Assembly (NCBI GenBank): GCA_010015805.1
Contig: ML978122.1
Location: 2,824,453 to 2,888,452 of the forward strand
Length of the DNA: 64,000 bases
Origin: Rhizodiscina lignyota
Lineage: Eukaryota
Reading direction: 5' to 3'
Below the pieces are notes generated by a model, which saw only the letters and a list, made by a program, of their open reading frames with translations, searched no databases and was not told where the DNA came from. Shown piece after piece: positions 1 through 64,000 of the stretch. Positions within the stretch are counted from its first letter, which is position 1. Each line of letters starts with the position of its first letter. Both the position numbers and the translations under genes were made by a program.

Positions 1-1265
1 CCTCGCATCTTCGTCTATTTCGTCGCGTGTTGCTAGTGCACCAGAATCCAGATTCAGTCCGAGGTCACAGGCCATTCGGAAGCTCATCCCTGAGTACACC
101 CAGCCTTTAGCTTCTCTCCCACACCCAGCCTCCCTCACAGACATCAAAGCAAGCGCTTGCACTGTCGGAAGGGATGGCTTCTCATGCTCGTCATTCTCCA
201 AGATAAGCCGTTTTGCCTCTCTGAAGAAATGTTCTCCGGCTGTAGCAGAGTCGTCCGGATCTGACCTAGCACTTGGACGTGCTGTGAAATGGCATCCCAA
301 AGCGCACATCGCGTTGACAAGGAGAGGTGTGCAATACTTTCGTCCATTTCCAGATGGCGGATTGCCGAGCATGAAGTCTCTGAAGAATAGTGATTTGGAA
401 AGCGTCGTGAAATATGCGTAATGCCAGGTGAAATACATGTTAAGCAGATGGGTGACCAGATCCGCTTCGGTCGTAACGGTCGTCCAAGACGTGATGGGAT
501 TCTCCTGCTGCATCTCGTCTATAAAGTCTAACGACATCATCCCCTCGCCCACATCTTCTCCAGCGCTGTGTCCCGCGAATAACAGATGCGAAGTGCCGCC
601 GATATATCTCGTGAAGCCATCTTCCAGTCGTAGTTCACCCATCTTGCCGGACAACTGCTTCTCAAATTCGGGCTTTGTTGACATATCCTCTTCATCTTCG
701 GACGCGAAGTCCTCATCCTCCTCTTCTATGCCAGCTTCCTTGGCAAGTATGCCTTCCGCAACCGTGTCGAGACTCTCGCATGTTCGTATGGATTTTATCA
801 GGTCTGGTACCTCTCCTTCAGGATAATTCAGGATTGCTTGTATGAGTACCTCGAGCGTCGAGTTCCGCGTCTTCAGCTTGTCAATGTCCTTCTTGTACAC
901 TCCCTTCCGCCGATGGTCAGAGTTCGGGTCGTACACGCATTCGGTATTGTATACAGAGGCGCAAGACGAGCACGCAGGCAAGTTACCATCGCACTGGGAT
1001 TCAATATCAGCTTCATGCATACAACCGCGGCGACAATTGCATTGGGATCCGCGCCATTGGGGCATACTTTACTCTTCCGCCGCCGACACGCTATACACGC
1101 GGTACTAACACACCTCCTCTTTGCCGCCTCGTCTGCAGAGACATCCTTTTTCCGATTCCGCACGCGCGCCTTTGGTCTCTGCGCCTGCTCAGGAAGCTGT
1201 GTCGCGGCGTAGCTCTCAGCATTGGTGGCGGGCGGAGCGGGTTGTAGAGGGCTAATGTTGTCCAT
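1..1265 (-). CDS. nirA: Nitrate-assimilation Zn2Cys6 transcription factor NirA/NIT-4; 3' part runs off the window start; intron 994..1067
   Basis: Removing GTATGC...CTGAT...CAG (1067..994) gives KRRCVSTACIACRRRKSK|CDGNLPACSSCASVYNTECVYDPNSDHRRKGVYKKD, which matches the NirA zinc cluster as I recall it. A fungal TF middle region follows (HLLNMYFTWH, TVQALALMSVREAGCGRE, AKGWVYSGMSFRMACDLGL). Confidence 0.92.
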
Positions 1266-2040
1266 TGAGCCTCAGGCTGTTCGAGCAGTAGCCTAGAAGC
1301 ACTCTCAGGTTACTGCGCCATGCCGCGCATCGAATATTTACTTGATGTCCGGGGTCTGGGAGTCAGAAAGGTCTTTAGTCAGGCGCCCGCTCGGTCGTAA
1401 ATCTAGAAGGCGGTCGGTGCCACGGAATTTGTCCGCGGCTTGCTGTTGATTTCAATCTTTGCGGTATTTCTGATCCGAGAAGGATTTGACGTGACTCCCA
1501 AAGCTCACAGAATCAGGATTAAATGAATCTCGAGGTTGAGGTATATTCCTGCTTACAAAAGAACGAAATTGATAGGTGGTGCCCAGCTGAGACGCCAGTG
1601 GTGCCCCCACCTCCGCAGTTATCAGCCCAAAGGGGAAAGGTGTGGAAGATTCATGCATAATCTGTGCAGAACCTCAGATATCTGGCGGATCGGAGATAGA
1701 TCCACTATCTCGCTAACTCGATGGGCAGACAGGGGCAGTTTCGCCGTCATTCTGATGTAGTCTCGTCCATGATGTTAAGAACCAATGTGCCAATGTCGAC
1801 TTGACTGTATTGGGTCTGATTCAATGCAAGTGCATAAGGGCGACAACAATTAGAACGCAAAACTGTATTGATAAGAATTCATAACTGTCTTGTATTCGTA
1901 CTCGTAACTCGTAGTTCATTCATCATAACGAACGTCGGGGGTATCATACCATGCACTATTCTCATGCAATCCCAAGCCACCTGCGCAATGCAATGCCGTC
2001 TTCACATCAACATCTCTGCCACTGCTTCCACATCCGACGA

Positions 2041-3748
2041 CTACGCCAGCAACCTCTTTCTCGCTCTCACGGCCTGCAGAAATGCGCCGTAGCTCCACGT
2101 CAGGTCTCTAGCACCCCGCTCAAAACCGGTCACCGCATCGAATTGCTCGCTCAAAGCTCCCTCCGCATCCGTGTGGATTTTCACGACGTCTAAGAATTCG
2201 TCGCCAATTTCCTTTAATCTCTTGACAGCTGCGTTGTAGACGATTTCGTTTGCAACTCCCAATTGGAGGTCATCCCGATGCCTAGGAAGTAGTGCACGGT
2301 AGAACGGCAATGAGGTGTTGCTGATGTTGAGAGAGGCGGATGACGTGAGGTATGAGGAAGTGCGGTAGAGCGTCTCAGCAACTGTGCAAGTGCACAAGAA
2401 CCACGGATTTCCGCCATCGGTACTAATTCCGTCATATACGTCCTCGGGATAGCGTCCAACGCCTACGCCATGAAGCTCTTCAGATGCATTTTCTTGGACG
2501 CTGTGATTACATTCGTGAGGCACAGACGGCTTAGAAGAGAAATACGAGAACCACTTTGAAATGCGAGAGATCGGCGGGATTCGACTAGTGCGTTGATTGC
2601 CGGGAGATGAGTTTATCGGAAAGCGGTCCCGCTGGTCATTGACAAGGCCGAGAAGAGAGACGAGCACTTCGTCGGAGTGGGGAGGATAGGGGCTCGAATG
2701 TTTTCCTGTGCCATGAATCGCGCCCAGGAGGAGACCACAATCAAGACCAGAGCGGTCACTCGTGAGCGTTTCGACTAGATGGCCCTTCGTGTCGTCCCAG
2801 AAAAGATGCATGAAGCCCTTTAGCTTGTCTGCTTGCTTCTGATACCATTTTGCCGCGCCTTTGTCGCCAAACAAACGTGCCAGTTCAGCGCCTTCTTGGA
2901 GAGCACGGAGCTGTACCATTGCGGTGAAGAAATGTTTACCTTGGACTTCCTCCCAAAGATCAAAGCCTGATTCGCGCCAGGAGTGGGACACATACTCCAG
3001 ATCCGCCTTGATTGTCGAATTTGCTGGCATGCTAGGATAATACAGCCTATCGAACCAGTCCTCCCCCTCCATACTACTCCAGACTTCGGGATGTGTCTCG
3101 TTATATGCTCGCAGATACTGCATGAGTGTTATAGCTCGCAAAGCTGGTCCATCTCGTTGTGGTCGGCCCCAAGACTCTGTATATGGAGAGCCATCCGCCA
3201 TGAACTTTGGCTCTCCAAGCCCTTTGAGGTTGTCAAACGACCCAGACGGGTTGTCAGTATGTTGGAGCCGGTGAGATATCGTGGTAAAGGCATCGAGAAA
3301 CGTAACGAGGTCGGAAGAGAGGTCCGAGGAAGGATCATCGCGGTACAGGTCTACAATGGTAGAGGCAGTTATTGAGCCGTCTCGCACCCCTGGAGCTATG
3401 TCAGTGATATTTTGGACCTAGTGAATTAAGGAGGCACGTACATTGGTAATAGTAATTTGGCTGCCCTGGCTGTCCCCTCGATGGACTTGCTATGACAGCC
3501 CCTGGAGCAGCATCTTCCGCATTTCTGCCAATTGGTGCGAGGTTCGCGATGAGTCTCTGAACTGCTATTTGCTCTTCCCTCTCCAGCCAGCCATCGAGCC
3601 CCGGATCTGAAAGGTAAGAGGTGAACTTCGAGGTATAGGTCCGCAACGGTTTTTGGGTGCTAGGATTGTAGGTTATAGGAGGAATGAATATACTCGAGAC
3701 GTTAGGAAGGAGATGCGCCACAAAGAGAAACCACCCTAAAGACTTCAT
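2041..3748 (-). CDS. Secreted glucoamylase, GH15, no CBM20; intron 3390..3441
   Basis: Signal peptide MKSLGWFLFVAHLL. Motifs PGAVIASPS, NYYYQ|WVRDG across the splice, LGEPKF, WGRPQRDGPALRA, DLWEE (acid Glu), GRYPEDVY, GNPWFL, LSEQF (base Glu), DLTWSY. Confidence 0.95.
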
Positions 3749-4768
3749 GTCGCTCAGATGATGCTATAAGGAATGCAGCATGAATAGAATCAAGGCATAC
3801 ACGCTCTGCATGCAAAGGTGGAAACAGAGTTGCAAGAAGTAACAAAGGAACGATCCAAACCTAGCCACAGCGGCGCAAAGAGGAAGTGACGATGGAGACA
3901 GTCTCCCAGCCTGGCAACCTGGCACCACTGGCGAATAGATCGAGCGAGCATCGTGGCGGCTGAAAGGATGAGGCCGGAACACAAGCGGGTGACAGGCTGA
4001 CATGGCAAAGTGATGTAAAATTCTGGGTCACACGACGAGATGACGACCAGCCATGCAGGAACGCCACTTGTTTTTCGGCAACGCACCCTTTTTGCGGGGA
4101 GGCCTTATCCTGGTTCTGGGTGCCTGTGCACGTGATGGGCGTCGAGGCCTCCCGAAGCTGCGGGTACACACGTACCGACATCTGAGTGCCTATGCTTCTC
4201 ACCTCCAACTCTCTAATGAATAAACAATAACAAGATGTAAAGTCGAAATCGTTCAAACATGGCAAGCCTCCGGTCGTAGGATGGACCTTCTACTAGGCTG
4301 ACTCCTGCTCCAAGTTGCCGGTAGCTTCGAACGATTCAAAGAGATGCCGACTTTGGTCAATCCTCATGTAATTGAAAACTCAGTCAACTTGAGATTTTCG
4401 TAAAGCGCCGTCTAGGCTGTAGCGGTTAAACAAGCAGCCTTCTACTTTCAAGGGGAGAATTAGCTGATGTACCGAATTCTTTTAAGATGTTCCAATTGGT
4501 CTTTCGATTTCCAACGGCTCATGATTGATGACCGTTGGAAATCAATTATGAGCGCGACGAAACCGTTTGATACTGTATCATCTGCATCTTCTCTATTTCC
4601 ATTCGTCGGTGTTCTCAAGCCAAGGTACCTGAGTATAGAAGTCCTTTTCACACCTGTTTTCACTTTAAATTCTGAGTCGTGCTTCTCCTCTCTTCACATC
4701 TTCCAGTTGTCCGTCCTCATACTTTGCTATCAAAATCCCCTATCAAGAGCTTCGCGATATTCTCCAAA

Positions 4769-5650
4769 ATGGATTCAGCACGTACACCTTCTCAAATGCA
4801 TTGTGGACATCTCCCAGTTCAAATGCCGTCTGTTAACAAATCATCTTATCTTAACCGGAAGAGAGTGGGCTCGGTCGACGATGTTGCGGACATCATTGAC
4901 GAGCTCTGCTCAAATCGCAAAGCGGATAGTTCCTGCGATCCCATCATCATTTCATTGCATACTGTCGGCGGCGGCTCCCCTGGAGGACCGACCGAGATAG
5001 GTATTTCACTGCTGGATTCGCGCACCTTGAAAGGGTCGCTTCCTTCTCATCAACATCCGCTCGTCACAACATACAACTACACCTTGCGCTCCCGCGAAGA
5101 CGTCAGCCGCGCACAGAAGAGGGTATTGCCTGGTGGGATGTGCCGTACCATCCGCACGTATGTTTCGCAACTACTGGGCCACGTCTTTCACTATGGTTTG
5201 TCTGGAGAGGCATCACCCTGCGGATGTAAAACCTTCCGTTCTTTCGAGCCCCGAGGTTCTGGAGAAGGTAATCATTGCGGCCCTACAGATCAAGCATTAA
5301 GCATAGATCTTCGTTACATTACCTCCCGTCCGATCATTCTGGTTGGACACGCAATTCACAATCATATTGCGGCGTTGACGTCAACTGGGTGGGATCCAAC
5401 AGATGTTCTGATCTCAGCTATCATTGACACCCAGCAGATAGCGGCATTTCCCTATGGCAACGGTATCTCGCTGGACAACTTGCTACACCGCCTCGACATC
5501 TTCCCGCTAAAGATGCAGCAGCACAGGCCCGCAGATGACGCAACATTCACGTTCATAGCGGCACTTCGACTTGCGGCGAAGGAGATGAGGGGGGAGAACA
5601 GGCAAAAGATCTCTGACATTGTCGATCGTAGCAATGAAATTAAAGAGTAA
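4769..5650 (+). CDS. Gfd2/YDR514C/QIP-like DEDDh exonuclease-fold protein, active site apparently degenerate
   Basis: First ATG at 4769. Motifs TEIGISLLDSR, IILVGHA, IIDTQQIA, SLDNLLHRLDI and HRPADDATFT follow the order I recall for this family. Confidence 0.65.
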   Translation: MDSARTPSQMHCGHLPVQMPSVNKSSYLNRKRVGSVDDVADIIDELCSNRKADSSCDPIIISLHTVGGGSPGGPTEIGISLLDSRTLKGSLPSHQHPLVTTYNYTLRSREDVSRAQKRVLPGGMCRTIRTYVSQLLGHVFHYGLSGEASPCGCKTFRSFEPRGSGEGNHCGPTDQALSIDLRYITSRPIILVGHAIHNHIAALTSTGWDPTDVLISAIIDTQQIAAFPYGNGISLDNLLHRLDIFPLKMQQHRPADDATFTFIAALRLAAKEMRGENRQKISDIVDRSNEIKE

Positions 5651-5874
5651 TTGTGGGCAAGTTGGTTAAGGAGTCGAGGGTGATATGGAACTTGTTTTGT
5701 GACTGAGGGACTATGCCGAGTTTGCGGAGGGTCAAAGGAAAAGCTACGGGCAGCAGCATACAACATGTCACACCAACTGTGTCATAGAATTACATATTAC
5801 GAATGCACGTCATTGATTCATTAAAGCTCCGTCGCTGAATGCATGATCACCCCATGAAGACATAATTTATGGTA

Positions 5875-8800
5875 TCATAGTTTACCCTCAGGCCTGTACT
5901 CCGGATCGACCTTGCTCTGCTTGAAAAGACTCTTGCCCCTCAACCACTGCCTGTACGCCTTGTACCTCTTCTTCCCACCATCCTCGATGTTGACCGTGAG
6001 GGGATCATCCCCAATCTCTAAGAACTCCGCAAAATCAGCCACATCTTCCTCGTTCGGCTCCGCTGTATCCTCCATCGTACCAGGGCCACCGGCTCCATTG
6101 GCGTAATCCGCGTAGTCCTGATGCCCTTCTGGCAGCTCGTTGGAAACGACAAGGGGAAGGTTAAGCGGATGCGAGATGTATCGTTCGTATTCGTCCTGTT
6201 CGTCAGTAGTGACCGAGGGATTGAGCGAATTGTTGTAGAACTGGTTGAGTGTCCACTGCGTCATCTGACTCTTGTCTGCTGGAACGAACGTGGACGATGA
6301 TGCGGGCGTTGTTGGCTGACTCGGAATGGTACTTTGATCCGGCTGTGTATCGCGCAGTATACTCTGCTTCACTGGCGACACTTGCCCGGGCACGGGCGCA
6401 GTCAGTGGCTGCGACGGTTCGGAGCTTGCGCGGCTCTCAGATCTGTCTTCTGTAGATGGATCGACAATCGTAACTCCTTTGCGGATAACTTTCTTACCGG
6501 GTGAACCTGGTTCTGGGGGAGGTTTGCGTGGGCGAAATGGACTGAGGTCATAGAAACCCCCGTGGCTGGCTTTTTCAGCCATCAAATGCGGTTGGGAGTT
6601 CTTTCTGAACGAAAAAACTTTGGCAAAGGACGATATTACAGAGGGTCTGTAATATTCCAACCAGTAGTCGTCGTACCGGGGGATAACTGTGTCGATTGGA
6701 TCTGTCTCTGCGCCATTGGCAACAGCCGGAAGTCGCCGGGTTTCAAGAAATTTCGGCGTGAACCAGGTGAAGTAATCACGGCGGTTCAGCATCTGCTCGC
6801 TCCAGTGCCTTGGATCAGTATGATGCAAGTAGTAATCTGACGCCAGATCCCACAGCATCGGTTGCCCTTCAGCGAATATGTAATTTCCCAGGAAAAGGTT
6901 GTAGGCTTCTTGTCTCTGCGAGTCGAGGAAGGAATTGTGGTAGTATCTCTTGAACGACTCTACCATATCCCTGGATTGGCTTTGCCACTGGTTGATCTTG
7001 CGGTAGGTCCCCACCGTGTTGACGAGATGGGAACCGCCATATTGGATTGCGATAGTGTCCCCGTGATTGTGCCACATACGAGTGAATATGTTCACTGCAT
7101 CGGTGTCATATTCAACGGTTTGACCTGTAATGACACCAAGAGTGTGTAACTGTCGACCAAGTGCACGCTTCCCGATTACGAACTGAGCGGCATTTGTTCG
7201 GTCCAGACAGTCAATGCAATTGGTCCTCGCTATTCCGTTCTGTACTAAAGGCTCCTCGTTTATGCCATCACCGTTATGGAAGAAGCTCGTGGTATTGAGG
7301 ACGTCTTCAGCTATGAGCTCTAGTGTACCAATGACATCCTGACCGCGTGTTTTCGACGCTCTGCTCATGTCAAACGCCCGATAGAGGATCTGCTTGTCAG
7401 AAGGAAGCGACTGATTGAGATAGTCAATAGCTGCCCGGTATTCGTGGAGCAGTTTCGACTCTCTCGGCGTCCGTTCACGTGCCTTGATGAGGTTGACGAC
7501 ATAGATTGGTGCGCCGTAACGATCGAAGAGATTGTCAAAGTGCAAGGCGGCCGCGCTGTAGAAGGGATCGTTCAGGTTGATCTCGATATCCGGTTTTGGG
7601 CTGACTCCGCTGTTATCTTGTGTCCAAAAGAGGGGTATGCTTCCGCGATGCTGTATGTACGATGTGTATGTGGGGCTTGCGAAGAGCCTTGGACCAGGTG
7701 CATGGAAGGAAGTTGTCAACAGGTCTGACACAATCTGTTCAGTTTCAACGTCATTTGCGACGTAACCAAGGTCGTTTGTCCCTCTTTTCAGGAATCGTGC
7801 ACCTGCGAAGAACCTGGAGCGTCTTGCGATGACAGTCAGATAAATCTTTCTTCCAAAGATATCAATTGGAGCCTGATCAATGAAGCCATGTATAATTGGT
7901 AGGCACCAATCATATGTATTGCGAAGCACTCCCTGGGCTGGCTGGAGAAGATAATGATTCCAGACAAACATATCATTGAGATCAGGGGTCGCGCTCCGAA
8001 ATCCAGAGTTCAGCGCTTCCCTTTCTCGGATGATGTTCTGCTGCAGCGTCCGAGTGATGTTGTACGAATAGCTGAAATAGAAGAAATGGTCGAGGTCAAG
8101 GTGACTCAGTATACTTAGGTATCGCGTCTCTTCGGGGTTGCGATCACGCACAAACCGCGAACTCGATCCAGTCGTGATGGGCACAAGTTCTGTGCCTTCA
8201 ATCTGGTAGATGAAGTGCCCACCAATCAAAGCGACTTGAGTACGCTTCGTAATGACGAGCATGTAGTATGCTTCCGTGAAGCGGATGAATCCTAGCACTC
8301 CCCAAGTGCTGCATTTCAGCTTCAAGCCTCCAGATGCTTTGTTGCCATCATCGATGGCGTTGAGAAGTTGGTTCATCTCACGCTTATTGTAAACGATATC
8401 ATCTTCAAAGATGTCTAGATTTTCCGGCGGCGAGGTACGGTCAATCTTCAAAACTCTGAACTGCTTGTCCGCCATATCCGCACCGACCAGGTAAAACTTG
8501 GTGCTCGTCTCATACAGGGAGAACCTGTGCATCCTGTTGATGCCTTGATCCCCGACCTTCTCATACTCTGCAGTCCGATAGCGTTGCATGGTCGTTGGGC
8601 TTTGAGAGCGCTGGAAGCTCTTCGGCTCAGGCGGCTCTTCATCTTCGTCGCCTTCCGGTTCGAACGAGCCGACTTGTTCAGGTTCTGCTATCGTGGTGCT
8701 CGTGCTTCGAACTTCAAGTACAGGAACTGGCTCCGGATCTGCTTGCGATGCTCGTTCGTCTTTTCCAGTGGATTCTCCCAGCACAGAAGCTTCTCCACGT

Positions 8801-8978
8801 GATGATGTCTCACTCCTTTTAGGCAGGTCCGTGGAGTTGGAGGGTAAGACGTCCTGCTCTTGGTGTGTGGCACCGTCAAGCTTCTCCATCGTGGGGATTT
8901 GTGTTTTCACCTTTCGGGCAATACCAATGTTAGACCGCACAGCAGGCGTTGAGCATTCACCCGATCGTCCAGCTGCAT
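5875..8978 (-). CDS. FIG4: Polyphosphoinositide phosphatase Fig4 (Sac domain); probable 18-nt first exon 8978..8961 and intron 8911..8960; alternative start at the ATG near 8889
   Basis: About 1000-aa ORF with ARRSRFFAGARFLKRG, VANDVETEQI, QHRGSIPLFWTQ and the catalytic CX5RT in RTNCIDCLDRTNAAQ. The upstream ATG joins in frame through GTGAAT...CTAAC...AAG. Confidence 0.95.
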
Positions 8979-10414
8979 AGCTCCAAGAAAGGGTCGGGCA
9001 CTATGCTCTGGAACTTCGATGAGCAAACGGTAGTGAAAATGGCTTGCCGAAGGCTGCTGAACTTTCTAGGATAGATGACAATTGTTTCGTCTAGCAGCAA
9101 AGTCGGTTAGCAGTTAGCATCTGCAGATCCATCATACTTGTTGTCTGCTCCGGCTGGAAGTGCGGCCGGACTTCGGGCAGCAGCAGAACCGCGGCACCCC
9201 CAAATGCAATCCTCAGGCGTGAAGGCATCTTTTCAGTCTTGTGTTCATTGCCTTACCGTACTCGACAAATTATGTTCACTTAGTTGAGCTATGTTAAGTC
9301 GTACTGCGTTCAGCTAGGGTTTCTCTAGTGTTCCAATAATTTCTGACGGATTCCTTATACATTTACTGCATTGTTGTCTTTTTCTGGTAACAAATCTCCC
9401 AATCCATGCCATCCCGTTGCACCGAGCCGCTCAGGAGCTCTTCACCGACGGAAAAATCCATGTGGCAAATTTCAGCTCGAGTCCGTTGCTTTTCATCACC
9501 GTAGTGGTTGCCTCTTGCCGCCGAGGCAGAAAAGCAATCTTGCGTGCGGTGTATGCGTGACGAGACGCACACGAACGCCTCGAGTGTCGCAGCTTGGTGT
9601 TGCGGCCACCCTCCGGATAAAGCTGGGATAAATGCTACGCTCGGCCAAACGGCGCTCATCCAATCTTGTCTCCATGGGGAATTATCGTGCATATTCGCCC
9701 AATATATGTCAAGCAGAGCCGGTGGGATGCTGAGCTAATTCTGGGGAAGTGTGGGCAAACGGCCAAGTCCGGTGATAATGGAGGGTGCAGAAATGCCTCG
9801 CGGTAGACGAATGAATCCAGCCCCAGCACCCTGGTCAGCGGTCGCTCGCTTCGACCACTGCTCTGGATAGTGGACTTGAGTTTTCGCGATGCCTGTTGCC
9901 CAACCATGCTCGTACTCCATCTCCTGACCCGCTCCCACAGCGCTACCAACGGTCTAGCGAAATTCTGTAGCTGGATGACACGAGCTGTAGATACCCTTGT
10001 TATCCCTCACCAAAGCACCATTAGCATTCGACGGTCTAAGGACCATCGATACGGGCCGAGGCGAGAAAATTTGCTTTGGCCCAGGCGCCGTGGATGGCTT
10101 GGTTCGCGTAACTAAGGGTCGTAAATTCGGGGATGCGGGGAAAGATGTGCATCAAACGCCGCCACGCCGGACAACCTACTCAATGCAGAGCGCCTGCGTG
10201 CTTCACTGCACTCAGCCGCTAGACAATATAGCCAAGCCATTTCCCGTACCTCTTCTCTTCTCCTCTTGTTTGCGCTTCTGGGCGGTCGCGGCGGTGTTGT
10301 CCATGTCTTTTGTGCGCGAAACCGCGCCCTCTGCGCTGCACATTCGAAATCGATATCCCAACGTTCGTGATAGATGACGTGCACCGACTCAACGGAACTC
10401 GAGGGAAAGCAACG

Positions 10415-11515
10415 ATGGCTCCAACGACCAAATCTGTCGAGTTCGCGCGACGCGCCATGGAGGAAATCGGGAAACCGACGAATCCTCACGGGCTGGTTCT
10501 GGAGGCGTGGGCACAGGGCTACATGGTCGGCAGCCTGATTATCATGGCTGCGATTGCAGTTGCAAATATGAGAAAAGGCGTCATACTCCACAAACTCATT
10601 CTGATCGAGGTGCGGCGGCCAAACTGGATCTTAGGACTTATGGTGCACTAACTTTAAGCTTAATATAGCTGCTGCTCGGTACCTTTCACGGAACCTTTAT
10701 CTTTACTGACGCGCCGGTGTACGGCTGGTATCTGAGCACCACGGCAATCTTCCTCAACATGTCATGGAGCTTGCACAATGTGATTTCGTGGATCAAGAAC
10801 AAACCCTTTTTGAGCAAGAGAGTCAGCTATATCTACATCGGAACGGTAATACTAGCTCAGCCATACTGGGTTGTCGAGATCTACGCAAATTTCACCTACT
10901 TCAACAACATCAACGACATCTTCACCAAAACTCGACCTGTAGAGGCCGTATTCCGGTTCGTAGAGCGGAAGCCCCTGGCCGGCCCCCCTGCTGAATTGCT
11001 GACCATATCTTAGTGACCCATGGTGGATATTTACAACAGTTTCGCTCTTCTGGAATATCAAAGTCCGCTACGAGCTCGGCATCATCGAGATTATACGTCT
11101 GTCCCCAAGGTTTGGCGTCCTCCTCGCGGCAATGCTTCTCTCAGTTTGCTTCATTGTCGTCGATATCGTGGCAGTAACTGGCGTCTTCAACAACAACGCC
11201 CTCCCTGATGGCATCAACCCATTCTGGAAGCTGGCCTTCGTTTTCAAGTGTCTTACTGATACCATCATTCTGGACGACTTCAAGACTGCGCTCGACCGTC
11301 TTACTGACGCGAAACTACAACGTTTGGACAGCTTCAACACTGGTAGCTTTAAAAACGACCCTCTGGCCTCTCCAAGTCTACGGGCGCCCCCGCTAGGCCA
11401 CATCCAACACGTAGAAGGCAGCGAGATGGGGGAGTCCTCTCTCGCAAATGGAAACAATTTGTCATTCCAAGATGCGCTGCGTATGCAGGACAGCACAGAA
11501 CTAGCGGCAAAGTAA
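10415..11515 (+). CDS. Fungal multi-pass (about 6-7 TM) membrane protein of unknown function; introns 10610..10668 and 10956..11013
   Basis: Three ORF pieces join in frame through GT-AG introns with CTAAC/CTGAC branch sites (HKLILIE|LLLG, EAVFR|DPWWIF). Repeated hydrophobic helices precede a hydrophilic C-terminal tail. Confidence 0.8.
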
Positions 11516-12588
11516 TACAGTCTCTTGTTCACTGAACGACGTATTAGCGTTCCTGGCATTGACTTGGGTTTGTTTACGAAGATATGACTCTACGAAACGA
11601 TCCATCATCATAACGAACGATGAGTGGAGCTCCAGCACGCTGCGAGACTCCCCCGCGACGACGATGCCAAGACCGAGCATAGCGATGGACAGGCGGGCTT
11701 CAGAGGCAGTGAGGCTTGCAGAAGAGAGACAGAAGCTTCAGAGATGGTGGAGTTAGAGAAGGTTCTTGCTCTGTCTAGGACTTGTAGGTCATCACCTGCG
11801 GGGTTCTCGATGCGGGTAGTTGCATATTGGGGCGAACCCTGTATCCTGAGACCTTCCGCGAGACAACAAGCTGGAGCTTGACGTCTCTCCAAATGAAAAT
11901 GGGTGATTCAAGAGGCGTAGAGGTTATTCTGGATACCAGACGACCCCGTCCGTTTGTGCTTTCCCATAGCATGGCTCATTCAGGATTTTGAGACATGAAA
12001 CAATTCATCAACTCACTTTGTTCTTCCCCATTAACGCTTCGCTCACCCAGGCCGTGTATTTCTCCGCTCCGATTCCGCCCCGAGAATAAAGCCGGCGATG
12101 GTGGTGATTCAGAGTTCTGAAAATCCACTACAGGCAGCAACACGGCTGCAGCCTTGGCGCTATCAAAAACCTATTTCACCCCTCACCTGCACCTGGCACA
12201 CTCTCCAACACTTTTCTTCACGGAACACCTCAAACAATGACGTGATTCTTGCTTTCATAAATTCATTTCCTCAACGTCAGTGTCTCTTGCTTCTTTCACC
12301 AACCAACTACCAGGTGGTTGCTCTCTTGCTTCGACGTCTTGCTCAGCCTTGCACGTTGCTTCAAACACCACAGGCCAGCTTCCGTTCTTCCGTTCTACGA
12401 ACGTTGGAAGGAGCTGAACATTATCGCTCCCGTCGTGTTGAACAGATCGATTTCACGTTTCACGTTTCACATCCTCACGGCCGGCATCGGAGACGCCTTA
12501 ACGGCATACTCTACCTTGAGTACGCTGCAAGCCATTCACTACAGTTGCTTTTAACTCTTACGGAAGCGTTTCTGATCTAGTCCAAATC

Positions 12589-13847
12589 ATGGCTTCTCGT
12601 GCAAGCTGCTCGATGTGTGGCTCTCGCAAGCCTGCAACAGCCTTCCCCGTCTCGACCGATGACGCTAAACCCGTGCTGGCAACGTGCCTCAGTTGTCTGC
12701 AGAACTTAGGCGCTAACGTCTGGAACGACCTCCATATCCGAGCCCCTACGATAACCGAGACCGCTGCCGCCTCCGCGGAGTCGGAAGTGAAGACCAACAA
12801 GAAGACCAAGCACGTGACGCGCGCAGCTGCAACACGACGTGGCCGTAAGCGCAAGCACAACGAAGTCGACACTGCACTTACACCTCAAACCAATGTCGTT
12901 GCCACGAACATCAGGACCTGTCGCATCTGCTTTGAGGACAAGCCGTTTCCCGATTTCCCCAGTACTCTCAAGCGCATGACGAAGAACTCCCGTGGAGCCC
13001 TCGGCCTCCCGCCCGCCTGCCAGGTACACCTTGGTGTGAAGAGTCAGCTCGGTCCAGTCTGCAAGGGATGCATTGCCGCCACGCTGACCGCGCACATCGA
13101 AATGCGCGGCCCCGAGCGCACCGGGTGCTTCGAGTGTAACGCGACATGGGATGTCACCTTCATCGCACGCTACGTGACGCCTGATGTCTCCGCTGTCTAC
13201 AACGAGATGCTGCTCAAGGTGATGCTCGCTCGAGACACCCACTTCATGTGGTGCCTTAACGACAAGTGCCCGAGCGGCGGCATAGCGGACAACAGTCGTG
13301 ATGGGTACCCGCAGGTTGAGTGTGCGGAGTGCGAGATGCGCAGCTGCGCGAACTGCATGGTTGAATGGCATAAGGGGATGACGTGCCAGGAGTACCAGAT
13401 GACGACGATGGACGAATTGCCGGACCACGAGAAGCGTGCGCTGAGGAGGCTGGTGAAGGTTGGTGCGAGGCGCTGCCCGAGATGCCAGATGGCAGTGGAG
13501 AAGAATGGTGGTTGTCCTAACATGTACTGTGAGTCTCTCTTCTCCCGTGTTTACAGAATGTCATCACTTATTGGTGTGATTTAGGCACCTATTGCCGGAC
13601 AAACTTCAACTGGGACCTTGCAGAGCTGGTTGCCGCTCCGCCTGATGGCCGGTCCAAGAAGGACAAAGAGGTCCCTGAGAAAAAAGGACTCGTTGAGGCT
13701 GCCCTTAAGCCCAAACACCCAATGCCGCCGTGCGAAGCAGATGAGGCAAAGAAGCCCAAGTCAAACTTGACCAAGGGCAAGCCGGCATTCTTTGGGTGGC
13801 AGAATGCTGCGGCTTTTTTTGCCGCCAATCCTCTTGAACTAATTTGA
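12589..13847 (+). CDS. RBR (RING-IBR-RING) E3 ubiquitin ligase; intron 13529..13584
   Basis: RING1 CRIC...CQVH...CKGC...CFEC; IBR WCLNDKC...CAEC...CANC...WHKGMTC; RING2 CPRCQMAVEKNGGCPNMY|CTYC joined across a GTGAGT...TAG intron. Confidence 0.85.
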
Positions 13848-15145
13848 TAAACGGAAGACATCTGCGAACTTGTTCGTAGGCATTGGTGGGCGTTTGGTTG
13901 CGGATGACTCTGGCATGAACTACAAATGTACCACGGCTCTCATGGCCGTTTGATGAATAGCGGTAACGAGAATAGAAATTGGGTTGAAGTATTCTTGAAG
14001 TATTTGAGATTTCACAAGTGACTGAAGAATGAAGATCTGAACGATGGAATGCATAAGAGGCTTTTACAAGAAATTAAACTTGGCGGACTATCGCTAAGAG
14101 AAAGTCTTGAGCCTGCGGTTTCCACGTTAGCTACTACGCACGATGGATGTTTGAAAGTCTAGGGTGCTGCCAATGAATGATGTAAATCGAGGAGAGAGTA
14201 GTTGTCGGAGTCAACGTGCGACTGAGTTCCAATGGTCTCAATCAAGGTCAGAGCCGCTGGTATTGTTGTAGGATGGAATTCCAGTCAGAGCGCTGACGAG
14301 GTCGGACTGATGTCGGACATTACGTTCGAGCATACCCAAATCCTCGCTATTAGCGTCTTAAGATGGACTCGACTTAGCTCCCAGCCATGCCAAATCAGCG
14401 CTCCTTATATCGCAATGTCGAATTTGTCGATCTTTCGCTTGTTTCCTTGAGCCCTAGAAACACCACTGCCTTGTGGATATTGCGTGGCTGCGAATGGGGG
14501 GATCCGGGTCTCGGCATGCGGAGATCGTGGCATCAGATTGTAGAAAAAATAGGACTGTGGAAATCAGCGACGAAGTGATCGCCAGCGGCTCTAATTTGGC
14601 GACGCAGCTCTTGAGATGAAGTGCAAACACCCCGTTTCACCAGCGCGACGGCCGGCGCCTCCGATTGGGCCCCGCCCGCGCTGAGCTTCCGCCGCCCCTT
14701 GCCAAGAGCCGCATTTGGAGGGAGGATAGCGAGCTGGCGTATCTTCACCGTGACAGCAACACCAAAATTAACACTACTGCAGCCGCCGTGGGCGAGCGCC
14801 GCAGCGGGGCGTCGTGTGGTATGACAGCGGGATACACTTTAATCTGTTGCTGAGGCAAGTCCAACTCCTTCAAATGTGGCACTCTCGCTGCATGAGTACT
14901 TCTTCTCTTCCTCTTCTCAAGCTGGAGCTTTCCATCCATTGACACCTTTCGTCTTTCGTTTCTTTTCAGTCACTCTTTGCGCAGCGTGTACTGCTGCAGT
15001 CCACTCCTTCCATCAGTCCGGCAGTGCAGGAATCACAATACCGTGTCAATTGAATTGACCGAATCATCTGCTTCTCCGTACATACTATCAGTTCAAATCA
15101 ATCCGCATTCTTGTACATATATTCCGAGATTTTATCGCGTCCAAG

Positions 15146-17044
15146 ATGGTCTTCTCAATGCTCAAAGCGACGATAGTCGCTGTTGCCGCTGCCCAGGCAG
15201 TTTATGCCCACACGACGTTCATGAATCTGTTTGTCGATGGTGTCGAGCAAGGTCCAGGTGTCTGTTGGAGGATGAACAGGAATGCCTCGCAAGCGAGTTT
15301 TCCTATTCCGTAAGCTCATTCGTAATGTTTTTTCTTCAGCAAGCTAACCCTATGAAAGCAACATTGAGAGTAACGATATGGCATGCGGTATGTTCTCAGG
15401 TGTTAAAGACAATCGCTGCATGCTGACTATATAAGGCATCGATGGAACTGAGGGCGTTTCTCGTGTCTGCCCCGTTCCCGATGGAAGTACTCTCACTTTC
15501 AAGTTCCAGTCCTGGGCAAGCGACCCAACGAAACCGAGTCTTGACCCTGGCCACAAGGGTCCGTGTGCCGTCTATCTCAAGAAGGTGGACTCTGCCGTGA
15601 AGGACACTGGCGTCGGAGACGGCTGGTTCAAGATTTGGGATGATGGCTACGACGAGGATACACAGGAATGGTGCACTGACAAGATGATCAATAATGGAGG
15701 TTTCATGTCCGTCAAGCTGCCTTCCGGCCTTGTTGGCGGCGCGTACTTTGTGAGGCCTGAGTTGCTCGCGTTGCACAATGCACTTGCAGGCGATCCGCAA
15801 TTCTACGCCGGATGCGCGCAGGTATTCATTGATAATCCCACTGGCACAGCTATACCAGAAACAACCGTCTCAATTCCCGGATACGTCAAATACGGCCAGA
15901 AGCCAGTTTCATACAATATCTATGCGACTCCGTTGGCACTACCATACCCCATTCCTGGACCTGATGTCACTACTTTCAAGGACGACGGAACGACAACACA
16001 GAAGACGCAGACCGAAGGCAAGAAACCCGCAGGCTGCATCGACGAGAACGACAACTGGTGCGGCTTTGAGGTGCCAAGCTACACCAACAATCAGACTGAA
16101 TGCTGGGCCGTAAGTACTTCCAGTCTCAACTTACAGCATGATTTCTGATTTTAGTACAGTCAGCTGGGAAATGCTGGGACCAGAGCAAGGTCTGCTGGGC
16201 CAATGCTCTCCCTACCGGCGGTGATGGTTGCACGAGGTGGGACGACAAGTGCACCGCAATTAACGACGCTTGCACCGCGAAAGACTGGACTGGCCCACCA
16301 AACAAGGGCGAGGATCTCACTCCGGCCAAATCCACAATCAGCAATGACGTGAAGCTGTATCCTACGAGCATCGGGAGCAGCACTGTCGCGGCAGCGTCAG
16401 CTACCTCCAAGATGTCATCTGCATCTGAAGTGTTATCCACATCAGAGGCGCCGAAGCCTTCGGCGACGAGCAGCAGTAAGGCTTCACCAAAAGCATCGAG
16501 CTACGCAAAGCCCTCCACAGAGCAAGCGCCAGCAAGCTCAACTTCCAAACCGACTTCGTCAAAGAAAGCAGCTCAGGCCACAAGCTCCACCTACGAAGCT
16601 CCATCTAGCACTCCGGAAGCTCCCTCAAGCACCACAGAGGCTCCCCACAGCACCCCGAAAGCTCCCGAGAGCGCTTACAGCAAAGCGGAGTCAACCTCCT
16701 GCGCGGCTCCCTCCGCAGTGACCCTCTACAAAACCGTCACGGTCTCGGCCTCCACCCCGTCGTCCTCAGCCACCGCTGTCTCGGCCGTTGCCGAAAGCAG
16801 CGAGAGCGAGAGCAAGACCGCACCCGCAGAGGCCCACACCACGAAGACGATCAAGAAAATTCACACCATGACGCGCACCCACAGGCCCAAGACTCATTCC
16901 AAATCTAAGCCCACGCCCCTGTCCAAGCCGCCTGTCCTCACCGTCGTCGCGACCGCCACGGCCTGGACAACGGACATCGTGACGGTCCAGCCGTCAGCGT
17001 ACGGAAAGCGTCACGCGAGGGACTTTGATGCGCCGCGGATGTAG
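15146..17044 (+). CDS. AA9 (GH61) lytic polysaccharide monooxygenase with Cys-rich module and Ser/Thr-rich tail; introns 15310..15358, 15388..15435, 16110..16159
   Basis: Signal peptide ending VYA, then His1 (HTTF, codon at 15209). Second His in GHKGPCAVY; GDGWFKIW; RPELLALH; QFYAGCAQV (Gln and axial Tyr). All three introns keep the frame. Confidence 0.93.
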
Positions 17045-20000
17045 GGCTTCCGATGTGTGTGGAATATTGAGGTGGAAGATGGCAAGCGTGTGTATGGCTG
17101 CGCCCAAAGCCGGGACGGGGCGACGGGGAAAGATGTGCGGTAAGGATTCTTTTTTTTACGTGTGAGCTTGGAGGATTGCTGGCGGTGTGACTCGTGAGGC
17201 TGTGGATTATCCTTTACTTCGCAAGAATTATACATATTCAAAAACCTTGGCTCCGTGCTGGCTTCCTGGGCTGCTTATGGGCCTTGGCCCTATTAGGTGA
17301 TGCGGTTTCAGGATGGTACTTGGGTACATATGGAGCGCCCCCTCTCGGAGCTCCTTTGCAATCCATCGCTTGTGTCATCGGCCGCCGGCCTACAGGCCAC
17401 GAGCCACATGGGCGGAACCATGTCTGTGGAGTCAACGACACAACTGACCCCGGACCCGGGAGCAGGGAATCGGGAGGGGCCATGGAGAGCATGCAATTCG
17501 GGAGGTTGATCAATAGGCGTCTAGAGCGGGCTCTGGCCTCTGACTCTCGGAGAGGGGCATAGGAGCGGAGAGGTACATGGGTACATTGCTCTCGTGCGGG
17601 CTTGCAAGTTGTTTGCAAGAACTCCTCTTTTGGTGCTTGAGGATTAAGGCCTCTGATTGGTCTGTCAAGGGTTGATTTTTGTGCTAAGTGCAAGGTGTGT
17701 AGGTACCTCGCTACTTTTACATGGGGAGGCCTTGGATGGAGACGTTCAGGGATTGTCTCCGTCGGCCTGCCTAGTCATGGCCCGTCCGCCAAAAAAGGTG
17801 GAGTGATACCAGGTCCAACTTCTGGCCAAAGAACTATTTGGACAGATACATATATGATCTGTCGAAACTGTTTCGTAACACCCTTTCCTCATTCCGAAAG
17901 TCCTGCCTCCTGGTTCGCACATTAGTGAGCCGGTGATTTCTCCGGCAGTAAGTAACCGTATTGGTGCGGAGAGAAATGCAGCAGCGCGGAGAGTACAGCG
18001 AGGCAGGTACCTGTGTAGTGGAAGTACCCAGCTAATATTTCTAAGTGCGAGATACATCCGAAGATACATAGCAATTGCACTCCCCTTAAAGCAAGCCATA
18101 ACCCTAATTCAAATGGCCCTTTTCTGAGACAGGCGTTCCGGTTCGCTAGCTACCTCGTCTCTGGCGTGATTCAAACGACGTCCGCTTGCAAGGTTTGTGA
18201 CTCAGCTCTCCGTCGCTCGCCGAACGATGGTGTTTCCCAGCAGTGTGGTTCTACATCCCCCTTGAGCATCATGTCCGGTTCCGCGTTGGCGCTGGTCGGT
18301 GATGAACCGTCGCGAAGGTGAAGAACTGGAGGATCTGCCGCTGGGGTTTCACGCGACTGCTCGTTTGCTTGGGGCCGGCTGGGTATGGGGACGACTTGGA
18401 GAGCATGTCTCTCCGTCACTGTCGTTCATTCCTCGTTCTGGGTGTTCTTAGAGTCTGGAATCCTTGACGTGGAGAGGTGGAGAGTCCGACGAATCGTATT
18501 CATGCACTGCATCTCGACCGAGTCACGTACCTTCGTAGCTACCTGCCTGTTTCTGAGCGTTCTGGGTGATGATAACATTTTCCAGCAATACGAGCTGTGG
18601 TAGTCGGCCGCCGACTGATCAAGTTATCGATCTCACCACCATCTCGCTCGATATCTTATTCTCGATATGATGGAAGGGGAAGGTGAAACCTCTTCGGGTT
18701 AGCCCCTTATGCTTAACATTCTCACGTGGCGATCGAAGCCCCGGCCGGCTCCTTGCAGTCTTGTTCAGGCTACAACGTGTCGTTTTGCTGATGGCAATTC
18801 AATTTTGAGTATTTGCGATGCTCGAATGTAGGACATGCTCTAGACAAACCCATACTTACTTACCGTGAATTTTGGTCGGAGGTCAGATCAACGGCCGAAG
18901 ATGCTGGGCATCGTAACGTAAACCGCCGTCCAAAAGTAGCCGTGAACCGGCATTCGAGCGCCAGCCACATGGCTTTCGTCGATCATTCCACAAGCTCGCA
19001 GCAGCGCAACGATCAAGCACGCGAAAGCAACTGCCGTCCTGCTGCGCTGAAGTGCAACGTCGCAGATCATTTCCATCGGAAGTCATGGCGAGGTTGGCAC
19101 GTTGTAAAATGATGTGCTCTGGCTGTCTACATCCGCGCGCATATCTGGGTGCAGCGGGCAGGAAAGGGAGATCTTGCAGCGCAGCGGACTGCCATCATAA
19201 GGCAGCACGCAGACCGCAAGATTTTAGCTCCCCGGGGAATAAAACGGACTCAAGCAGCAAGCCAGATCCTTCTGCGCGCACGGAGCGACTCGGGCGAGCA
19301 CTTCAGAAGGCTTGACACGAGTCGTGGCGTGGAAAGGGGATCCTCGGCTTGCCGAGCTCCCCGCCCGACGACGCTGCACGACATCCGCTTCCCAGATGCC
19401 TCTTCCAAGCTCTTCCTGCGACAGCGCCATCAAGGTGAGATTTTAAGACGAAGGCTAACGTTAAAATGAACAGAACAAGCGAGGCCTTGCGCAATGTTCC
19501 AACCCGGCGGCCGGCCCAATCGGTCACACCTCTCGGTCGAACAGACTGCGGCCGGGGGAGAGCACCAGCAGGGGGCCTTCAGTCAGGTTGGACTCGTTGG
19601 AGGTCGGGAAGCGAATGAGAGCATGTCATCCGCAAGGAGTTTGCACCGTTCCAGCAAAGATTCGAAAAGCCACGAGGGAGGCTGGCCGGCCGCGCGTGTG
19701 CCTGAGGACGGTCGATGCCACTCCAGAAGCCCAGGCGGCCCGTTCCCGGCCCATCGCAGTGGTCCTGATTCGGTCGCTAAGTCGACGGCGTGTCTGATCC
19801 TCGCTTGGGGCAGCTGGAGCTCGCCCGTTGGTCCTGAGTCGGACCTGACACTCGGTCCCATCTGTTGTGTCATTTGTGCTTCTTTTTCCCAACCTGGCCA
19901 GCGGTATACCTGAGGGAGATTGAGTTTGTAGATTGGGTGTGTAGCCAGGGCTCCGCACCTTGTAATACTTTCATCATAATACAGAGCGACAGAGCGGTGA

Positions 20001-20578
20001 AACGGCGGTGCAACCCAGGAACCAGAAAATGGATGGGCGAGATTTTGGGACCGTTCCTGTATCATATAGATCTTGTCATATTCTCCGATTTGGGACCCAA
20101 GATCCTGCCACAAAAGAAAAAAGAATGTTTCCCTCCCGGACTTGGCATGTAAGAGGAAGAGATTGCTGAAGAACTCGGATTTCCCGAGCAAATGAGCAAA
20201 TGTTTAGGTGGTCGGGTAGGCCGAAGTGGCACTTGCGCTCTGGTTACCGTGTGTCACTTTGGTGTCCATCCCAGTGGAAGCGACCGTAGGTGCACCGCGA
20301 AGTGCCGGTCGGTCAGATTGAGCGCTGTAACTATGTACATGACGTTGCTTTTGTGTGTGGTTACTGCAGTTGCGTGCAGTGGAACACGACTCCGATGATC
20401 ATCCAACCCAGAGTGTCCAACGCTCTATTTACAAGCCTTTTTTATGACGTTATCGTGTTGATCATAATTTTGAAAATACGACGACAAGTCTGCATCAATG
20501 TTCGTATAGACATGACATCCTCATGACATGTAGATATGGAATGTCCCGTGTGGGGGTTCCTCTAAATCGCAAATAGCA

Positions 20579-23500
20579 TCATAGAGCCAACCCTGTGCCG
20601 TCGCCAGTCCACCTGTACAGTGCTAGAACTTCCCGTCTCTTGGCCTGCTGTTCGCCGAAGTCTTCGACCATCCGGCCACGGACTTGGGTCAGGGCTGAGC
20701 GCATCACCTTGCGAAAGTTTCGCTGTTCAATCCTTAGCTTATGCCGGAAAGGGAAAGCGATGAGAAATACGTACCTGGTATTCTGTATTGAGGGTGACGA
20801 CGCAAGCTTCGTGGGCTCTGACAATTGTCTCGCATGCTTTGACCACACTCTCACTCGCCTCGCCCCTCAGCTTGTCGGCAATCAGGAGAAGGAGGAAACT
20901 GCTCTGCAGTAGGTAGATGCCAAAGAAGAATGGCATGAAGCTTAGATCTGGGTCGTGCTCCAAGAGTTCGCTTAGCGCCTCAGCAGCGCTGACAGCATGT
21001 CCTGTGGCTGAGATGAAAGACTGAGAGGAGATCCAGAGATCATTGTCGTCAAGAAGGCTGATTGGATCCCACTTGCCGTTGAGCAAGATGTGCAGAGTGT
21101 GCATCAGATGCGTCCCGTATGCGACCACAATCTTTGTCTGCAAGATCGTCTCTGCGACTCTACTTGCTGTGGAAGTGACAGAGCGTCCAGATGGAGTTTC
21201 GGCTTCTGTCCCTGTATGTTGCATTTCAGTGTCCGCACTCAACCCTTCAGCTGGTTTGGTTGCCCCATAGCGTGCTGATAGCTCCTCTAGACTGCGACCA
21301 TATGCTTCGAGCTGCGACGTAATTTCCGAAGCCTGATCCTCCCAATCGGTAGCCGTGCGGAATCTCAGACCAAAGCGAGGGTGATTGCGCGCGTGGTTAA
21401 GGTCGACAATTTCTCCTAGGACTGTCATTAGAGGTGTAAAGTAGCCGAAAATGCTGTGGCCGGTACATTCGAAAGAAGGGCCTCGCCTCCGATACTGCGG
21501 TGATGATGGGTCCTCACCGAGCTGAGATGGATCTGGGTTGAACCATTCGCCCGCTTGCCAGACTGAATCGTCGATCGGCTGCAGCAGACCTTCGCATTCC
21601 TGGTCGAGTAAGAAGAGAGGCTTGTTGTAGCACAATGCCAAATGGCGATCCATAGTATAGCAGAGCCACCATATTCTCCGTCTCTCCTCCCGCTCTTCCT
21701 CAGTAAACACCGGTGCTGGTTCTGTATGTGTGCCGAATGGTTCAACGTTGCGATCCTCTCCTGCGTTAGCACCCTCGCCTGGAGCGTTATTGTTAAGCGA
21801 GCCGTTCGGTGGGAGTTCCCGCCCTAATTTCAGCTCCCTGCAAAGCGACCAGGCTGCATTCCACCACCGTAAGCTCGCCATCTTGAACTCGGTGGCTGAT
21901 ACTACCGTTGCTAGATGCATATATGTAACCACATCGTCTAAGGCTGCTGAAGCTCCAGGTGAACCGCCATCCGTCGTCTCGTGCTGGGGGATGGTGACGC
22001 CAAGACCTCCTAGGGCAACTCCGTTAACAACCGTGTTTGGAGCCGAGGTAGGCGACTGCAACTCAGAGCCAGGCGCCGGAGTGTGAATCAGAGGTTTTAA
22101 TAAACCAACCGTAAGTTCCAATAATTTTTGACATATTCTGCCACGAGCGGATGGGGGTGAGGTGAAGAATGCGGATTCGCTTGTCTGTGCACCGACCCAC
22201 AGCATGCTTGAGAGTAAGGCTGGGCTGCATACCCGTGGATTTGAAGCTCTGAGGAATGAACGCTTTCGGAATACGTAGCCTAGAACATACGGTGACTGTG
22301 GTTGAGTAAACACGGAGGAGGTGCTATGAAAGTATAGCTCGAGCAAATCGCATGCGACGGGTATCGGTACGATCGATCCAAGGTAAGGTAGTAGCGGCTG
22401 TAATACTGGATAGCGTAGTTGTTGCGCATTAGAGACCGTCTGTGAATACAGCGCTGCGGAAGGCGTGGGCATGGAAAGCCAACCCGGCGAACCTGCCATG
22501 GGAGAAGGGACGAATCCATACGGGCTTTCACCGGTTGGAACTCTGAATCCTAGAGGTGTGGGCATACGCTGGCTCTGAGGACTGAGCATGTTGAATCCAT
22601 CGGCTCCCATGTTATTCGCTTGCCCGCCATGTTGGAATTGCTGGAATAGGCCGCCTGGGCTCGCTGGAAACAATTGCTGTCCTTCTGATGGAGGCTGCAT
22701 CATCCCAGCCTGGTACTCCCCAACTTGGCCATATGTCGGGGTGTCCCCCGAATGCGTACTGCCATTTTCTCCATTCGACAGTAGAGAAGGATGTTGGAAT
22801 TGAGAATGCGCAGCTTGGGCCTGATCCATTTGCTGTGAATAAGGTCCATTCAGCGCCGTGCTCCCAGCTGATCTTGGATCGTCGGCTTGCGTGACACCTC
22901 CATACATGGAACTCCCACCCACGGCTTGCTCGAATCGTGAATTCGTGGATGATGCTGAAGTAGCGCTGACTGGTGTCGGCTGGCTGACTGTGGGACGGCT
23001 AGAGGACCAGGGATCCTGTGGTGTTTGATTCGCTTGCGACCTTGGAGATGGCTCTTCATCACCTGCTCCCGAATCCTTCTCTTCGTTGCCAGAATGGGCA
23101 GCTGCAACAGCAGCGGCAGCCGCCGCCTGTTGCGCTGCAATTTCCTTACGAGATGCCTTCCCACGCTTTTTGCGTTCGCGATTATATTCGCAAGTTAGGC
23201 CGAATTCTAGAGCATGTTAACGGGAAATATAAATACGAGTCAATTTGGAATGGCTCACCAACGCAGTGTGCACATGGCGTTTTGCCATCGCACTTTGTTC
23301 GGAGCTGGTTGCACTGGTCGCACGCCCGACTGATTCGTCGCCGCACTGGGCCAGATGCGCTGGCGGACCTGCTCGTTCGAACCTGCGTCATTGAAGGCGC
23401 TCGCTGGAAATGTGAGCTGGAGATTGACCTCTGATATGGATGGTGTCGCGAATCCATGGCGGTATGCGGTATTGAGTAGTGTCGTCGGTCGTGGTGGAAC

Positions 23501-23664
23501 TGCTGCAGAGCGCTGTGCGAAGTCTCTGCCAGCGTGTCGAGACCGTGGGTCGGACTGTAATGCGACAACATTTGGTCATCTTGGGTGACAACATTTTGCG
23601 GAGAATAATGCGTGAAAATTGGCGATTGTTGATGGAAAGAGCTGGGCTGCATGGTTGACAGCAT
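20579..23664 (-). CDS. xlnR: Xylanolytic transcriptional activator XlnR/Xyr1; introns 23207..23258 and 20723..20774
   Basis: [80 protein letters not shown] and the C-terminus [13 protein letters not shown] are diagnostic of XlnR. Confidence 0.97.
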
Positions 23665-23856
23665 GGCTCGGTGGATGGAATACCGCGAGCGAAGGTGAGT
23701 CTGGTTGTTGATACAAGGGTGCTCGGGGAGGTAGTTGGCGCTACATGGAAGGCAGAGGGCAGCAAACGCAGGTGGGCGAAAGCAAGCAGAAACAGAGTCG
23801 AAAATCGAGCAGAAGAGTTTGACGGGGCAAAAGCGTGCGTTAAAGAGCACTTCGAG

Positions 23857-24123
23857 GTGGAGGAGCAGGGTAGGACGGGTCTGAGGAAATGAAGCAAGTA
23901 CCTAGGCGCAAAATGCAATTCCCAGAGTAGCTCCGGATACGCGATGCTCGCGGGGTATCTTTATTTTAGTGCGCAGCTGCTATCCCGAGCGTCTAAGGAT
24001 GTCAGTTCGAAGATTCCCCGGCGTGTGCTCGAGGGTAAGTGGCACTTGGTCGATAACTGGCTTAGCGAGGCCGGCCCTGCATGGATTCAGTCGGCTGTCT
24101 GTCTCCTTGGGGGTGGAGTGGAG
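23857..24123. promoter_or_regulatory. Cluster of CreA-type SYGGRG sites upstream of xlnR
   Basis: GTGGAG 23857, CTCCGG 23931 (reverse), GCGGGG 23950, CCCCGG 24016 (reverse), GTGGAG 24113 and 24118. xlnR is CreA-repressed in Aspergillus, but the motif is short and degenerate. Confidence 0.35.
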
Positions 24124-24165
24124 CACGGTGCATGGCGAGCTTGGGATTACCTTCGACCGCAGAGT

Positions 24166-24192
24166 GGCAGGCAGGCAGGCTGGCAGGCAGGC
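24166..24192. repeat. Imperfect (GGCA)n microsatellite in the xlnR upstream region
   Basis: ggcaggcaggcaggctggcaggcaggc read directly. Confidence 0.8.
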
Positions 24193-27100
24193 GGCACGTA
24201 GATCGAGCAACGGCGAGCGCATGAGTTCTGAGCGTCGAAACATAATGCTGACGAGGACGCCGCGCTGCGTGCAATTGATGAGTGCTGACGCGGTTGGGTC
24301 GCTGGGCAGGCAAGCCCGTCTGCCGCTGGCAATCGTTAGAGCAGCTCTCGGAGACTCCAGCAGGAGCAGGGAGGAGGGCTGGGAAGCCAGTGGCAGCGGA
24401 GAGGGAACGAGGAGGCCCCCATACCCTCCCCTCGCCCTCGCTCGCACTCACACCTTTCTCATCAGTCACCACTGCCACCCTGCCATAGCACGCTACAGGT
24501 ATTCGCTGACCGTTTCACGCCGGGACGTGGCAGAGAGGCGGCGGTCGCTGGCGTGTATGTAACCTTGCGACTCGCCGTCCACTCAGTGATGGGCGAACGT
24601 TTCGCGGGCATTGTGGCCAGAGGGACAGTGACAGCAGTGCCGCCATAGTGACGGCATTTTGGCGGCACCTCTCCATTTGGGCATTTGCCGAGCCAGCTCC
24701 ACACCGCACAGCCATGCTGCGACGCCATGCTGCGAACGGGCGATGGCGGCGGACGATGATGTCGACGCCTGTCCGATACCGTTACCGACAGCCGCTCCCA
24801 CAGATCTCCGCCGTTATTTCTGTGGCGCCATGCGTGATGCGCTCACCCTCGCTCCTCGTGCAAACCACCCTCCCACTGCTTCATCCCAGCCTTCGAGAAG
24901 GCCGCTAGAAGGCGCACGCTTAGGGCAACGACAGCAGGCTCTCCATGCGCAGAGAGTGCCTCCAAATGACCATGCTGCTGCATGAAGGAATCAAGCCTCA
25001 CCCCCCTCAATTGTATCTGAGCGCGGCTTGCAGTCGACTACGGAAGTGGCCTCGATATTATTCCACCACTTCCGTCTCCCGCTGGGCCGTCCGCTGCCAC
25101 GGTAGTTGATTCATCAGATCAGTGCTTTTCGGTGAGTTCTTGGCATCATTGTTGTGGTTGTCGATATTCCCGCAATATCGTATCCCCTTAGCAAGCTGCG
25201 AATAACGCAATAGCGCCCTTGCATTGAGACTCCACCGCCCCTCGTCTTCACGCTCGTTCTCTCTTTGCTGCAAGAGCGTCCGGGTTGCGATCTTGGTTTG
25301 TAGACGCTAAACCCTACCCCTGGAATTCGCAGTACGACTCGGATGCCTAGACTGCTGACGTGCGTCGCAAGGTGCTTCCCTTGAAAAATAGCTCATTGGC
25401 TGGCCAGTAGCGGGCGTAAGGAAGTGCCGGATTCGGAGCTCTACATGACAACTATGTTATTGGGCATCAAAATTAGAGGCATGAATCGTACTTTGGAGCT
25501 GTGGGATGTTTCATGGCCGCATGTGGCTGATGTAAACCACTGCAAAAGCTCAATCCTTCAGGTGGATGCTATTGATGAATATCGTGCCATGTTCCTCGGC
25601 CACTTTCTGCCATTCCGGGACGGGATCCCCTCTGTCTCCAGAAATCCTGCATGATCACCAAGAAACATGCAAGTTCGACCCAGGAGACAGTTCTGCTGCG
25701 AACGTGCCTCTCCCATGCCCGTCCTTTCAACCCATGAAGATGCATTCTTTAGGAGCAGCTTCTGCGCTGTTTCCCGCAAGTGATAGGGTGGAGAGGAGCT
25801 CCATCTCGATCAAAGCTCCTCCATCGGGTACTCACGGATCGGAAACGGTGTGCGAGCTCCAACAATTGCTTCTCCCATAGCGCAACCAACGATTGAACGA
25901 AGTGTAACCCCACGAACGCTCGATCAGGTTGGCGTCCCTCAACGTTACTGTCGCGTAGTTGTACCTGCGTATACGTATGTAGAAAGATATCGCTAACCGC
26001 GGCGGTGATGAAGCGTGCAGAATGCGTTACGAGATGTGATCATTGCGCTTATGAAAGAGGATACACATTGCCGCGGAGCTTCGACTCATGATACTGGAAG
26101 GATCTCAAATCATGGCTAGGTGTAGAGAAACGTGTTGATCTACTCGATGGAACATGCAATCCACTTTTGATTCCGTACCTTGACCAAAAGAAGAAGGCGA
26201 GGAAGCCAGCCATGTCTTCAACTGTGCTTCCATGATAGCATCCGAGCTTCCGACATTGGTAGTCGTCTTGATTGATATGAACAATGGTGGCAGGGATTTC
26301 GGCAGGTATCCGAATAATTTCATCGGTATTAGGTATCGCGATTCTTTCCATCTAAGAAGTGCGGAAGTACTATGCCTATCGACACGTCATGGCGAGTTAG
26401 TGAACGTTTCCGCAAAAACGGGCGGAGATGAGCAGTAGGGTATTGTCCCAAGCTTCACGGATGGTTGTATCAAGAATCTGGCGTGATTGCGATCCTCTGA
26501 GGTCAGAGAGGAGGCGGAATCTTGGCTTCGGCGTTGCTTCTTCGTAGCATCACCGTAAAGATTGAAGGGTGCGTTTCAGACGGGGAAGAGGCGCCGACAG
26601 GATTTGAAACGAACTCGGAGAACTGCTTCAATGTTCCACCATTAGCACGGATAACAGATCCCGTCCATTTCGATGGAGTCCATTTGAAGGAGGACGGCTT
26701 GTATGGACCATAGTGTTCATGGTGATTTGGCGTGTCGCAAGCTAAGGAGCGGGCGAATAATGCGATTCCTTGGGTCCATCTTGAAGATTGTGAGTCGTAG
26801 AGAACGGAGCGGGATAGCGAGCTTGCCAATCTGTCAGAGTGATTTGAACTTCGCGCCAGAAATAAATCGAGATTTTAGATTTTCTCAAGTCTTCGAAGAG
26901 AGGTCTCCGGTTCCTTTTGTACGCCAATTACTCCTGGGCTAACAGCTTCTTGCCGGTGCCTAAATTCACACTGCGGAAACTAGCAGCAGATCCCGAGAGT
27001 TTATCCTCTCCCAATGTCTTGGTCGAGGAAACATGTTCGACAAAACACTCAGTGTTCACGATGCACTTCTTCCGCTGGGCAGTGCGGGTCTAGCGATATG

Positions 27101-27568
27101 CTGAACTGTGAGCAGAGTAAGAGTCAGAATCTCCAGCAGATACATTGGTACTTTACCAAATCAACGATTCTATTATTGAAAACAATTGCATACGCTGCTG
27201 GGTAAAGGGATGCATCTCGAAGGGACCGGGATTCAGGCTAAATTGCTTCCCCAGGAACAAGCGAGGCGTTGAGGCTTTATTCAGATCGTGGGCCAAATCC
27301 AGCCTGCTGGGCCCAAATGGTTCGAGGAGAACCTTGGGACCCAGCTTGTAATCGCAAATAATATCCGGAGAGGAACAGTCAGGCTCGTCGGGGACTATTA
27401 CGAGCTAAAGGTGGTTGACCGCGACAAGGGAAAGACCGTTGAACGGACGTGGGGCACGTCACTCATCAGTCTTTTCACGCGCTTGCCACACCACCACACC
27501 ACCACATCTCCAGCCTCCTCCAGATTCTCGATCTTTCAATTTATCCAGAATACGAACATCACGCCAGG

Positions 27569-29086
27569 ATGTCGTTGGAAACTCTAACAACCATTTCTCC
27601 GACCACCAACAAGCCCGTTCTGACTCGCACTGGCCTCAGTGATGCGGACCTCGCCGCCCTGCCGACAACGGCCACAGAGGCTTTCAAATCCTACAGAGCA
27701 ACGTCCCTTGCTGAGAGGCAGGAGATCGTCAGGAAGGCTCTTAAGGCCCTCGACAAGCGGAAAGATGTGCTTGCCAAGGAGCTCACTGAGCAGATGGGAC
27801 GCCCCATCGCGTACACAGCAAAAGAAATCACGACTGCAGTAGCTCGTGGGGAGTACCTCCTCAAGATCAGCAGCGAAACTCTTAGCGATACTGACGGAGA
27901 GCCGGAGAAAGGGTTCAAGAGGTACATCAAGAAGGTCCCCATCGGTCCTACATTGATCCTCTTCGCTTGGAACGTAAGGCCTCCGGCAATGCGCCTTTTC
28001 CCCATGTTGTCCGAGCTGACAGAGATCATGCAAAGTACCCCTACCTGATTCTCGTAAACTCCATTGTCCCTGCGTTGCTAGCAGGCAACTCAGTAATCCT
28101 CAAGCCTTCTCCACAGACCCCAACAATTGTGGAGCAAGTACAGGAGATTTTCATTGAGTCTGGCTTGCCTCAGAATGTGATTCAGTATTTCCACTGCGGC
28201 TCCCTGACCCAGCTCGAGGCCATCATCCGGAATCCAGCAATTCAATTGGTCTGCTTCACAGGGTCCGTGGCTGGCGGACTTGCCGTGCAAAATGCAGCTA
28301 GTGACAGAGTCCCAGTGCGCGTTGGGCTTGAACTTGGTGGGAAAGATCCCGCATACGTCCGAGAGGACGTTGATATCAGTTGGGCAGCAGAAGAGATAGT
28401 GGATGGCGCCATCTTCAACTCGGGACAGAGTTGCTGTGCTATCGAACGAGTCTACGTGAAGGACAGCATATACGATAAGTTCATCGAAGCTGTGCAGGAA
28501 GTCCTAAAGGGCTACAAGCTCGGGGATCCGTTCGACAAGTCGACCAATATCGGACCTGTCATCTCGAAGCGATCTGTAGAGACGATCAATTCGCATATCA
28601 AGGACGCTTTGGACAAAGGTGCCAAGGATGCAACACCGGCGAATGAGTCTTTCAAGTCTCCGCCTCCCGATGGCAACTATGTGGCCCCGACTCTCCTGAC
28701 TGATGTCACCCATGACATGTTAGTCATGACTGAGGAGACCTTTGGCCCAGTGATACCAGTGATGAAGGTCAAGGACGACAAGGAGGCTGTGGCTCTTATG
28801 AACGATAGCAACTTTGGTCTAACCGCGAGCATTTGGACGAAAGATGTCGAGAAGGGACATGAACTCGTCGATGACGTCGAGGCCGGCACTGTGTTCGTAA
28901 ACAGAGCCGACTTCCCTGCTCCGGTAAGCTCATCGGAGAGTAGTCGATTTCCTGACGCTGATATTGATATAGGACCTCGCATGGGTTGGTTGGAAGGATT
29001 CTGGAAAGGGCCAGACATTGAGCAAGTTCGGATTCGATCAGTTTGTGAAGCTGAAATCGTACCACATTAAGGACTACCCGAAATGA
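27569..29086 (+). CDS. NAD(P)-dependent aldehyde dehydrogenase; introns 27974..28035 and 28924..28972
   Basis: FAWN|YPY, LKPSPQTP, FTGSVAGG, LELGGKDP (catalytic Glu), NSGQSCCA (catalytic Cys), EETFGPV, P|DLAWVGWKDSGKG; stop at 29084..29086. Confidence 0.95.
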
Positions 29087-30118
29087 TTGCGAGCATATGA
29101 GGATCAGCAAGTGATGTACCTGTCTGACTTATTGGACCTTTACACGTCGTGCTGCAAGGCTTCACAAGGAGGTATGACACGAGCACACGACCATGGCGCG
29201 TTCTGCTCTATGTATAATTAACTCATACATAAGGCTGAACCGCTGAAGCAAGGCAATTACTCAATACAGATGACTGACATCACGTCTTCACGATCGCTCG
29301 CACGCATCAGAATTCACACGGCCATTCTTCGTTGATACAATCACCCGATGAACACGTAAATTCAATCCGCTGCCTCGGACGACGTTGACATCGTGAATTT
29401 GTAGTCGTGATAACTGGAGTGGCGCGTTGGCGTCGTACCTGGATTGGAATGCGCGTCGACCCGGCGCAAGGCATGTAACACAGCAGATTCTGAAGCGAGT
29501 TGCTCGGTCCCATGTCGGTCAACGCCTTGACTACCTCTACTATAATTTCCTTAAATGGATTTCCGTCGATGTTCTAATGAGCTAACGCTCTCGTACCTTT
29601 CCTACCACACTATTAGCGTGTTTGCGTTGTCATTTCATTATCAGAACTTCTACAACACCGCGCTTTCGTCATAAAGTTGTGCAAATAATACATTCCAAGG
29701 TCAATGGAAAGTGCCGTACTCTCCCCGCCATCATATCTCTGGTCCTGACTCCGCGGAATGCGAAACCATGGCGACTGTCTCAAGCAAGGCAAGACCGCGT
29801 CTTGCGTCCTTCACGTGGCAATCAGCAAGACCTCAATGTCTCATTTCTCAGTCCCAATCTCACTGTAATTGGCTGCAGCTTGGACCATTTTGACCTTCTC
29901 TTAAAAAGCTTCAGAGAGCAAGCTCCTCCTCTCCTCCATCAACCACGAACCGCCCAACTCGGACTTCGTCTTTGAACAGTACACTCTTTCTTGATTCAGC
30001 GTTAGCGTGTATACTACGATATTGTCCTTTTCCCTTTCTATTCGCTCCTTCGAATATACTTTCACCTAGCGGGCTTACCTCACGTTCGCCCTTGTTACTC
30101 CAACCTTGAACCACAACC

Positions 30119-30638
30119 ATGAATCAATCACCACTAGCCAGAATCAAGAAGTTCATTGTGCATATCCTCTCCTGCTGCGATCACGCAGACGACCATCATA
30201 CTCCTCTGCAGATTGTAAGTCGCTCATCTTCCGTGTCTCCCGTTCGTCCAACAACTGTCTCTTAACACACGGTCCCAGGGCGCTCCAACCGACTTCCGAC
30301 ACATGGACGTCACACTCCCAGGCCTCACCGAAGACGAGCAGACCTTTATCCGTGAGAAGGCTGTAGACGATGCCGCTCGCATGTTCGCCAACTCACCAAA
30401 CACCCAAGCAACTCACCCATCATTTCCTGACTATCAAATCCCCGCTCCGCGCTCGTCACCATCACTCCCGCATTTCTCCTCTCCGCTGCCGGGCCACCAG
30501 CGCCGGATGAGTCGCGTCGTTGGCCACGCGAGGAAGCTGTCTGCCAGCTTCATGGGAGTGGACTCCGCTGCTGTGAGCGATGAAGAGGGCCCATTGATCG
30601 GCGGGCAGGATGCCGTGGAGGGAGCGAGCGCGCTGTGA
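30119..30638 (+). CDS. 151-aa protein with N-terminal Cys-Cys and a semi-CRIB motif; intron 30215..30278
   Basis: ATG at 30119 in an ACC context. A 32-codon exon and a GTAAGT...CTTAAC...CAG intron join in phase 0 to the 30303 ORF, giving LQI|GAPTDFRHMDV. Confidence 0.7.
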
Positions 30639-31043
30639 GCCTGTAACTTTAGATCGGTTGTGAGTGGCTGGTGGTAGCGGACTGCAAATAAGGGACGAGA
30701 ACTTATAGATGCAAGAATGACACTCATTCAACTGTCTCTGCTGTGCTACATTGAATATCAGACGTGATTTGCTTACCTTGTGCCCATGCATGATGCTGCT
30801 ATCGGCACCATGTTGAAGCTGCTAAGTCACGCGATAAGCTATTGAAAAGGCTTCCGAGCCAGTCAGATTGATCGCTGAACTTCATTTCAGTTCAGTTGTG
30901 CCCGTGGCCAGTGGTAGTGAAACTGAGAGTAAAGTTGCAATTGAATTCAGGTGTACCTGTGCAAAATAGTGATGAACCTGGGTATGATCTTACACTCTAA
31001 TATGAACTACACCGTATTGCGCAAAATACACCTAGCCAAAGCG

Positions 31044-32477
31044 TTATCTGGGTCTCAAGAGCATGACAAGCACGCCAACTACGGTAGCGCCAATGGCTAC
31101 GCTCTCCAATGCCAATGTGGTCATGTCGACCTTGCGAACACTGACAAGACGCTGGCTGAAAAGGTCTTGTAGAGCAGTTTGCCAGCTCTGCATCAACCTT
31201 TGCGCCCTTTCTTGCGGCAGGGCGGTGGGCTTCGACTGGTCGCCAACAGCGCTGAATGCTTCAGCTGCTACCGCTTCGTGGGTTTGATCCTCTACAGCTT
31301 GTAGCTCTTCGTCAGCGGCTTCTTGCATTGGTGCAGCTGATACAGTACCACCGACGAAGTCGTCGGCGGATGTGGCGATCGCAAGGACGTCCTCCTCCTC
31401 GGCCTTCTCAACCTCTTCAGGCGTGGCGCCTTCCGGTAGGACAGCCTCATCAATAGCTTCTTCGATCGCCGCTGTCTGAATCACCCCAGCCTGTGCTTTC
31501 TCATCCAGCGCAGCCTTGATCTCCCGGACCATTCTTCTGCGCCTCCAAGGCTCGAAGACACCAATGTTCGCGAGCAACAGGAAGATATTGAATCCCATAA
31601 GGCCGATCGTGACCCATGTGCTGTTTCTCCTGATAGTATCGCTCCATATCTGCTCCTCATGATACTGTGCCCTCTCCCTCCTCTCGAGCCTCGCTCTGGC
31701 CTCTTCCAGCGCTCGTTCTGAAGTAAGCCACTCTTCGCGCGATGCTTGCACGTTTTGCTCGTTCACATGCTCCATTCTGATGAGGCTCATGTATCTCTCC
31801 AAATCCGTCCCGCTCCATGAGTTCTTCCTCTCCAGCAAACTGACCACCTCTTTCTGTGACGCGAGTTGTTGTGTCTGTGCAACGTCGAAGGCCGCTTTGG
31901 CGGCGGCGACAGAAGCATGTCGTGCCTTGACGAGCTGCTCTTGATCCTTTATCTCCTGCCGCAGAGCCTCAATGCCCGAGTAGTCTGTGCCGGTGTACTT
32001 GTTGATCTCGTGCCCTGCCGTTGCGAGTCGGGCAAGGAGGGTGTCCATGAAGGTATTGAATCGTCTCGTGAACGCATATCTCTGCCTCTCATTGTGGGAC
32101 GGGAGATCTTCTGCTGGCGCAATTTTGACAGCTTCTGGAGCTGTAGGGAGCGGTTTTGGGATGGTAGAAGTTGGAAGGGTGCCTGTAGGTCTCGTAATTG
32201 GAATCTCATCTGCTGTCTGCTCTTCCTTCCGTGCTCGTGCGGACTGCGAAAACCACCTTGACGACCGCGCTGGTGTTCCGATAATTGATATCCGCGTTGT
32301 TCTCCCTACATGACGCGTCCCCTGCGTCGCCAGCGCGCTAAATTGACGTTGTGCGCATACTGGATTCAAGCTGGACCGTATCGAGGTGGCTCGCGGTTGG
32401 ATTCTCCCCAAAGATTCCACGGCGTATTCCAGCAGCACCAGGCGCGATGCTGGGCGGAAGAGGGGTCGCATTTTCAT
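31044..32477 (-). CDS. SHE9: Mitochondrial inner-membrane protein She9/Mdm33; start ATG 32477 or 32471
   Basis: Arg/Ser-rich presequence; NKYTGTDYSGIEALR, SQKEVVSLLERKNSWSGTDLERYMSLIRMEH, QYHEEQIWSDTIRRNSTW, TM segment, FEPWRRRR, C-terminal TM segment. Confidence 0.92.
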   Translation of the reverse strand: MKMRPLFRPASRLVLLEYAVESLGRIQPRATSIRSSLNPVCAQRQFSALATQGTRHVGRTTRISIIGTPARSSRWFSQSARARKEEQTADEIPITRPTGTLPTSTIPKPLPTAPEAVKIAPAEDLPSHNERQRYAFTRRFNTFMDTLLARLATAGHEINKYTGTDYSGIEALRQEIKDQEQLVKARHASVAAAKAAFDVAQTQQLASQKEVVSLLERKNSWSGTDLERYMSLIRMEHVNEQNVQASREEWLTSERALEEARARLERRERAQYHEEQIWSDTIRRNSTWVTIGLMGFNIFLLLANIGVFEPWRRRRMVREIKAALDEKAQAGVIQTAAIEEAIDEAVLPEGATPEEVEKAEEEDVLAIATSADDFVGGTVSAAPMQEAADEELQAVEDQTHEAVAAEAFSAVGDQSKPTALPQERAQRLMQSWQTALQDLFSQRLVSVRKVDMTTLALESVAIGATVVGVLVMLLRPR

Positions 32478-32826
32478 TGACTTCGTAATTGACGCTTTTT
32501 GAGCTTCTACATGGTGAATGGTACAGAGCAAATGGACGAGAGTCACTTGTCTTTCAGACCCTGAGTTCTGCACGAAGCTGCGCAGCCCTTGTGCCCTTTT
32601 CCGGCGGCTGAGTTCGGACGGGACCTGGCTGGCCCTGACGTCTGCGGCTCCAAATTTCTCAACGGGCGGCAAAAAACTTGCGATCAACAACATCCGCCAC
32701 GCAATACACCTTCTTATAGACCTTCTTTTGTGCTTGATAGACTCGCCGGTGTTCAATTTCTCTTACATAGACTTTCGGCCTTTTTACACTTTTTTCCTAC
32801 TTCAATTTACATCAGAAGACTCGACC

Positions 32827-33801
32827 ATGGGTTCGATGGGAGAACTGCCGTACTTGCAGACAAACCCGAAATTCATCTTCTTCACCGACTTTGACGGAAC
32901 AATTACACTGCAAGACAGTGAGACCCTACTCTCCTTCTCACATCTCTAGACGCTTGATTTTTTATTTTAAATGGAGTTGCGCTGTTCCGGCTGGATGCAA
33001 ATGCTAAATGCGCGATTCCAGGCAATGATTTTCTGGTGAGCGCCGAGACCGACAACTTTTGAATTCAATTTCTTACTTAGTTAGACCGACAACATCGGCT
33101 ATGGCAAAGAAAAACGAGTCGCAAGTAACCATGCTGTCCTCGAGGAAAGAGAAACTTTCCGCGAGTCCTTCCAGGGCATGATGGACTCCGTCACCAAGCC
33201 TTACGACCACTGTATCCAGCTCCTTGTCGACAACATCCAGTTGGATCCATACTTCAAGGAATTCCTCTCCTGGGCGATTGCCAACAATATTCCGGTCGTC
33301 GTCCTTTCATCTGGAATGGTTCCGATCATCAAGGCGCTCCTCAAGAACCTTGTTGGAGACGACAGCGACTACATCGATATTGTTGCAAACAACGTCGCCG
33401 CTCGTCCCGGCAAGAAGATTGAGGAAGAGGGCGGGTGGGATATCGCTTTCCACGACGAGAGTGGATTCGGCCACGACAAGTCGCTCGCTATCCGACCATA
33501 CTCGAACCTGCCAGCCGAGAAGCGGCCGACGATGTTCTACGCTGGCGACGGAGTCTCTGATCTGTCTGCCGCGAAGGAGACACATTTGCTGTTTGCGAAG
33601 AAGGGAAAGGATCTCGTGACGTACTGCGTAAAGGAGGACATCCCTTTCACGCTCTTCGAAGACTGGGAGTCTATCCTGGCGAAGACGAAGGAGATTGTGG
33701 CCGGCCAAACTCGCGTTGAGGAAGCCGCCCGCGAAGGGTATGAAGCATACAAGAGGGGCGAGGCTGGAGTCAAGGTACAGAACGGATCGCTTCGTCATTA
33801 A
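32827..33801 (+). CDS. HAD-superfamily phosphatase (YNL010W/Pyp1, MtnX-like); introns 32918..33021 and 33036..33084 around a 14-nt exon
   Basis: Motif I FFTDFDGTITLQD|SNDFL|TDNIGYG; motif II VVLSSGM; GHDKS; motif IV YAGDGVSDLSAA. Confidence 0.92.
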
Positions 33802-34424
33802 CGTCTACGAGACCGTCTTTGATGCCATTTTGGGATGCGGCGTTTCATTAGAGAGGGCATCGATATAGACTGCTGGAAGAGCCTTTTCTACGACTCTGGA
33901 ATAGACATTTTAGACCTGGAAATACATATAACAGTGACCCTACCTAACGAGTATCAGAAATATAAATTGTCGCTTGCCAATCGCAATTTTGCCGAGGCTG
34001 TGCCGACAAGCGGCCGTAAAAAGGGGATATTCGTCTCTTCGCTGAACTTCACTCCATCCTCCGTTCCTTTCAAACTAGGTTCAAGACCGAATCTCTTCCT
34101 TTTGTCGAGCAAACATGCTGTTGCACCTGCCATTGGAACTTCTGCTTGGGCGGTATTCCTACTACCAAGCACTACTGTGCAGGAATGAGGCTGCGGTCAA
34201 AGATGGCGATTGCAATGCTCGAGAGGTGCGGAAGGATGATCAGTGGATGCGTCCTCTGTGGGACAAATATTCCGATGCTCTCGGAGCGTGTCTTGTTGAT
34301 CCGCTCTTTGAAGACTGAAGGAGTTCGACTTTCATCCGCGCTTGCGACAGATTTCTGGAAAAGAGGAAGGCGTTTGTTACCACTTCAAGTGGCTTTGAGG
34401 AAATGCTCTACTAGGCATTACGTT

Positions 34425-35485
34425 TTACTGGTTAATGTGCTCGAATAGTCCCTCCAAGCGTCCATCAGCAGTAATCAGAATTTCAGCATCTTCCTTCAAG
34501 CCTCCCTTGCCATCCATTTTCAGGGCCTCATCCAGCATCTCAACACACTTTTCCATATCCTCCATCAACTTCTTAACGCCCTCATTCCCTTCAGTCCCTT
34601 CATCCAGGACCTTCCCCCAACCCAAACACAACCCCTTCAGCACCTCTCCTTTCCACCCCTCGATCCGTGGCCACCCCATCCTCACAACATCCCCTAACGC
34701 CCCCACCGCCGCCCTCATGAGCTCCACATGCGCCAGCGCAAACGGATCCGCCAGCACATTACCCAGCAGCGGCACGGTCTCCTTCAAATGCTTCACGCTA
34801 TCGATCCCCTCTTCTCGAACAAGCACACCGAGCTGCGTGATCAACACCTCTGCAACAGCGGGGTGCTCGCCTGCAAACGACATCCCATGCAGAACGCCGT
34901 GACGAATTAGTTTGTCGATTGCTTTGACTTTCGCGTCCCAGATTTCCGGGGCGTCGTTTCGAGCCTCTCCTGGGAACCGGGTTCGCGTAAGCGTTACGAG
35001 CGCCGGGTATGCCGAATTTAGAATTGTGACGGATTGTTCGACAGGCGTTAATGTGGGGAGGTACGAAAGAGCAGGCGTTAGCGCCTCTTCAAAAACGCCT
35101 GCTAACCCCGTGCGCGCGAGCAGTGCCGGGGGCGTCGCGCTAAGTAGTAGTGTGAGAAAATCGCAGCCGCGGGCTTTGAAGCGCGTTTCGTGGTCGTCGA
35201 TCATTGCGAGGATTGGTGGGATGAGAAGAGGCCAGTTTGTTTCTACGGTGGTTGGTGTAAGGGAATTCAGGATCCAGCGCAGGATGTGGAGGACGTAGGG
35301 GTCGTGTTTCCAGGGGGTTTGGGTGGCGGCTTCGGAGGGGAGGGTTGGGTTTTGGGGAAGGGGGATATCGCGTTTTCGCGCTGATGGGGTAACGGAGGGG
35401 TGGGATGCTTGGGAGAAGAGTGGACGGATTGCTCGGCGGAGGAAGTGGGTGATGAGAGAGGAGAGGAGGTCAGACTTTGCGGAGT
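34425..35485 (-). CDS. TTI2: Tti2 (TTT co-chaperone subunit) domain exon with no start codon of its own; predicted third exon of the CCA gene
   Basis: Frame open from 35485 to 34425: IRPLFSQ, TPWK, ILRWIL, VETNWPLLIPPILAMIDD, LLARTGLAGVFEEALTPALSYLPTLTP, DSVKHLK, GWPRI, EVLKGL. This fits the fungal Tti2 pattern as I recall it. Confidence 0.8.
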
Positions 35486-35497
35486 CTTGAGTAAGCC

Positions 35498-37435
35498 TTA
35501 GTGTTGAGTTTGGTATATGGTGAAGGTGGACTTACCTTCGGTTTTGGATTTGCTGCTTGGGGCGTCCTTGCCGCCTTTGTCGATGCTTCGTCGTTTCTGT
35601 GCCGATGCGGAAGCCTGGTTGTTCTCGAGGTGTAATTTGACAGCCTCGATGGCCTCAGATGGATCAGTAGCGTCAGGATGACGGAGCTGCCATGCCACCA
35701 CGACATCAAGAGCATCTTTCATCCATGGTCCTGGCGGAGTGGACAAAGCTGTCGAGAGCGCCTTTCCATCCATCAGAGGTTTGATCGCGTAAGCGTTGAG
35801 TAATTCGAGTGCTTCGAGGTGTTTCAGAAAGTTGGTGTACGACAATTCGATAGCTGCAAAGCGTTAGAATCGCTACAAGAATCTCTTTCAAGGCAACAAA
35901 GACTTACATTCTGTCGAATCGGGATTCTGGAAAATCTCATAAAGCAGGCTAAACACAGCCTGCTCCCTCCACGAGGCTCCCCACCGACGAATCGCCATAC
36001 CAAGAGTGTCGCGAGCAGTCGCATCATCTCCCTCTTTACGTTTATGTGGGAATTTTGACTGAGATATGAATTTGTCTTTCAACTCCCGGATCTCTTCGTA
36101 GTTGTGCAAAGATGACTCGACGATGTTGGCAACCTTGTTCGGTGCTTTGAACCCTTCTCGAGCCACTGCCACTGCTAGAGGTACGGGCGTCCTATTTTTC
36201 TTTGGCGGAGCTGGAAGAGGAGCATCTACCCAAGGGATGAGGGCAGCAGAAATCCAAGCTTGATATTGGCCTTCGAAACTAGAGAGAAGTATTGGCCTCA
36301 AGTGGCGGTCGGAAGAGATGTTCTTGGGAGAGATCAGCATCTCAAGTGCCATATATACCGCCTTCCAGTTCTTCGTCTCAGGTACGTAATCTGGCTTGTT
36401 GGTCGGATCTGTGAAGACAGTGTTGTAGAGGTTGAGCTTGTTGATGTATGTCAACGCTCCAGCAGGATCTCTGCCTTTCAGCATTTTCTCGAGCTCTATG
36501 CCAACACGCTCCCTGCTGATCTTTATGCGCAATGCTTCTCTGATGTCGTCGTTATTCATCGCTCCCTGGGCAGCCGAATCTATTTCGAAGTCCAGCCTTG
36601 TTGCAAACCGAATCAGGCGGAGAACCCGTAGAGGATCATCCTTGAATGTCTGATACGGCTCAAGAGGAGTTCGGATGATCTTAGCCTCCATATCATCGAA
36701 GCCACGTTCGGTGAAGTCTTCGATCTGGCTAGTATTGATGTTGTAGAACATGGCATTGACGGTGGCATCTCTGCGCACTGCATCCTCTTCTGGCGTGCCG
36801 AACTCCATTTGAGGATTACGGCTGTCTTCCGTATACGTCTCCTTGCGCAGATTCACAAGATCAATATCCAGGCCGAGGATTTTGGTAGTGACTGTCTCGA
36901 GATGCTTTGACTTTTCTGGATTGGCCTCGATTTTGTAGAGACCACCGCCCATCTTTCGCTTGCCATCTGATTTGCTACTTGACTCGGTGCTCGCCAGACC
37001 ATACTTTTCAGCGTTCCCAGGGATCTCGAGATATTCTTTCATCTTCAGGCCGAATTGGTAGCCGGTCATCTTGTTGATGGCAACATCAATGTCATGACTT
37101 TGGGTATCCAGAAGCTTGTCGCGCACCCAGCCACCAGTGAAACGAAGGACCAGGTTCTCATTTTGAAGTTCTGATGGCGGCTGTGCTTCACTCTCAGGGA
37201 CTGAGGGCGAATCCTCGATATACTCTGCCGTGTCAAGTAGCAAATGTCTTAATGTCTGCTCAACATCATTGAGCTCGATTATTTTCGAGCGATAGCGGTG
37301 CCGCATGGCCATGTTGGTGAGTGACTGTTTGATGAAAGGTGGGCGTGAAGAAGGAAAAGGAAGAGGATGTGAGAAGAGAGTTTTGAGGGGTATTAAGGTT
37401 TGCACACGCGCCAGACGCCCGCCCAGTACGTTCAT
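35498..37435 (-). CDS. CCA1: CCA tRNA nucleotidyltransferase (class II); intron 35854..35907; ends at 35498 if intron 35486..35535 is retained, otherwise continues into Tti2
   Basis: GGWVRDKLL...HDIDVAI (DxD), EANPEKSKHLET, DLVNLRKE, DAVRRDATVNA, FKDDPLRVLRLIRFA, KISRERVGIE, KPLMDGK...PGPWMKDALD. Confidence 0.96.
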
Positions 37436-38538
37436 GAGAGGAAAGGAAGGTTCGAGAGATCTCAATGCATATTTGACGAAGTAGAGTGCCGGCACTTGAT
37501 TGCCAACGACGGAAGAACTAAAGGAACCGTGGTGTTTGTCGCGGCAGTCGTTATAGTGTCAAGGCCGCGCTAACCCGTTGTGGTCTGTGCTGTGTTATGT
37601 AGTGGGAGCCGCCAGCACTCACGGCTTTGCAATATTTCTTGAGTTAAAGGTTATAATTAAAATAGTTTTTCCTAGTCACTGCCTTCGGGCATCATGGTCA
37701 AGTTCAACTTGGTCCATTATTTAAGTAAGATTTTATCCTGAAAAGAACAGATACGGTTAACCTTCAACAGTGCGTTTGAGCTGTCAGTACGCCTCTCCCC
37801 TCTGCTAACCCATAGGCGCTCAGTGACGGACAGCACCTTCTCGTAGTACTGGGTGTGAGTAATCTTAAAGATGAAACCAAGACTGTCCAATATTTTTTTT
37901 GTCACCTGTAGGCCTCAAGTTCAAAACCTGCCTCCGGCGTTGTATTTTTTTTCCTCTTTTAATTTTATGCTAGCCTGGAATGGTTTGACATTAGGCGAAC
38001 TTTATTTGCCAAATTCCATATTTGGGAAAGTTAAGACTATTTCAGGCTAGCTTTCAAACGGCGGTGGATTTAAGATGCCAGGAGACCACTTTACTTCCCA
38101 CTTCACTTTCTATCTTACTGAAGAAGGGATATGAATTTTATTTTACAGAGTACCTACGGGGGAATAGATGTATATACTAAACTCGTTTATCTAGATACAA
38201 ATTACACCTTGACTCGTCTTCTATACGCAGATCCACAGTTCAAATAGAAGAAGACGTTCCTTAACATTGGCAAATTATGGGATGAAAGGTGTGGCTTTTC
38301 GTGGCGGCTTAATACCGTTCGCCTGACATTATAACTCCATCCACGGTCCGCCTTGTCATCACTTGGAGACAACCACCGACACTTTAATGCGACCACATAT
38401 TGATCGCATGCCGGCCTCTTCACTCCTTTGACACCGTGACGATCGCAAACCTCTCCCGAAGCTCGTCTCACGATCAATGAGCCTAAACATCGAAATCGCA
38501 CCCCAAGAGCCCACCAAGGGAGTTCGCAGGAGACACTC

Positions 38539-41075
38539 ATGACCTCTCCGCCGTATGGCTCACCCATCAAGTCGCCGCAGCTCGGTGCCATCGAATCGTC
38601 GATAGTCTTCCCGAAGCGCAAAGGCGGATCACCAGCATCGTCGCTATCTAACCTCCCATACCGCCGCTCGAATCAATCTTTATCCTCTCTATTCGCGTCC
38701 ACATCATCTTTACCTGGTTCTGGCCCGAGCTCCGGCACAGCAACGCCCACCGCAACAGTCGCGCGAGACTCTGTATTCTCACCAGGCGGGACACTTCGAC
38801 CGCGGTCGCCTGCAGGAGCACCAGTCGTAGACAGCAGTGGACTAAGAGATGTGCTCATACGATCGTTTGCGCCACACGTCGCGGTTCTTGCGTCGGCAGA
38901 CACGGACGAAGTTATACGGCAGAAGGGTTTCCCGGGAGGATTTCTGCAGTTAATACGGCCGTTTGGACAGCAAGTGCAAGGGAAAGTTACTGTCAGAGAC
39001 AGCATTGGGGCGAGCAAGAGTTTCGAGGATTTTGGGATACGGTTCACGGGACTGAAGGATGGGCTGAATCCTCCGAAACCACCTCCGCAACCGAGGCGCA
39101 GCGCAGAGGTTGGAGAGAAGGCTGTTAATGGGGGTGCAGAGCCTTGGGTAGAGTCATTTCCCGCGTGGGCGCGGACAGGTGGTGACGTTGCGCAGATTGA
39201 AGAGCTCGTGGACCGGCATCTGTCGTACGCAGAGATGCAATATGGCGGCTCCATGTCCGACTATCTGAAGCACGATGGCGATGCAGCTGGACGTGCACAT
39301 ACGAGCGGTGCTCCTTCACCTTTCTACACGCTCTATTTTCGCCGATTACTCTCAGCACTTCCTATGTCACCGCACGAGACATTCTCCCATCCTGTCGCGT
39401 GCATCATTGCCATAAGCAGCCGAAACCCTTCCCCGATAGAAGACCTGCGACGGTTGTATAATGCCACAAACACTGGCGACCTGCGGCTACCGCAGTGGGT
39501 CAATAATGAATTCCTACGATACTATGTTCTCGTCCACGACGAGGATCATGACGACATTTCCAAATCCACAGCGTTGTACGAGCAAATGAAGCGCCATTTT
39601 GGATTACATTGCCACCTTCTCAGATTACGAAGCCTGCATGTTCTCCCATCCGACGATGACAGTGTACGGTTACCGACGACTGAGTGGATCTCTGCGATGG
39701 AGGAGCTTACAGAGATTCACCGGCGAGGCAAGTCAACAGCACACTCGAAATCCACAGAATTACGAGAATGAAGGCATTGCAAGAACATCCAAGCTAACAT
39801 ACTGCAACAGAAAGCTCCGAAACTGACGCTGATCCTACCCCCTGTCTTTTCGACTCCGACGTCTCCGCCCTCCGCACTCTCGTCCGCGAATTAACCATGC
39901 AATCCATCATCCCCTCCATGGAACGCTCCCTCACCGCCTGGAACGAACAAGTTCTCTCCCGCCGACGTGGCCTCTCCGGCCGCTTCATGTCCCTATCCAA
40001 ACGCTGGACGCCCTTCGGCAGCTCCTCACGCAATTCATCTGGTCCGCTCGCCGGGCTACAGGCTTCCGGCGGCGGCACCAGCGGCAACTACGACAGCCTA
40101 CAGGGCTTCTACCGGCCCGAGAGTGCGGAGGCGACGATGCGGAAATTGGCGGACTACGCGGTCATGCTGCGGGACTTTAAACTCGCGGCCAGCACGTACG
40201 ATCTGCTGCGCGCAGATTTCAATGGTGATAAGGCGTGGCGCTACTATGCTGGAGCGAATGAGATGGCCGCGATTGCGACACTGTTGGATGCGCATTTGAG
40301 GAGTGGGGCGGAGAAGAGCACGAGTACGAAGAGTAGGCTGGAGGCGGTGGATGGATGGCTGGAGACGGCGAGTTATAGCTATGTTACGAGGTGCATGGCG
40401 CCGTTTTATGGGCTAAGAACTCTTGCGGTGGGAGGTGAACTGTTGAAGATGAGGGGGACGAGTACGGGTGGGGACGAGGCAGCGAAGTGGGGGAGTAAAA
40501 TTCTGGAGGATCGACTTGTCGGACCGGTTGGGCGGCCGTTGTTTATGGAGAGGATTAGTGCGAGCTTTGGGAGTAAGCTCGGACGAGGGGAGTTGAGATG
40601 GGGTGGAAGGAGGAGAAAAGCGGCTTTCTGGGCGGTGTTGGCAGTGGAGAACTGGCTGAAAATGGATAAGGTAGTGCAGGCAGGGAAGATGTTGGAGAGC
40701 GTGAGCGAGTTGTACGGTCTCACGGACGCTGGGGGTGTTGCGGTGCAGGAGGATGAAGAGAAGGGTGGAGGAGCGGAGAAAGCAAAGCCGAGAGAGCTGA
40801 AGTTCGCGGAGATGAAGGACTTCATCGAAGAACTGCGGGAGGCTGTCGTTGCGAGGAAACTGGCTGCCCACGGCTATGAAGGCGAAGAGTCTCCAGAGGC
40901 GGACGAGACGACGCTTGTCGAGGAAGTGAGTGAGAAGCTCGACGCGCGACCACATCGGATGAGCTTGATAGGAATTGCGGCGCCTCCTCCCATGGCTGGA
41001 ATGGACGTTACGCCGCTCAGCCCGCTGAAGGTGCGAGATGAGGAGCCGAATTTCAGGGACGATAGTTTTGAGTGA
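38539..41075 (+). CDS. TRS85: TRAPP III-specific subunit Trs85; GC-AG intron 39728..39810
   Basis: SPHETFSHPVACIIAISSRN, LRYYVLVHDED, MKRHFGLHCHLLRL, VRELTMQSIIPSMER, EATMRKLADYAVMLRDFKLA, DFNGDKAWRYYAGANEM, RRRKAAFW. Confidence 0.92.
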
Positions 41076-41672
41076 GTTTGAGGATGCGTTCAGCTTCCGT
41101 ACCTGAAGATGCATAGCAATGGCGCTGGTTAGGTTCGGGATTTCCCTTAAGAAGAGGAACGGCTTATAGATGCTTTGAATGTATATGATACGAATTGAAG
41201 TATAAATTTTATCTGGTCTACTGAATATATTTGGTTGCAATTCTGTCTTAAGTGGCTGCTCTGACGAACCTTCTGCAATATTTGAATGCATAAACACGCT
41301 ACGACCTAAGTGGAAAACACGCCTTTTTAAACTCAGTCAACTTAAAATACAGACATGTTTGGTGATACATGTTGGTTGTCTGCCTACTGTAATACATAAG
41401 GTATTGTCTGTTGACATAGTTGAACATCCAATCAAGTGTCATATGCATGTGCGTCCTGCACGCGTGCTTCTCCGACAACCATCTCCAAATAACATCCTCA
41501 TCCAGAGACCATCTCGCTTCAAATTCTTTCTCCTATCTGTACATAGAACCTCCAGTCTCCTCACCAACTGCCCGTTCCGCACTCTCTTCTCCTTTAACAG
41601 ACGCCCTTGCGCCGGGACACGCGACCCCACACGCGTCTTCCCCGCCGGTGGACATTCGACTCCCCCGAAACA

Positions 41673-43229
41673 ATGACGTCCACCAATACCTCCCCCCTTC
41701 TGTCCTTCCTTCTCACCCACGAAGAGGCATTCAAATCCCGCGCGCGGCTCGCATCTCTATATTCCGACTTCCGCGCGCAGGCGTCAACAAACCCAGATGG
41801 CTACGTAGCCAATGTATCGGCATGGCGGAAGGCGCTGGCAGACGCGGCGCGGGCGGGCCTGCTGCCCGGAGGAGACTTACTGGTCGTCAAGACGGGCGAG
41901 GAGTTGTTGAGGGAGCTGGAGATGGCGGGATGGGGACGGCCGGGGGCGCTGGGTGCTGTGGTGGTGAGTGATTTCTTTCATTGCTGAGAAGAACTTGGAA
42001 GGGTTTTGGGAGGTTCGGGTATGTGCATTGGATTGCAAGCTAATATATGGGACATGTGCAGAATGACGCAGTCGCAAAAGGCGAGATGATACCCCTCGCG
42101 CACTTCCTACAGCAACGGCACAGCATCTATTCGCGCAACCGCATAAGCCCATGGAGTGTCTTGACTTGGGGCCTCCGCCAGCTGGGTGTGCTAGGCGCGG
42201 AGAGCAGTTCAGAAGACAGACTCGTCGTGGGAGAATTCGTCGTCAAAGCCAATGTCGAGGTACGTTTCTCCCCAATCTATATCGCTCCCATCCTCCGCCA
42301 ACTTTATAGCTAATTATATGGCAAAGGGAGCAGCAACCTCCCTCCTCTCTGACCTCTCCAAATCTGCGTCGACATCCGGGCCCGCCCTCATCCACAGCCG
42401 CAGCACCTTCGCCGCCGCCTTATCTCACTGCTTCTCCATGCACACTCCGCTGACCGACCGCGACACCGATATCCTCCTAACGCACCTCTCGCGCGACTTG
42501 CACAGCTGCGCGTACGAGCCCATCAGCGGGACCATCAAGTTTGTGGCGCCGAACCAGAGTATCTCCGCGTTTGCGGACCTGGATCCTGTCAGTGAGAACG
42601 ATGTTGCTATTGCAAGACTAAAGAGCTTGATTCTTGCGCTAGAGATGGAGGTTCCGGCGCTTGAGGTGCGAGTGGCGGCACTGGACACGGCGGCGAGAGA
42701 AGCGGTGGTGGAGAAGAATACGGCGAAGGCGAGGGCGAGCCTGAGGAGTAAGAAGCTTGCTGCCGCGACGCTGGAAAAGAGACGGGAGACGCTGCATCAG
42801 CTGCAGGATGTGTATGCGCGGATTGAGGCGGCCGCTGATAATGTGGAGATTGTGAGGGTGATGCAGGCTTCTGCTGGCGTGCTGCGGGATTTGAACCGCG
42901 AAATTGGTGGAGCAGAGGGCGCGGAGGAGGTTGTTGACAAGCTGAGAGATGAGATGGAGAGGGCGGATGAGGTCACTGGCGTGCTCACGGAAGGCGCGGT
43001 GTCCGGTGCGGTTGATGAGGGTGAAGTGGATGAAGAATTCGAGGCACTGGAGAAGGAGGAGAGCGAGAAGGAAGAGAAGGAAGAAGCAGAGAAGACGAAA
43101 GCCAGGTTTGAAGAGCTTGAGAAGCTGGAGAAGGAGAGGAAGGAGAAAGAGGAGGCACAGAAAGAAGATCACGTGCCTGATACAGATAGAGAGCAGGAGG
43201 CACAAAAGGAGTCAGTTGTGGCTTCATGA
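41673..43229 (+). CDS. CHMP7/Chm7-like ESCRT-II/III hybrid protein (Snf7 C-terminal domain); introns 41964..42061 and 42260..42326
   Basis: N-terminal RLASLYSDFR...NPDGYVANVSAWRKAL; C-terminal Snf7 coiled coil (ARASLRSKKL...IEAAADNVEIVRVM...EGEVDEEFEALE). Both introns are phase 0 and in frame. Confidence 0.88.
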
Positions 43230-43400
43230 ATTTGATTCCCATTGGGACTAAGTCCCACGACGAGTAGTTTATCCATTTCAAACTATCGTCGATCGATCTA
43301 TTTGATCGCGACTTGCTGCCCCCAAACTCCCGCAAAACCCACTGCTGATCCTCAAATGAAATAGAGCTTGAAGCTCTTTGATCGTCGCTCCCCCATCTCC

Positions 43401-44296
43401 TCAGATCTGCCTCTGGAAGGTGACCTTGATAGGCCTGGCCTGCTCGCCCAATGGCATGCCCGTCGTCCTCTCCTTGGCAGAGATAGCTCCATCAATGCCG
43501 TCATACTCCACAAACGCAATGCCGGGTCGGTTCGGCACAACGCGCACCTCCTGAAAGCCCTCGAAGCGCGAGAAGATGACGGTAAGCGCGTCGACGTCGT
43601 AGCTGTCCGGGATGTTCTGGACGAAGAGCACCTTGTTCGGGGGAAGGTACTCGTCGGGGATGAGACCCGCTCCACCAGCAGGCTTTGCGCCACGAGCGGC
43701 CTTGTTGGGGTGGGCTCCAGCGCCGGCTGGATCACCCGGCCGCTTGATGCCAGCGGCCTCTCTGCGCTCTATAGTGAAAGGTCAAAGTTAGCATCAGCTC
43801 TGTAGCAAAGAGATGGGCGATATTAAATATGAAAACACCAAAAATAGCATACCTCTGTCGGCAATCCTTGCGCGCTTGTGCTCCTCGAGCTGCTCCGGAT
43901 TCTCCTTCTCGACAATCTTGTCACTCTTTGTGCGCGCGTACTCAAGCTCCATCTTCTTGCCGAAGAGCTCGAAGCCATTCACATCCTCGATGGCCTGCGT
44001 TGCACTCTCGACGTCCTTGAACACGACGAAGGCCTGGCCCTTGCGGTGGAGGGACTTCTTGGCGACGATGTCGAGGATGGTGCCATACTCCTCGAAGATT
44101 TCGCGGAGCGCTTTAACGAGCTCGGGGATCTTGACGCGGTCGTCGAGGCTGTGGACCTAGAAGGAAGCCATCAGCCACTGTGTGCAGTGTGGGTGAGAGC
44201 AGGTGAGGGTTAATTACGTAGACTCTGTGAAAGCGTCAGTAGATGATCATGTTCAATGTCGCGCGTCACTTACGTGTTATTGGCGTTGGTGGCCAT
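43401..44296 (-). CDS. U1A/U2B''-family snRNP protein (two RRMs); introns 44225..44273, 44157..44217, 43769..43852; possible upstream in-frame ATG at 44446
   Basis: Spliced product MATNANNT|VY|VHSLDDRVKIPEL...ILDIVAKKSLHRKGQAFVVF...YARTKSD; second RRM EYLPPNKVLFVQNIP...RPGIAFVEY...IKVTFQRQ. Confidence 0.9.
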
Positions 44297-44303
44297 TTTT
44301 TCT

Positions 44304-44431
44304 GCAGCAGGAACAGGCTCTGGGTAGGCAGCACGAACGGGCTCAGGAGGAGCAGCACGAACGGGCTCAGGAGGAGCAGCACGAACGGGCTCAGGATGAG
44401 CAGCAGGAACGGCAGCAAGAACAGGCTCAGG
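44304..44431. repeat. 24-nt tandem repeat (three near-perfect units plus degenerate flanks)
   Basis: Unit gcagcacgaacgggctcaggagga at 44328, 44352 and 44376; reads PEPVRAAP on the minus strand. Confidence 0.92.
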
Positions 44432-45343
44432 CCAGGAGCCGTGCATATAAGTGTCTCCACTCCTGAGAGAGTAGTAAGGAAGTTGACGGTCGCTATGGAG
44501 CGGAAACTTGCATCTTTCTTTTGGTAGATGGTGTGTACTTGGTGGTATTGGTGTGTGAAGAAGCTGGAGTTGTTGTTGTTCTTCGTGTGCTGGGGAAGAG
44601 AAGAAGCTCAATTCAAAATTGAAGATCGGGGTTTTGATGTGGGGCCTGGCGCCGGCGATCGGCACAGGGATACTCCGGCACAACCTGCCGAATCTGCAGG
44701 TCACGTCAACGCCTTTCCGCCCTTACAATGTCGAGATACGCCGCATTTCGCTTGTTGACAGAGTTTGATTCGAGACGGCTTCTGCTCTATTGAACGCGCA
44801 AGTATCGAGCAGTTCAAGTGAAAGAAAGATCCTCTGTAGCTGAGCCTGATTGGCCATTGAAAAGTCTGGATTGCTCACCCGGAGTCTCAACATTTCGTGG
44901 CCAACCCTGTCGACACTTTAACTATGTGCGGTCACCGCATTTGGAGGTGACGAACAGCTTAGCTCGCGATGAATCACGAGCGCATACACGAACTCCGGCA
45001 GGGCATTTATTCCACAGTCCGCACGCTCTGATCGCTAATACAGCTATATATTGACTCATATCACGTCGTGTTGCACTTTCTGACTGCTCCCTGACCTCGA
45101 GCCTGTTCAATTGATCTCTCTCGGTCCTTCTAGTCGCTCGGGCTGTGACGTCAAGCCCGGGAAGAGCGCCGGCGTTGAGGCTCGAAAGATTTCCACATTC
45201 CGCTTACCGCTTTCCTCCAAGACACATCCTCCAGCGAGCTTAATTGTGCTATTTAGAGCTCGTGGAATGTCATACGTCTTCAATCTTGACCTCTCCGATT
45301 TCCTATCCACAGAAGCATTATTCTCAGCCTTCTCAACCATTCC

Positions 45344-46916
45344 ATGCCCGAAGATTCAACGCTCTCCCGTGTGGCAAGCACAGTCAGCAATGGTGCCAAA
45401 AGCATCATCAAACCCGACTACTCGAAATGCCCAGTTGGCCTCAAATGGCGATCGAACACTTTCTTCATCATAGTGACGATCGGCGTCGGCATCTTCACCG
45501 ACCTCTTCCTCTATGGCTTGATTGTGCCGGTCATTCCTTTTATGCTCGAGGATAGAGTTGGGATCCCGAGATCTCACGTTCAGAGCAATGTTTCTATGCT
45601 GCTTGCTATCTATGCGGGAGCCAGTGTTGTGTTCTCGCCAATTGCTGGAATTCTCGCAGACAAGACGAGTAGCAGGCAGCTGCCATTCCTTCTAGGTTTA
45701 TCCGCCTTACTGTTTGCTACGTTGCTATTTGCAGTTGGCCAAAGCATTCCAGTTCTTGCAATTGCGAGAATATTGCAAGGTCTGAGCGGATCTGTTGTTT
45801 GGACGATTGGCCTCGCGATGTGCTTGGAAACAGTCGGGCCTGAGCGACTGGGTAGAGTTATAGGCACGGTAAGTAGAGACCCATATCCATATGAGTGGGG
45901 CTGAAGCTAAGATTATGAAGATATTTAGTGTCATCTCAGTCGGCACGCAAGCGTCTCCCACTATCGGAGGCATTCTCTACGAGAAGGCCGGGCTCCCAGG
46001 CGTATTCGGACTCGCGATAGCGCTACTGGTGGTCGACTTCGTCATGCGCCTGCTGGTCATCGAAAAGAAGATTGCCGCCAAGTACGAAGCTCATATGCGC
46101 AGAGCATCGTTGGCAAACCCCCAAACCGATGGCATGGACGGTACCGCTGAGCACGATAATCACGACCCAGACGAGGAAAGTCCGTTGTTGAGCGGCAACG
46201 AGCACAAGAAATACCACCTCAACGAACCGAAATCATGGATCTTGCGCAAGGTTCCGATTCTAGCTTGCATTCATGACACTGCGCTTCTCGCAGCCCTTTG
46301 GCTTGCTTTCGTTCAGGCCATCCTCCTTGGCTCCTTTGATGCGACTATCCCGACTGTTGCAGAAGACTATTACGATTTCGACGCGCTCAAAGCAGGTGCT
46401 CTATTCCTATCACTAGGCTTGACGGACCTGATCACCGGGCCTATTGGTGGATGGGCGGTCGACAAGTACGGCACAAAACCGGCAGCCGTGATTGGCTGTG
46501 CATGGCTAGTACCTTTCATGATACTGCTCAGGCTGCCAAAACCTGATCTGGCCAATGGAGTAGCAAGTGATCAGGTTAAAATTTGGGCGGGACTCCTTGC
46601 GCTTATTGGTATCGGTATGGGCATCTTCGGAGCACCGAGTATAGTTGAGGCCGGAGCAGTAGTGCAAAGGTACTACAAAGCCAATCCGGATTTCTTCGGA
46701 GAGAATGGGCCGTATGCGCAGCTATACGGCCTGAACTCGATGTGCTTCTGTGGCGGACTGACTATTGGTCCTGTTATCGCCGGTGGGCTGAAGGACAGCA
46801 TTGGTTATGGAAATATGAATGCAGTACTGGCTGCGATCGCTGGTGTTACTTCTATTATTAGCTGGTTATACATCGGCGGGCCTCCGAGAATTGGAAAGTG
46901 GAAGGTGTTGAAGTAG
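45344..46916 (+). CDS. MFS transporter (12 TM, vesicular amine transporter/DHA1-like); intron 45869..45920
   Basis: FTDLFLYGLIVPVIPF, GILADKTSSRQ, ARILQGLSGSVVWT, GWAVDKYGTK, PYAQLYGL; phase-0 intron GTAAGT...CTAAG...AAG. Confidence 0.9.
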
Positions 46917-47070
46917 ATGCGCAGGCCCTCGATGCCATCGCACTGATGGATAGGGATCGGTTCGAAATAGACTCAGCCGCTTTGTATTCTCCATAGATTT
47001 GGAAAAATGCATGGGTATCGATACTTCTAGACTCAACTCGAGGAGTTGCTCCGAGAGTGGAATTAACGTA

Positions 47071-47952
47071 TCATTTCTTGTGCGGGAGCTGCCCACAGAG
47101 AACAACATCGTCGCCCATCTGTTGCCATCTCGTGTTCGTGAGTCGTCCAACGGCCGAAGCGTTCCCCTGCTCTGCACTTTTCCTCTCCGGTGAAACCACA
47201 ACTCCCCCTTGGCCCAGCCACGTCGGCGCGATCGTGATAATCACCAAGTTAACCAACTCTTGATACTCTTCCCTCAACAATTCATTAATAACGCGCTGAC
47301 CCCCCTCGACCATCAAGCTATCCAAACCCTCCCTCTTCAACATCGCCAGTACATCTCCCCAATCCAACCTCTTCTCCTCCGTCTCCTTATTCGTCCTCGG
47401 CTCCACCATCAAAACTTTCCCTCCAACCCCCTCCAACAACCGATCAATCGCGTTCACCCGTCCCAGCACCTCCGAATCATCCGTCCACGCCATAACTACC
47501 CACGGCCCCCGTCCCCTCCTCTCCCTGGCAAGCTTCATCACCTTACTCCCCTCTGCAACATCCAGCCACCGACCCTTCGGATCCACAATCACCGGCCTTG
47601 GCTGCATATTCAGCCCTCGCCCGCCGTACCCGCCCACGCCCTCGAGCCGGCAGTTCAGACTCGGGTCGTCTGCCAGTGCCGTGCCGATGCCCACGAGGAT
47701 GCCGTCGTGCCGCGCGCGTAGGTAGTGCGTCATGGCTTTGGTTTCGGGGCCGGAAAGGGCGGTTTGAGTTCCTGGCGCCAGGCTGATGGACGAGTCGAGG
47801 GACTGTGCGAAGGTGAGTGTTGTGAAGGGGAAGGGAGTGCTGTCGTCGGGGAGGTAGGGGTTGTGCCATGAGCGGTGGAGGGGGAGGTATGGTTCTAGGA
47901 AGGGACGGGAAGACTGGGGGAAGTGGAGCGCGTCGCGGGGAGGCGGCGACAT
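47071..47952 (-). CDS. RIB7: 2,5-diamino-6-ribosylamino-4(3H)-pyrimidinone 5'-phosphate reductase (riboflavin biosynthesis)
   Basis: PFTTLTFAQSLDSSI, SGPETKAMTHYLRARHDGILVGIGTALADDPSLNCR, PRPVIVD, SLMVEGGQRVI, ITIAPTWLG. Confidence 0.93.
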   Translation of the reverse strand: MSPPPRDALHFPQSSRPFLEPYLPLHRSWHNPYLPDDSTPFPFTTLTFAQSLDSSISLAPGTQTALSGPETKAMTHYLRARHDGILVGIGTALADDPSLNCRLEGVGGYGGRGLNMQPRPVIVDPKGRWLDVAEGSKVMKLARERRGRGPWVVMAWTDDSEVLGRVNAIDRLLEGVGGKVLMVEPRTNKETEEKRLDWGDVLAMLKREGLDSLMVEGGQRVINELLREEYQELVNLVIITIAPTWLGQGGVVVSPERKSAEQGNASAVGRLTNTRWQQMGDDVVLCGQLPHKK

Positions 47953-48486
47953 TGTTTTTCTTTGATGGACAGATTTTCTGAGACTTTGAATTTTTGAGAT
48001 GAGGAGAATATGAGAGATTGTTGATTGAAATTGAAAATCCCGTCACTGTTGTCTTAAACGCGGATGCTTTTCTGATGCCACTGATGTCTTTGAAATCCGT
48101 TGCTCTTTTACTAGAGGGGCATGCCCAAACTAATCAGGAGTGAATGAAAAATAAAAGTTTGTTAGAAAAATGCCCAAATCGAGCATTCATTGTGAAATTA
48201 AAGATTCGTGGAAGATATCCAGTGTAAGACCTCCGAGGCTGCACTAGGCCATATTGGGACAGCTCCTACATATCCCATCTTCAAGTTGCTGTTGAGCTTC
48301 TCCTATGCTTCAAGCTTTCCAAGCTTCTCTCCCTCCGCGGACCTTAAATTGTTCTTCTTGATTGCAAGGCTTCCTTTACCTCAAAAACACACACGACAAC
48401 CTGTGCACTTCGGATCAATTACACACTGTTTATCTGTTTCGTTGCGGCAAAGCTCCGGACCGCTGACGACCACCACATGTGAAGCG

Positions 48487-50176
48487 ATGGCTCGTACGAA
48501 GGCTCTGTTATGGGCTCTCCCCCCAATCTTAGGAGCGCTGGCCGCACTTTTGCTCGAGGGAGCTTCAGCACAGCAAGACCCTCTGATAGACCCGCTAAGG
48601 TATAGGGAAGCATGTCCTGACTACCTTGCATACTCGAAACGTGGACAGTAAGTGGAATTCAAGAAGCATTTCAGTTTTTACTGCTTAAACTTTGTACAGC
48701 CCTCCCAGAAGCGAAGGCGACCTCCACCTCCCCTTCCAACGTCCCTCTCCTCACTGCCGAACCTTTACCTCGTCTCATGTTGAGAAGGTGATCGAAGATA
48801 TGAGCGAGAAGATGCTCGACAAAGACCTTGCGCGCATCTTCGAGAATGCCTTCCCAAATACCTTGGATACAACCGTGCGGTGGCATGTGGATGGGAAAGA
48901 GAGACCTAAGAAGGCCATCCACCCTGATAAAGGCGTATGGGACGGCGCGCAGTCATTCATCGTGACAGGCGACATCAATGCAGAGTGGCTGCGCGACTCG
49001 ACAAACCAGCTAGCACAGTACCAGATCCTTGCGAAGAAGGATCCCGCGATTTCGAACCTCATTTTGGGGGCCATCAACACTCAGGTTGAGTTCGTGATCA
49101 AGTTCCCGTACTGCAACGCGTTCCAACCTCCCGCACCATCAAGGCTACAACCTGTCGGCAACGGACAGACAGATGCAGTGCATCCGAACTACGAACCAGG
49201 CTTTGTGTTTGAGTGTAAGTACGAGCTCGACAGCCTAGCACACTTCCTGAGCTTGGGGAACCAGTACTGGGCGCACACAAAGAACAAAGCTTTCCTGACG
49301 TCGCGATGGTACAAGGCGATCGACACTGTTCTGGAGGTCATTGCACAGCAGAGCAAAGGCACCTTTGAGAAGAATGGGAAATATGTCCAGAACGAGTACC
49401 GATTCCAGCGCCAGACGAACACTGGCACTGAGACGCTGGGCCTGAGTGGTGTTGGGAACCCATTGGCAAATGACACGGGCTTGGTTCGAAGTGCTTTCAG
49501 ACCCAGCGATGATGCTACGATTCTTGGTTTCTTTATTCCAGCCAATGCGTTCATTGCTGTGGAACTGGAGAGGACTGCAGATATGCTGAAAGAGATTGGA
49601 GGAAAAGCGACGCTCGCGGAGACATTGCAGGACCTGTCTGATCGCATCAGAGAGGGTATTTGGGAGCATGGCGTTGTGACGCATAAGAAGTATGGAAAAG
49701 TCTTCGCTTATGAGGTGGACGGCTATGGAGGACAGATCTTGATGGACGATGCGAATCTTCCGAGTCTCTTGGCGCTGCCATTGCTGGGCTTCCTTGATAA
49801 CAGAGAGGAGACGTACCAGAACACAAGGAAGATGATTCTGGAGAAGAGCGGGAATCCGTACTACTTGCAGGGTCGCGAATTCCATGGGATTGGTGGACCG
49901 CACATTGGACTCGAGTACGCGTGGCCGATGAGCTTGCTTGTGCAGGCAATGACGAGCGATGATGATGACGAGATTATGGACAATTTGATGTTGGTCAGAA
50001 ATGCAAGCAGACTTGGTCTGGTGCATGAGAGTATCAACGTCAAGTTCCTTGTGGACTATACGAGACCTTGGTTTGCCTGGGCGAACTCGGTCTTCGCTCA
50101 AACGATTATCAACATCGCGCAGCGCAAGCCGCACCTCCTGTTCGGTGAGGGAGAGCAGGCTTATGTGTTCGAATGA
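48487..50176 (+). CDS. Secreted GH125 exo-alpha-1,6-mannosidase-like protein; intron 48648..48699
   Basis: Signal peptide; LPFQRP, FENAFPNTLDTT, TGDINAEWLRDS, ECKYELDSL, SAFRPSDDA, AYEVDGYG, MDDANLPSLL, GLVHES, RPWFAWANS. Confidence 0.93.
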
Positions 50177-51046
50177 AAGATTACTGGTGTGTTGCGCCTA
50201 CCAAGGACAACGGCAAGGACCAACTCGCCGTGGTATTACCGTACCCCAGGTACCCAGACCGCCTCGTTATCGAACATGTGCCCAAGCTTAGTGTGCTTGA
50301 TATCGCGACTGCCCCACAGAAGATCGAGCTTGGGCCCGAATTCACAATAGAGCTGCGGGCACTGGTGTGATGAGGAACCACACTAACGCTTTATGGGAGT
50401 ATTGGATATAAGTTACTCTGGCAGTAGCTGCGTTGACGTCGCCTCGAGCTATCAGCTCATTACCAGTTCAATCACGAAGAAACGCCTTCAAACTATATCA
50501 TATAGTGAATATTGTCGCTGCGATCGCTGGCTCAGTCAAGGATGCGTCGAATTACACTTGTGCAATACAAGATGGAACCAATACTACTGTATCTCATTCT
50601 GACAATAGTTGCTCTCTCCTGGGCATGAGAGATGGCCTCTTCGGGCTTGCTCCATTGATCATGCTGTTCTGCCGTTGGGAGGTTTATACTGCCGTGAAGA
50701 GCTCAGAAGAATGCGCTTGTTGTTGCTGCATTGGGTAGAGGTCGGGCACGGTTGGATCGCTGCCTTTGTCTCGCTATAGTTCGATTGATCTTTCTATCCC
50801 AATGTCTACCCAAGGAGAGAATCGTAAGTTGATGCACATTTCACGCTTTCACAACAGCGACACAAATGTAGATAGTGTACGACATCACCTCACGCATGAT
50901 ATCATTTCACTATATATACCTTCTACAGTTTAAATTCTCCCTTCTTGTACAGGTATCTCCGCAGTAATTCATTGTGCTCTTCGTCAACGCTGCCTCTTCC
51001 TATGCAATCTACATTAATCTTCTAGGCTTAACTAGGAGATCACACG

Positions 51047-51409
51047 ATGTCTACTCCCTCAACTCCCCCAACTCCCCCAACTCCCCCAACTCCTAGCTTC
51101 TTCGAGGACGAGTTCAGGTGCCTCACGACTCCACCAAACTCAAGCTCCAAGGACGCGAGCTCCAAATATGCGAGTTCCAACGACGTGAGATTCAACGACG
51201 CGAACACTAACGACATCAACTCTAACGACGCGAACTCCGACAACGTCGGCAATCCAGCGGACAAGCTCATTGACGAAAAGACCTTCCCGGGCTTCGAGCA
51301 CGCCGTCTATTGCGCTCGTCTTCTTAAAGAATTCGACAAGCGCAATGCAATATTGGCTCCAACTGCGAAGGAGCAAAAGTATATGAGCGAATACTTCGAC
51401 TTCGATTAG
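51047..51409 (+). CDS. Orphan 120-aa low-complexity ORF
   Basis: ATG in an ACG context, TATA-like tatatata near 50911, C-ending codon bias, internal repeats of 9 and 15 nt that keep the frame. No family recognised. Confidence 0.45.
   Translation: MSTPSTPPTPPTPPTPSFFEDEFRCLTTPPNSSSKDASSKYASSNDVRFNDANTNDINSNDANSDNVGNPADKLIDEKTFPGFEHAVYCARLLKEFDKRNAILAPTAKEQKYMSEYFDFD
51052..51245. repeat. 9-nt (aactccccc) tandem repeat followed by a degenerate 15-nt repeat (aacgacgcgaactcc-like)
   Basis: Read directly; they encode (TPP)n and (NDANS)-like units. Confidence 0.75.
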
Positions 51410-52018
51410 AACTCAAGTAATAGAGAATAAAGGTAGGGTTCAGCATCGAATCCTGGTCATAGACTGCGTCAAGGCACTTTGCTTGGGCGTAACAGTCCTG
51501 CTTACATATATCAGGTTGACCCTCGCGATTTGGGAGCTTTGGATGGACTTTGAATACGGGAATGGGATACTATTGTTGCAGAGGGGATGGCAAATGCAAA
51601 AGCAGCTGACTTGGATTAATGGAAAGCGAATCAATTAAAATCGTACAGAGGTATTAAACATACCCCAGTGCAAATAATCAAATACCATCTAATCTTCAGC
51701 GGTGCTCTCGTTTGTGTTGAAGAAGGGATTTAGTCGTTGGGTTTTGCCGAGCTTGCCTTAAAAGCGACGGAATTAAAGCTGCAAACAATCGGTATCTACT
51801 CTTCAAGGCGTTGGAAATACCGCCTAGAATGGCTTTTCGACTAGTATTTCCAGCAACGCAGTCTTGCGATAGGAGAAAAAGAAATCGGCATCATCCTGCC
51901 ATTACGATGATGATGATAATTATCAGGTAACAACGACGCCGATGCTCATTCAGTAGGACCTTTATCGGAGGTGGAGCATATATAATAGGACCTGTATGAC
52001 ACGAAGTCGATTTTTATG

Positions 52019-52098
52019 AAGTGTCTTTTATCATTATGATACATAGTTTATCACCATTATGAGATGAAGTTTATCATCATTATAATAAGAAGTTTACC
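52019..52098. repeat. Degenerate AT-rich tandem repeat of about 23 nt
   Basis: agtttatcaccattatgagatga / agtttatcatcattataataaga / agtttacc, preceded by a looser copy. Confidence 0.55.
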
Positions 52099-52521
52099 TA
52101 AGTAGACAAGTTGCGTCCGTGCAGACTTTCATTCTTCGAGTGAGATATTCTGCTAGTGGTAGTCTCGTATTCGGTGGTGGTAGTGAAGGGTTGTATGCCG
52201 GAAAACGTAAGCTAGGTGCCGCGTACATATAGTATTTTTGGCTGAGTGGTTCCGTCTCCCTTTTGTTCACAGCGGCGGGCTAAAACATCCAAAGCAAAAG
52301 TGATTGAATCTTTCCTTAAACTGGATCGTAGCACGCTGTTAGCCCCTCAACTGTTCAGTACAGGTATTCAAGCCCACGACGGAGCCCTTGAGGCCAGTAA
52401 GGTCCTTTCAAAATTCTTCATCCTGGTTCGCCATGGAAGTGATAGTGTTGGCTTTCTTTCTACCCTTATACGTAGAAATAGTGTAAATGGCACTATTCCT
52501 ATTAAGGTAAAGTGAACTCTT

Positions 52522-52548
52522 GTCACGTGACTTCGCGACACCGCGTTT
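52522..52548. promoter_or_regulatory. Palindromic E-box GTCACGTGAC plus two CGCG cores upstream of RAD18
   Basis: gtcacgtgacttcgcgacaccgcgttt about 100 nt upstream of the ATG. CGCG cores are typical of MBF/SBF-type elements at DNA replication and repair genes. Confidence 0.4.
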
Positions 52549-52640
52549 CTTCCGTCTAGACTCGAGACACGAATCTCTTCATACATCCTCGCCTTGTTTT
52601 GTATATTGACTCTCACCTTCTAGATTCTTTGCCACATGCC

Positions 52641-54137
52641 ATGGACTCGATTTCGGAAGTTTCTGACCCTACAGACTGGTTACCTACCCCTCTCCCACTC
52701 CTCGCTCCAGTCGATTCGGCGCTACGATGTCAAGTCTGCAAGGATTTCTATGAAACCCCAATGATCACGTCGTGTTCGCACACCTTCTGCTCACTGTGTA
52801 TTCGCAAATGCCTCTCATCGGATGGCCGCTGCCCCGCATGCCGCGAACAAGACCAAGCCAGCAAATTGAGACGGAATTGGGCGATTCAAGAAGTAGTGGA
52901 GTCATTCAAGACAGCAAGACCACAAGTGTTGGACGTTGCAAAGAGAAGGGAAAATGAAGAAGATGGATCCCCAGTTCAAATAAAGGGCAGAAAGCGGAAG
53001 TGGCAAGACGTTGGTGGCGAGCGCGAGGACGCGGAGGGAGCTCGGAAGGCCGCGAGGCAGACACGAAGTCAGAGCCGAAAAGCGACGACTTCTGCAATCT
53101 CGCAGGACATCGTCATTCTCGATAGCGAGGGTGATGATGACTATGATCCGTCGGGGGAAGCTGAGGACTATCCACAACCAGGGGACGGACTTGTTCCATG
53201 TCCTGTGTGCGGAGCGCGAATGAAAGAGGAAGCGGTCTGGTTACACATTGAGCGTTGTGATGGAAATCCACCGAAGAAGCTGAGTGAAGCCAGGTTAGTG
53301 GTATCAATTTTTCGATTTATGTAACCCATGAGCTGAACCAATTCGAGGTCTATCACACCGCAAATCTCTGCTTCTCGTCACAATCGACCTCCTCAGCCAA
53401 ACCTTATTCCTCGATTACCACAACTGAATTACTCTCTGCTCAAGGACGGAGCTCTGAAGAAGAAATTCGACGATCTCGGTATACCTAATTGGGGTTCACG
53501 CGAACTGCTCATCCGTCGTCACACCGAATGGGTGAACTTGTACAATTCCAACGCCGACTCTTCAACTCCGAAATCCAACCGAGAACTGCTCAGAGAGCTG
53601 GACCTTTGGGAGCGCAGCCAGGGCGGAAGAGCGCCAGCGAGGGATGCCTTGTCGAAGAAGAAAGACTTCGATGGTAAAGCCTGGATGGAGGGTAACAAGA
53701 GCCAATTTGACGAGTTGATTCGGGAAGCGAGGAAGAAGCGGCAAGTGCCATCCAAGAAGGAGGGTCAAAAAGAAGAGACTGCAAATGATGGTGGCATTCG
53801 TGCCGGCGAATCTGTTATCAAAGCCAGAACTGCCAACACAGTTGTTCTAGCCCCTTCCACCGACATGGCTATGGGTCATAGAGAGCCATCCTCCATTGGC
53901 CATCAAGACACCCTTGACGTCCCGGTAGAGTCGATCTCATCACAAACGCTACCAGGGGCGGAGCCAACACCAACACTACCGACGCCTAACACCCCTTCCA
54001 AAGCGGAAAGGTCTCCAAATATGCCGTCCGCATTGCCTGGACAGTTGGCATTATCTTCCACCAAGAAGATGCCCATGTTTGCTATGCCATCAGAACCGAT
54101 ACGAGATGGGGATGGGATTGAGGACTCTACTCAATGA
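52641..54137 (+). CDS. RAD18: Post-replication repair E3 ubiquitin ligase Rad18; one intron, most likely 53294..53347
   Basis: SDPTDW; RING LRCQVCKDFYETPMITSCSHTFCSLCIRKCL...CPAC; UBZ CPVC...HIERC; SAP region RLPQLNYSLLKD...LGIPNWGSRELLIRRHTEWVNLYNSNADS. Confidence 0.95.
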
Positions 54138-54667
54138 ACAGATGTTGAAGGGCTTGAACAATTCGAGTTGTAAGGCGACCGAGGTGTCTAAATGTACAGA
54201 AGCATAAATCTATTGGCTTCCAGGAACGGTCACGCTTGCTCTGAAGGGCAGAAATCGGGCGTGATGCGGAATGCCAATTCTCACGAAGCCCATCATAGTA
54301 AGGCATTAAACGAAATGTAACATCGGCTAAAATTTATGAGGAAACATCATTGAATCATAGGTTTTGATACCTAAACAGTATCAAATTACACCTACAATGC
54401 TAATTGAAGCGTAGTCGCCCGTCTAACGACCTAGGGTTTGGGGTAATGACAAGATCTGTTTTCCTTGATTTTGGGCTCCAGCTCAATTGCTCTGCTTGTT
54501 TTATTCTGGCCGGACCTGTCGCCTTGTTGGGCTCCTGAGTCGCCCTCAGTTGGTATATCATTTCGTCTCTTGAGCGGAATTTCTTCATTTACGTATTTCC
54601 CGATATTTTCCACCCCATAGATTCTTCACAAATTCCACGTCGCCACAGTTCGCCGCCGCATCAAAAC

Positions 54668-55399
54668 ATGGCACCTGAAGACATCTCAAGTCACCATTCT
54701 GACAATCAAGTCGGAACGAATGCAGACCCTCACGCCTCTGCAGTTCCAACATACTCAGATCCCTCACAGACAGGAAATGCTCCAAAACGGGCACAGTCCG
54801 CTCCAGCTCCAACAGACAACTCTGCTACCAATTTTCCGGAGCCGATAGTATTTGATCCAACACTTACACTTCAGGCTTCCACGTTCACTCAAGAGCAGGT
54901 GTCCGAAGGTTCAAAGCAAAATGAACCAACCCAAAAGGACTGGGATTTCGCGACAACGCTAAAGCTTTGGAAAACTCTTCAGTGTTTGCTGAGGGGCGAG
55001 AAAGTCGAGAGTATCGATGGTATTGACACCACACAGAATCCGAGTGCGGAAAACATTGCGGAAGATGCAGAAAAATGGACACGCCACTTTCCGATTCAAA
55101 TGATTGCGCTCGCCAAATTGTGGCTCGAGGACGAACTCTACTTGATAATGATGAAGAGCGCGATCTGTGAGCTGAAAGAGACAACTTCTCTGGAAAAGCG
55201 AAATAAAATTAGGTTGGAGGAATGTCTCATTCACATGAGATTCAGAATTGTGGGAATTTGGAGTGTGCAAGATCGATATATTCTGCTTCTGTTCAATCAC
55301 GCACCAATTACGACAGTTCACCATGTTCAAAATCTTATTTCGGGAGTCAGATCGCTGTGTCAGCGATTGAAAGGTTTTCCTGAATGGCGCATCATTTGA
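54668..55399 (+). CDS. Hypothetical 243-aa protein
   Basis: ATG in an AAC context and an uninterrupted ORF with a disordered N-terminal half and helical C-terminal half. No family recognised. Confidence 0.5.
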   Translation: MAPEDISSHHSDNQVGTNADPHASAVPTYSDPSQTGNAPKRAQSAPAPTDNSATNFPEPIVFDPTLTLQASTFTQEQVSEGSKQNEPTQKDWDFATTLKLWKTLQCLLRGEKVESIDGIDTTQNPSAENIAEDAEKWTRHFPIQMIALAKLWLEDELYLIMMKSAICELKETTSLEKRNKIRLEECLIHMRFRIVGIWSVQDRYILLLFNHAPITTVHHVQNLISGVRSLCQRLKGFPEWRII

Positions 55400-55585
55400 G
55401 ACATTCAATTCAGGGATGGAAGATAGGCTTGGATCGCCAACTAATTAACACGATGCGTTTCTAGTCTACCTTTCCAGTTCTAAGGTCATTTCGTGATCCT
55501 TAGGTGAACCTTCTCTACGTACAACCTTACGCGAATAACAAGTTTTTAATAGTGACCTTTGCTTTACAGTAGACTCCTTAAAGGC

Positions 55586-57539
55586 TCACGCTCCGCCGCT
55601 ACTAGCCTTTTTGAGAGCATCGCCGTGAAGCTTCTTCCAGCTGCCAAATGCGCCAATAAATGTTGACACGCCGTATGCTGTGATCGTAATGGCAAAGACG
55701 GCTTTCAATCCAGTCATGTAGGCATCGACCACAAAGGGCACTTGCGTGGGTGTGAAGGCTGTGCGGATCTGCGTTGCACCAGTCGCTAGCGCCGTCGCTG
55801 GATTGATGTTTGGGAGTGATTTTGCCAACGCTTCGACGACCTGGTTATTGAAGGCCGATTGTGCTGCCGAGATGAAGAAGGACGCGCCGACCGTCAGAAA
55901 GACTGCACAACAAGTTCAGCGCGACACATTGCTTACGTTGTGAGGTGGACTTACAATTGATGATGGCCGTGACCTGCGACATGTCTTCGGGCGAAGCGTG
56001 GACTTGTCCATTAGAGAGCGCAACCTGGAATGTGTAGCCGCTCGTAAAGCCAACGATAATCTGGTACCCAATCCATTTTCCAGTTGTTGTATGAGCGTCC
56101 ATGGTGTAGAACAGGCCACAGCCAATACTGCCGAGTGCGCCACCAATGATCCAGAACAAGGGTACGATGCCAACCTTAGACAACGTGATCCCTTGGAGAA
56201 TGGCGGTAATGGTCAATGGTATGATGAGCGCAAGCATTTTGACGCCAGACCCTATGGGACTATTGTTGTAGACACTCTGAAAGTAGATCGGCAAGTAATA
56301 GAGGATGGTGAAGTAAGCTCCGCCAAAGAAAAACATAAAGATGGAGCCGACCCAGACATAGCGTTTAAGAAACTACAGTGGCTGAAGTTAGCACATCACG
56401 TCGAGCATATAGACGGACCGCGACCTACGAGCCGTGGAACGACCATTGCCCGCTCCTTTTGATAGAACTCCCATGCGATAAAGAATAGGAAGATGACAAA
56501 AGATCCGACCAGCAGGCCTATGACAGTGCTACTCTTCCATGGATGTGTTTGACCGCCGTATTGCATGGCCAGAATATATGAGACGATCAAGCCCATCATC
56601 AAGGCCGCGCCGACAAAATCCATTTGCAGCATCTTCTCCTTAAATGTAGCATCCACTGGCCTCGCAATCGCCGGGGTCTTGAAAAAGAGGAGAACGATGA
56701 TTGCTGCCAGTCCGCCGATAGGCAGGTTGATGTAAAAACACTATCACATGTCAGTAAAAGCTCGTCGTGAGCAAAATGCCTTGACATACCCAGCGCCATG
56801 TCACTTTGTCCGTGAACGCCCCGCCAAGGAGTGGTCCCAGAACTGCGGCGATACCATATGTTGCGCCTGTAAAGCCCAAGAGTGCCGGGCGATTCGCGGG
56901 AGCTGCAGCGAATGCAAGTATGGTGAAAACACCAACCACGACACCGGCTCCACCAAAGCCTGCGACTGCCCGACCGACAATCAAGGTTGTGGGATTTTGT
57001 GCAACACCGCAGACGAGACTGCCGACCTCAAAGACTAGCATGGCAACGAGGAACCATAGCTTTAGAGGGAAGTATTTGAAGAACTTGCCCCATACCGATT
57101 GAAATCCTGCCTGTATTAGCAATAGCCATCGTGAGTTGGAAAACTGAGCGGTCGCAGCATCGCGATCTCAGTAGAATATATTCTCTAGCTTTTGATCAGC
57201 GATCTCTCATGCGAACGCTGCAGGATGACGTCTTACTACCGCCAAAAGTCATAAAGTATGCTGATCCATACCATGAGACCTTGGTCAAATCATGAAACTC
57301 ATCCGTGATCTTAGGAATAGCCGTACTGAGGATGGTCTAGGAACAGCTTTGTAAGCTTGGCAGGATATTGGATGCATGCGACTTACATTGTCAAGTGAAA
57401 TTAGGAACATGGCAAGCATGAGCGATATGACGAGGGCAGCGAGGCGCGCGCCATGCGGATAGTCAATAGAGGCCGCCCCTTCGGATTCTGCGATCTTGAC
57501 ACTCGGGGAGCTCTCTTTATCTTCCAAGTCGAATGCCAT
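55586..57539 (-). CDS. MFS drug/toxin efflux pump (14 TM, DHA2, GliA/AflT-like); introns 57337..57386, 57107..57239, 56741..56789, 56373..56428, 55903..55954
   Basis: [103 protein letters not shown]. Confidence 0.93.
57107..57239 (-). other. Candidate [D3,4] spliceosomal twin intron (internal intron 57185..57236 nested in the donor of the external intron)
   Basis: Minus strand reads GTA[GTAAGA...GCTGAT...TAG]AGA...GCTAAT...CAG; removing the bracketed 52 nt rebuilds the donor GTAAGA. Confidence 0.65.
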
Positions 57540-58352
57540 TGTGTGCGACTGTTGCAAGGTCTCGTCGGTTGCCTCTAGCTTCTCTGGGTCTAACGACTAC
57601 GCAGTCGATAACGGGCGGAGATGAAGGCATTGACAATGTCGAGACCACTCATGATATATATGCTGGCTTCGACCGGGTTGGAGCGCAAGGAATTGTGATT
57701 GCTATCTTTCAAGCGTGCACATACGGGCAAGAGTTTCTAGCGGCATGATCCAAGTACTTGTTCGTCCGAAATACTCTATGAAGACTTTACGAATCTCGGA
57801 CCGTAGCCATCGCACCGATTCGTGTCTCTGCTGGCCTAAACTGGTGGTCTTCAAGCTGGCCTCTACGACGTGGCGCATTCAATGCAGGACATCGCTGTGA
57901 ATTGTTAAACTCAAGTAATCGCGAAGGAAGAGCACCATAACCTCTCATTAGGTGACCGCGTCGGCCATTGCCCGTCACCTTACCCGCAGCAAATCGAGAG
58001 TCAAGCACGACATCAGGTCCACTGAGAGAATCCAGCCGCAGTTGTGTGACATCCGAGAAAGGATGATCACAAGTGACCGTAGTTCGATTCGGTCGAGGCC
58101 GAACCTCAGAGTCCGGGGCGCCAAGATTCAGGAGGCCTTCGTCCGACCAGCTAGCCCCTGACCCACTCCATATCGGTCGAGATTATTAAGCAAGTCTCAA
58201 CGCAGTTGAGTTCGGCCGAATGATAGATTGATATCTCCGAGTCGAGCACTTCGTGTCAGGACACAGCTTCGTCAATGATCACTTGCTGACTGCAAACACG
58301 TGCTTGTGTATTGCTTATACAGTTGTGCTTGCGACGTGTCCTTTGAGTTATC

Positions 58353-60679
58353 ATGGACGCGTCCTCAGACGAGCCTGCCGCGAAGCGAAGAAGAGTCCGA
58401 AAAGGTACACGCTCCTGCTGGGAATGCAGGCGCAGAAAGGTCAAATGTATCTTTGCTTCATCCGAAGCCACCATTTGCATCATGTGCAGTCGTCGAGGCT
58501 CGGGGTGCGTAAGCCAGGAAGACTCCGAAGGAGCAGAACCGGGAGACGGAGAGTCAAGCTATGTTTCCCAAGGGCCCATTAAAGATGCTCAGCAGCTTTC
58601 TACGACCCAAGTTATGGCTAGTGCTGGGCAGACGACTACATTCCTAGCCGTTCAAGATGCCCAACGTACTACTCCAACAGTGGTCACCGAGAGCGCCGCC
58701 AGTAGTGGTCAACCGTCACGTCTCTCGACGTATCCGACGCCAGAATCGACTGCAAGGGGCAACACAGTGGTCAGTGACATATATTGGTTCGCCGAATAGT
58801 CTGCTGATTTGTTTCCCTTGCTTAGTCCGCCACTAGCAACCATGCCAGAGGATTCGGGCAGTCTCTCGTATTCATGACATCCCATTCTCCGGCTAGGTCA
58901 AAGTCCACACCTATCTCCGTTGCAGATCCATTCGCTCATTCTGAAGTGTCTCGGGCCCTCATCGACAGCCTCCCAGCCAAGGCAGATCTCGATATACTGC
59001 TTGGTAAAGTCTCGAAGGTCTCCCTGTTTTGCTATCAGTCGAATTACAAGTCTCGCATTGCCACGGGAGGTGAACTGCCCAGGGAAGCAATCTCTATCTC
59101 TAGTCTAACATATCCCGAGTCACATCCAGTGCTCTTGGCGCGGCAAATGTTGCTCTTTGCAGCGGCCCTTCAATATCTCTCCCCGAACGAAGTGATACCT
59201 GGAGTGTCCAAACATCACCATACCATTATGGAGGAACTTGCAGAGTCAGCAATCAAACTCGTCACAACCAACCACCTTCTACTAGGAACTCTGGAAAGCT
59301 TGGAAAACATCATCTTGGAAGCCTTCTATCACATTGATAGTGGGAATATCCGGCGCGCCTGGATGACGCTACGTCATGGAGTTATGGTAGCACAGCTGCT
59401 GGGCTTGCATCGCCCAGGCCATTATCGATTCAAAATCATCAACGATCAAAACAATCTCGACCCCCAAGTGATGTGGGCCTGTGTCGTGTCAATGGAGCGT
59501 TTCCTATCCCTGCTACTGGACTTGCCTACCAGCACTAGCGGCATAAGCTTTGTGACCCCGGAAGCCACAAGTGCATCTGTACAGGACAACAGCCTGCCTG
59601 CTTTGACAATGGATGTGACTGCCAAAATCCTCGAGAGGAATCAGCTGCAAGACCCACATCAAGCATTGGACATGACGCGAGAAATCGACCGTGAGCTTGT
59701 CAAGCTTACAGACCGAATGCCATCTACGTTCTGGCGACCACCAACTTTCGCCGGCATGCAGGCAGACTCGGTGGATGCTTTCTGGGAGCTTCGGCGAACC
59801 TGGGACCAAATGTGTTATTATACATTGGTGAATCAGCTGCATTTACCTTTCATGCTAAGTACAGGCCATGGTCAGCAGCTGGTGGTTTCGAGAATGGCCT
59901 GCGTCAATGCTAGCCGCCAGGTTCTGACCCGCATGGTGATAATCCGGACATTTAACCCGATCACTGCCTGCTGCCGGAAGGGAGACTTTATGGCGCTCAT
60001 CGCAGGCATGACGTTGATGCTGGCCTACATCATAAGCCGTTGTAACCCAGAGATGAACAATTTACTGATCCACCAACGACTGGGCGACCGTGCAATCGTG
60101 GAACAGGCTCTAGAATGCATGAAGGCCATGTCTGAGCTGCGCAAAGATGTACTTGCTGCAAAATGTGCCGCTATGCTCAAGGATCTGCTGGCAATTGAAG
60201 CAGCCATTGCACGAGGTGAGGACGTGTATGCACGTGGCGTGCAAATATTGGAAAGTGGCCTCGAGATGGACCACAATGTGTTGATTGTCAAGGTGCCATA
60301 TATCGGCGCCGTGCGAGTTGCGCGGGATGGCATCTCGACCATAACACTGGCGGAGCTGCAGCAGAACCGAGACATGTATGAGGGCGCCGATGTCGGGGGC
60401 ATCGGATCTATCCAAGTGAACAACTCAAAGCCACCGAATAATTACGACAGTACTGCGATATCTAATGCTGTGTCTACACATGGAATAGACGGCTTTCAGC
60501 CTATGCCGCGGGATGTTGCTGTACAGCACGCCGATATGTACCCCGATATTGCCGCCGACTTGGACGACTGGGTGTTTCAAGGATTTGACACGGCTTTTTT
60601 CGAGACTCTTATACGCGGGTCTGAGCAGCAGTCGCGTGACGCTGGCGCTGAAGGATGGGACTTCACTACATTTACGTGA
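58353..60679 (+). CDS. Zn2Cys6 transcription factor, divergent from the efflux pump; intron 58770..58825
   Basis: RKGTRSCWECRRRKVKCIF...CIMCSRRGSGC. A GTCAGT...CTGAT...TAG phase-0 intron joins the 601-aa ORF with a fungal TF domain (GNIRRAW...AQLLGLHR, QLHLPFML, SRMACVNASR). Confidence 0.92.
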
Positions 60680-61954
60680 CGCTTCAGAGACACTCAACCC
60701 CACAAACCAACAGCATTGGTGCCGCACTAGCACTTGGCGATTGAAACTGCCGCAGCAAATGTTAGCTTGTCACGACTTCCACCACGTCCTACCAGGCAAT
60801 GGGCTACTGATGATGTACACGGCGTGCCAGTCGAAGCTGTCACTAAGCTAGTCAACGGCGCGATCCTAGTCTAACAGTGCGGCGCCAGTCGACCGATCAA
60901 GAGCGAAAAGGGCCAAATTCTGACCAATCCGCGGCGAACGAGGTCCAGCATACAGGCTACGGAACGCGCAGACAAGCACTCGACGACCCCGACCACACTG
61001 AGGCCTGAGGCGAGTGCCCAAACGTTCTGCACGACTGAAATCGCCAAGGCTGGTGTCCTTACCCTGGCGGTTCTCTCCAGCAACACGCCAGAAAGCGAGA
61101 CGATCTCCGTTAGCTCCCACTGCTAACTGCTATCCCCAGCAGCTGCGATCCTGCAGCTCTGTGAAACAGATGGCAAGCAGGAGCAAGACGTACCTGCGAC
61201 CTCACATGGAGGCTTACAGTTCTCATCTGGATGCTCCGATATTCATGTGGGTCCATTGTCAGACAATTGCAGTGTAACTCAGAGGTCTTGACGAGTTCCC
61301 CTGCAAACTGGATTGGTCTTTTCTAAGCAGGATAACGTGCAGCTCGAGCTCGCTGTGCTAGAGTGCCAACTCTTCCACGACAAGTATCAGCGGATGCCGA
61401 GTATCTGCCGTATTACAACGTATAATGATAGCCAAACAGTTTAGAAAACCAGCGAGCGTTTCGGTGGTAAACCCAAACGCTTTGCAGATTATTAAAATGG
61501 TGACGGTGCTCACAGTCATGATATCACGGCTACTATGCGCACCCACAGGTGTCGTGGTTAAGCGTCTGTCGTCCAGAGATCAATAGATCAATCCTTCAAC
61601 GCAAGGGGAACTGTGGTCGGTACAGGGTTCAAGGACCATAAGCTCCCTTTTAAATGAGGAATTTGATTTTGGTGAGATCACTTTCAAACATAGTGTCCAG
61701 CGCTATAATTTATAAAATGCTACAATGCGACCATGCCCCAGTCCTAGCTTAACAGGCCGATACGTGTGTTGAGCCAGCAAAAGAATCACAGTCAACCTTC
61801 TGGTGGTAAAGGTTATTAAGCCTAACGATGGTTCTTCACCCAGATAGGTCACACCCTCCATTGTCGTTAGATCGATTTCTTAAGATATTAATTTTTTTAA
61901 TAAATCTAATACATTATAAGATTCACAAACTTTAATAGACACTGTGTCCTGAAT

Positions 61955-63409
61955 TCAGGTCTCCAATGCGCGCCATGGTATGTCTACATCAAGCGCCGCG
62001 GCAACCCTCATGGCGGACACCACGCAGCCTTCCAGAAGTACCATTCCATCCCAACACCAGCCTCCGACTAACCAAATCTTATCGTCGCCGTTCCTCCAGG
62101 AAGATTTTTTTTCGTCAAGGAGCGGACTGCTGAGGTTCTCGCGGAATATGTCGTTAACCACACGCCTGCTGCGTGGAGTGCGGAGGACTCGAAGGAATTT
62201 TACGGATGTCAGCACATTTTGTGCTGATGAGATATCGTTAAACGGACATGTTGTCACCATGGCTCCAGACGGATGGACGTGTATGGATTCTGTTTGCCCC
62301 AGACTGACTGAGGTGCGAAAATGTATCGTTTGCGCTGCTCTTGCCCTTTTCGATGCGAGCCCGTTGGCCGTAGTGTCATTCGTGGCACGCTTCATACCAT
62401 CACCTTGTACAGTGCTTTCGACCATGGTTGTTGGAATCTGTGCCGTGGCTTTTCCGAGAGGCTGGAAGATCCTTCCAGCAATATCAGGGGCTACCGCCAA
62501 AACTACCTGGTCGAATATCTCTTCATTAATTTCCTTATCCAATGTATTCCACACAACCTTAAGTCCTTTATTTTGGAGCGCTTCAACCTTGGTGACCGTC
62601 GCGGAGAATCTAGCTTCCAATCCACATCCTAGCGTTCTTTGCACTTCGTGCAAGCCAGAGACCGTGTAATGCTCCCCGCCTGCCGATTGTCTTTTATATT
62701 CGGTCAAATCCCTGGCCGGAAACTGAAGAAGAGCTTTGTGTGAACAAGTTGCAACGCTCGCTATGAGAGGAAGTAGATAGAAGTTCACAAAGTGGCGGGG
62801 AAGCATAATACGTTGGATGTATTGGTCCAAAGATTCGCACATAAGAGAGTTTGTCGCGGGTATTGGTGGGATCCAGAAACAGCAAAGCGACCACCAAAAG
62901 TAGCAGACTGCCACGTAAATGATCTCTATGAACCAGGAGGACAGACTAATACCCTCGGGGCGGATTGGCGGAAACCGATGGTTGTTCGAGGAATAGATAA
63001 AGTAGCCTTCCTTGCTTCTCTCGCCCAAAGTCTCGTTGGCTGCTTTTTTTCTGAAGCTATAAATGAATTGCTGTGAATGGTATCGTACCCTTAGGTATTT
63101 GTACATGCTGATCAGATTTTTGTAATAACCTTCTGCGAAGGCGCGCATAGGAACGTCAATGCGATCGACTATTTCGCCTGATTGATCTTGTATAGATATG
63201 GACGCAGAATCGAGGGAAAAGGATCCACCCTAATGGAGCCATGTTAGACTAGCGAACGGAAGCATTTGAGACATACGTACGCTTTCAAAGACAGTCACAG
63301 AGTACCGCTGATGTAGATCGTGGTGGAGAAGGTGCGCAGTGACCAAACCTGCCAGGCCGGAACCAACTATAGCCACTTTCTGCTTCGCTTTGCTCTTTGT
63401 GAACGTCAT
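61955..63409 (-). CDS. FAD-dependent oxidoreductase (amine-oxidase-like); intron 63230..63280
   Basis: N-terminal dinucleotide fold KVAIVGSGLAGLVTAHLL...VTVFES|GGSFSLD, RIDVPMRAF, FDQVVLAV, and C-terminal IWLVGGWCWDGMVLLEGCVVSA. Confidence 0.88.
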
Positions 63410-63769
63410 CTTGACGATGCTCTACATATACCAATGAAAAACAGCTTGCAGAAGAGTGGCAGGTCTTCCGATTTCTGTGGGAATAAATGACGTATGTAAA
63501 GCATTGCACAGCAAAACCAAACGATAACGGTCCAAGAGCTTGATTCCACAGGAAGGAAAGAATATCGGTGGCTGAGCTTTGCAAAATAAACAGGACCGGC
63601 GAGATGAAGGACTAGCCAGGATATTGCCAAGCTGCGACCCCGATCAAAGTTCGTCCTGGGACTGCATTCCATGTTGATGATTCTTGACTGACGTATCAAG
63701 CCCGCTCAGTAGGAATTTAGTGTATGCAAGAGTTGCTAGAATCTTGGCGACACTTGGCAATGGAAAATA

Positions 63770-63950
63770 GAGTAACCTAAAGAAGCCCGTACGCAAGTCT
63801 TCACGGGAACTGAAAAATCTCAAGAATTTAAGACAGACTATAATTTAGTACCTTTCTTAAGAGTTTTTCTTAAAAAATTTTATACATAGAAAGTACTGAA
63901 TACAAAGTATAAGTTTATATATTCTTAACAACTACATAAGCTCATAAAAA
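63770..63950. other. AT-rich, TpA-rich tract at the window end; possibly RIP-degraded repeat DNA
   Basis: Sharp drop in GC with many TA dinucleotides and no ORF. No element termini are visible. Confidence 0.35.
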
Positions 63951-64000
63951 AGTGAGGAGTGTTTTCTGCTGGAGCGTCGCTAAGATTCAAGCAACTTGCA

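Follow-up and report, generated by a model that had tools for sequence, protein, structure and literature searches.

The window analysed here, a stretch of 64,000 nucleotides from Rhizodiscina lignyota, raises the question whether one gene on its minus strand encodes, as a single polypeptide, both a CCA-adding tRNA enzyme and Tti2, and what part a 50-nt intron lying between the two plays in the making of that polypeptide. Tti2 is a helical-repeat subunit of Tel2-Tti1-Tti2 (TTT), the co-chaperone for PIKK kinases. An earlier note on this DNA had regarded the two proteins as fused and the intron as the switch that decides whether the Tti2 part is made. We examined the layout of the gene, the identity of its two parts, the distribution of the fusion among fungi and the state of the intron in relatives.

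All features of the gene lie on the minus strand. Its frame is open from 37558 and contains in-frame ATGs at 37435 and 37312, so that 41 codons (37313..37435) form an optional N-terminal extension from the upstream ATG. Exon 1 (35908..37312), counted from the annotated ATG, carries the Pfam PolyA_pol domain and encodes the head and neck of the CCA enzyme together with most of its body; after it comes intron 1 (35854..35907; 54 nt, phase 1, GTAAGT...CTAAC...CAG). Exon 2 (35536..35853) encodes the CCA tail helices (…PGPWMKDALDVV…AIEAVK) and a basic linker, and ends in ...KSKTE. Intron 2 (35486..35535; 50 nt, phase 1, GTAAGT...CTAAG...AAG) sits within the linker and splits the first codon of exon 3 (34425..35485), which comprises the C-terminal helical-repeat domain of Tti2 (Pfam Tti2) in 353 codons and the TAA stop (34427-34425). 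Splicing of intron 2 joins G to AC (Asp) in frame and gives a product of 968 aa from ATG 37435 or of 927 aa from ATG 37312. The public model P0001 of R. lignyota (927 aa) begins at the second ATG, 37312, and equals the spliced product, its Tti2 part being 100% identical. On re-reading the sequence, every detail of the layout described in the earlier note was found again, namely the 50-nt intron with G|GTAAGT, CTAAG and AAG, the Asp join and the 968 aa. The gene structure was read from genomic DNA. A search for sequencing runs containing the stretch returned a single one, X1, a genomic DNA assembly that spans it in one piece with zero differences, and no RNA run. Removal of intron 2 is accordingly a prediction, drawn from the splice signals, the restored frame and conservation.

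How much of the Tti2 part could be made if this intron stayed in place was then read from the frames. In the Tti2 frame a TAA lies at 35534-35532, within the intron, and no ATG follows it for 109 codons. The first ATG of this frame (35202..35204) is located 94 codons into exon 3, past the invariant W58 and K59, and a product initiated at ATG 35204 would miss some conserved residues. The absence of a start of its own for the Tti2 part, which the earlier note had pointed out, was thus evident again. In R. lignyota the fusion depends on splicing out the 50-nt intron, which restores the Tti2 frame. With intron 2 retained, the CCA frame runs on for 12 codons (...KSKTEGKSTFTIYQTQH) to a stop at 35500-35498 and yields 627 aa in total, the same CCA enzyme of 627 aa, ending at 35498, that had been predicted for the retained form.

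The N-terminal part was identified by its domain, motifs and fold. PolyA_pol (PF01743) scored 82.8 bits on exon 1, with a cut-off of 23 (E 3.3e-23), and GGWVRD, DID and EDAVRRD were all found in P0001. Residues G60-D65, D74, D76, E176, D177 and R180-D182 are invariant among 53 fused proteins; we take GGxVRD...DxD to be the catalytic motif and EDxxRRD the nucleotide-selecting motif of class II CCA-adding enzymes. Exon 2 gave a weak match to tRNA_NucTran2_2 (E 0.026, under the Pfam cut-off), and the tail it encodes showed a profile match to the solved cca2/cca1 chains (residues 415-474 of the 487-residue 9ns4_A). When the AF2 model was compared with the Arabidopsis CCA enzyme 9kma, residues 4-549 of the model aligned with a Z of 27.7, an rmsd of 4.0 and 32% identity over 480 aligned residues. 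The N-terminal ~550 residues are predicted to be a complete class II CCA-adding tRNA nucleotidyltransferase with the head-neck-body-tail fold. The same PolyA_pol head, catalytic motifs and fold are present in the eukaryotic class II CCA enzymes (S. cerevisiae Cca1; 9kma; the fission-yeast-type cca1/cca2 chains 9ns2/9ns4), but the fusion protein bears ~350 additional C-terminal residues of Tti2, an extension that our comparison of structures and literature found on none of the solved or described CCA enzymes. A second functional domain placed C-terminally of a CCA-adding enzyme is also a feature of bacterial multifunctional Cca, whose HD domain shares the substrate of the enzyme, acting in the repair of tRNA ends, whereas we know of no link between Tti2 and tRNA.

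The optional extension adds a further aspect to the enzyme. Its 41 codons include no acidic residue, while Arg, Lys and Leu are abundant, and in the close relative P0121 a long basic extension also precedes the equivalent Met. The extension looks like a mitochondrial presequence, and we infer from this likeness a targeting role. Yeast Cca1 reportedly uses alternative start codons for its distribution among compartments. The upstream in-frame ATG and the presequence-like extension found here recall that enzyme, which, according to a passage of PMC10275265, serves nucleus, cytoplasm and mitochondria.

With respect to the C-terminal part, Tti2 (PF10521) scored 248.5 bits on exon 3, with a cut-off of 25.2 (E 1.3e-73), and the match covers positions 35-278 of the 279 in the profile. 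This match and that of PolyA_pol are both far beyond chance, and the presence of both domains agrees with the reading of CCA and Tti2 as one gene, of which P0001 represents the spliced product. Exon 3 retains the conserved PWK, IPP..DD and RTGL motifs, and across the class the fused domain shows 36-44% identity with the family motifs kept. Residues 572-927 of the P0001 AF2 model are all helical with high pLDDT, and a profile match to the human TTI2 chains 7f4u_C and 9wjy_B was obtained (E 1.1e-5); importins, CAND1 and HEAT/ARM proteins aligned to this part with Z of 15-19, a level that is common for helical repeats. The C-terminal ~350 residues are predicted to be the C-terminal two thirds of Tti2. 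They share the Pfam Tti2 match, the TTI2 profile match and the all-helical repeat with Tti2/TTI2 of TTT (human 7f4u, 7ole and 9wjy; yeast Tti2). The human and yeast proteins, however, are separate polypeptides, whereas the fused part is not and lacks the N-terminal third of stand-alone fungal Tti2.

We then determined in which fungi the fusion occurs. Both PF01743 and PF10521 were present in 22 of 23 long Tti2 homologues, including those of Zasmidium, Dothistroma, Venturia, Lophiotrema, Aureobasidium, Phyllosticta and the Arthoniomycete Alyxoria. Starting from the CCA side, about 104 of the best 120 homologues contained both domains (among them Alternaria, Bipolaris, Pyrenophora, Zymoseptoria, Hortaea and Elsinoe) and 16 were without PF10521, by our own count. 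The fused proteins come from Dothideomycetes and Arthoniomycetes, with the exception of one labelled Sarea resinae (Sareomycetes), which derives from a metagenome-assembled genome. Stand-alone Tti2 proteins of 529-555 aa occur in Lecanoromycetes, Sordariomycetes, Leotiomycetes and Orbiliomycetes, so that outside this fungal group the two are separate genes, as the earlier note had stated for yeasts and animals, and all 15 named stand-alone Tti2 clusters looked up were from outside the clade. One open frame in many species points to a clade-wide fusion of two genes that are separate in outgroups. A literature search, with subscription journals and supplements outside its scope, found no paper on a CCA-Tti2 fusion; the fusion is real, conserved and apparently undescribed, and its function is something that we infer. 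The fusion was already contained in public protein sets, which the earlier note had missed.

Predicted proteins of this kind could also arise if gene predictors had merged neighbouring CCA1 and TTI2 genes, Tti2 being made from a transcript of its own. Some annotations are indeed cut at the joint (e.g. Ascochyta lentis, 552 aa versus 905 aa), and PF10521 is missing from 7 NCBI models within the best 120. In addition, P0269 of Helicocarpus griseus (Eurotiomycetes, 1236 aa) resembles the fusion in having CCA and then Tti2 in one predicted protein, but it looks as though two complete genes had been merged, with a complete Tti2 (Pfam 1-279; E 8e-36 with an HMM for the Tti2 N-terminus) behind a complete CCA part. 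P0269 most likely consists of two tandem genes merged by the predictor and perhaps shows what preceded the fusion; since both CCA and Tti2 are present in full, it suggests that the two genes adjoin outside the clade.

The DNA across the joint decides against merged gene models in the clade itself. Metagenome loci were found using a 6-sequence alignment as the query, a 15-sequence alignment being too diverse, and 25 of the 29 loci fetched include the joint with both of its flanks. Of these 25, 24 (22 distinct sequences) have one frame without any stop from PGPWMK to HFLxLTIRPLF, with neither a spacer nor a start codon, and lack intron 2. The nearest named relatives of the loci belong to several orders (Cladosporium, Teratosphaeriaceae, Lophium, Bipolaris and Viridothelium). 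The remaining locus, L024 (1197 nt), is broken, with a frame break and without the first Tti2 helix; another one, L029, was not counted as an orthologue, given 33% identity over 68 residues and no CCA upstream. The connection between CCA and Tti2 comes down to 4 residues in the shortest case, and a model of the Zymoseptoria orthologue has pLDDT values of 94, 80 and 94 across the joint. Together with the lack of an ATG past the in-frame TAA in R. lignyota, the open frame and this short, confidently modelled connection make a prediction artefact extremely improbable.

The same loci bear on the age of intron 2. At the position of intron 1, all 24 loci with both flanks show a gap of 54-88 nt, and among the shorter gene calls that were read 9 of 15 are continuous through the joint. 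Between two fixed motifs, the linker measures 75 residues in R. lignyota compared with a median of 44 in 136 proteins, only 5 of which have a Met within it. In the model of the R. lignyota protein the linker is of low confidence (pLDDT 49-58 at 551-570), and a predicted complex of the CCA part (1-547) with the Tti2 part (575-927) scored 0.00 in a run made without alignments, an outcome that tells neither for nor against contact between them. Since the frame is uninterrupted in 24 of 25 loci, intron 2 is most likely a recent gain in a linker expanded in this lineage, and the fusion protein is predicted to be the only possible product in most of the clade.

This result speaks against the idea that intron 2 is a regulated switch, in which retention would give the free 627-aa CCA enzyme and splicing the fusion, so that one splice would set the supply of Tti2 and with it PIKK/TOR biogenesis. 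The idea draws on real features of the R. lignyota gene: usable signals in an intron placed exactly within the linker, a retained form that ends shortly after a complete CCA enzyme, and a Tti2 part without a start codon before 35204; moreover, a CCA-only product would be sensible for a mitochondrial isoform (ATG 37435) that has no obvious use for Tti2. Where the fusion is obligatory, though, as the intron-free loci and the many continuous gene calls indicate for most of the clade, a switch is not needed. Intron 2 also appears to be an ordinary intron, of 50 nt and with GTAAGT like intron 1, and an mRNA retaining it, with ~1.1 kb past the stop, might be degraded. We consider a regulated switch very unlikely, and the description of the intron as the switch finds no support as a mechanism for the clade in general.

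Among the closest relatives the picture is less uniform. In the Logan gene calls, CCA and Tti2 were called separately in three of them (P0089 with P0028, P0093 with P0026, and P0121 with P0033), each pair on equally long contigs, and P0024, P0025 and P0026 begin with a Met just ahead of the first Tti2 helix. In view of these split calls and Met starts, a secondary split of the fusion is conceivable in that lineage.

Taken together, the data are very probably explained by one bifunctional gene of three exons that goes back to a single old fusion, with intron 2 as a later, local gain that is spliced in the ordinary way. A single event, no later than the common ancestor of Dothideomycetes and Arthoniomycetes, would have produced the fusion; it was probably a deletion between tandem neighbours, by which CCA lost its stop codon, TTI2 lost roughly its first 185 codons and the spacer disappeared. 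In most species a turn of 4-10 residues would connect the last helix of the CCA part with the first one of Tti2 within one exon, which makes the fusion obligatory there. In the Rhizodiscina lineage this connection would have expanded to ~35 residues and gained the 50-nt phase-1 intron, whose presumably constitutive splicing would yield the same conserved fusion protein, with both activities probably maintained.

The part of TTI2 that this scenario removes was assessed by comparison with stand-alone proteins. In all eight stand-alone Tti2 proteins scanned (529-555 aa) the Pfam profile is matched from its position 1-4, at residue 142-170, whereas in fused proteins the match begins at profile position 35-37. 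An HMM of the Tti2 N-terminus, built from 56 stand-alone N-termini, matched 1 of 115 fused-type proteins, the Eurotiomycete P0269, and none of the 114 of Dothideomycete type; on the window and the 29 metagenome loci it gave no match (best E 0.28). Fused Tti2 is thus without the ~185 N-terminal residues found in stand-alone Pezizomycotina Tti2, a loss that had gone unnoticed in the earlier note. Stand-alone Pezizomycotina proteins (Agyrium, Pyricularia, Podospora, Orbilia and Xylogone; 529-555 aa) are 31-39% identical to it along all of exon 3 and share the motifs IRPLF, PWK, IPP..DD, RTGL and SVKHL with it, but possess these ~185 further N-terminal residues and no CCA domain. The N-terminus of Exophiala Tti2 seemed to align with the CCA tail, but we dismissed this as an alignment artefact, the tail being a genuine CCA domain.

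By extrapolation of the profile alignment, the beginning of the fused part corresponds to about residue 165-170 of human TTI2. In a passage of PMC8278493 the human TTI2 N-terminal construct 1-193 pulls down TTI1 and the C-terminal construct does not, and a passage of PMC4889661 reports N-terminal truncations of yeast Tti2 as not viable, so that a fused Tti2 without its N-terminus needs explanation. One explanation would be that the fused domain is no longer the Tti2 of the cell but a truncated copy with a new role, e.g. as added helices that aid the CCA enzyme in binding tRNA or partners. Tti2 function would then come from another source, either a full-length gene that has diverged or a gene for the N-terminal part alone, working with the fused domain. 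The loss in 114 of 115 fused-type proteins and both reports would fit such a replacement. The search for the other gene, nevertheless, returned nothing of the kind: protein homologue searches, non-exhaustive as they relied on shared words and cluster representatives, found neither a second Tti2 homologue named for R. lignyota nor a full-length stand-alone Tti2 named for any Dothideomycete. Querying the ESM Atlas with a stand-alone Tti2 N-terminus returned Tti2 clusters and generic families of HEAT proteins alone, at scores of at most 0.86, and gave no lead to a separate Dothideomycete gene for this part. The exclusive origin of the named stand-alone clusters from outside the clade argues in the same direction, and the kept motifs, the identity across the class and the 248 bits of the Pfam match fit a retained function. 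A new role of the fused domain is therefore judged unlikely.

If the fused domain has remained the Tti2 of these fungi, the CCA enzyme itself might compensate for what was lost. Alignments with HEAT-repeat structures cover model residues 493-927 and thus begin inside the CCA tail. We put forward, as a rather doubtful proposal, that in Dothideomycetes and Arthoniomycetes Tti2 exists only as an appendage of the CCA enzyme, whose tail continues the Tti2 solenoid and replaces the lost repeats, so that TTT would contain a tRNA 3′-end enzyme. Were this true, the biogenesis of TOR, Mec1 and Tra1 would be tied physically to tRNA maturation, and the newly gained intron in Rhizodiscina would be a possible way to uncouple both functions. 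A gene fusion is a classic sign that two functions may be linked, and we know of no link between CCA addition and the TTT/PIKK chaperone. Here two essential, functionally unrelated housekeeping genes are joined across one of the largest fungal classes, which has many well-studied species (Zymoseptoria, Alternaria, Bipolaris, Pyrenophora, Aureobasidium and Hortaea), and the loss of the N-terminal third of Tti2 poses a testable question on TTT assembly in these fungi. As an intron gained in an expanded linker, intron 2 may offer the option of a CCA-only product to the Rhizodiscina lineage, perhaps to that lineage only.

The database names of the fused proteins often go no further than "tRNA nucleotidyltransferase" or "poly A polymerase C-terminal region-like", and some annotations split the gene; with such names and models, a search for TTI2 in these genomes seems to come up empty. 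As regards the 3′ end of intron 2, its AAG acceptor is unusual, CAG and TAG being the commoner acceptors. By our own count, use of two other nearby AG sites as acceptors would remove 39 or 61 nt, neither of which restores the Tti2 frame.

On the minus strand of the window, the reading frame is open from 37558 and contains in-frame ATGs at 37435 and 37312. Intron 1 (35907-35854, minus strand; 54 nt, phase 1, GTAAGT...CTAAC...CAG) is followed by exon 2 (35853-35536), which ends in a basic stretch (...QKRRSIDKGGKDAPSSKSKTE), and by the 50-nt intron 2 (35535-35486; GTAAGT at 35535, CTAAG, AAG acceptor ending at 35486) that separates the CCA-adding part from the Tti2 part. Once these 50 nt are removed, G and AC form an Asp codon and reading continues in the sole long downstream frame, which ends at the TAA 34427-34425. 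Two other nearby AG acceptors, removing 39 or 61 nt, did not restore the Tti2 frame. When the three exons were joined by script, the result was 968 codons followed by a single terminal stop, in agreement with the earlier note. As also predicted there, a transcript that keeps intron 2 is translated for 12 further codons up to a stop at 35500-35498, giving 627 aa, and the Tti2 part has no start of its own: its frame contains a TAA within the intron 2 donor, and the earliest ATG (35204) lies 94 codons into exon 3, downstream of residues invariant across the family. Pfam analysis confirmed both domains, with exon 1 matching PolyA_pol (PF01743, E 3.3e-23) and exon 3 matching Tti2 (PF10521, E 1.3e-73; its 248.5 bits exceed the cut-off of 25.2, and the match covers profile positions 35-278 of 279).

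When exon 3 was used to find longer relatives, one of them was a 927-aa public model (P0001), whose source name is tRNA nucleotidyltransferase, Rhizodiscina lignyota. It is 100% identical to the exon 3 product, carries PF01743 and PF10521, uses the splice that had been proposed (...SKTEDSAKSD...) and begins at the second ATG. Starting at ATG 37435 adds 41 residues (37313-37435, minus strand; MNVLGGRLARVQTLIPLKTLF...), none of them acidic, and by its composition this extension looks like a mitochondrial presequence. In a mitochondrial isoform, the Tti2 domain would be imported along with the enzyme unless it were removed.

Both domains were present in 22 of the 23 proteins obtained as longer relatives of exon 3, which are named for many Dothideomycetes orders and for the Arthoniomycete Alyxoria varia; a Chrysothrix protein provides a second Arthoniomycete with the fusion. 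Searching with the CCA part yielded 1359 proteins with E values of 1e-60 or below. Among the best 120 of these 1359, PF10521 was absent from 16 (nine gene calls and seven NCBI models) and the remainder carried both domains, including proteins from Alternaria, Bipolaris, Pyrenophora, Curvularia, Zymoseptoria, Pseudocercospora, Hortaea, Aureobasidium, Macrophomina, Phyllosticta, Elsinoe and Trypetheliales. CCA-Tti2 is one gene with two domains; the fusion is conserved across the clade, and intron 2 is lineage-specific. A fused protein with a short linker (P0158), from a metagenome-assembled genome labelled Sarea resinae, a Sareomycete, means either that the fusion ranges beyond Dothideomycetes and Arthoniomycetes or that the bin is mislabelled. 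In Ascochyta lentis, the same locus has two models (P0149/P0154), a 552-aa CCA protein ending at the joint (...ESDN), which is one of the seven NCBI models without PF10521, and a 905-aa fusion (...ESDSELPQ...), a double annotation showing that annotation pipelines can hide the fusion.

The two parts belong to well-known families. Proteins that combine them are already found in public protein sets, under names that reveal little; among the best 120 CCA homologues, one Elsinoe entry is called "Tti2-like protein". In the open-access main texts searched we found no description of the combination. The fusion is class-wide and joins two essential processes, CCA addition and Tti2-dependent PIKK biogenesis, between which we know of no link. 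Its architecture is already visible in databases; all that concerns its function we infer.

At the protein level, 9 of the 15 shorter metagenome gene calls that were read show the CCA tail (...PGPWMKDALDVVMAWQLRNP...AIEEVK) followed without a break by the first Tti2 helix (GELxSxLxxHFLxLTIRPLF). Metagenome DNA provided 29 related loci, of which 25 contained the joint flanked on both sides; L013, L026 and L028 end at contig ends, and L029, a weak match, was left out of the count. In 24 of the 25 (22 distinct sequences) CCA and Tti2 share one reading frame, uninterrupted by a stop or an intron. The earlier interpretation was half right: the fusion stands and is clade-wide, whereas intron 2, proposed as a switch between a CCA-only product and the fusion, is not a conserved one. 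The remaining locus, L024, a 1.2-kb contig, has a frame break and lacks the first Tti2 helix; it may be a decayed copy, contain another intron or reflect misassembly. In its Aureobasidium-like sequence (L024:1-420) a stop closes the CCA tail and Tti2 resumes one frame over. The intron-less loci resemble members of both subclasses, since their nearest named relatives are Cladosporium, several Teratosphaeriaceae, Lophium, Bipolaris and Viridothelium. In contrast to intron 2, intron 1 occupies the same site in 24 of 24 related loci, where the gap measures 54-88 nt. It is open in frame in L004, L005 and L010, so that more than 640 codons of open frame lie upstream.

In 136 proteins, a median of 44 residues (range 34-87) separates the fixed motifs WMKxALD and IRPLF; in the window protein there are 75. 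This is most simply read as an expansion of the linker in the Rhizodiscina lineage, with intron 2 arising within the enlarged linker. In the closest relatives (Tti2 part 54-72% identical), CCA and Tti2 are called as separate proteins on contigs of equal length, which fits a break at the joint there too, whether through this same intron or through a genuine split.

A HMMER search of cluster representatives with the Tti2 part gave 896 relatives with E values of 0.001 or below, many of them 500-600 aa long with the match starting near residue 190. In all eight relatives of this length that were scanned, the Pfam match begins at profile position 1-4 and at residue 142-170 of the protein, and none of these eight stand-alone Tti2 proteins carried a CCA domain. 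Fifteen named stand-alone clusters came from Lecanoromycetes, Sordariomycetes, Leotiomycetes, Orbiliomycetes, Eurotiomycetes, Coniocybomycetes, Pezizomycetes and one genus of uncertain class, and none of the 15 from Dothideomycetes or Arthoniomycetes; six lineages were looked up, and the other genera are placed in their customary classes. An HMM built from 56 stand-alone N-terminal regions (184 positions) matched 76 proteins of the retrieved set and only one of the 115 fused-type proteins, P0269 from Helicocarpus griseus; the 64-kb window and the 29 loci gave no match (best E 0.28). The Tti2 part of the fusion hence matches the Pfam family but not a full-length Tti2 and is truncated at its N-terminus. 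A profile search against solved structures placed profile positions 143-220 on human TTI2 residues 216-291 (E 1.1e-5); by extrapolation, the fused part would start at about human residue 165-170. According to two reports, human TTI2 1-193 co-purified TTI1 while residues 194-508 were mostly insoluble and did not (Pal et al., PMC8278493), and the viable truncations of yeast Tti2 were short C-terminal ones only, low Tti2 levels being enough for growth (Hoffman et al., PMC4889661). On these findings, one would have expected the part lost from the fusion, including the supposedly essential Tti1-binding part, to be indispensable.

Both halves look functional in sequence and model. GGWVRD, DID and EDAVRRD are invariant across 53 fused proteins, and every test run for CCA-enzyme membership was positive. 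The AF2 model of P0001 (mean pLDDT 86.3, pTM 0.74) aligned with the Arabidopsis CCA-adding enzyme over model residues 4-549 (Z 27.7). In a profile search of solved structures, the alignment of the CCA tail reached within 13 residues of the end of a stand-alone CCA enzyme. The Tti2 part is modelled with high confidence as an all-helical repeat and retains the family motifs, with 36-44% identity across the class. The linker of the window protein (551-570) has a pLDDT of 49-58, and the first Tti2 helix starts at 572, shortly before the splice point between E574 and D575. The connection is short in the Zymoseptoria orthologue; pLDDT there is 94, 80 and 94 in successive blocks of ten residues spanning the joint, and the two halves of that protein are probably held rigidly. 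Because the alignment of the HEAT-repeat proteins RanBP5 and CAND1 (model residues 493-927) starts inside the CCA tail, there is a weak hint that the CCA tail helices continue the Tti2 solenoid.

We propose that intron 2 would be spliced like any other, the main product being the 927/968-aa fusion. The two ATGs would give forms with and without the presequence-like 41-residue extension, comparable to yeast Cca1, which serves nucleus, cytoplasm and mitochondria according to a review (PMC10275265). The fusion would add CCA to tRNAs and, via its Tti2 part, join PIKK maturation, the lost Tti2 repeats perhaps being replaced by the CCA tail. Retention of intron 2 would give a CCA-only enzyme and may happen to some extent, as it does for many genes of fungi; nothing marks this intron as a control point.

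As for the origin of the gene, P0269, from a Eurotiomycete, comprises a complete CCA enzyme followed by a complete Tti2 (1236 aa) and is probably two tandem genes merged by the predictor. It therefore provides a hint that the CCA and TTI2 genes adjoined before they fused, being tandem neighbours outside the true-fusion clade. Separately, the lichen fungus Teloschistes chrysophthalmus (P0339, P0201, P0338) has two near-identical stand-alone Tti2 genes with adjacent locus tags and a 1070-aa model resembling both merged, a pattern that suggests a tandem TTI2 duplication.

Follow-up and report, generated by a model that had tools for sequence, protein, structure and literature searches.

The transporter gene and its second intron

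The window analysed here, a stretch of 64,000 nt from Rhizodiscina lignyota, carries on its minus strand a six-exon gene for an MFS/DHA2-type efflux transporter. The sole public model of this gene, P0001, is 100% identical over exon 3, and its source names Rhizodiscina lignyota as the organism. P0001 matches the Pfam families MFS_1 (3.9e-39, 135 bits at a cut-off of 33.4) and TRI12 (3.8e-10, 39.3 bits at a cut-off of 23.2); with both matches above their cut-offs the host gene qualifies as an MFS transporter, DHA2/TRI12-like, and the solved proteins nearest to it are EfpA, EmrB, and QacA-type pumps. The five introns measure 50, 133, 49, 56, and 52 nt, and once intron 2 is excised in full, the coding sequence comprises 1614 nt and encodes 537 amino acids with one terminal stop. 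Intron 2 is a candidate spliceosomal twin intron (stwintron) of the type [D3,4], and its elements are listed with the exons:

55586..57539, minus strand: coding region of the six-exon transporter gene from ATG to stop, coordinate-based gene model
57539-57387, minus strand: exon 1, coordinate-based model
57240..57336, minus strand: exon 2, ending with TTT GGC G in phase 1, the last base being the first of a Gly codon
57107..57239, minus strand: intron 2, the whole intervening sequence of 133 nt, candidate [D3,4] stwintron and sole full-motif match in the window
57237..57239, minus strand: GTA, first half (nucleotides 1-3) of the split external donor; GTR is invariant in 17/17 sequences
57185..57236, minus strand: internal intron, 52 nt; the inner units of 16 relatives measure 49-64 nt
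57231..57236, minus strand: internal donor GTAAGA, 5/6 consensus matches
57195..57200, minus strand: internal branch element GCTGAT, branch A at 57196 and 11 nt upstream of the acceptor G; fits DYURAY
57185..57187, minus strand: internal acceptor TAG, fits HAG; HAG followed by AG in 17/17 sequences
57182..57184, minus strand: AGA, second half (nucleotides 4-6) of the split external donor (GTA + AGA = GTAAGA)
57115..57120, minus strand: external branch element GCTAAT, branch A at 57116 and 9 nt upstream of the acceptor G
57107..57109, minus strand: external acceptor CAG; a nearer AG at 57112-57111 would shift the frame
56790..57106, minus strand: exon 3, opening with GA TTT CAA, which completes the Gly codon and continues with FQSVWGK
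56740-56429, minus strand: exon 4, coordinate-based model
56372-55955, minus strand: exon 5, coordinate-based model
55902-55586, minus strand: exon 6, coordinate-based model

On the minus strand, intron 2 starts with GTAGTAAGA, i.e., with GTA followed by GTAAGA, and it contains two complete sets of donor, branch element, and acceptor, which divide it into units of 52 and 81 nt, both of normal intron size. The coordinates and lengths given for intron 2 in the initial annotation agree throughout with our coordinate model of the minus strand, and its remark that the intron is more than twice as long as the other introns of the gene holds as well (133 versus 49-56 nt). The consensus strings applied to the splice elements, including DYURAY for the branch element, are those given in PMC7138796. 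Since AGA directly follows the inner acceptor, removal of the inner unit makes GTAAGA, the head of the outer unit; the latter then measures 81 nt, runs from GTAAGA over GCTAAT to CAG, and its excision restores the reading frame. The poor donor GTAGTA would thereby be turned into GTAAGA, as had been claimed, with matches to GURWGY rising from 3/6 to 5/6. In both GTAAGA donors of the window the last base is A and not the consensus pyrimidine. The hexamer GTAGTA (57239-57234) also places two GY dinucleotides 3 nt apart, as in GYNGYN tandem donors. The frame is kept open by two of seven splice combinations: excision of 133 nt yields ..TFGGFQ.., and excision of 130 nt, with the inner donor spliced to the far acceptor, yields ..TFGGRFQ.., in line with the earlier statement that this bypass is in frame and adds an Arg (GGRFQ). 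Other candidate routes, namely joining of the first GT to the inner AG, removal of the inner unit alone, full retention of intron 2, and splicing to the near AG at 57111, were rejected as they all hit stops.

The nested layout in related loci

With both strands counted, the complete nested motif occurs once in the 64-kb window, at intron 2. In 100 dinucleotide shuffles of the window a mean of 0.15 motifs was found, with at least one motif in 12 of the 100, and an inner branch element followed by HAG and AG arose in 262 of 5000 shuffles of the intron 2 interior, i.e., in about 5%. Given these frequencies the window by itself is no more than suggestive, and the weight comes from the 16/16 orthologues described below, on whose conservation a chance origin of the nested layout was rejected. 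A special RNA fold that joins the distal sites, comparable to that of the Hypoxylon sister stwintrons, was not found in the 133 nt, which fold with -37.9 kcal/mol (z = -1.22); 26 of 200 shuffles fold as well.

Related loci were taken as the best 80 of 520 relatives from a metagenome scan, and 16 of these 80 carry an intron at the phase-1 site, with a length of 105-147 nt. The initial annotation had pointed to orthologues as a place to look for the nested pattern, and it is present at all 16 intron-bearing loci among the best 80 of 520 relatives in the form GTR/GTNNGY, CTGA[CT], and HAG/AG[T/C/A]. In each of the 16, CTGA[CT] sits 9-13 nt before HAG/AG, and the inner and outer units measure 49-64 and 56-88 nt, respectively. 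The layout also occurs at locus L012, which has an exon 3 with 100% identity to proteins of A. pullulans. For comparison, intron 1 and intron 3 in the related loci (28 introns) measure 48-68 nt, and the other intron positions are also common to these loci. A metatranscript origin of the related loci was rejected, since they keep their other introns. The 16 loci are not independent trials because they share common ancestry; they contain 14 distinct intron sequences, and a MAFFT alignment of 14 sequences gave a median pairwise identity of 49%. Columns with at least 80% identity in this alignment are confined to exon sequence, the initial GTR-GT, both branch elements, the inner AGAG, and the AG of the outer acceptor; the one exception is a column right after the inner AGAG. 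The three bases following the inner acceptor are AGA in Rhizodiscina lignyota and AGT, AGC, or AGA in the 16 relatives.

How the two potential outer donors compare with the consensus GURWGY can be judged from these 16 sequences together with the present one (n = 17). The unprocessed terminal hexamer matches at 3/6 positions in 15 sequences and at 4/6 in two, and the regenerated donor at 6/6 in 15 sequences and at 5/6 in two, one of which is that described here. G at position +5, found in 26/28 neighbouring canonical introns, stands in 0/17 terminal hexamers. The first GT never varies in its T, and the preceding Gly codon ends in T, C, or A. If splicing proceeds in two steps, the split codon G/GN encodes Gly in 17/17 sequences (GGC in nine, GGA in four, GGG in three, GGT in one); if it proceeds in one step from the inner donor, the extra residue is G in nine, S in six, and R in two sequences, in an otherwise invariant block. 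The variation at the start of intron 2 fits splice signals and not codons.

Junction spacing and public protein models

The spacing of the protein family was taken from relatives in which splicing at this site plays no part. All 64 loci without an intron here, among the best 80 of 520 relatives, have exactly one codon between TFG and FQ, and so do all 23 jgi-, lgn- or ena-call-only proteins that cross the site uninterrupted. A profile of 63 intron-free segments scored the product of the 133-nt excision at 103.1 bits and the +Arg product, in which the Arg was scored as an insertion, at 97.5 bits. The spacing that the initial annotation gives for the family is thus the one found at 64/64 intron-free loci and preferred by the profile. 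In the Aspergillus-like genomic ORF P0024, which has 98.6% identity to a protein of A. tetrazonus, precise loss of introns 2 and 3 has left the reading MTFGGFQ. When EfpA, a solved bacterial DHA2 pump, is compared with the +Arg model, a one-residue gap appears one residue before the Arg. Judged by a read-through protein model, one relative seems to have retained a short intron of canonical form here.

P0001 joins the inner donor to the far acceptor and reads GGRFQ, and an extra residue occurs likewise in 35 of the 69 homologue models with a readable junction. All 35 are gene models from NCBI records. Genera with such models include Aureobasidium, Cladosporium, Penicillium, Trichoderma, and Clonostachys. 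Several near-identical proteins differ only in this residue: the pair P0057 and P0059 of Clonostachys chloroleuca, P0156 and P0159 of A. pullulans compared with more than 20 others, and P0221 and P0222 of Trichoderma compared with P0016 and P0220. Such differences between near-identical proteins indicate annotation rather than biology, and the extra residue in P0001 and in about half of the orthologue models is probably a mis-annotation. The earlier claim that the Arg would be inserted into a TM helix stands in part. When the annotated +Arg protein, the one form modelled, is folded by AlphaFold, the residue is predicted to lie between two helical segments (68-83 and 89-96) and is itself placed in a five-residue non-helical break (84-88), where the confidence dips; the 19-residue hydropathy mean around the site is only 0.44.

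Proposed two-step splicing, competing explanations and implications

We consider it likely that intron 2 is a donor-disrupted U2 spliceosomal twin intron of the type [D3,4], in which a 52-nt inner intron lies inside the donor of an 81-nt outer one. All predictions of this reading that the sequences allowed us to check were borne out. Under intron definition, the strong donor of the inner unit (57236) would pair with the nearest branch point (57196) and acceptor (57185), and the 52-nt inner unit would leave first. This would join GTA to AGA and place the donor GTAAGA immediately after exon 2, whereupon a second ordinary reaction with the branch point at 57116 and the acceptor at 57107 could take out the remaining 81 nt. 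The mature mRNA would then read ..TTT GGC G/GA TTT.., the spacing of the whole family. As a minor route, the inner donor could be joined to the far acceptor; this bypass of 130 nt would insert a single Arg without a frameshift. The occurrence and order of the two reactions, their obligatory character as put forward in the initial annotation, a possible +Arg isoform, and the ratio of the products are what we infer from sequence elements, conservation, and family spacing. The one sequencing run compared with the window, which is not recorded as RNA, matches it as a single identical contig free of splice joints and is probably the source of the DNA. For known [D] stwintrons the available text of PMC9024468 reports that consecutive reactions predominate.

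The public annotation corresponds to a simpler explanation, namely an ordinary 130-nt intron from the donor GTAAGA at 57236 to the acceptor at 57107, by which GGRFQ would be real and the upstream GT part of a Gly codon. P0001 is built in this way, its product is in frame, the models with the extra residue (35/69) share this form, and the intron start could be regarded as a GYNGYN tandem donor using the stronger site only; in human genes the choice between the two GYNGYN sites correlates with how strongly U1 binds, according to the accessible part of PMC1779574, and this would here favour the downstream GT. We nevertheless regard this explanation as unlikely. The extra-residue spacing is absent from all 23 uninterrupted ORF calls and from all 64 intron-free loci among the best 80 of 520 relatives, near-identical protein models differ in this residue alone, the residue would have to be G, S, or R amid an invariant block, and the conserved inner branch element, the inner acceptor, and the AG after it are left without an account. 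An intron of 133 nt that is removed in one step from the weak GTAGTA, perhaps with help of U1 at the overlapping GTAAGA and with the inner sites unused, would yield the family spacing, and direct use of the first GT is conceivable since G at +5 is not absolute, with T in 2/28 neighbouring introns of the related loci. Alternative use of both GTs of GYNGYN donors is known in animals and Arabidopsis, as described in the available text of PMC1779574. Against it stand the terminal hexamer, which reaches 3-4/6 consensus matches in 17/17 sequences, and the strong donor 3 nt downstream, which should win over a weak one; it predicts neither the conserved CTGAC..YAG/AG inside diverged introns nor the roughly doubled intron length in 16/16 relatives, and we hold it to be quite unlikely.

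The two products could also be isoforms, GGFQ and GGRFQ, one residue apart and made at comparable levels by regulated alternative splicing. The bypass is in frame here; in [D1,2] stwintrons it shifts the frame, as far as the accessible parts of PMC9024468 and PMC12403724 describe, and a [D6,7] sequence of Lipomyces starkeyi is removed both ways with an alternative product that is 6 nt longer (PMC7138796, accessible parts). However, the extra residue is not conserved (G in nine, S in six, R in two sequences), which makes a selected second isoform unlikely, and regulated use of both routes seems to us very improbable.

Long Drosophila introns are likewise removed stepwise: in recursive (ratchet-point) splicing, the 5' splice site for the second reaction arises through the first. 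The new donor there is a GT directly following the inner acceptor (AG/GT). The two-step excision of a [D3,4] stwintron would share with recursive splicing the stepwise removal and a donor made by the first reaction, but intron 2 has AGA and not GT after its inner acceptor, generally AGN, and the GT would come from three bases left over upstream. Closer likenesses are the bioDA [D2,3] stwintron of Sordariomycetes and the [D4,5] stwintron in a reticulon-like gene of Lipomyces lipofer, in both of which, as proposed here, a canonical U2 intron is nested in the six-nucleotide donor of a second U2 intron (Flipphi, Fekete, Ag and co-workers; PMC5639578, PMC7138796). With these intron 2 shares normal-sized units, a position conserved among orthologues, and the expectation of inside-out removal, whereas its putative split lies between donor nucleotides 3 and 4. 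The Lipomyces starkeyi [D6,7] case resembles intron 2 in its close donors and in its two-step or one-step removal with an in-frame longer exon, but its donors abut, its outer donor is intact (stwintron sensu lato), and 6 nt are gained, while here the outer donor would be split and 3 nt gained (PMC7138796, accessible parts). GYNGYN donors likewise have GTs 3 nt apart and a choice that amounts to one residue, as described in the available text of Hiller et al. (2006; PMC1779574); they need no inner branch element, inner acceptor, or regenerated donor, elements that are conserved here in 17/17 sequences. The demonstrated stwintron types are [D1,2], [D2,3], [D4,5], [D5,6], [D6,7], [D7,8], and [A2,3], according to the accessible parts of sources including PMC5639578, PMC7138796, PMC9024468, and PMC12403724, and [D3,4] is absent among the types in this literature as covered.

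It is moderately probable, in our view, that intron 2 represents the first [D3,4] stwintron, that it is old and has been kept in a DHA2 efflux-pump gene, at a single site, in Dothideomycetes and Chaetothyriales at least, and that it is the only donor-split type whose mis-splicing gives a full-length protein. The extra residue in protein models suggests that the stwintron may be present in Penicillium, Trichoderma, Fusarium, and Clonostachys as well. Stwintrons are models for the origin, shift, and loss of spliceosomal introns and a proof of intron definition in fungi. If the proposed reading is true, [D3,4] would fill the remaining gap in the donor hexamer, for which [D1,2], [D2,3], [D4,5], and [D5,6] are already shown in the accessible literature, and a conserved case would span several fungal classes. 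The in-frame bypass would then explain both the persistence of the type and the false residue in dozens of public models, and since no other split position has an in-frame bypass, the accuracy of two-step splicing could be read from a one-codon difference. With its natural controls, the intron-free relatives and the relative with an apparent short intron, the family is good material for studying gain and loss of nested introns. The analysis also flags a systematic annotation error, by which roughly one in two public models of the transporter, that of the present gene included, is probably one residue too long.

The transporter gene and the architecture of its second intron

The window has a G+C content of about 50%, and the six exons of the transporter gene on its minus strand join to a reading frame of 1614 nt (537 codons). 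Matches to the Pfam families MFS_1 and TRI12 in the public model of this gene (P0001, named by its source as a protein of Rhizodiscina lignyota, Dothideomycetes, Aulographales, and 100% identical to exon 3 of the window) identify the product as a DHA2/TRI12-type MFS drug/H+ antiporter. The five introns measure 50, 133, 49, 56, and 52 nt. The named neighbours encode a GH125 alpha-mannosidase and a RING-finger and SAP-domain protein, the latter of Rad18-like architecture, and the others are unnamed ORFs; no link to the nested intron and no sign of a secondary-metabolite cluster emerged among the neighbouring genes.

Features of the transporter gene, its second intron, and its neighbours
57539..55586, minus strand: six-exon transporter gene, exons joined at GT..AG borders
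48689-50176 and 52560-54137, plus strand: GH125 alpha-mannosidase and RING-finger/SAP-domain protein, neighbours of the transporter gene
57239..57107, minus strand: intron 2, 133 nt, starting GTAGTAAGA
57236 (second GT) to 57187-57185 (TAG), minus strand: inner unit, 52 nt
57196, minus strand: A of the inner branch element GCTGAT, 11 nt before the acceptor G
directly after the inner TAG, minus strand: the three bases AGA
57116, minus strand: A of the outer branch element GCTAAT, within the remaining 81 nt
57107, minus strand: end of the outer acceptor CAG

Re-reading of the minus strand and of the splice combinations found all coordinates of the initial annotation to be correct. Only two of seven combinations tried keep the frame open, namely removal of all 133 nt, which yields ..TFGGFQ.., and removal of 130 nt from the inner donor to the far acceptor, which yields ..TFGGRFQ.. 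and bears out the earlier claim that one-step splicing would stay in frame and add an Arg. In the outer acceptor region (57107-57113, minus strand; ..ACAG GCAG), one AG precedes another by 4 nt and is only 5 nt past the branch A at 57116; as its use leads by frameshift into a stop, the second must be the acceptor used. The complete nested motif matches once in the window, at intron 2, and at least once in 12 of 100 shuffled windows, while an inner branch element with HAG|AG arose by chance in 262 of 5000 shuffles of the intron 2 interior. Taken alone, the nested pattern of the window is not compelling.

Spacing at the junction in the protein family

Using exon 3 as the query, 120 homologues were listed, of which 69 have a readable junction; among these, TFG and FQ are separated by one residue in 34 and by two in 35 (GG, GS, SG, CG, CT, or GR). 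All 35 two-residue homologues are gene models from NCBI records, P0001 (GGRFQ) being one of them, whereas one-residue spacing is found in all 23 proteins that run through the site without a break and have jgi, lgn, or ena calls, apparently made without splicing, as their only source. The extra residue (G, S, R, T, or A) falls exactly at the intron 2 site in P0001, P0003, P0007, P0012, P0015, P0016, P0095, P0097, and others.

Among the best 80 of 520 relatives detected in metagenome contigs, 64 carry no intron at the site; in every one of these 64 loci a single codon separates TFG from FQ, or the equivalents of these motifs. A distant relative among them, L062, has a canonical intron 13 nt further downstream (about position 2440-2500), which splits the Trp codon that follows FQST after its first base. 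Against a profile of the 63 gap-free segments of the intron-free loci (all but L062), the 133-nt product reaches 103.1 bits and the product with Arg, taken as an insertion, 97.5 bits. When EfpA, a solved bacterial DHA2 pump, is aligned to P0001, a gap of one residue opens, with a single residue between it and the position before the Arg being unnecessary to assume: it falls one residue ahead of the Arg. Together, these data indicate that the family spacing is that produced by removing all 133 nt, as the initial annotation had it for the two-step product.

An AlphaFold model of P0001, which is the form with Arg (33 aligned sequences, mean pLDDT 80.3), contains helices at 68-83 and 89-96 and a non-helical stretch at 84-88 (G-R-F-Q-S) in between; block 81-90 has a mean pLDDT of 65 compared to 82-83 alongside, and hydropathy is weak around the Arg. 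The initial annotation placed this Arg within a transmembrane helix, and helices do adjoin it in the model, but the residue itself would lie at a local break rather than in a continuous helix.

The nested layout in related loci and the probable route of splicing

An intron at the site is present in the remaining 16 of the best 80 of 520 loci (L001-L010, L012-L015, L020, L021), which are the closest to the window among the 80 (76-88% identity over exon 3) and have the other intron positions of the window gene in common. In all 16 this intron is in phase 1 and 105-147 nt long, compared to 48-68 nt for introns 1 and 3 in these loci (n=28), and its nested layout is identical to that of the window, so that the pattern sought in orthologues was found in each of the 16. 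Each has an exon base and GTR followed directly by an inner donor (GTAAGT, GTGAGT, GTGAGC, GTTAGT, GTCAGT, or GTACGT), a CTGA[CT] branch element 9-13 nt upstream of the inner HAG, and directly after this acceptor AGT (11 loci), AGC (5), or AGA (L002, as in the window), with inner units of 49-64 nt and outer units of 56-88 nt. Because L001 equals L004 and L020 equals L021 in intron sequence, 14 of the 16 are distinct, and grouping of close copies leaves about 11 lineages plus the window. A MAFFT alignment of 14 sequences has a median pairwise identity of 49%, and all of its columns with at least 80% identity, except a single one just after the inner AGAG, belong to the exon or to splice elements, namely the GTR-GT start, CTGA and AGAG of the inner unit, and branch element and AG of the outer unit. 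In exon 2 of L008, about 240 nt upstream of position 2501, an in-frame stop replaces the conserved Trp of WYG; this locus, the nested layout of which is intact, may be a pseudogene or contain a sequencing error; L015 has an extra intron within exon 2, upstream of position 1728, between WYGS and AYFMTFG.

Donors were scored in the window and the 16 loci by matches to the six positions of GURWGY, given as the fungal donor consensus in PMC7138796. The unprocessed terminal hexamer matches at 3/6 in 15 sequences and 4/6 in 2, the inner donor at 6/6 in 13 and 5/6 in 4, and the donor regenerated by inner excision at 6/6 in 15 and 5/6 in 2, the window among the latter. Removal of the whole sequence leaves a split G|GN codon for Gly in 17 of 17, with all four third bases in use (GGC 9, GGA 4, GGG 3, GGT 1), while joining the inner donor to the far acceptor would add Gly (9), Ser (6), or Arg (2) within the block YFMTFG..FQS.WGK, in which these loci show no other variation. 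In the first GT the T is invariant, whereas the Gly codon before it ends in T, C, or A; such variation is expected of a split GTR|AGY donor and not of a coding position.

The best reading, which comparison supports well and which we consider quite probable, is that intron 2 is a [D3,4] stwintron, an intron nested within a donor. The inner donor would pair with the nearest branch element and acceptor so that the 52-nt unit is removed first, GTA and AGA would then be joined into the donor of the 81-nt unit, and a second ordinary reaction would excise the latter; we thus infer two splicing reactions. This model alone accounts for four features: the intron is twice the usual length, its inner 3' elements and the AG past the inner acceptor are conserved, and the spacing of the family results. 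The public annotation, in which 130 nt leave in one step, explains neither the inner elements nor the G/S/R variation of the extra residue and is unlikely. Excision of all 133 nt in one step, with the weak first GT as donor, gives the right protein, and a G at +5 is missing in 2 of 28 neighbouring introns as well, but a donor with T at +5 must beat a consensus donor 3 nt away and the inner elements again remain unexplained, which makes this route slightly less probable still. Alternative use of both GTs, as described for GYNGYN donors in PMC1779574, could coexist as a minor bypass of the proposed stwintron. For other stwintron types, intermediates detected by RT-PCR demonstrate intron definition and two-step removal (PMC7138796, PMC9024468), and the consecutive path is reported to be overwhelmingly predominant for Hypoxylon [D1,2] stwintrons (PMC9024468).

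Stwintron types, taxonomic spread, and public gene models

The types demonstrated in the stwintron papers covered are [D1,2], [D2,3], [D4,5], [D5,6], [D6,7], [D7,8], and [A2,3] (PMC5639578, PMC5587772, PMC7138796, PMC9024468, PMC12403724, PMC8469720, PMC6616335), those besides [D1,2] being rarely met according to a 2025 paper. Intron 2 would differ from those described in these papers by its split between donor nucleotides 3 and 4, and [D3,4] was not found in the passages of these seven papers covered. What appears new here, well supported by comparison, would be a [D3,4] type of an already known class.

Over exon 3, L012 and L015 are 100% identical to proteins of A. pullulans and Extremus antarcticus, L001 and L002 are 99% identical to those of A. 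namibiae and Neophaeococcomyces mojaviensis, and L006 and L008 are 97% identical to that of a Cladosporium sp. As N. mojaviensis is classified in Eurotiomycetes, Chaetothyriales, the layout spans at least two classes. The extra residue in protein models suggests its presence in Penicillium, Trichoderma, Fusarium, and Clonostachys as well. The genomic ORF P0024, which shares 98.6% identity with a protein of Aspergillus tetrazonus, continues unbroken across the sites of introns 2 and 3 (MTFGGFQ..TWRWCFY); both introns have been lost precisely in this lineage, leaving one-residue spacing. The A. brasiliensis model P0120 reads through an apparent short canonical intron (~45 nt) at the intron 2 site. 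In P0038 (Coniosporium uncinatum) and P0195 (Penicillium crustosum), TFG/TYG is followed by G-E-Y.. and C-E-R.., respectively, which in these protein models matches GTG+AG.. coding, as if the inner intron alone were removed and the outer translated.

A tree was built from 113 proteins that have a readable junction and a length of 500 aa or more (shorter proteins and those with an unreadable junction left out, junction residues removed before building). It groups all 43 two-residue models in a single clade (78 rows, support 100), where they are intermixed with 31 one-residue models. Models from one species disagree with one another at the junction, and near-identical proteins differ only at the extra residue: P0057 and P0059 of Clonostachys chloroleuca, P0156 and P0159 compared to more than 20 others of A. 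pullulans, Trichoderma P0221 and P0222 compared to P0016 and P0220, and Penicillium models with TYG-S-FQ (P0201, P0205) compared to TYG-CT/CA-FQ. Annotation has probably been misled systematically by the nested intron, which would in this way expose a widespread one-residue error in public models of these transporters.
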